Below are positions 1 through 12,017 of a stretch of DNA of 12,017 nucleotides, in pieces. Under the pieces are notes generated by a model. That model was given only the letters and a program-made list of their open reading frames with translations, was not told the DNA's origin and ran no database searches. Within the stretch, counting starts at the first letter, position 1. Every line of letters begins with the position of its first letter. The translations under genes were made by a program, and so were the position numbers. This DNA comes from Bdellovibrionia bacterium (GTDB lineage Bacteria > Bdellovibrionota > UBA1018), in the NCBI GenBank assembly GCA_049424145.1, contig JBMSSC010000087.1, positions 1-12,017 of the forward strand. Reading direction: 5' to 3'.

Positions 1-138
1 AGCCGCCGCCGTGCCTCCAAAGACAATCAGAATTCCGTGGGGGTCTAAAAACATCGTAATGTCTTTGGCCGTGGTTGAAAGCGCGTAATACATCACGGAA
101 ATCCCGCCTAAGATGCCTGCAAGAGAGGATAGGTTCAT
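1..138 (-). CDS. motA: MotA/PomA-family stator A subunit, N-terminal 46 aa (continues beyond window edge)
   Basis: Manual translation from ATG at 138: MNLSSLAGILGGISVMYYALSTTAKDITMFLDPHGILIVFGGTAAA. This is TM1 followed by the F-x-D-x-x-[GS]-x-L-I-V-x-G-G-T signature of MotA/PomA TM2. The start overlaps the upstream stop (ATGA, 135-138). Confidence 0.88.
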   Translation of the reverse strand, partial: MNLSSLAGILGGISVMYYALSTTAKDITMFLDPHGILIVFGGTAAA

Positions 139-647
139 GATTTTCCAGTCTCCTTCCTTAAGATACTCTTCCAGAGCTGAAATTGACTGATGACATAGTT
201 GTCATCGAGGTCTCTGAGGCGGGTGGCGAGAGTTTGGATTGCGTTTTGATAGAATTCAAGCTTCATGGTGGGATCCGACTCCAAGAGTTCCATGAACTTT
301 TTCTTGGAGACATAAAATAGAGTGCACGGGGTGATGGCTCGGACAGTGGCTGTTCTGGGGTTTTCATCCAAAAGAGAGAGCTCGCCAAAGAAGCTTCCCC
401 CTTTGAGTTGAGCCAGATCGTAGTGATCTCCGGTGAGTTTATTGGTCTTAAAGATCCCGGCCGTTCCCTCTAAGAGCAGGTAGAGTCCCCAGCTAAGCTC
501 CCCTTCAATGATGATGTTCGTATGAGATTCAACTCTTAGGTGCTGGCCCAAGGAGATCAAGCGTTCAAGATTATTTTGGTTTAACGATTGAAGCAGTTTG
601 ATCTTCTTCAGTAAGGAGAACTCCGAGATCTCAGCAGGGGCATTCAT
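135..647 (-). CDS. Stand-alone cyclic nucleotide-binding (CNB) domain protein, 170 aa
   Basis: IIIEGE..GLYLLLEG and an intact phosphate-binding cassette FFGELSLLDENPRTATVRA, followed by a C-helix. There is no room for a Crp/Fnr HTH. Confidence 0.92.
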   Translation of the reverse strand: MNAPAEISEFSLLKKIKLLQSLNQNNLERLISLGQHLRVESHTNIIIEGELSWGLYLLLEGTAGIFKTNKLTGDHYDLAQLKGGSFFGELSLLDENPRTATVRAITPCTLFYVSKKKFMELLESDPTMKLEFYQNAIQTLATRLRDLDDNYVISQFQLWKSILRKETGKS

Positions 648-2896
648 CCGGCGCTCCTTTCTGTGACCACGGTTGCATCCGGTGGATTATCGGAGAACAT
701 CCGCTCGTTGGTTTCAATGAGGTTAATCAGTCCTTCATTGGCCATGATCTTCATCCGGTTTAAGACTTTGCGCTCCACGTTTTGATAGGTCTCTCGACTA
801 AAGACTGGGGCAATCGCAATTTCCTCTTCAAGTTCAGCGACAAGATCCTTCGGGGCTTTTGAGTAAATTGCATGACGCACCTCTTGAGGTGCTCCTTTTA
901 AGAACGGGATGAGCTCCTCGTGTTTTAGGCTTAAGACCACCTCGAGTAACTGTCCATCGCGGAGGTAGCGGAGCGTATCGGTGCTGACGAGCTTACTTTT
1001 GACCGTACGAGCACTGTCGGGATTGCTGAGCTCAAGGCTTTTTAAAACCGACTTCTGAATCGCATGTCCAGTCCGCTCCAGAAGTCCCACGAGCACCTCA
1101 GATCCAGGTAAAGCCTCCGTGTTGAGTCGGGGATTTTCTTTTTTCTTTCTCTTTAAGGCAGCTGCAACGTTGAAGATGAAGTCCTTGGGAAGATAATCGA
1201 TTCGAGAGAGCTCCGTGAGGACGGACATCCGCTCTTCGGCCTCCATTTGACTATAGATTGCAGCGCGCTTCTGAGGATCACACTGCGTGAGCACAATGGA
1301 TTTCACTGTGATGGATTCGGCCCGGATGAGCTCAAGGATTTGAGTTCCATCCATCTCACTTAAGAAGTCAAAGAAGTTGGAGGATCGATTGCCGAGGACC
1401 ACTAGTTTTCCAGCCGTGGTTCGGCTGTGGAGTTTTTTTAGGAGATTAAATTTTTCCTCATCCTTTAAAGTGATGGGATTTTTGGCGTAGTAATCCATTA
1501 ATTCCATGAGATCGCTTTGTAAGGTGGGGTCTCTAAGCATCTCAACGATGATTCCGTCGCCAAAGAGGTGAATGTACTCGGCAGTGACCTCAACCCCTTC
1601 CTCAGTGAGCACTTTACTAAACACTTGTTTTGCCACTCGAGGGCTCTGAGCAAAAATTGCGGTGAGCTCTTCGTGGAGTCGCTCAATCTCATAGCGCTGG
1701 GAGATGGGGTTGACGTTCTCAGAGAGAGAGCCCCCCCCGTCCTGAGGGGCGGAGCGAGCGATCGTAGGGGCATTGGCTGAGGCATTCTCTGAGGGGCTTA
1801 AGGGGTAAATGCGCGAGTAAGGAGAGCTGCTTGGGTTGGATTTTTTGAGTAAAGAGACGGATATAAAAATCAAAAGAGCAAGAACGGAGAGGGCAAACAG
1901 GAGAGCTGGGATTCTGAGTTTTTGCATTTCCTGGATGACGGCGTCTCCGTTTTCAACTCGCTCAATCTTTTCAATTCGTTCGGTTTTCTCTAGTCGAGAG
2001 TTATTGGACGAGCTTGTGCTACTGGATTCATTTCGGCTGTCGGTCTTATACTCACTTTTCCTCTCTGGGTCATTGGCCTCGGAGGCAAGTCCCCGAGAGC
2101 CACTAAAGCGAGCCACGGGAAACCTTAAGTTCTTAGCCGTCAGTCGGACGTTTCGATAGGCGTTTGTTTTAAGCCTCAGCATCTCAAGGAGATTGGATTT
2201 CTCCTCGGGGCTTAGGCTCTCATCCATCAGGATGGTGGCTGAGATTTCTTTGATTCGAACCGTGGTCCCCCCTTCTTGAATGAACTCGCCTAGGGCTCCG
2301 TACTGGGCCTCTTCGCCATTGACCACTTCCGTCTGCAAGTTGAAATCCCCAAGCAGGCAGGCTGAGTTACAGAACTCACGAAGCAGGGACTCTACTTTTC
2401 CTTGAAACTCTTTGGAGATTTTCTCTCGGATCTCGGTGATTTTGGTCTCCGAGCCTTGGGGCATTGGAAAGTGTGCCGTTTGAGCATCAATCTTCACCGG
2501 GTAATCCAGTGTGTCTAAGAATTGTTGAATGAGCTCAATCAACTTCGTTCGAGAAACAGGTCCCACCTTGTCATCAATGAGAATTTTCACGACGGAGGAC
2601 TCAGGGGTGAGCTCCGATGAGTTTCGGATGTCCTCTTCAAAACCGGGGGAGAAGAGTTGGGAGGAGCCCGGGCTCACCACGGTGCTCACGCTAACGAGGC
2701 GGCAGTACTCATGGCAGTATCGATCGAGCAGGGGCTCTAGGAGGTGGCGAATTTGGTTTTCTGAGGATTTTTTTACTACTTCAAAAGACGAAAGAGCAAA
2801 ACCCAGGGCGGGAGCAATCCAGAACGAGGCGATTGACCCCACTAAAATCAGCAGAGGAACCCACTTGAGTTGAAGGCCTCTCTGCGCTTGCTTCAT
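644..2896 (-). CDS. Membrane-anchored FliF-like/FliG fusion protein, 750 aa
   Basis: N-terminal signal/TM (aa ~12-35). Two ~100-aa RBM3-like repeats (aa ~45-144, ~160-260; IKEISATILMDESLSPEEKSNLLEML resembles FliF IKRLSVAVLVD..LS.EEL..I..LV). TM at aa 329-350. FliF-C-like helices (LHEELTAIFAQSPRVAKQVFSKVLTEE). FliG-N (GVEVTAEYIHLFGDGIIVEML), FliG-M (FFDFLSEMDGTQILELIRAE...) and FliG-C (FLKGAPQEVRHAIY...EGLINL). The FliG part is clear; the FliF-like part is less certain. Confidence 0.8.
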   Translation of the reverse strand: MKQAQRGLQLKWVPLLILVGSIASFWIAPALGFALSSFEVVKKSSENQIRHLLEPLLDRYCHEYCRLVSVSTVVSPGSSQLFSPGFEEDIRNSSELTPESSVVKILIDDKVGPVSRTKLIELIQQFLDTLDYPVKIDAQTAHFPMPQGSETKITEIREKISKEFQGKVESLLREFCNSACLLGDFNLQTEVVNGEEAQYGALGEFIQEGGTTVRIKEISATILMDESLSPEEKSNLLEMLRLKTNAYRNVRLTAKNLRFPVARFSGSRGLASEANDPERKSEYKTDSRNESSSTSSSNNSRLEKTERIEKIERVENGDAVIQEMQKLRIPALLFALSVLALLIFISVSLLKKSNPSSSPYSRIYPLSPSENASANAPTIARSAPQDGGGSLSENVNPISQRYEIERLHEELTAIFAQSPRVAKQVFSKVLTEEGVEVTAEYIHLFGDGIIVEMLRDPTLQSDLMELMDYYAKNPITLKDEEKFNLLKKLHSRTTAGKLVVLGNRSSNFFDFLSEMDGTQILELIRAESITVKSIVLTQCDPQKRAAIYSQMEAEERMSVLTELSRIDYLPKDFIFNVAAALKRKKKENPRLNTEALPGSEVLVGLLERTGHAIQKSVLKSLELSNPDSARTVKSKLVSTDTLRYLRDGQLLEVVLSLKHEELIPFLKGAPQEVRHAIYSKAPKDLVAELEEEIAIAPVFSRETYQNVERKVLNRMKIMANEGLINLIETNERMFSDNPPDATVVTERSAG

Positions 2897-3657
2897 AGAG
2901 ATCCTCCGGTGTAGAGACTTCTTTTCCGATCGAGGAATTTTTTCAGATTCAGGTTTCTAGGATCAAATCGAAGGGCTTGGCTCCAGGCCTGAAGCGCCAG
3001 GTCCTTGCGTCCGAGCTTATCCAGCAGGGTTCCCCTCATTTCATAGAGTTTGGAATCCGTTTGATACTGCCGAATGAGTTCGTCCGTCTCAATGAGGGCG
3101 GCTTCAAATCGGGTCATGCGATAGAGTTGTTTGATGTGATCCACGGCACCTAGGTAGCTTGAGGAGTGAGTGGAGGCGCCCTCTTCACTTGGAACGAGAT
3201 CTAAGGTGCGCTCAATGTCCCGAATTCGAGATTCATCCTCCGCAGCGCCTTGGGGAAATCGATTGACGATGTCACGATCAGAGAACGTCGGGGCGCGGTT
3301 TTTATAAGATTCATCGACCATTTCTGGGGAATCCATCATGGAACCAGACAGAGAGGTAAGCCCACGTCCTGAGTTTTTAAATGCAGGGGAGACGGGCAGC
3401 ACAAATTCACTTAAGTTTCTTCGGTCCCCAGGGATCTCCAGCTCCACGGAGCGATCCCCTTTTTTGGTTCTCAGGATCATGTTCTGATGATTCTCCGAGG
3501 TGAGTTCGGGGCGGTATTGGGAAAACGGATTGGAGATGGGTTGCCGCAGGGGCTTTGGATTCACCCCAAAAATCGTATTCAGCCCAGCGCAGCCTGAGGC
3601 TCCGAGGCTTAAACCGATCAGTAGAGCGGCAGATGATGGGGTCCAAATCTGTTTCAA
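2893..3657 (-). CDS. TPR-containing lipoprotein, 254 aa
   Basis: TTG start after GAGG. Lipobox LGASG^C (Cys23). C-terminal TPR helices (KLYEMRGTLLDKLGRKDLALQAWSQALRFDPRN). ATGA overlap with the next gene. Confidence 0.85.
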   Translation of the reverse strand: MKQIWTPSSAALLIGLSLGASGCAGLNTIFGVNPKPLRQPISNPFSQYRPELTSENHQNMILRTKKGDRSVELEIPGDRRNLSEFVLPVSPAFKNSGRGLTSLSGSMMDSPEMVDESYKNRAPTFSDRDIVNRFPQGAAEDESRIRDIERTLDLVPSEEGASTHSSSYLGAVDHIKQLYRMTRFEAALIETDELIRQYQTDSKLYEMRGTLLDKLGRKDLALQAWSQALRFDPRNLNLKKFLDRKRSLYTGGSL

Positions 3658-3701
3658 CTTCGTTTCCTCATGGCTTCATTAAGTTTCAACTTTTCGTTCC
3701 T
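3651..3701. repeat. Imperfect direct repeat duplicating the RBS plus TTG start of the TPR lipoprotein gene
   Basis: gtttcaacttcgtttcct (3651-3668) and gtttcaacttttcgttcct (3683-3701). On the minus strand these read AGGAAACGAAG-TTG-AAAC and AGGAACGAAAAG-TTG-AAAC. Confidence 0.6.
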
Positions 3702-4826
3702 TTAAAACAAAACACTCACTCCTAAACCGTATTCAAGACCTGTAATCGTGGCCTGTCCTCCTAGGAAGGAGGTGGAGGCCGGGCGGTAGCCTAAATTGAT
3801 TCCAGTGGCAAAGTGTTTGCCTAATCTCCACTCATAGCCTGCGCGCACGAGCCCGCCTAGGTAGCCCGAGGCATAGGTTCCTCCAATGCCTAAAAGGAGG
3901 CTTCCTCGGAGTAAATTATAGTTCTCCTCCTCTCCAATGAAGTTCCACGCATGTAAGAAGACGAGGGTGAGGTTAAATCCAAAGCTGGCATAGAGATCGG
4001 TTGAAACCGCTGCAGAGCGATTGACGATGGTGGAGGCATTGGTCATATAATTTGCCTCAAAGCCCACTTCTTTTTTTCGGTTATCGTAGCGTTCCATCAT
4101 GCGATAGCCCAAAGCCAGATTCCCAGTGGGGCTTGGGTGATTGGGTTGAACGAGGTAGTAAATGATCAGACGAGATTGCACCAAGGGAGCATATTCGGTG
4201 GCTCGATGGGCTGAATCAATCTGGGTATAATCCACGCCTCGTTTAAAGGCAGCTGATCGGGAGTTCTCCGAGTTGTAGCTTCGGGACCAGAGGATGCTGT
4301 CGGTTTCTGGGTCGGTGATGGTCATGGACATCACGATCCCGGTGGGCTCAAAACTGAAGGCCACGTCCATGAATCGGGCAATCCCCGTTGCTTTAGCAAT
4401 CCGGGTGAGCTCCATGGGATCCGTCTCTGGGGATTTGATGACGATTTGGTCCCCATCGAGGCTGGTTTTTCTCGCACGACAGGGGAGGCATTGAATCACG
4501 CGAGTCTTGGTGTTTTTTAAAATCGTTTCGGTGATGAGAAGCTCTAAGTGGGCTTTAAAGGAGGGGGGAACGTTCTCGCTTAAGGCGAGGTTTCGGATGG
4601 AAAGGTCCTTAAGTCCGTTGACGTTTCCGTTTTTAAGATCGAACTCAAAGTCGCCCAGAACCTCATCTAAGACTTGGTAAAAGTCTCGCGTGCCTCCACT
4701 GGGGGAGGCTGCGGCCTGGAGTGGAGCAATCGGCGTGCTCGGCGTTTCAGCATGCGCCTGAAGACCACTGAGTAGAACTCCGCTCAGGATGCTCAAGGTG
4801 CTCAAGATGCGGATGAATGCGCTCAT
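3702..4826 (-). CDS. Secreted protein: FlgO/CsgG/LpoB-like N-terminal domain plus putative C-terminal outer-membrane beta-barrel (ORF open to 4898; ATG 4826 preferred)
   Basis: Sec signal MSAFIRILSTLSILSGVLLSGLQAHA^E. Alpha/beta domain ending IAKATGIARFMD...MTITDPETDSILWSRSY (D-x-ET-x-x-I-L-W-S pattern of CsgG/FlgO/LpoB-type folds), with a CLPC motif. The C-terminal ~170 aa are amphipathic Gly/aromatic strands ending GLEYGLGVSVLF (terminal Phe, BAM signal-like). Confidence 0.7.
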   Translation of the reverse strand: MSAFIRILSTLSILSGVLLSGLQAHAETPSTPIAPLQAAASPSGGTRDFYQVLDEVLGDFEFDLKNGNVNGLKDLSIRNLALSENVPPSFKAHLELLITETILKNTKTRVIQCLPCRARKTSLDGDQIVIKSPETDPMELTRIAKATGIARFMDVAFSFEPTGIVMSMTITDPETDSILWSRSYNSENSRSAAFKRGVDYTQIDSAHRATEYAPLVQSRLIIYYLVQPNHPSPTGNLALGYRMMERYDNRKKEVGFEANYMTNASTIVNRSAAVSTDLYASFGFNLTLVFLHAWNFIGEEENYNLLRGSLLLGIGGTYASGYLGGLVRAGYEWRLGKHFATGINLGYRPASTSFLGGQATITGLEYGLGVSVLF

Positions 4827-4983
4827 TGGATAGACTCGGTTTCGCACAGTTTTTTCTTCATGCTCCTTTCTCTGAGACTGAATCGGATTTTTATTCAAAG
4901 GAGTTTAGGTTTATCCCTAAGATGCATGAAAATCGTTTGATCTCTCTGAATAAGAGGAATGAGACCCGGTGGGTAGAAAACTC

Positions 4984-5011
4984 TAAGTGATTGGATAGGG
5001 GTTTCCGATAC
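4984..5011 (+). promoter_or_regulatory. Possible sigma28 (FliA)-type promoter for the lipoprotein gene
   Basis: TAAG-N16-TCCGATAC versus consensus TAAA-N15-GCCGATAA, 20 nt upstream of ATG 5032. Confidence 0.4.
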
Positions 5012-5031
5012 GTCTCTGAGTGGAGAGGGCT

Positions 5032-6096
5032 ATGGAGCAGTCGGTCAGAAAATGGAACATGAAGAAGGGAATGCAACTCACTGCAATCAGTGGGTTTGTT
5101 TTTGCTTTCGCATGTTCTACCGTAGAAATCATCCCCGCCCCAATGCCCAACCCTCCGGTGTTCACGAGCGTTCCGCATCCGGCAGGATCAGATTTGGGGG
5201 ATGTGGCTGCAATTTTTACCGATGAAATGGCTCCTCGAGATCCTGATTTTTTTAATCAGTGTGACGCAAAGTATCGAAAGCTCACAGAGCTCACCAAGAG
5301 TCGAGACGAGATTCATGAAGGTTTAAGAGAATTAGTTAAGCAGGATCCGGTTCATTATCATTGGTGTTTTTATGGCAAGATTTTGGATTTGGAAAAGTCA
5401 TTAAAGAATGAATCATTTGTAGAACTCAGGCAGAAGCGAATCCTCGATACGTTCGAGTTCTTGGCGCCTTTGGGTAAGGTTTTCTCCTCTGAGTACCACG
5501 ACTCTCGCTACTTAAGAGCAGCCGTGGTGCGATACCAGAAGTTGAGTGAGTGGGCCTTTTACCGAAGGCTTGAGCTCACTCCGGTTGGGACTTCTCAATT
5601 GGTGAAGTCGAGCAATCCTTTTGGACTCTGGCGAGATACATTGGATACGATTTCAGTTTTGGAGAAGTATCGGCTTTTAGCTCAACCCTCGGATCGACTC
5701 AAAGAGGATGCTGCAGCTTCGCTCATGGGTTCAGAGGCGGTGGAGCCTAAGCCCGTGCCTCAAGCTTCTCCTGTTCCCTCAGTTGCCAGTGGGGCTCAAA
5801 AGCAAACCCCAGAAGCGCCCATTGCTGCGCCTGTTGTCCCTGTGGCTCAGTCCCCAGCCCCCGTGATTCAAGCAGCAACGCCTCCGGTGAAGCCAGAAGT
5901 CTCAAAGGTCAAACCTCCTGCTTCAGCCTCAAAAGAAGCCAGTGCTGGGGCTCAGAAGAAGCCCGAACCCAAGAAAGTGGAGCCTGCCCCAAAGGCAGAT
6001 GAAGCCGTCTCCGACGAATCAGCCTCATCCGAAGAAAGTGGGGATCTGCAATTGCCCATTGAAGGAGAAGAGGCCAGTATGGATTCCTCAGGTTAG
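5032..6096 (+). CDS. Hypothetical lipoprotein with helical core and Pro/Ala/Lys-rich, acidic disordered C-terminal tail (start 5032 or 5059)
   Basis: GGAGAGG before ATG 5032. Signal MKKGMQLTAISGFVFAFA^C with a lipobox-like Cys. Core has two further Cys (NQCDA, YHWCFY). The last ~130 aa are low complexity. Confidence 0.78.
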   Translation: MEQSVRKWNMKKGMQLTAISGFVFAFACSTVEIIPAPMPNPPVFTSVPHPAGSDLGDVAAIFTDEMAPRDPDFFNQCDAKYRKLTELTKSRDEIHEGLRELVKQDPVHYHWCFYGKILDLEKSLKNESFVELRQKRILDTFEFLAPLGKVFSSEYHDSRYLRAAVVRYQKLSEWAFYRRLELTPVGTSQLVKSSNPFGLWRDTLDTISVLEKYRLLAQPSDRLKEDAAASLMGSEAVEPKPVPQASPVPSVASGAQKQTPEAPIAAPVVPVAQSPAPVIQAATPPVKPEVSKVKPPASASKEASAGAQKKPEPKKVEPAPKADEAVSDESASSEESGDLQLPIEGEEASMDSSG

Positions 6097-6146
6097 TCGG
6101 ATTTTTGGCGTCAATCTCAGTTGTGTCCGGTGAGTCCGGGACCCAC

Positions 6147-6893
6147 TCAGCAACTGGGGGGGAGTTTTTCTCGCTGGATTTTTGGATCGCCTGGGTTCCA
6201 ACTTAAAAAGGATCCATGAATTCTTGGAAATCCGATATTAATATATTGAGCGGCTCGATTGCCAACATGAAAACTCATCTCATCTAAGTCGTGGCAGTGA
6301 CCTAGGATCACAAAATCAGCACCCTGTGAAATCCGTTCAGCCGCATAACTACGAAACGTTCGTCTTAGGTACTCCATCTGCGCAAGCGGGAGGTTTTTGT
6401 GCTGGCTCCGGCTCTTTTGGCTGCTGAATTGCCCAAAGCGACTTAACCACTCCCCCGGTACAAGTGCAACGAGAGCCTTCATCAGTGGGCTTCGAAAAAA
6501 AAGTCGCAGGAGACGGTAGCCGTAGTCCCGGGGGTCCACGAGATCTCCGTGAGCACAATGAAAGATCTTTCCCTGCACTTCAATTTGAATCGTACGCGAA
6601 CAAACCGTGACGCCGGGAATTTTTTCAAACACCTTTTTCATCATAAAGTCATGGTTGCCTTCGATGTAGTAGATGCGAACCCCTCGCTGGGCTGCGGCTT
6701 GGATTTGATTAAAAAAAGAGGAATAAAGGTGGAGGAAGATGGTTTTATTGCCAACCCAGACATCAAACAAGTCCCCGGCAAGAACCAAGGTGTCGCTGGG
6801 CTTCGCACGCAGTTGGATGAGTGCAATGAGAGACGCATAAACGGGATCTTGGGGGCCCCAAATATGAAGATCGGAGACTGCAATTAAGCTCAT
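6147..6893 (-). CDS. lpxH: UDP-2,3-diacylglucosamine diphosphatase (LpxH-family metallophosphoesterase)
   Basis: Motifs SDLH, GDLFDVWVG, GNHDF, HGDLVDPRDYGY and GHCH in LpxH order and spacing. It has GNHD rather than the GNRD of E. coli LpxH. Confidence 0.8.
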   Translation of the reverse strand: MSLIAVSDLHIWGPQDPVYASLIALIQLRAKPSDTLVLAGDLFDVWVGNKTIFLHLYSSFFNQIQAAAQRGVRIYYIEGNHDFMMKKVFEKIPGVTVCSRTIQIEVQGKIFHCAHGDLVDPRDYGYRLLRLFFRSPLMKALVALVPGEWLSRFGQFSSQKSRSQHKNLPLAQMEYLRRTFRSYAAERISQGADFVILGHCHDLDEMSFHVGNRAAQYINIGFPRIHGSFLSWNPGDPKIQREKLPPSC

Positions 6894-6915
6894 CTAGATA
6901 TTGGGTTTAACGATT

Positions 6916-7302
6916 CTAAAGCTTCTGATCAAGGATTTTTCCGCAAAACTTCAGTTCCGAGGATTTTCCACCGCGCAGTTTAATGAACTCTTCGCCTGAG
7001 AATTGCCTTAGGGTCTTGCCGTTTGAGTCCTTTAAAATCACGCGTAACCCCAGGGAATGGGTTTCTAGATGAACGCTCAGTCCATGGGCCTGGGCTTGGC
7101 TATCGGACTGAAAGTCTTCGAGGGCTTGCTCCAGTTGTTGCGGTGAAAAGGACTCGTCTGAGGGGGACTCTTCAAACGGGGGTTTTCGATCCTTTTTACC
7201 GTGTTCTTGAGAAAACGATCGATCCGAAGAGGGGGAATCCTCTTTTCGGTCCCTCACCCCGCGGGGATATCCAAATGCTGTGGTTAGAGGTTGAATTTTC
7301 AT
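6916..7302 (-). CDS. flaG: FlaG-family flagellar protein, 128 aa
   Basis: Disordered N-terminus, then QLEQALEDF...GLSVHLE...LRVILKDSNGKTLRQFSGEEFIKL...GKILDQKL, matching the FlaG pattern (V.VVD..TGEVIRQIP.EE.L...G.L.D...). Lies directly downstream of a flagellin. Confidence 0.78.
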   Translation of the reverse strand: MKIQPLTTAFGYPRGVRDRKEDSPSSDRSFSQEHGKKDRKPPFEESPSDESFSPQQLEQALEDFQSDSQAQAHGLSVHLETHSLGLRVILKDSNGKTLRQFSGEEFIKLRGGKSSELKFCGKILDQKL

Positions 7303-7321
7303 TCGTCGAGCCTCATCTCAC

Positions 7322-7348
7322 GTGTCGGAAGAATTTTCCTGGGATTTA
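7322..7348 (-). promoter_or_regulatory. sigma28-type promoter for flaG(-lpxH)
   Basis: Minus strand TAAA-N15-TCCGACAC, just after the flagellin terminator and 19 nt upstream of the flaG ATG. Confidence 0.62.
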
Positions 7349-7351
7349 AAT

Positions 7352-7388
7352 GAAAAAAATCCCCGGAAGCTCGGTCACTTCCGGGGAT
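7352..7388 (-). terminator. Rho-independent terminator of the second flagellin gene
   Basis: Perfect 11-bp inverted repeat atccccggaag (7359-7369) / cttccggggat (7378-7388), followed on the minus strand by a T run. Confidence 0.88.
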
Positions 7389-7399
7389 GGGCTTAGAGA

Positions 7400-7437
7400 G
7401 GTTCTTTCTTCTCCCGAGATGGGGATTGGAAAGAACC
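7400..7437 (-). other. Additional stem-loop in the flagellin 3' UTR
   Basis: ggttctttc (7400-7408) / gaaagaacc (7429-7437) with an inner tccc/ggga stem. Confidence 0.5.
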
Positions 7438-7486
7438 AGGGCGCACTGGGAGAAGATAAAAACCCAAAGTCCAATGGCAGGATCAA

Positions 7487-8314
7487 TTAGAGCAGCTTGA
7501 GGGCCTGGGCAGGAGCTTGGTTTGCCTGCGCAAGAACCGCGATTCCGGCTTGCTGCAGGATGTTCGACTTGACGAGCTCATAGGTTTCTTGGGCCAGATC
7601 CGTATCCATGATGTTGGAGCGCGCTTGGGTGTACTGTTCTGTGATGTTTTGAATGGTTCGGTTCTCCGATAGGAGTCGGTTTTGGATGGCACCTAACGTG
7701 GCTCGCGTGCTTAAGACCTTACCAAAGGCCTCATCAATGACTCCCAGGGAGTCCTCTGCCCCACTTAAGGAGTTGAGGTTGATTCCGTCCACCCCGAGAG
7801 TTCTGGACCTGACATCGGCCAAGCGAGTATCAAACTGAAGACGATCGTTTTCTGAGTTTTCCGTGCCAACTTGGAACGTCAGGTTGTCGACCGAGCCGTT
7901 GAGCAGATGAATGCCGTTAAATGTGGTGGACTCGGCAATGTGATTGAATCCTTGGATAATGCTTTCGGCTTCCAGTTGGAGGGAGGCGCGTTCGTTTTCT
8001 CCCACCGTATCGGAGGCGGCTTGAATTCCTAACTCCCTGAGTCGGATCAACCCATTACTGAGTTCAGTCATGGCTCCCTCGGCTACTTGAGCAAAGGAGG
8101 CAGCGTCCATGGTGTTTCTCTCAGCTTGTTTGAGGGAGCGGATTTGTTTTCTCAACCGTTCGGCAATGGAGAGGCCTGCGGGGTCTTCTGCTGCACTGGT
8201 GATGCGCTCCCCTGAGGCAATGCGTTGAAAGCTCGTCTTTTGTTCCGACATGGATCGCGATAGCGAGTGGACGATGGAAAGTGAACTGAGATTGTTATTA
8301 ATGACTAAGCCCAT
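7487..8314 (-). CDS. fliC: Flagellin (short, D0/D1 only, divergent), 275 aa
   Basis: True start is ATG 8314 (MGLVINNN) after RBS AAGGAG. Motifs IASGERITSAAEDPAGLSIA, QVAEGAM, FNGIHLL, RATLGAIQNRL, ILQQAGIAVLAQAN. Confidence 0.95.
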   Translation of the reverse strand: MGLVINNNLSSLSIVHSLSRSMSEQKTSFQRIASGERITSAAEDPAGLSIAERLRKQIRSLKQAERNTMDAASFAQVAEGAMTELSNGLIRLRELGIQAASDTVGENERASLQLEAESIIQGFNHIAESTTFNGIHLLNGSVDNLTFQVGTENSENDRLQFDTRLADVRSRTLGVDGINLNSLSGAEDSLGVIDEAFGKVLSTRATLGAIQNRLLSENRTIQNITEQYTQARSNIMDTDLAQETYELVKSNILQQAGIAVLAQANQAPAQALKLL

Positions 8315-8373
8315 AAAAAAACTCCTTCTCCAGCAACCGAGAATTGGTTTTTTACGTCTGTCTCTGTTCAAGA

Positions 8374-8413
8374 CATGGCCCGTGCCCCTTCGTTTGGAGG
8401 GGGCACTTCCATG
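8374..8413 (-). promoter_or_regulatory. GC-rich stem-loop in the ~180-nt 5' leader of the second flagellin
   Basis: gtgcccc (8382-8388) / ggggcac (8400-8406), extended by catgg (8374-8378) / ccatg (8409-8413). The mRNA carries CAUGGAAG at the stem base. Confidence 0.55.
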
Positions 8414-8498
8414 GATTCCGCTCGTGTAACAGCAAGATACAGCAAGCAGACGCAAGTCAACTGAGCCTCAGGGGGATTCCCTTGCGCTCTTATGACTC

Positions 8499-8525
8499 GT
8501 ATCGGCACGCTGCGTCAAAACTTGA
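8499..8525 (-). promoter_or_regulatory. sigma28 (FliA) promoter of the second flagellin
   Basis: Minus strand TCAA-N15-GCCGATAC (TCAAGTTT-N11-GCCGATAC), near consensus. Confidence 0.85.
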
Positions 8526-8596
8526 GTAAAAAATACAACTATTAAGATCTGAAGCTTCAAAGTGGGCTAGCTTCCGAGAATCTCAGGACATTTTCG

Positions 8597-8633
8597 AAAA
8601 CCCTGGGGAGAGCCCAAGAGGACCCTCCCCAGG
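8597..8633 (-). terminator. Probable intrinsic terminator of the first flagellin
   Basis: cctggggag (8602-8610) / ctccccagg (8625-8633), extendable with G-U pairs on the minus strand and followed by GTTTT. It begins 21 nt after the stop codon. Confidence 0.7.
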
Positions 8634-8654
8634 TGGTGTTCGAAGAACTGCAGA

Positions 8655-9488
8655 TTAGCTAATGAGCTTGAGAGCTAACATGTTGCTTTGATTGGCTTGA
8701 CTGAGGACTGACGTTCCTGCTTGGGCCAGGATGTTATTTTTTGCTAAATCAGCGGCCTCTTGAGCCATATCCGCATCTCGGATGCGGCTATTTGCACTGG
8801 AGAGGTTTTCGTCATAGACCCTCAAGGTGTTGACGGCCGATTGGAGTCGGGTTTGTAAGGACCCCAGTTCTGCACGGTTTTCAATGAGGGTATTGACGGA
8901 TCCATCAATCGTCGAGAGGGCTTCCCGAGCTCCCTCTTTGGTTGCAACGGAGAGGCCCGTTAAACCCAGTTTGCCCAGCGATACATCGGTCTTGTTCGTA
9001 TCAATGGCAAATCGATCTTCATCCGGATTATTGTGAGTTCCGATTTGGACATCAATGTTATTGCCATTTCCAGACAATAACTTCATGCCGTTGTACTCGG
9101 TGGAGGTCGAAATTCTCACAATTTCTTGTTTCAATTGTGTGATTTCCTTATCAATGAAGCCTCTTTCCGTATCTCCGATGGTGTCGGAAGCCGACTGAAT
9201 GGCGAGTTCCCGGAATCGAACTAAGATGTTGCTGATCTCGTTCATTCCCCCTTCGGCCGTTTGGATCATAGAAACGCCGTCGCTTGCGTTTTTGATGTCC
9301 TGGCGGATCGAGCGAATCTGGCCTTTCATTTTCTCCGAGATCGCAAGGCCTGCCGCATCGTCTGCGGACTTATTGATTCGAGAGCCCGAAGCAATGTGTT
9401 CTAAAGTCTCTTTTTGAGCGGCAGTGCTTGCGTTTAAGAAGCGCTGCGCAACGAGTGATTGTACGTTCGTACTAATGACGATACCCAT
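8655..9488 (-). CDS. fliC: Flagellin (short, D0/D1 only), 277 aa
   Basis: Canonical motifs IASGSRINKSADDAAGLAISE, IQTAEGGM, RAELGSLQTRL, SRIRDADMAQE, ILAQAGTSVLSQAN. RBS GGAGGAG. Confidence 0.97.
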   Translation of the reverse strand: MGIVISTNVQSLVAQRFLNASTAAQKETLEHIASGSRINKSADDAAGLAISEKMKGQIRSIRQDIKNASDGVSMIQTAEGGMNEISNILVRFRELAIQSASDTIGDTERGFIDKEITQLKQEIVRISTSTEYNGMKLLSGNGNNIDVQIGTHNNPDEDRFAIDTNKTDVSLGKLGLTGLSVATKEGAREALSTIDGSVNTLIENRAELGSLQTRLQSAVNTLRVYDENLSSANSRIRDADMAQEAADLAKNNILAQAGTSVLSQANQSNMLALKLIS

Positions 9489-9646
9489 AACTCCTCCAAA
9501 TATCCTCCTTGCCCTAAAAAGTCTTAGGACAAAGCAGTCCCAGGCCTTCTAGACCAGGTGGTCTCATGTTTTACTGTGCAAGGATTTGCTGTACCCTTGC
9601 TTGGCTTAACCTTCGGATGAACCCATTTCATCTGAGGGTTGTTACG
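9489..9646 (-). promoter_or_regulatory. Structured ~158-nt flagellin 5' leader with tandem GGA motifs (candidate CsrA sites)
   Basis: Hairpins at 9608-9640, 9578-9600, 9551-9564 and 9509-9532, then AAGGAGGA and TTGGAGGAG just before the ATG. Confidence 0.55.
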
Positions 9647-9652
9647 TTGATT

Positions 9653-9680
9653 AAATCGGTCAGGTAATAAAAATACTTTA
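9653..9680 (-). promoter_or_regulatory. sigma28 (FliA/SigD) promoter of the first flagellin
   Basis: Minus strand TAAA-N16-ACCGATTT with an A-rich tract upstream. Confidence 0.7.
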
Positions 9681-9770
9681 GACTTTTTTAGTCGGGTATT
9701 AAAGAAGGGTTGAAGAGGAGTTTAGGTTCGCTTCCCACGGCGACTGAAAGCAGCGTGAACGTGTGAAAAA

Positions 9771-10697
9771 CTATCGAGAAATCAGATTCGCAGCCGAATA
9801 GGGATCGATCTGTTTTTTCAAAAGTTGGTCTAAAACTTCTTGCCCCGAAGGGGTTTGAAAAGCCTCAATAACTGACTGATTCAGTCTTTCTGTGAGGATG
9901 TCCAGGACCTCGCTTTTGATCCATTCCCGGGCTTGAAGGAGCCGTTTGCCGCTTTGCGTTAAGTAGGTTTGATGAGACTGAATGCTTTGAGCCAAGGCCT
10001 CAATGCCCCCGTTTTTCACCGCCTCGGTCTTTAAAACGGGAATCATCCAGCTGGTTTCATCATGAGGAGCCAGTCCAATCATGTTGATGAGTTCTTTCAA
10101 CAGAGCATCGGCACCACTGCGGTCACTTTTATTGATCACAAAGAGGTCTGCAATCTCCATGAGCCCAGCCTTCATCACCTGAATGGAGTCCCCACTTTCG
10201 GGAACAAGCACAACAATAATACTCTGCGCAAGCTTCAGGATGTCGAGCTCCGTTTGTCCCACCCCGGCTGTTTCCACTAAGATCACGTCAAATCCTGCGG
10301 CATCTAAGATGAGCACCACTTCCTTAGTTGCATGGGAGAGTCCCCCATGTTTTCCCCGAGTGCCGAGTGATCGAATGTACACGCCTGGATCCCCCGAGTG
10401 CTGCTGCATTCGGATTCGATCTCCCAGCACGGCTCCCCCTGAAAACGGACTGGAGGGGTCAACGGCCACGATGGCTACTTTTTTTCCTTCTTTCCTGAGT
10501 TGGGCCGTGAGGCGATCCACGAGGGTGGATTTTCCGGCACCGGGGGGACCGGTGATGCCCCAGACCTGAGCCTTGCCGGTTCGGGGATAAAGAGAAGCTA
10601 AGAGCTCAGGAATATCGGAGTCTCGGTTCTCCACTTTCGAGATCAGGCGGGCAAGGGCTAATTTTTGACCGGCAAGCAGATCTTGGACTAAGTTCAT
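9771..10697 (-). CDS. meaB: Methylmalonyl-CoA mutase-associated GTPase MeaB/ArgK, 308 aa
   Basis: GITGPPGAGKST (P-loop), AVDPSSPFSGGAVLGDRIRM, ETAGVGQ, MKAGLMEIAD, NKSD. Start ATG 10697 (MNLVQDLL) avoids overlap with the divergent gene. Confidence 0.95.
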   Translation of the reverse strand: MNLVQDLLAGQKLALARLISKVENRDSDIPELLASLYPRTGKAQVWGITGPPGAGKSTLVDRLTAQLRKEGKKVAIVAVDPSSPFSGGAVLGDRIRMQQHSGDPGVYIRSLGTRGKHGGLSHATKEVVLILDAAGFDVILVETAGVGQTELDILKLAQSIIVVLVPESGDSIQVMKAGLMEIADLFVINKSDRSGADALLKELINMIGLAPHDETSWMIPVLKTEAVKNGGIEALAQSIQSHQTYLTQSGKRLLQAREWIKSEVLDILTERLNQSVIEAFQTPSGQEVLDQLLKKQIDPYSAANLISR

Positions 10698-10733
10698 CCT
10701 TGATCCATCCCAAGAAAATGCCGATATTGCAAC

Positions 10734-11999
10734 ATGGAACCCCAATCTCTCGGAGTCAAAGAGTCCCTGTGTGCTTTAGCCATTCTCCACTGCCTTCCTC
10801 TGGTTTTATTTGCTTTATGGGAGGATCACTTCAGGGGTTCACTCCAAGAACTCAGGCAAGCGCAGGAGAAAGTCGAAGTCGACCGGGAACGTGATCAGAT
10901 CAAGTTTGTCAGCTTCTTAGTCCTCCTCACTCAGCTTCTTTTGTTCTTGGGCTCCTTTGATTTACAAGCCGCCCATCCCTCGGGGGCTTTGGGGATTTTC
11001 GTCCTCGCTCTTTTGGGCCAGTTTTTCATTCAATCTCAAGCCGAGGCTCACTTGCAGTCCCCAGAGATTTCTGCAAAGGAGGGGGGGATGCTTTTATGGA
11101 AGGCCTTCCTTTTTTGGCTCTTGGGAGTGGGGGTGAACCTGGCGTGCTTGGTGGGCTCAACGGGTCTGACTTTGGTTTTACTTCAGCTGCTTCAACCGAA
11201 GCTGGCCCTAGGGCTTCTGGCGTTGATCGTCTCAGCAATTTCTGGGGTTCTCTTTGGGATTCATCTCAACTTTTTATTCTCTCCTTTTTACTTAAAGAAC
11301 CTATTCCCCATCCAACCGTTGGAGGATTTGAGATTAAGGCGCTTGCTTTCTGAGTGCTTCACTCGATTTCAGCTTCCAGTGCCTGATCTTCTCGTGGTTC
11401 ATCTGAAGACTCGAACCTTGAGCCAAAATATCTTAGCAGGATCCCCCTACCGCAAGCACAGGCTGAAGGCTGCCTACTTGATCTCCCATCAGGTCTTAAG
11501 CCTACTTTCTGAAAAGGAGCTTTTGGCTCTGGTTCTCAACCAGGTGAGTTATTTCGTTCTCAATCAAGCGGGGAAAAGAAATCGACTCCTGGGGGGGCTG
11601 GTCTTATTGACGGCTGGGCTTGGGACGGCGGCTATTTTTCTGGGAAACCGGTGGTTTCAAAAAGAGGGATTCACGGAGCTTTTTGGGGTGATGGTTTCCT
11701 TGAGTTTACTCACCCTCTCCTATCGCTTTTTGTCTCGTCAGATTCAAAAGCAGGAGCTTGAGCGAGATTCCTATACGATTTTAACGATGGGGGTTTCGTA
11801 TTCAGATTTCTCTACGGCACTAAGAAAGCTCGATTCCCTCCAGGCGGAGTTTCAACTTCTCACTCAATCAGGTGAGGGGAAACATCCGTTGGCTCAGGGG
11901 CTGCCTGAGACTGAAAAAAGACTGGAGGCTTTAAAGAAAGCCATTCCCTTGGAACCCTCTTCGTCCTCGCAAGAAAGCTCGTTTTCTCAAGCCGCTTAG
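10734..11999 (+). CDS. Polytopic membrane protein, M48 (HtpX/Ste24) peptidase homolog lacking zinc ligands
   Basis: About 7 hydrophobic segments. M48 scaffold PLEDLRLRRLL..F...P, LSEKELLALVLNQVSY (expected HELGH), QELERD (E.EAD), ALRKL, LPETEKRL (expected HP....RI). Confidence 0.75.
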   Translation: MEPQSLGVKESLCALAILHCLPLVLFALWEDHFRGSLQELRQAQEKVEVDRERDQIKFVSFLVLLTQLLLFLGSFDLQAAHPSGALGIFVLALLGQFFIQSQAEAHLQSPEISAKEGGMLLWKAFLFWLLGVGVNLACLVGSTGLTLVLLQLLQPKLALGLLALIVSAISGVLFGIHLNFLFSPFYLKNLFPIQPLEDLRLRRLLSECFTRFQLPVPDLLVVHLKTRTLSQNILAGSPYRKHRLKAAYLISHQVLSLLSEKELLALVLNQVSYFVLNQAGKRNRLLGGLVLLTAGLGTAAIFLGNRWFQKEGFTELFGVMVSLSLLTLSYRFLSRQIQKQELERDSYTILTMGVSYSDFSTALRKLDSLQAEFQLLTQSGEGKHPLAQGLPETEKRLEALKKAIPLEPSSSSQESSFSQAA

Positions 12000-12017
12000 A
12001 GTTAGAGGGGCTTTGCA

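Follow-up and report, generated by a model that had tools for sequence, protein, structure and literature searches.

A conserved operon encoding a FliF-like/FliG-like fusion protein, a MotAB-type stator and predicted outer-membrane partners: a candidate second motor built of flagellar motor parts

The stretch of DNA analysed here (the window, 12,017 nucleotides) is the entire contig C87 of a Bdellovibrionia genome assembly (GCA_049424145.1), which comes from an uncultured bacterium related to predators. ORF calling revealed five genes at its left end, all on the minus strand and in the same orientation: A, B, C, D and the 5′ part of motA (Table 1). Direct inspection of the sequence located ATGA overlaps at the B/C, C/D and D/motA junctions and a 44-nt gap between A and B, in agreement with the sequence-only reading of this DNA, which had described five co-oriented genes with ATGA joins among the last four. 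The longest frame of A spans 3702-4898 with a TTG start, and the ATG at 4826, ahead of a signal peptide, is the likely start codon; the TTG start of B at 3657 is preceded by GAGGA. A promoter and terminator scan of positions 1-5400 gave nothing above shuffles. The same reading had reported no fliE/fliH/fliI, fliM/fliN, rod or export genes around the FliF/FliG homologue; basal-body, rod and export genes are indeed absent from the window, which does hold two flagellin genes that the reading had passed over.

Table 1. Features of the operon and its surroundings; positions refer to the window unless contig C91 is named.
Feature	Position	Strand	Basis and remarks
motA, first 46 codons	1..138	-	ORF, cut by contig end
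gene D	135..647	-	ORF, 170 aa; stand-alone cNMP_binding domain protein
gene C	644..2896	-	ORF, 750 aa; FliF-like/FliG-like fusion
C residues about 400-735, cytoplasmic FliG-like part	692..1699	-	Pfam, TIGR00207, PDB profile search
FliG_C in C	719-1039	-	PF01706, 51 bits (cut-off 23.3), residues 620-726
FliG_M in C	1133-1345	-	PF14841, 34.1 bits (cut-off 25), residues 518-588
C residues 265-351, linker, juxtamembrane motif and membrane helix	1844..2104	-	alignment and model
C residues 33-257, two tandem alpha-beta-beta-alpha-beta (ring-building-motif-like) periplasmic domains	2126..2800	-	model and fold searches
gene B	2893..3657	-	ORF; TPR lipoprotein, TTG start
gene A	3702..4826	-	ORF; signal peptide, periplasmic domain and C-terminal 8-stranded outer-membrane beta-barrel
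A 8-stranded outer-membrane beta-barrel, terminal Phe	3705-4190	-	model and fold comparison
A periplasmic LpoB/TolB-N-like domain	about 4263-4679	-	model and fold comparison
gene without known family	5020..6096	+	divergent to A; adjoins A in 18/20 loci
flagellin genes, two	7487-8455 and 8655-9488		Pfam, inside the window
motB	C91 9509-10540	-	directly after motA on C91
motA rest, 214 aa	C91 10551-11195	-	start of C91, minus strand

Since the window is the whole of contig C87, the sequence beyond its edge lies on a different contig. The left end of C87 shares no overlap of 12 bases or more with any contig end, and contig C11, which was first suspected to be the continuation, carries a TolQ-like gene. 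The missing part of motA was located on contig C91, where it is followed by motB, as the sequence-only reading had expected. The 46 and 214 residues encoded on the two contigs add up to 260 aa and are gapless at the junction, and most orthologues are 260-262 aa long, giving a full operon A-B-C-D-motA-motB of six genes, most of them on C87. In Pfam, the portion of MotA encoded on C91 matched MotA_ExbB at 73.8 bits, and MotB matched both MotB_plug (60.2 bits) and OmpA (49.8 bits); the translated membrane helix of MotB contains an Asp. The orthologous MotA and MotB of locus L027 found their best NCBIfam matches, over the full length, in the MotP/PomA/MotA and MotD/MotS/MotB models, at scores below the equivalog cut-offs (145.2 bits vs 394 for MotP, 152.2 bits vs 283 for MotD). 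In a MotA tree the genome's five ExbB/TolQ proteins stand apart from the MotA-type rows (support 100/99), and the window-type and diverged MotAs (see below) were not resolved as one clade or as sisters; the MotA family keeps K-K plus an acidic residue about ten positions on, candidate counterparts of the E. coli loop charges R90/E98. Judged by sequence, MotA and MotB of the operon are a flagellar-type stator, with a predicted plug, an OmpA-like peptidoglycan anchor and the membrane-helix Asp in MotB.

Protein C opens with a signal peptide, followed by a pair of FliF-like ring-building domains, a linker, a single membrane helix and, last, the FliG-like part. In its structure model the two periplasmic abbab domains (residues 33-141 and 149-257) form blocks with pLDDT 90-96, and each carries a conserved C-x3-C, C61/C65 being nearly invariant and C176/C180 invariant in a 21-row alignment. 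FliF MS-ring chains take the first seven Foldseek places for this N-terminal part, with E values from 3.4e-7 to 2.3e-5, and comparison with FliF RBM3 (VIA) gave Z 10-11.6 with an rmsd of 2.6-3.0 A over 96-100 residues, only about 2 units higher than the Z of about 9 reached by unrelated abbab folds such as MamM-CTD and OsmC. As in FliF/YscJ, the abbab domains lie in the periplasm between the leader and the membrane helix. Pfam YscJ_FliF (PF01514) had no match in C at E <= 0.01, and hhalign compared C with the genome's own FliF at probabilities of 0.9% and 0.2%; the FliF label given to C earlier is thus invisible to Pfam but supported by structure models. The periplasmic linker, 50-100 residues long, is disordered and Ser/Thr/Asn-rich, and leads through an invariant juxtamembrane motif (E309, I311-E315, G317, D318) into the single membrane helix (residues 328-351), C being a single-pass inner-membrane protein. 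A short candidate FliF-C-terminal-like motif was noticed by eye, against the genome's FliF, just ahead of the FliG-like part.

The FliG-like half of C was aligned by PDB profile search to residues 63-327 of the 329 of the solved FliG 3hjl (E 2.3e-12). Its score against TIGR00207, 52.3 bits at model positions 109-326 only, stays below the cut-off of 226.7 for fliG equivalence. FliG_N (PF14842) has no Pfam match in the window's C at E <= 0.01; part of an N-like FliG domain may be present, the 3hjl alignment beginning at residue 63. When C is aligned to the genome's own FliG, the canonical K-R...D-D of the torque helix falls on K683-D684...E691-E692, with the basic residue one column off, and at least 90% of the 21 rows retain E692, so C has a charged torque helix as FliG does; two of the diverged forms, L064 and L066, show no clear acidic pair. 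The residues of the E. coli torque helix that face MotA are given as R281, D288 and D289 in PMC12505986. The EHPQR motif of FliG_M reads E-H-P-Q in the genome's FliG vs E-S-I-T in C and E-S-[IL]-T in the C family, which means that HPQ is lost; E527, S528 and T530 do not vary, and C retains the Arg that comes later (R565). In flagellar motors the EHPQR motif docks FliM.

Gene A belongs to no Pfam or NCBIfam family. Its structure model (pLDDT 77.6) shows eight antiparallel strands in residues 240-397 that match OprF-N, OmpA, OmpW, NspA and PagL at Z 14-15.7, and the C-terminal residue is Phe in 19 of 21 rows of the family alignment, so that both strand number and C-terminal aromatic residue are those of OmpA/OmpX/OmpW-like 8-stranded barrels. 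The outer-membrane barrel previously proposed for A is therefore supported by structure models, though Pfam is blind to it, and A is predicted to sit in the outer membrane via this barrel. Its N-terminal domain was compared with LpoB at Z 9.7-9.8, and TolB and LpoB head the Foldseek list for A (E 3e-7 to 1e-5 for the TolB N-domain). The FlgO-like label that A had also received is left without support, the N-domain resembling LpoB and the TolB N-domain instead; no FlgO-named chain is among the listed fold matches, and one LPHT-ring chain stands at Foldseek rank 46. B has a lipobox Cys23 invariant in all 21 alignment rows; its middle is a long stretch of low complexity, and at the C terminus Pfam weakly recognizes a TPR region (TPR_2, 22.5 bits, under cut-off). 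Prediction of a complex of the periplasmic domain of A, mature B and the periplasmic domains of C, run without controls, scored 0.28 against a mark of 0.32 and gave no verdict either way. D matches cNMP_binding (PF00027) at 63.7 bits vs a cut-off of 27.5 in residues 38-125. No paralogues of A, B or C were found elsewhere in the genome.

The order A-B-C-D-motA-motB recurs at 20 of 20 relatives' loci, each with A and B and all but one with D (19/20), so that the gene order proves to be conserved across genomes, as a dedicated system had been thought to require. C was detected at E <= 1e-100 in 32 of 40 relatives, and C occurs in 68 of the 91 sampled genomes of the order. Diverged modules, all six without D, occur in families f19, f26, f18, f2 and f22 of the same phylum, in the order A-B-motA-motB-C at four loci (L050, L051, L062 and L065) and A-B-C-motA-motB at two (L064 and L066); the five core genes thus stay linked despite three different arrangements and hosts from several of the phylum's families. 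A homologous-protein search with the diverged C of L050 returned only itself. Locus L063 (G133), considered as a further module, encodes an unrelated GYF-domain protein without MotAB, and L067 (G018) holds an extra A copy without other module genes. Basal-body genes are linked to the module at none of 26 loci, and no export or axle genes were found at any locus surveyed.

The genome has a separate canonical flagellar set, a point that the sequence-only reading had wanted checked: contig C50 carries fliF, fliG and fliM, and C175 carries flhA (one each). It also has four MotAB pairs. Of 116 genomes in the window's order, 110 have FlhA, as do 67/67 high-quality ones; a canonical FliG match accompanies C in 32 of 32 relatives, and 10-11 of 20 loci have flagellin genes no more than about 5 kb away. 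Because the order is nearly all flagellated and flagellin genes are close by, a flagellar link is possible for the window's form. Two draft genomes of about 90% completeness that carry the diverged form and not the window's form, G105 (91%) and G091 (89%), returned 0 matches to FHIPEP, Flagellin_N, YscJ_FliF and FliM; their sole FliG_C match is the module's C and their sole MotB_plug match the module's MotB (2-4 MotB_plug matches per flagellated carrier). Synteny in non-flagellated taxa, another point raised from the sequence, thus exists for diverged modules in two genomes without detectable flagellar genes.

Given the genome's own canonical set elsewhere, motB after motA, the conserved order and the flagellum-free carriers, it is well supported that the system is separate from the flagellar basal body. 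A literature search found no description of such a module, and the operon looks like an undescribed second motor built of flagellar motor parts. On balance we lean towards a flagellum-independent, MotAB-driven machine made from such parts and probably rotary. Copies of C would assemble into a ring that is the analogue of the MS-ring and the FliG ring at once, and ion flow through MotA5B2 would push the FliG_C torque helix, turning the C ring. The periplasmic ring, carried on the long flexible linker, would engage A and/or B below the outer membrane, and D may bind cAMP or cGMP and serve as a brake or clutch on C or MotA. Candidate outputs include surface motility, movement of outer-membrane cargo and envelope remodelling. 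The full scheme, a free-standing ion-driven rotary envelope machine in which MotAB spins the C ring to drive A/B and not a filament, with a cyclic nucleotide as the gate in this lineage, is put forward more tentatively, as a conjecture held at somewhat less than even confidence. On that scheme, the recurrence of the core with and without flagella would point either to a flagellar torque core put to a new use or to a still-existing relative of the rotor-stator pair from before the export-based flagellum.

We regard as unlikely, but worth weighing in full, that the operon encodes a non-rotary force transducer of the Tol-Pal/Ton type, in which MotAB pulls or twists single C molecules via the FliG-like domain and C relays the work to A and B for outer-membrane tethering, control of peptidoglycan synthesis or constriction. 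Such a device needs neither a closed ring nor continuous rotation, and the LpoB-like and TolB N-domain-like fold of A would suit it, as would the TPR lipoprotein B, CpoB of the Tol system also having a TPR; the motor, however, is of the MotA/MotB type with plug and OmpA domain, well apart from the five ExbB/TolQ proteins in the tree, and the genome has a distinct tolQ-tolR-like cluster on C11, where two genes are possible tolA and tolB to judge by their position and length. Similarly, the disordered periplasmic linker of C with no rod partner, and the lack of export and axle genes at all loci surveyed, accord with pulling rather than spinning, but the partner of the motor is a FliG with a torque helix, which works in a ring in the known case, and the best fold matches of the periplasmic domains of C are ring-building domains.

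Little weight is given to a flagellar accessory, with C, A and B added around a normal basal body to form a further stator scaffold, a disk or a sheath-related ring, and the operon's MotAB being one of several stator sets driving a single flagellum. The presence of canonical FliG in all 32 relatives with C, FlhA across nearly the whole order, the flagellin genes in the window (7487-9488) and in the examined flanks of about half the loci, and the four MotAB pairs would all be expected of it. It is opposed by the two carriers that lack any of five flagellar markers and have the module MotB as their only MotB, by the 0/26 loci with a linked basal-body gene, and by the loss of HPQ in C; moreover, with a membrane anchor and ring-type domains of its own, C would be a competitor of FliF and FliG, not a supplement to them. 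Least probable is a regulatory decoy, in which membrane-bound C and the sensor D sequester or park stators and tune flagellar torque without mechanical work of their own: D is indeed a putative sensor of small molecules that sits between C and motA with translational coupling to both, and PilZ-type brakes act at the MotA-FliG interface, but this leaves the conserved outer-membrane partners A and B, the dedicated MotAB and the module in flagellum-free genomes unexplained, and none of the six diverged forms has D.

To our knowledge, torque generation by FliG and MotA occurs only inside the flagellum. Should the flagellum-independent machine prove real, a FliG rotor and stators of the flagellar type function in the absence of export apparatus, rod, hook and filament; a further class of ion-driven 5:2 motors would then stand beside the flagellum, Ton, Tol, Agl-Glt, Gld and Zorya, and an old question would become testable, whether the flagellar rotor-stator core can exist, or existed, alone. 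With five core proteins, and a cNMP sensor in this lineage, the candidate rotary motor is small enough to suit reconstitution and structural work.

With the flagellar motor core the module shares its stator type, MotA/MotB equipped with a plug and an OmpA-like anchor, as well as FliG_M and FliG_C with a charged torque helix, periplasmic domains that best match the ring-building motifs of FliF, and a membrane helix separating the periplasmic and cytoplasmic parts. It differs in that C is one polypeptide and not two (FliF, FliG), has two RBM-like domains and no long beta-collar insertion, begins with what looks like a cleavable signal peptide where FliF has its first membrane helix, and is without the HPQ of the EHPQR motif of FliG. 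There are also no linked genes for FliM/FliN, export gate, rod, hook or filament; the partners are an outer-membrane barrel protein, a TPR lipoprotein and a cNMP sensor, and diverged forms exist in genomes without flagellar genes. The engineered FliF-FliG fusions of Salmonella and Vibrio (PDB 8z4d/8z4g; PMC11481574) likewise place a FliF part before a FliG part in one chain, and chain 8z4d_1 was matched by both the C profile (E 2.5e-7) and the fold search (Z 10.4); they are laboratory constructs with full-length FliF that work inside a complete flagellum, whereas C is natural and its FliF side is much shorter and not detectably FliF by sequence.

With Tol-Pal and Ton (TolQR-TolA-TolB-Pal-CpoB; ExbBD-TonB) the module has in common an inner-membrane 5:2-type ion motor, a bitopic protein and outer-membrane-anchored partners, and with Tol-Pal in particular the LpoB/TolB-N fold of the N-domain of A and the TPR of B. 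Unlike these systems it has a MotAB-type and not an ExbB/TolQ-type motor, its coupling would use a cytoplasmic FliG-like domain and not a membrane helix inside the motor, and the genome has its own Tol-like cluster besides. By analogy, D resembles YcgR/MotI-type brakes as a small, putatively nucleotide-binding protein encoded with the MotA-FliG pair and possibly acting at its interface, but through a cNMP-binding (CAP-type) domain in place of PilZ. The Agl-Glt gliding machinery of Myxococcus and Bdellovibrio is non-flagellar and envelope-spanning, and combines an ion motor with TPR and outer-membrane beta-barrel proteins, a likeness to the module in architecture; we know of no FliG- or FliF-like component of Glt. 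The same machinery differs in its motor family too, the Agl motors (AglRS) being placed in a generic TolQR-like group in PMC12505986, against the MotAB type found here.

Open reading frames and their overlaps bear out the five co-oriented minus-strand genes of the sequence-only reading (see table), with ATGA overlaps at B/C, C/D and D/motA and a spacing of 44 nt between A and B. The draft genome of the Bdellovibrionia bacterium (G000; 2.69 Mb, 193 contigs, 95% complete) contains the window as its entire contig C87 (12,017 bases), and a second contig, C91, starts on the minus strand with 214 MotA residues, followed by a 343-residue MotB with MotB_plug and OmpA domains. In an alignment of 20 orthologous MotAs, most of 260-262 residues, the window's 46 MotA residues stop exactly where the C91 piece starts, with no column missing. 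The motB sought past the window edge is thus present, and the operon has six genes, A-B-C-D-motA-motB. Since no nucleotide overlap was found between the C87 and C91 ends, the evidence for joining them is the protein alignment together with synteny. The divergent gene at 5020-6096, kept beside gene A in 18 of 20 related loci, could be a seventh component; on C91, the gene for a 353-aa protein follows motB on the same strand after 242 nt and is kept in 15 of the 20.

Features of the operon, its surroundings, protein C and further loci (window coordinates unless stated)
Feature	Position	Strand	Remarks
Gene A	3702-4898 (longest frame)	minus	ATG at 4826, where the sequence-only reading ended the operon, opens a typical signal peptide
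Gene B	2893-3657	minus	TTG start behind GAGGA
Gene C	644-2896	minus	ORF, 750 aa
Gene D	135-647	minus	ORF
motA, first 46 codons	1-138	minus	ORF running off C87
Divergent gene	5020-6096	plus	358 aa, Pro/Ala/Lys-rich tail, no family
Metallophosphoesterase gene and two no-family ORFs (128, 421 aa)	6147-6893, 6916-7302, 10734-11999		Metallophos 41.5 bits
Tandem flagellin genes	7487-8455, 8655-9488	minus	Flagellin_N 113.8 and 127.9 bits
MeaB GTPase	9771-10745	minus	near operon
Protein C, two tandem alpha-beta-beta-alpha-beta domains	residues 33-141, 149-257		AlphaFold2 model
Protein C, disordered Ser/Thr/Asn-rich linker, then invariant juxtamembrane motif	after residue 257, before 328		model
Protein C, single membrane helix	residues 328-351		AlphaFold2 model
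Protein C, FliG_M + FliG_C	residues 518-726		Pfam
353-aa protein	C91 8206-9267 (L069 4207-5268)	minus	N-terminal Cys-x2-Cys pair motif, no Pfam family
157-aa protein	C29 (L004 1462-1935)	minus	little beyond FliG_C (42.1 bits)
MotAB pair	C160 (L070 2967-4389)
MotAB pair	C18 (L068 99-5263)
Methylmalonyl-CoA mutase gene	L051 3-1475		adjoins diverged module of G091

The family profile of protein C (21 members) matches solved FliG, best 3hjl (E 2.3e-12, residues 63-327 of 329), and also the engineered FliF-FliG fusion chain 8z4d. In an alignment with the genome's own FliG, the torque-helix pattern K-R...D-D of canonical FliG (E. coli torque residues named after PMC12505986, in excerpt) falls at K683...E691-E692 of protein C. 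The same alignment revealed that the canonical E-H-P-Q has become E-S-I/L-T across the whole protein C family. The EHPQR motif serves FliM docking; the loss of HPQ and the lack of a neighbouring fliM or fliN make a switch complex in the module unlikely. Many orthologues end in a conserved K-K-V-A-G-W tail; the window's protein C ends without it.

Pfam finds no family in the N-terminal 362 residues of protein C, and when profiles were compared, the genome's own FliF gave no significant match. An AlphaFold2 model from 21 sequences (mean pLDDT 77, domain blocks 90-96) was compared with known structures. For the N-part, Foldseek ranks seven Salmonella FliF MS-ring chains highest (E 3.4e-7 to 2.3e-5), and either periplasmic domain aligns with FliF RBM3 at VIA-align Z 10-11.6 (rmsd 2.6-3.0 A, 96-100 residues), against Z of about 9 for same-topology unrelated folds (MamM-CTD, OsmC). 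The earlier label of a FliF-FliG fusion is therefore right in architecture and predicted fold, but its FliF side is not proven by sequence. As the N-terminus resembles a cleavable signal peptide in most family members and one membrane helix follows, mature protein C would be single-pass, with the ring-type domains periplasmic and the FliG-like part cytoplasmic.

Protein A has no family in Pfam or NCBIfam, and no support was found for calling it FlgO-like; of the two parts of its model (pLDDT 77.6), the N-terminal domain instead resembles LpoB (Z 9.7-9.8) and the TolB N-domain, and the C-terminus is an 8-stranded outer-membrane barrel (Z 14-15.7 to OprF-N, OmpA, OmpW, NspA and PagL). Protein B possesses an invariant lipobox cysteine and C-terminal TPR, and protein D consists of one cNMP-binding domain (63.7 bits). 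For the orthologous MotA and MotB, the best matches are MotP/PomA/MotA and MotD/MotS/MotB models, full length but below equivalog cut-offs. Plug and OmpA-like domains mark the flagellar stators as a single clade, with known non-flagellar motors in another (PMC12505986, in excerpt), and judged by its domains the module's stator is of the flagellar kind. Two further MotAB pairs of the genome stand in unusual surroundings: on C160, motA comes directly after the gene for a TPR lipoprotein, which the protein B profile does not detect, and on C18 motAB is preceded by two no-family genes (628 and 228 aa) and followed by one for a 356-aa HEAT-repeat protein.

As the proposal of a separate machine implied, the genome has a canonical flagellar set of its own, with FliF (206 bits), FliG (141.6 bits) and FliM on contig C50 and FlhA on C175, so protein C is not its only FliF/FliG; the 157-aa protein on C29 is a third FliG_C match. 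No paralogues of A, B or C were found within this genome. Protein C was detected at E <= 1e-100 in 32 of 40 relatives, the other eight comprising one with a fragment at a contig end and seven with canonical-FliG-level matches only. The expected conservation of gene order was found in all 20 loci fetched with flanks, D being missing once. Across genomes sampled evenly from the phylum, the protein C N-part was found in 68 of the 91 that belong to the window's order, and the 309 outside it gave only two weak matches; homologues of protein C bear Bdellovibrio, Bdellovibrionales or Bdellovibrionota names. MeaB homologues occur in 9 of the 20 loci, and the proximity of MeaB or methylmalonyl-CoA mutase looks like old neighbourhood synteny.

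The two weak matches led to diverged modules. Genomes G105 and G091 carry A-B-motA-motB-C, with protein C of 557 and 545 residues containing FliG_M and FliG_C, and by hhalign the A and C of G105 match the window's families at 99.6% and 98.9%. G224 and G097 share this gene order, their FliG signal being weaker, and G025 (window's own order) and G288 have A-B-C-motA-motB. D is absent from all six; the five core genes thus remain clustered in three different gene orders and in at least six families. When 1.84 billion representatives were searched with a profile, 104 proteins matched at E <= 1e-30 and 434 at E <= 1e-10; many have 545-680 residues and match over both the N-part and the FliG part. 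Similar long FliG-containing clusters in the ESM Atlas are leads to candidate relatives, most commonly from Myxococcota, Balneolota, Bacteroidota, Pseudomonadota and Elusimicrobiota; the FliF C-terminal Pfam family occurs in 22% and 39% of the members of two of them.

The operon encodes a stator of flagellar type, a FliG-like partner that is anchored in the membrane, keeps the torque helix intact and has ring-type domains in the periplasm, two partners anchored in the outer membrane, and a nucleotide sensor; these parts are co-inherited. Copies of protein C may assemble into a ring that MotA5B2 would turn by acting on the FliG_C helix. Carried on its long linker, the periplasmic ring would meet A and/or B beneath the outer membrane, and D could gate the motor on sensing cAMP or cGMP. 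The chief alternative is a force transducer of the Tol type that does not rotate, suggested by the LpoB/TolB-N-like domain of protein A, the TPR of protein B and the want of any axle in the module. Against it stand the FliG and ring-type domains of protein C and the MotAB-type motor, whose MotA splits from ExbB/TolQ at 100/99 in a tree.

That the module's stator serves the module, not a flagellum, is argued most strongly by G105 and G091. In these drafts (91% and 89% complete), FHIPEP, Flagellin_N, YscJ_FliF and FliM gave no match, and the sole FliG_C and MotB_plug matches are the module's C and MotB. Flagellated carriers possess additional stators, with several MotB_plug matches (G000 and G224 four, G025 and G097 three, G288 two), and FlhA is also present in G025, G097, G224 and G288. 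The case for independence is limited because these two genomes are drafts and carry the diverged form. Within the window's order, moreover, FlhA was found in 110 of 116 genomes and in all 67 of high quality, and flagellin genes lie near the operon, both in the window (2.6-4.6 kb upstream, same strand) and, as homologues, in the flanks of 10 and 11 of the 20 related loci fetched. An accessory role in the flagellum fits poorly with the flagellum-free carriers, as does a decoy role.

A literature search of main texts found no published description of such a module. Among known systems the flagellar rotor-stator core comes closest, and among single molecules the engineered FliF-FliG fusion (PDB 8z4d/8z4g; PMC11481574, in excerpt); the module would represent a flagellar torque core that was put to use again, or preserved, outside a flagellum.

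Follow-up and report, generated by a model that had tools for sequence, protein, structure and literature searches.

A diverged paralogue of FliF and FliG in a single inner-membrane protein is encoded with its own MotAB stator in a Bdellovibrionia bacterium

The gene at positions 644-2896 (minus strand) of the window, which is the whole stretch of DNA analysed (12,017 nucleotides) from an uncultured Bdellovibrio-like bacterium, encodes a fusion that is a diverged paralogue of FliF and FliG in one inner-membrane protein. The gene has its own MotAB and lies apart from the flagellar genes, and its product is probably part of a second motor-like machine of the envelope that has not been described before. 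To our knowledge, the FliF and FliG rotor and the MotAB stator are textbook partners that are known from flagella only. Here, a conserved and selected single-chain rotor candidate is kept with a stator and envelope partners of its own in cells already equipped with a normal flagellum.

Reading frame and relation to the flagellar proteins

The fusion gene is a single open frame of 750 aa. From the N-terminus, the protein consists of a hydrophobic stretch, two periplasmic domains of the ring-building type, a TM helix, a linker, FliF-C-like helices, and FliG-like N, M, and C domains. The original prediction of a single-frame fusion, with a FliF-like part followed directly in the chain by a complete FliG-like N/M/C module, is therefore borne out by translation of the window, and alignments and predicted structure place the junction within one residue of where it was proposed. 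Homologs divided into two genes would have spoken against a fusion, and in none of the 62 related genome loci are the FliF-like and FliG-like parts separated. One open frame extends from aa ≤60 to ≥730 in 53 of the 62; the other nine are six loci cut by contig ends, two with runs of 10 N, and one with a frame change near aa 670-685. Full-length relatives number 217 and range from 712 to 839 aa. Public labels for these proteins are “FliG C-terminal domain-containing protein,” “flagellar motor switch protein FliG,” and “hypothetical protein,” much as had been expected of automatic annotation.

A frameshift, misassembly, or chimeric contig could in principle have joined a FliF-like to a FliG-like gene, and the source assembly is fragmented (193 contigs), with the window's contig ending within motA. 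Such an artefact has a negligible chance of being the explanation, and it is refuted by the relatives, the 62 loci, and independent contigs. Most of the fusion gene is covered by contigs of two other studies, which carry no frame-breaking changes. Comparison of window positions 1-4000 with contigs from three public runs, one of which may be the source sample, showed that all differences are substitutions apart from a single in-frame deletion of 3 bases at position 1737; this variant lies in the cytoplasmic linker and was found in two other runs.

The fusion was also proposed to have evolved to fix a 1:1 ring-to-rotor stoichiometry, as would suit the flagellar FliF and FliG in joined form. This part of the prediction is not supported. 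A canonical fliF (563 aa) and a separate fliG (337 aa) persist in the same genome in a standard flagellar operon (flgB-flgC-fliE-fliF-fliG-fliH-fliI, contig C50). Canonical FliF is the sole PF01514 match in the genome, and the canonical FliG scores 314.5 bits against the TIGR00207 equivalog model (cut-off 226.7), where the FliG-like half of the fusion reaches 52.3 bits. The FliF-like half has two RBM3-like domains only, and the FliG-like half has lost the EHPQ and GG motifs. The fusion gene is located outside the flagellar operon, with TPR and cNMP-binding genes as neighbours, and the fliF-fliG-fliH set is on C50. Because the fusion is in a separate operon with its own MotAB and canonical fliF and fliG are kept, it does not fix flagellar stoichiometry.

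Domain architecture of the fusion

All coordinates of the fusion are on the minus strand. The N-terminal hydrophobic stretch (aa 12-34, positions 2795-2863), recognized in the sequence and including a predicted helix (aa 13-25), is a putative signal peptide or first membrane anchor; relatives have signal-peptide-like N-termini with small residues at the end (alignment A1). Two periplasmic alpha-beta-beta-alpha-beta domains resembling FliF RBM3 follow. Domain 1 (aa 36-144, positions 2465-2791) was modelled by AF2 with pLDDT mostly about 90 and a low-confidence loop at aa 81-93; its best VIA-align match is FliF 7cg7_A (Z 11.0, rmsd 3.1, 97 aligned), and the MamB CTD is next (Z 10.0). Domain 2 (aa 148-260, positions 2117-2455) aligns with MS-ring chain 8z5v_A (Z 11.1, rmsd 2.2, 96 aligned), and the Foldseek matches to chains of FliF MS rings range from E 4.7e-5 to 5e-4 and include 7bk0_B (E 4.7e-5) and 6scn_A (E 3e-4). 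FliF RBM3 chains are the best matches for both domains (Z 10.2-11.1, rmsd 2.2-3.1, 92-99 aligned), but the RBM-type fold is not unique to them, and C-terminal domains of MamB, MamM, and CzrB follow about one unit below FliF (Z 8.7-10.0). Each domain carries one CxxxC motif (C61/C65 and C176/C180), which is invariant in relatives checked down to 23% identity. Pfam model PF01514 (YscJ_FliF), which represents the SctJ-homology region RBM1-RBM2, has no match in the fusion protein. The long beta-collar insertion is absent as well: the VIA alignments skip it, covering 92-99 residues over chain range 229-452, and domain 2 has only a short insert in the AF2 model (aa 194-210).

A Ser/Asn/Thr-rich periplasmic linker (aa 261-298, positions 2003-2116) varies in length among relatives, with pLDDT <50 and gappy low-complexity columns in A1. 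It leads to a conserved pre-membrane helix (aa 299-328, positions 1913-2002) with the motif ERIEKIERVENGDA, which is made up of helix 299-315 together with the beginning of helix 318-351 and is nearly invariant in columns E303-A319 (A1). The TM helix (aa 329-350, positions 1847-1912) is the hydrophobic stretch IPALLFALSVLALLIFISVSLL within predicted helix 318-351, and a cytoplasmic Ser/Pro-rich linker (aa 351-394, positions 1715-1846; pLDDT <50) comes after it; both were found where they had been placed. The next segment (aa 395-432, positions 1601-1714) has two predicted helices (395-417 and 419-433) that are N-terminal to the first FliG-aligned residue, the position expected for FliF-C, and P419 and F426 in it are nearly invariant. 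The FliF-C-like segment had been proposed at positions 1598-1690, corresponding to aa 403-433, and this agrees with the best fit of aa 400-433 to the C-terminal helices of FliF (residues 513-546), with hhalign P 0.03 for A1 and 0.0077-0.011 for A4 (reversed controls 0.036 and 0.46). For the FliF half overall, support at the sequence level is weak (hhalign P 0.008-0.15), and when PDB sequences were searched with a profile built from aa 392-510, no chain of FliF or FliG came up at E ≤ 10.

The FliG-like half is collinear with FliG. Alignment of aa 392-750 (A4) with 25 canonical FliGs by hhalign gave Prob 98.8 and E 1.3e-16, with aa 433-726 on FliG 10-327 (reversed control P 0.57), and VIA-align placed Salmonella FliG 5-331 on aa 433-738 (Z 13.9), with FliG residue 5 at aa 433. 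The FliG-N-like domain (aa 433-505, positions 1382-1600) is part of the collinear hhalign match; taken alone, this region gives hhalign P 0.05-0.07, and Pfam FliG_N (PF14842) has no match in the fusion protein. The FliG-M-like domain (aa 506-590, positions 1127-1381) matches Pfam FliG_M (PF14841) at aa 518-588 with 34.1 bits (cut-off 25, E 3.2e-8). The FliG-C-like domain (aa 597-735, positions 692-1108), with its torque helix at aa ~680-693, matches Pfam FliG_C (PF01706) at aa 620-726 with 51 bits (cut-off 23.3, E 1.9e-13); structurally, it aligns with 1lkv (Z 14.6) and with 8ucs_H, which is FliG bound to MotAB (Z 12.0, rmsd 2.0, 88 aligned). The domain limits proposed beforehand are close to these: FliG-N at 1427-1597 is aa 434-490, beside an alignment that begins at aa 433 against FliG residue 10, and FliG-M at ~1148-1375 (aa 508-583) and FliG-C at ~719-1108 (aa 597-726) agree with Pfam. 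Judged from sequence, the fusion would be the co-folded FliF-C/FliG-N interface made covalent in nature, and as such may bear on how MS-ring and C-ring stoichiometries are matched.

Several FliG motifs are altered in the fusion. Compared with E. coli FliG and the genome's own FliG, EHPQ is replaced by E-S-x-T in the FliG-M-like domain (E527 and T530 invariant), and LGGV, the GG motif, is replaced by LPGS (596-599 invariant). The MFxF motif of canonical FliG is replaced as well. EHPQR in FliG-M and the GG motif before FliG-C are what we take to be the FliM-binding motifs, and since these are replaced, a FliM/FliN switch would be lacking. The torque helix of E. coli FliG has five charges, K264, R281, D288, D289, and R297 (PMC12505986). 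K264, D288, and D289 align with K667, E691, and E692 of the fusion. R281 aligns with an acidic residue (D/E684) that has K/R683 adjacent, and R297 aligns with S700, to which R701 is adjacent. Conservation of the stator interface is thus not straightforward.

Operon and stator

The operon encodes, in order, an outer-membrane barrel protein, a TPR protein, the fusion (third gene), a cNMP-binding protein, MotA, MotB, and an SH3 protein. The outer-membrane protein (398 aa, positions 3702-4898, minus strand) combines an LpoB-C/TolB-N-like periplasmic domain (aa 74-212) with an 8-stranded barrel (aa 236-398). Its AF2 model (pLDDT 80.6) resembles NspA (1p4t, Z 16.7), OprF-N (Z 15.7), and LpoB-C (4q6l, Z 10.3), and its Foldseek matches are TolB, LpoB, and PelC. 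The TPR protein (254 aa, positions 2893-3657, minus strand) has a signal-peptide-like N-terminus, Cys23, and weak Pfam TPR matches at 203-235. The cNMP-binding protein (170 aa, positions 135-647, minus strand) matches Pfam cNMP_binding at E 1.6e-17. The operon is tightly packed, and both junctions of the fusion gene are 4-base ATGA overlaps, with the TPR stop on the fusion start and the cNMP start on the fusion stop. Among loci with enough flank, this arrangement is highly conserved: the outer-membrane protein gene is present in 47/47, the TPR gene precedes the fusion in 50/50, the cNMP-binding gene follows it in 58/59, and MotA and MotB come next in 56/57 and 55/56, respectively. A divergent gene on the plus strand (positions 5020-6096), encoding a 358-aa Pro/Ala-rich protein without a Pfam or NCBIfam match, is conserved beside the operon in 41 of 43 such loci.

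The window contains only the 5' part of motA (aa 1-58, positions 1-174, minus strand). A tblastn search with MotA of a related locus (L018) matched aa 1-58 at 174..1 on contig C87 and the remainder, aa 60-272, at 11192..10554 on contig C91, where MotB is next. The stator proteins match Pfam MotA_ExbB (73.5 bits), MotB_plug (52.5 bits), and OmpA (50.5 bits). Their best NCBIfam models are MotP/PomA/MotA and MotD/MotS/MotB, although the equivalog cut-offs are missed (144.6 vs 394). The operon MotB of this genome retains the channel Asp, with the Asp of YAD aligned with E. coli D32. A second motAB pair is located on contig C18. Genes for an export gate, a rod, a hook, or a filament are absent from the operon, and therefore the module is not a flagellum. 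Two flagellin genes are located in the window 4.6 kb upstream of the fusion gene (positions 7487-9488).

Interpretation and comparison with known systems

The best explanation, to which we give slightly better than even credence, is that the FliF/FliG paralogue is part of a separate rotor-stator envelope module with its own MotAB. This reading builds on domain architecture, homology, frame continuity, operon conservation, and co-existence with a normal flagellar gene set, all of which are directly supported; ring formation and rotation are what we infer from fold and context, as we do the cNMP role and the periplasmic output. The RBM-type domains would oligomerise the fusion into a membrane ring, with the FliG-like domains facing the cytoplasm. 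PomAB/MotPS-type stators from the operon would be held to peptidoglycan through the OmpA-like domain of MotB, and ion flow through them would push the FliG-C torque helix, so that the ring turns or at least feels force. Control would probably be through the co-encoded cNMP-binding protein, and in the periplasm, the TPR protein and the outer-membrane barrel protein may receive the output. A fully stand-alone, ion-driven, non-flagellar machine, rotary or force-transmitting, with a fusion ring, PomAB-type stators, cNMP gating, and TPR-to-outer-membrane coupling, is a more tentative proposal that we rate somewhat below an even chance. In such a machine, the cyclic-nucleotide receptor would replace the FliM/FliN switch, and the whole, lacking export gate, rod, and filament, would be either a pared-down relative of the flagellar torque generator or that generator put to another use.

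If the ring turns, the flagellar torque generator would underlie two kinds of machine, of which this one would be much the simpler, with a single rotor protein. Its operon encodes neither a FliM/FliN switch nor an export gate or rod, and the module would provide a natural minimal rotor-stator pair suited to structural and single-molecule work and would bear on how the motor core came into being ahead of the filament or independently of it. Association with a cNMP receptor suggests new second-messenger wiring to a MotAB-type motor.

The distribution of the gene bears on whether the module serves the flagellum. Matches to the fusion protein occur in 70 of 401 sampled genomes of the phylum and are concentrated in one order (49/57 in family f1 and 12/17 in f3). 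Canonical FliF (PF01514) is present in 68 of these 70 genomes, and this nearly constant co-occurrence with a flagellum counts against a separate machine. The fusion could instead serve the ordinary flagellar motor as an accessory or alternative component, located in or around the MS/C-ring and recruiting a second type of stator (dual-stator), with the TPR and outer-membrane proteins as periplasmic scaffolds like those of elaborate motors. TPR proteins serve this purpose in complex flagellar motors, where PflA and PflB are scaffolds. The flagellar-type stator, with its MotB plug and best matches to MotP/PomA/MotA, agrees with such a role, as do the flagellin genes in the window and the flagellin matches in the fetched flanks of 18-19 of the 62 loci. 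However, the operon has no other flagellar gene, the genome has canonical fliF and fliG and the second motAB pair, the motifs for FliM binding have not been kept, and the fusion has no RBM1/RBM2, where the export gate is housed. Moreover, families f21 (0/53) and f22 (0/100) do without the fusion gene yet are flagellated (PF01514 in 53/53 and 99/100, respectively). We consider a flagellar part unlikely.

A system that does not rotate is about equally improbable in our assessment. The FliG-like domain would then be a docking or regulatory platform for stators and the cNMP receptor in an energised envelope system or sensor, and force or signal would reach the cell wall and outer membrane much as in Tol-Pal or TonB, with no turning ring. 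The outer-membrane partner with its TolB-N/LpoB-C-like domain and the co-encoded TPR protein resemble TolB and CpoB, which are Tol-Pal components, and two of the five charges in the torque helix are displaced. A sister clade of the fusion, with the same architecture and 24-29% identity to the present protein in A4, provides further support: among 21 metagenome loci, its gene lies beside a cNMP-binding gene in 7-8, after an L,D-transpeptidase gene in 13, and by a DsbA-like protein gene in 12, but MotA/MotB was found in the fetched flanks of none. The stator link is thus not universal for the fusion family. Against a non-rotating system, tandem RBM3-like domains are ring-building modules in FliF, and the complete FliG-like N/M/C module occurs together with a plug-bearing flagellar-type stator in 56/57 loci, which is most simply explained by a rotor-stator interaction as in the flagellum.

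The earlier caution that natural fusions might already be known was well placed, because one has been described for Chlamydiaceae (Bergeron, 2016, PeerJ, PMC4768692). According to the available text of that paper, the chlamydial fusion is about 330 aa with similarity to FliG-M only, Chlamydia is not regarded as flagellated, and its author proposed a connection with the injectisome; a MotAB partner is not mentioned in that text. Compared by architecture as given there, both proteins are natural single chains with two RBM-type domains, two hydrophobic segments, a cytoplasmic FliG-like part, and a shortened periplasmic part, and both are encoded outside a complete flagellar operon. The present protein differs in having FliG-like N, M, and C domains and a stator of its own. 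Our literature search found no description of this fusion family.

Engineered or spontaneous FliF-FliG fusions have been described in Salmonella and Vibrio (PDB 8z4d/8z4g; PMC10941966, PMC11481574). The present protein has its parts in the same order as these and as flagellar FliF and FliG, namely periplasmic ring-building domains, TM helix, FliF-C-like helices, and FliG-like N/M/C; it also shares the FliG and RBM3 folds and is encoded with a flagellar-type MotAB. It differs from flagellar FliF and FliG in being a paralogue beside normal fliF and fliG, in having two RBM3-like domains with neither RBM1/2 nor a long beta-collar, in the replaced EHPQ, GG, and MFxF motifs with a TIGR00207 score far under cut-off, and in its partners, an outer-membrane barrel, a TPR protein, and a cNMP receptor.

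The A/B subunits of Tol-Pal, ExbBD-TonB, GldLM, AglRQS, and ZorAB form non-flagellar branches, and we know of no FliG-like or FliF-like partner in any of these systems. They are described as MotAB-family motors of 5:2 composition (PMC12505986). The present module resembles them in its ion-driven stator-type complex, envelope-spanning partners including a TolB-N/LpoB-like outer-membrane protein, and the absence of a filament. Unlike theirs, its stator best matches the flagellar MotP/PomA/MotA models and keeps the MotB plug.

Layout and reading frame of the fusion

The open reading frame at 644..2896(-) has an ATG start and encodes a FliF-FliG-like fusion of 750 aa, whose numbering is used here unless stated. 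A hydrophobic N-terminus (aa 12-34) is followed by about 230 well-conserved residues and a Ser/Asn/Thr-rich stretch. Next come a conserved helix and a hydrophobic segment of 22 residues (aa 329-350, nt 1847-1912). C-terminal to this segment are a Ser/Pro-rich linker and about 340 helical residues. Every coordinate in the original prediction of a natural FliF-FliG fusion maps onto a confirmed feature.

At E <= 0.001 a word-index protein search returned 217 relatives; among the best 120, lengths are 712-839 aa, identities 50-68%, and query coverage 89-99%. Scanning one genome per species gave 62 related loci, all in MAGs, labeled mostly Bdellovibrionota, Oligoflexia, or Bacteriovoracaceae. A single open frame runs from query aa <=60 to >=730 in 53 loci; the others are contig-end cuts (six), runs of 10 N (two), and a frame change near aa 670-685 (one). 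The predicted continuity of the frame holds in these homologs, where the FliF-like and FliG-like halves are never separated (0/62 loci), and also in contigs of three public runs (one possibly the source sample, two from two other studies), which have no frame-breaking change over window positions 1-4000. Apart from substitutions, their only difference from the window is an in-frame deletion of 3 bases at 1737. Misassembly or a frameshift as the source of the fusion is ruled out by the locus frames and public-run contigs, and the chance that the fusion is an artefact is vanishingly small. The deletion at 1737 occurs in the contigs from the other studies' runs (X2 and X3) and lies in the Ser/Pro-rich cytoplasmic linker, which therefore tolerates length change.

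FliG-like and FliF-like halves

Pfam identified FliG_M (aa 518-588, 34.1 bits) and FliG_C (aa 620-726, 51 bits) in the fusion, and no YscJ_FliF or FliG_N match. The NCBIfam fliG equivalog (TIGR00207) scored 52.3 bits, below its cut-off of 226.7. A deep family alignment (A4, 32 sequences, to 23% identity) was compared by hhalign with 25 canonical FliGs (the genome's own, that of E. coli, and 23 from the phylum), and aa 433-726 aligned with FliG 10-327 of 337 over 292 columns (Prob 98.8, E 1.3e-16; column-reversed control, P 0.57). The AlphaFold model has a mean pLDDT of 74.6, with about 90 in the folded parts. On this model VIA-align placed Salmonella FliG 5-331 onto aa 433-738 (Z 13.9), with an rmsd of 17 because domain orientations differ, and FliG-C of the MotAB-FliG complex (8ucs_H) onto aa 638-725 (Z 12.0, rmsd 2.0). 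The profile and structural alignments therefore indicate that all three FliG domains are present and that the FliG part starts at aa 433; the predicted start, aa 434, is one residue away. By itself, the FliG-N-like domain is weak by sequence (hhalign P 0.05-0.07, no Pfam match).

In the family alignment extended with canonical FliGs, LTG..K at the N-terminus of the latter falls opposite the family's LTEEGVE. In the fusion family EHPQ is replaced by E-S-x-T, LGGV by LPGS, and MFxF by LVSxD/ET. In the torque helix, E. coli FliG K264, D288, and D289 (numbering verified on the E. coli sequence) align with K667, E691, and E692; R281 is opposite an acidic residue adjoining K/R683, and R297 is opposite a Ser adjoining R701.

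The model of the FliF-like half contains two tandem alpha-beta-beta-alpha-beta domains (aa 36-144 and 148-260). In Foldseek the FliG matches were followed immediately by MS-ring chains of FliF (7bk0_B, E 4.7e-5; 8zds_B, 1.3e-4; 6scn_A, 3e-4). The best VIA-align match of each periplasmic domain was the third ring-building motif (RBM3) of FliF (8z5v_A, Z 11.1; 7cg7_A, Z 11.0; 6sd1_A, Z 10.8), over 92-99 residues with the beta-collar skipped. The C-terminal domains of MamB, MamM, and CzrB come next, at Z 8.7-10.0, and the fold alone is therefore not diagnostic of FliF RBM3. A metal-binding CDF/MamM-type C-terminal domain was considered as a better label and is compatible with the fold by itself; it was rejected because Foldseek places FliF rings first and because of the tandem arrangement, transmembrane helix, FliF-C-like helices, and FliG part. 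In both domains the first helix matched the beginning of RBM3 (FliF 230-271), with P about 0.05 in each case (reversed control, 0.52), giving collinear but weak sequence support for a FliF-like half. C61, C65, C176, and C180 form one CxxxC motif per domain at the same place and do not vary even in relatives at 23% identity.

The two helices aa 395-417 and 419-433 occupy precisely the stretch that separates the linker from the first residue aligned with FliG, and P419, F426, and G434 are nearly invariant in A4. With A4, hhalign paired aa 400-433 with FliF 513-546, the C-terminal helices that bind FliG-N, at P 0.0077-0.011 (reversed controls, 0.036 and 0.46); the narrower alignment A1 gave the same pairing at P 0.03. 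Comparisons of A1 with FliF gave P 0.03-0.17, not significant by themselves. An HMM of aa 392-510 returned 14 PDB sequences at E <= 10, none of them FliF or FliG. We favor the originally predicted retention of the FliF-C/FliG-N junction, on the basis of the segment's position, its predicted helices, and a profile score that is marginal and falls short of a significant sequence match.

Of 31 scanned distant representatives, 14 align with the fusion beyond the FliG part (P0139-P0206) and gave no YscJ_FliF or FliG_N match in Pfam. The other 17 are membrane-anchored FliG-like proteins, several with weak FliG_N matches and one (P0252) above the cut-off. Membrane-anchored FliG-like proteins with differing N-terminal parts were also found among the 550-730-aa matches of an exhaustive representative search. 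The 629-aa protein P0263, from an Elusimicrobiota MAG, has Pfam YscJ_FliF_C (aa 118-173), FliG_M, and FliG_C; by these domain matches it would be another natural FliF-FliG-type fusion, outside the family described here.

Paralogy, operon, and stator

The same genome encodes a canonical FliF (563 aa, PF01514 206 bits) adjoining a canonical FliG (337 aa, TIGR00207 314.5 bits), in a cluster that by gene order is flgB-flgC-fliE-fliF-fliG-fliH-fliI; only fliF and fliG of this cluster were checked against family models. The fusion is therefore a paralogue and not the flagellar rotor, and the proposal that it represents the flagellar FliF and FliG joined in one chain is not upheld, because the genome keeps both as separate genes. 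A match to the fusion at E <= 1e-20 is present in 70 of 401 genomes sampled from the phylum: 49/57 in family f1, 12/17 in f3, and lone genomes in further families of that order, with no match in families f21 (0/53) and f22 (0/100). Genome G071 (family f19) has a weak FliG-like match restricted to aa 466-741 (E 3e-21). One FliF by PF01514 was found in 362/401 genomes, including 68 of the 70 with a fusion match; the other two are G263 (95% complete, 490 contigs) and G071. Two further ORFs of the window's genome match single FliG domains. A 157-aa ORF on contig C29 (L003:1462-1935, -) has only FliG_C (E 1.2e-10) and adjoins an RDD-family membrane protein gene, and a 260-aa ORF on contig C18 (L004:1255-2037, -) has only FliG_M (E 2.1e-7) and is about 20 kb from the genome's other motAB pair.

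The fusion gene belongs to a minus-strand operon with genes for an outer membrane (OM) protein (3702-4898), a TPR protein (2893-3657), the fusion (644-2896), a cNMP-binding protein (135-647), and the first 58 codons of motA (174-1), cut by the contig end. The TPR and fusion genes overlap by ATGA, as do the fusion and cNMP genes. motA resumes at the end of contig C91 (9590-11192, -), where it is followed by motB, an SH3-domain gene, and a convergent 507-aa-type ORF; since the broken motA continues there, the window's contig (C87) and C91 are neighbors in the genome. Where related loci have enough flank, the neighbors are the TPR protein (50/50), the OM protein (47/47), a divergent 358-aa gene (41/43), the cNMP protein (58/59), MotA (56/57), MotB (55/56), and the SH3 protein (43/49). 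A promoter and terminator scan of 1-5400 gave two promoter-like and five terminator-like sites, all on the plus strand and at or below shuffle expectation.

The stator proteins contain MotA_ExbB, MotB_plug, and OmpA domains, and MotB keeps the channel Asp. Their best NCBIfam models are MotP/PomA/MotA (1e-42 to 1e-37, below the cut-offs of these models), and by sequence the operon stator is of flagellar type. The second motAB pair, on C18, is 40% identical. The MAFFT placement of MotA R90/E98 is unreliable in that loop. In the OM protein model (pLDDT 80.6), aa 236-398 form a predicted 8-stranded barrel (NspA, Z 16.7; OprF-N, Z 15.7), and aa 74-212 form a periplasmic LpoB-C/TolB-N-like domain (Z 10.3; Foldseek matches TolB, LpoB, and PelC). 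Of the LpoB/CsgG leads from a protein atlas, the fold search bore out only the LpoB-C/TolB-N likeness. The cNMP protein keeps the phosphate-binding cassette, FGE...RSAT (alignment A2). For aa 395-750 (A1) predicted in complex with the cNMP-binding protein (A2), both ipSAE values were 0.00 (mark, 0.32), which is evidence neither way.

Full-length relatives at 26-32% identity, found by exhaustive representative search, include a sister clade that is 24-29% identical to the fusion in A4 and has the same architecture and the same four Cys. Its context was taken from 21 metagenome loci (L100-L120, e.g., L113:3707-8870). MotA, MotB, the OM protein, and the TPR protein were within the fetched flanks in 0/21. 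A cNMP-binding gene is beside the fusion in 7-8/21, often downstream, which makes the cNMP receptor the most persistent partner of the fusion family; the stator link therefore holds for the window's clade only. An L,D-transpeptidase gene is upstream in 13/21 loci and a DsbA-like thioredoxin gene just upstream in 12/21; the latter would fit disulfides in the CxxxC motifs.

Possible function and flanking genes

On a slight balance of probability, we regard the operon as encoding a rotor-stator module of the envelope that is distinct from the flagellum, with ring formation and rotation as predictions. The fusion would be a ring-forming FliF/FliG-like rotor protein driven by the operon's own flagellar-type stator, coupled to OM partners, and probably controlled by cNMP and not by a FliM/FliN switch. 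Three main points count against a separate module: unrelated domains have the RBM fold too, the sister clade lacks the stator, and the module is found together with real flagella. Given this co-occurrence, the fusion could be an accessory component of the cell's ordinary flagellar motor, which we consider unlikely. The stator-free sister clade would also suit a non-rotating energized or sensory envelope system, a reading that we consider equally unlikely.

Engineered or spontaneous FliF-FliG fusions are described in Salmonella and Vibrio in the accessible portions of the literature, and a natural fusion of about 330 aa in Chlamydiaceae appears in the available text of Bergeron (2016; PMC4768692). 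The consulted sections of a MotAB evolution survey (PMC12505986) name no FliG-like partner. No description of the present family or its operon was found in the largely open-access literature on natural FliF-FliG fusions, FliG with Bdellovibrio, and non-flagellar MotAB.

Divergent from the operon, a conserved 358-aa Pro/Ala/Lys-rich protein (5020-6096, +) has no family match; the same is true of a 421-aa multi-pass membrane-like protein (10734-11999, +), present in 13/62 loci. Flagellin genes at 7487-8455(-) and 8655-9488(-), 4.6-6.6 kb upstream of the fusion, encode Flagellin_N and Flagellin_C, and flagellin matches are within the fetched flanks of 18-19/62 related loci. The listed TTG start of the first flagellin ORF is probably too far upstream, because Flagellin_N starts only at aa 52. 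Between an LpxH-like gene and the flagellin genes is a 128-aa ORF (6916-7302, -), present in only 3/62 loci and without a Pfam or NCBIfam match; its position next to the flagellin genes is reminiscent of that of FlaG-type proteins.

Follow-up and report, generated by a model that had tools for sequence, protein, structure and literature searches.

A membrane-anchored FliF-like/FliG fusion with replaced switch motifs, an acidic R281 position and its own MotA and MotB in a Bdellovibrionia genome

The fusion gene and its operon

The window (the whole 12,017-nt stretch of DNA that was analyzed) carries on its reverse strand a gene for a 750-aa membrane-anchored protein that joins a FliF-like periplasmic part to a FliG part. 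The gene is conserved in uncultured bacteria related to predatory ones and belongs to a conserved order, barrel-TPR-fusion-cNMP-motA-motB, of which the following members lie in the window.

1..138 (-): 5' end of the operon motA, 46 codons
135..647 (-): stand-alone cNMP-binding protein (PF00027), overlapping the stop of the fusion gene
644..2896 (-): FliF-like/FliG membrane-anchored fusion, 750 aa (open reading frame; Pfam FliG_M and FliG_C over cut-off; predicted model; fold matches)
2893..3657 (-): TPR protein with a lipoprotein-like N terminus (Pfam TPR below cut-off), upstream of the fusion in 61/61 loci
3702..4898 (-): 398-aa secreted protein, upstream of the fusion in 61/61 loci

The cNMP gene adjoins the fusion gene in 57 of 68 loci and in 7 of 11 distant loci, and its product conserves an FGE...R-S/T-A motif and a C-terminal QYQLW segment. 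The fusion gene is followed by motA in 67/68 loci and by motB in 66/68; for the present operon, we infer that the terminal fragment of contig C91 (L071) supplies the rest of motA, with motB after it. The 398-aa protein has no match in Pfam or NCBIfam, and its sequence indicates that it likely ends in an outer-membrane barrel. Contig C50 carries canonical fliG together with fliF, fliH, and fliI, none of which occurs in the fusion operon. The window also contains flagellin genes, and in many relatives such genes neighbor the operon.

The fusion protein is divided as follows.

2465..2806 (-): periplasmic domain 1, residues 31-144, predicted FliF S-ring (RBM3)-like fold (VIA-align)
2117..2452 (-): periplasmic domain 2, residues 149-260, predicted helix-strand order as in domain 1 (DSSP of the model)
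1847..1915 (-): hydrophobic helix, residues 328-350, putative inner-membrane anchor (sequence; helix 316-350 in the model)
1133..1345 (-): FliG middle domain, residues 518-588 (PF14841, E 3.2e-08)
719..1039 (-): FliG C-terminal domain, residues 620-726 (PF01706, E 1.9e-13)

Positions 719-1375 (-), encoding residues 508-726, thus cover the FliG middle and C-terminal part, and Pfam matches to both domains were found in 21/21 orthologues checked. In the predicted model, the middle domain matches 4fq0 (Z 11.8, rmsd 1.8 Å, 80 residues) and the C-terminal domain matches 1qc7 (Z 13.7, rmsd 1.8 Å, 89 residues), whereas toward the FliG N-terminal domain the phmmer and hhalign alignments extend weakly and with gaps, and PF14842 matches in 2/21 at E ~0.1. 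Periplasmic domain 1 aligns with 8z5v (Z 12.0, rmsd 2.8 Å, 99 residues) and 8z4d (Z 10.7). The VIA fold search took the whole fusion model as its query, so that domain 2 and residues 397-502 entered it as parts of the whole, and there the FliF match 6scn spans periplasmic domains 1 and 2 (Z 9.8, rmsd 11.1). The model therefore predicts an intact FliG fold and a periplasmic part with a FliF S-ring-like domain. The fusion does not reach the TIGR00207 equivalog cut-off (52.3 bits versus 226.7) or that of the MgtE intracellular N domain PF03448 (19.1 bits versus 25.9), and it carries no other MgtE domain.

Replacement of the switch motifs

The alignment register was set by phmmer against solved FliGs, by MAFFT with E. 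coli FliG, and by an independent hhalign profile-profile alignment (probability 98.95, ungapped from the Gly-Gly linker to the C terminus). Counts compare 77 fusion orthologues with 21 canonical FliGs of the same lineage, and distant relatives number 49.

1301..1318 (-): E527-S-I-T-V-K532 in place of the EHPQ FliM patch (E 77/77, S/T 77/77, T 77/77, K/R 75/77)
1211..1213 (-): E562, charge reversal of the EHPQR Arg, E. coli R160 (E 77/77 versus R 21/21 canonical)
1103..1108 (-): P597-G598 in place of the Gly-Gly linker (PG 77/77)
980..991 (-): L636-V-S-T639 in place of MFxF (L 77/77; both Phe absent 77/77)

The initial annotation had described a FliG part that had lost its switch motifs, and the substitutions proved to be real and fixed across the 77 orthologues, with three corrections of register. 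One of these concerns the FliM patch, where ESITV (1304-1318) had been equated with EHPQR: the patch is indeed replaced, but the motif consists of EHPQ and an Arg farther along the chain. That Arg is now Glu562, an overlooked change that strengthens the case for loss of the patch, and its position is also Glu in 41/49 distant relatives. His, Gln, and R160 each occur in 0/77 orthologues, while 21/21 canonical FliGs keep all three; the Glu of EHPQ (E. coli E125) is retained as E527. Directly after EHPQ, E. coli has Ile, and 21/21 local canonical FliGs have Thr. The annotated changes of Gly-Gly to PG and of MFxF to LVST were both borne out. Across orthologues the latter slot reads LVS[LVI], T639 being atypical, and since its position is L/V/I/M in 72/77, the slot stays hydrophobic.

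Because these replacements are fixed in 77 orthologues despite a mean pairwise identity of 63%, they do not reflect chance or decay, and the absence of internal stops likewise rules out a pseudogene. The same substitutions in canonical FliGs of this lineage had been named as counterevidence, but these proteins keep EHPQ, R160, GG, MFVF, R281, and D289 in 21/21 cases, which excludes a lineage-wide FliG trait. The remodeled patch itself is nearly invariant (entropy 0 to 0.27 bits versus a median of 0.9), and S528, T530, and K532 are not conserved in the distant clade (49 sequences). Loss of FliM binding by the fusion is thus well supported at the sequence level. The proposal of a rotor without FliM and FliN holds in this sense and not as gene absence: fliM is present in 71/71 genomes of the order, among them all 54 that bear the fusion, and canonical FliG, FliM, FliN, and ordinary stators are encoded separately in fusion-bearing genomes.

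An acidic torque helix

812..859 (-): torque helix region K680-I695 (MSA and hhalign; helix 683-695 in the model)
896..898 (-): K667, the LKGA Lys (E. coli K264), retained (K/R in 72/77; 5/49 distant relatives)
794..799 (-): S700 (R297 slot) and R701, basic, one position later (MSA)

All three alignment methods pair D684 (845-847, minus strand) with R281 and E691/E692 (821-826, minus strand) with D288/D289; the other equivalences are K680 with N277, P682 with S279, and E688 with I285. An alternative register, offset by one residue so that K683 fills the R281 slot, is ruled out by the ungapped hhalign alignment and by the hydrophobic anchors L685, L689, and I693. The R281 slot is D/E in 76/77 orthologues (N in the remaining one) and D/E in 49/49 distant relatives, so that an acid occupies it in 125/126 sequences, and both groups share 15 conserved acidic positions, D684 among them. 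The annotated change of R281 to Asp therefore stands, but the Lys before it is no novelty, being present in 21/21 canonical FliGs of the lineage (K/R in 60/77 orthologues). The acidic pair and the LKGA Lys were correctly described as kept, the D288/D289 slots being acidic in 77/77 and 72/77 orthologues. Overall, the helix has a net charge of -3.2 versus -0.7 in canonical FliG.

The S279 slot, which directly precedes K683-D684, is Pro in 75/77 orthologues and 49/49 distant relatives. The predicted model places D684 at the helix start, right after P682, and Asp and Glu are favored at helix starts for structural reasons. The R297 slot is basic in 0/77 orthologues, with K/R one position later in 73/77; in distant relatives it is acidic in 42/49, and the K264 slot is basic in only 5/49. 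The reading of GPVR as APVF was not upheld, because the MSA and hhalign give PVFS and the APVF register comes only from a gap in the phmmer pairwise alignment. In the published text that we drew on, neutralized FliG R281 suppresses motA E98K in enteric motors (PMC4030992), and joint loss of the R281-E98 pair would therefore be tolerated. Our literature search found no published R281D data.

The operon MotA and MotB

With the register checked on solved MotAs, the operon MotAs are basic at the R90 position in 0/69 and acidic at the E98 position in 1/69, and neither position 90 nor 91 holds a basic residue in any of the 69. The rotor-contact motif RxxG..xLE (R90, E98) is thus absent, while K/R is found at position 87 in 69/69 and at 88 in 68/69. 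An overlapping set of 120 operon-MotA homologues agrees (basic at 90, 0/120; acid at 98, 0/120). The E150 position is Arg in 69/69, and the net charge of the surrounding helix (144-157), which we take to line the inside of the MotA ring, shifts from -6.3 to +1.5. E150R was considered as a partner of D684 and ruled out, because that helix is also basic where the operon type retains R281. Channel residues P173, T209, and P222 are kept in 21/21, as is the MotB Asp motif WxxxYAD (21/21), and MotB has a plug and an OmpA domain (PF13677, PF00691).

An E. coli-type MotA is encoded separately in 62/71 genomes, with E98 in 30/30 and a Lys in 30/30, and 5/5 tested genomes without it carry another MotA with R90, K91, and E98. 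Gene order and the changed rotor-facing residues support the earlier suggestion of a cognate MotA, and the operon MotAB as the fusion's own stator. The R90 and E98 equivalents had been proposed as places to look for compensation; both are altered, but they were lost and not swapped in charge. As MotA lost R90 while the FliG D288/D289 slots stayed acidic, a simple charge swap does not account for the pair. A canonical Clostridium MotA also shows K/R at 87/88, with position 99 acidic. In addition, the Vibrio work, in the text available, reports that stators with R88A/K89A or E96Q/E97Q/E99Q still rotate and that only a quintuple mutant stops (PMC6079164); double and triple neutralizations are tolerated, and insulation therefore cannot be read from charges.

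Sister operons and evolution

The tree places the changes in FliG and MotA on a single stem branch; only its starred groups were used, given long-branch warnings and irregular lengths close to its root. A single stem branch means no repeated coevolution. In alignments judged by eye, Bdellovibrio-type operons keep R/K281 in 6/6, with MotA E98 acidic in 0/6, and a second operon type keeps K281, with MotA E98 acidic in only 7/13. In the distant clade, motA, motB, TPR, and barrel genes were nearby in 0/19 loci, five of which have ~6 kb downstream, and no stator of this clade was found among the best 120 of 694 operon-MotA homologues, which were close relatives only. The idea of an electrostatically matched, insulated rotor-stator pair is therefore plausible and half shown: both sides changed, but in one ancestral event, with sister operons that break the pairing and distant relatives that have no adjacent motA.

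A possible second rotor

We consider it probable that the FliG part of the fusion is a torque-receiving ring rim turned by the operon MotAB without a FliM/FliN/CheY switch. The fusion would assemble into a ring, and the all-acid torque helix (D684, E688, E691, and E692) would meet the two basic residues at MotA 87/88, likely a new contact after the loss of the R281-E98 pair from rotor and stator alike. The result would likely be a separate motor that chemotaxis does not reverse, with little cross-talk to the flagellar one; the unidirectional rotation suggested in the initial annotation would be no more than the default expectation. Most likely, such rotation would be coupled at the outer membrane to the secreted partner and the TPR lipoprotein. 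A more elaborate version, in which an acidic-rotor/basic-stator code supplants the otherwise universal R281-E98 and R90 contacts and gives a minimal, orthogonal FliM-free pair that shares a membrane with the flagellar motor and the second fusion motor with no cross-talk to either, possibly gated by cyclic nucleotides instead of CheY, can be offered only tentatively.

The same losses can be read differently. The E98-R281 pair, which the accessible parts of two papers describe as mattering most for torque (PMC4030992, PMC6079164), is gone from both sides, while FliG retains the acids linked to stator docking, a Pro precedes K683-D684, and the distant clade has lost K264 and reversed the R297 slot. 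The FliG part might accordingly be a nonrotating scaffold that docks and activates MotAB for TonB/Tol-like work on outer-membrane partners, with D684 mainly a helix-start residue once R281 no longer mattered. We regard this as unlikely, since the docking partner MotA R90 is lost too, the predicted S-ring-like domain suggests a ring, MotB has the plug and OmpA domain of flagellar stators, and an acid in 125/126 sequences seems stricter than the usual helix-start preference. A role as a flagellar accessory, in which the operon MotAB is an extra stator on the ordinary rotor, parked or regulated by the fusion, appears very unlikely. All 54 fusion-bearing genomes do carry fliM, flagellin genes lie in the window and, in many relatives, next to the operon, Morehouse 2011 (as far as its accessible text goes) reportedly assigns the three B. 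bacteriovorus motAB pairs to a single flagellum, and one B. bacteriovorus motA is located in a sister operon. However, the operon MotA is without R90, position 91, and E98 of RxxG..xLE, whereas its Bdellovibrio counterpart keeps R90; a canonical stator exists separately in 62/71 genomes and the five tested exceptions; and in the two-hybrid results in the available text, B. bacteriovorus FliL Bd1076 bound MotB3 and not MotA2/MotB2 (PMC11323537).

The invariance of the remodeled patch raises another possibility, namely, that E527, S528, T530, K532, E562, and R565 bind a new partner, likeliest the cNMP protein, and that a cyclic nucleotide gates or reverses the motor. The cNMP gene overlaps the fusion stop, its adjacency persists in distant loci where that of motA does not, and its product has conserved motifs of its own. 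This replacement of the switch nevertheless seems quite unlikely: in 10 loci with motA directly after the fusion and no cNMP gene between, the patch E, S, T, E, and R are unchanged (10/10), the distant clade does not retain S528, T530, or K532, and an internal K532-E562 salt bridge or neighboring subunits may hold the patch. A complex prediction for fusion residues 398-738 with the cNMP protein (score 0.00) counts neither way.

Flagellar torque generation is usually taken to have a conserved core in the charges R281, D288/D289, R90, and E98, and FliM/FliN are counted as components of any functional rotor. With its FliG fold and plugged MotAB but neither the switch patch nor the R281-E98 pair, this natural family directly tests which contacts a 5:2 stator needs for turning a ring, and bears on how several stator types per cell avoid foreign rotors. 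Three versions can be compared within the source genome: the flagellar pair, the present operon, and a second fusion operon whose charges are near-canonical. The family also raises the question of whether such a module includes one of the three B. bacteriovorus motAB pairs, which are generally assigned to the flagellum.

Comparison with known systems

Flagellar FliG (E. coli; PF14841/PF01706; TIGR00207; 3hjl, 1lkv, 1qc7, 4fq0) shares with the fusion its middle and C-terminal folds and helix order, as well as E125, D288/D289, and K264. The fusion differs in being only 16-18% identical, in having H126, Q128, R160, GG, MFxF, and R281 replaced, and in being membrane anchored and encoded outside a fliFGH operon. 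Of the flagellar rotor-stator interface (R90/E98/E150 with R281/D288/D289/K264/R297), a basic MotA patch and an acidic FliG patch remain, whereas MotA is uncharged at R90, position 91, and E98 and has Arg at E150, and the FliG R281 position is acidic.

The second FliG of B. bacteriovorus (CAE80783.1, 577 aa; operon motA CAE80789.1), which we take to be Bd3014 with motA2 Bd3021, has the same architecture and has likewise lost H126, R160 (Glu), GG, and MFxF. Unlike the present operon, it keeps R281, its MotA keeps R90, and there is no cNMP gene. In print, as far as the accessible text goes, it appears only as a second fliG copy (PMC3539863), and a literature search of main texts found no description of the module; Morehouse 2011 may treat the fliG paralogue. 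Borrelia FliG1 is also a divergent second FliG that is not needed for flagellum assembly, but the available description makes it a flagellar motor component at one pole and mentions neither a membrane fusion nor its own stator operon (PMC7225975), which sets it apart. The Chlamydiaceae FliF-FliG fusion (Bergeron 2016, PMC4768692) likewise joins, in a single natural polypeptide, two ring-building domains in the periplasm, a membrane helix, and a FliG part. The comparison concerns architecture only: the text available describes a protein of ~330 aa with a FliG-M-like region only and a link to the injectisome, whereas the present fusion is 750 aa long and has a torque domain and its own motAB.

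FliG moiety of the fusion

The initial annotation had described a FliG moiety, here placed within a membrane-anchored FliF-like/FliG fusion, that had lost the switch-complex motifs and carried an altered torque helix.

719-1375, (-) strand: FliG part of the fusion, residues 508-726 of the 750-aa ORF at 644-2896

FliG_M (residues 518-588) and FliG_C (620-726) both scored above the Pfam cutoff; the FliG equivalog model scored 52 versus a cutoff of 226.7. An AlphaFold2 model built from 21 orthologues (mean pLDDT, 73; pTM, 0.29) predicts a membrane helix preceded by two periplasmic alpha/beta domains and followed by a helical segment (397-502), along with every helix of FliG M and C; the torque helix spans 683-695. 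Compared with 48,161 solved chains, the modeled C-terminal domain resembled Thermotoga maritima FliG-C (1qc7; Z, 13.7; rmsd, 1.8 Å; 89 residues), the middle domain resembled Helicobacter pylori FliG-M (4fq0; Z, 11.8; rmsd, 1.8 Å), and the first periplasmic domain resembled the FliF S-ring (8z5v; Z, 12.0; rmsd, 2.8 Å).

We compared 77 orthologues (76 loci plus the window; the near set) with 21 canonical FliGs of the lineage, and three alignment methods agreed on the register of the substitutions (E. coli numbering). In the near set, E125 is kept, H126 is S/T and Q128 is T throughout (77/77), I130 is K/R in 75/77, the GG linker is PG in 77/77, and MFxF has become L-V-S-[LVI]. Further along, the K264 slot is K/R in 72/77, N277 has become K/R (76/77), S279 P (75/77), I285 E/D (77/77), R287 E (53/77), and D289 E (72/77), with D288 acidic in 77/77; the R297 slot is basic in 0/77, and the residue after it is K/R in 73/77. 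Positions 277-292 carry a net charge of -3.2, versus -0.7 in canonical FliGs. The loss of the switch motifs is thus conserved across all 77 orthologues, and the same substitutions are absent from the lineage's canonical FliGs, 21/21 of which keep EHPQ, R160, GG, MFVF, R281, and D289. The switch-patch change is real and conserved, and it is clearer than the initial annotation suggested, R160 being E in 77/77. The R281 slot is indeed acidic (D/E in 76/77), but the Lys one residue earlier, listed with it as an alteration, is ancestral and occurs in 21/21 canonical FliGs; the proposed GPVR register was off by one according to both MSA and hhalign. D684 (fusion numbering) follows P682 at the start of the torque helix, and part of its conservation may therefore be structural.

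In the excerpts of the cited papers, FliM binds EHPQR, MFXF is a hinge thought to turn the torque helix on switching, and an E. coli full-length FliF-FliG fusion is CW biased (PMC6700473). MotA R90 is paired with FliG D288/D289 and E98 with R281 (PMC12505986); motA E98K is suppressed by FliG R281V/W, docking being linked to R90-D289 and torque to E98-R281 (PMC4030992). In a Vibrio chimeric motor, there is redundancy among the rotor-stator charges; K284A or R317A (K264 and R297) slows CCW rotation only (PMC6079164). The RxxG..xLE motif is the MotA surface facing the rotor (bioRxiv 10.1101/2021.01.07.425829).

Operon and genome context

The order barrel-like protein, TPR protein, fusion, cNMP protein, motA, motB recurs in 20/20 relative loci, with the cNMP gene in 19. 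The genome collection yielded 80 loci, mostly from uncultured Bdellovibrionota, 76 with a complete, nonduplicate FliG part. Downstream of the fusion (68 loci with room), motA comes next in 67, motB in 66, and the cNMP gene in 57; upstream, TPR and barrel genes are present in 61/61 loci with room. As judged from these sequences, the FliG-part substitutions and the operon are real and conserved. The window's end cuts motA at codon 46. At the end of C91, another contig of this genome, lies a motA fragment that picks up at about residue 47, with motB after it; the fragment best matches the relatives' operon motA, and we therefore infer that this pair is the fusion's cognate stator. Elsewhere in this genome, contig C50 carries canonical fliG, fliM, and fliN, C60 carries motAB of the E. 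coli type, and C18 a second fusion operon. Within the order, fliM occurs in 71/71 genomes and the fusion in 54/71. In a 201-genome sample of the phylum, strong fusion matches were confined to the order.

Other features observed around the operon and elsewhere in this genome were as follows.

5020-6096, (+): 358-aa lipoprotein-like ORF without Pfam match, divergent from the operon, in 18/20 relative loci
6147-10745, (-): lpxH-like gene, 128-aa ORF, two flagellin genes, and meaB, ordinary neighbors; many relatives also have flagellin genes near the operon
10734-11999, (+): 421-aa multipass membrane protein beside meaB, without Pfam or NCBIfam match; homologues near the operon in several relatives
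L071 (contig C91):1207-2268, (-): 353-aa protein with an N-terminal Cys-pair zinc-ribbon-like segment, directly after motB, in most relative loci
L048:374-847 (G000:C29:10373-10846): 157-aa stand-alone protein with FliG_C only; similar proteins of 140-154 aa in L134, L135, and L136
L046:2967-4572 (G000:C160): TPR/PEGA lipoprotein, motA, and a motB cut at the contig end; this MotA likewise lacks R90 and E98, and the locus may belong to a further module

Operon stator and ordinary stators

Relative to solved MotAs, the operon MotA motif is one residue shorter, with both arginines and the glutamate missing. Among 69 operon MotAs, none is basic at 90 or 91, and position 98 is acidic in 1 and basic in 11; K/R occurs at 87 in 69 and at 88 in 68, D/E at 99 in 67, and E150 is R in 69/69. 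The same rotor-face pattern occurs in 120 partly overlapping homologues among the matches listed. The operon MotA channel residues and MotB Asp motif are intact, and MotB has plug and OmpA domains. E. coli-type MotA is present in 62/71 genomes of the order, keeping E98 (30/30) and a Lys in the rotor motif (30/30); in these proteins (L267-L296), K-x-N-P replaces R-x-x-G, one residue shorter. Of the nine genomes without it, seven have the fusion, and the five of these checked all have a MotA with R90, K91, and E98. Therefore, both faces have changed, and an ordinary stator separate from the operon's is present in every genome examined. At R90/E98, where a compensating MotA change had been anticipated, the comparison shows a joint loss of the R281, E98, and R90 charges, not a clean swap.

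The MotA helix at E. coli positions 144-157 (encoded within L071:3555-4196, [-] strand) has a net charge of about -6 in flagellar-type and +1.5 in operon-type proteins, and operon MotB has an acidic stretch ahead of its membrane helix; this may reflect a charge inversion within the MotA/MotB unit that several fusion operons share.

Distant relatives and sister operons

From 150 matches listed in a library-wide search, we picked 49 distant relatives (about 30-45% identity covering the FliG part). Here the R281 slot is acidic in 49/49, D288 in 46/49, and D289 in 41/49; R160 is E in 41/49, H126 is absent, the K264 slot is basic in only 5/49, and the R297 slot is acidic in 42/49. K264 and the shifted R297 are thus kept in the near set but lost in this clade. 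The neighborhood of the fusion in 19 distant-clade metagenome loci, 5 of them with about 6 kb downstream, showed no motA, motB, TPR, or barrel gene. In L248-L266, DsbA-like and L,D-transpeptidase genes precede the fusion, whose periplasmic domains have invariant Cys pairs, and the cNMP gene is adjacent, twice on the opposite strand.

In the tree, the near and distant sets form one group (88/69), joined by two more proteins with Gln at 281 (99/98). The FliG change is therefore probably one old event, which gives no statistical signal of coevolution. None of the sister operon types has EHPQ, GG, or MFxF, yet they keep a basic 281: the C18 type in 27/30 (counted by eye, the register being less sure owing to an insertion), with neighboring MotAs basic at 90 in 13/13 and acidic at 98 in 7/13, and the Bdellovibrio type in 6/6, with MotA R90 in 6/6 and E98 in 0/6. 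Therefore, switch-motif loss is general to the fusions, R281 reversal is particular to the near/distant branch, and the R281-E98 pairing is not strict. The window genome's C18 operon (L044:99-5263) comprises a 628-aa fusion without Pfam match, a barrel-like gene, motA, motB, and a HEAT protein; in this operon the fusion's R281 slot is Lys, and R90 and E98 are both retained in MotA.

Proposed mechanism and alternatives

We consider it fairly probable that the fusion forms a ring driven by its own MotA5B2 in a single default direction. The ring would assemble through the S-ring-like domains and FliG M-C stacking, and the stator would use basic residues other than R90 to engage the acidic torque helix; in a rotor presumed to lack FliM, no CheY-driven change of state would occur, leaving one default direction. 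That the fusion is instead a nonrotating dock for a Ton/Tol-like energizer seems unlikely.

A replacement switch provided by the cNMP protein appears somewhat less likely still. The cNMP gene adjoins the fusion in 7/11 distant-clade loci with >800 bp downstream, and the remodeled patch is unchanged in 10 near-clade loci without that gene. An operon acting as a flagellar accessory is the most improbable of these alternatives.

Comparison with known systems

Our literature search, whose reach did not extend to Morehouse 2011, returned no description of the fusion-operon module. As a lead only, an embedding search pointed to long FliG-domain clusters in Myxococcota, Balneolota, Bacteroidota, and Pseudomonadota. 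In Bdellovibrio bacteriovorus, a sister protein (CAE80783.1) lies near motA CAE80789.1; excerpts of the literature present it as a second fliG (PMC3539863) and treat the three motAB pairs as flagellar. By predicted fold the fusion is FliG-like, but it lacks the switch features of that family as well as R281; its nearest published case is the short FliF-FliG fusion of Chlamydiaceae (PMC4768692).
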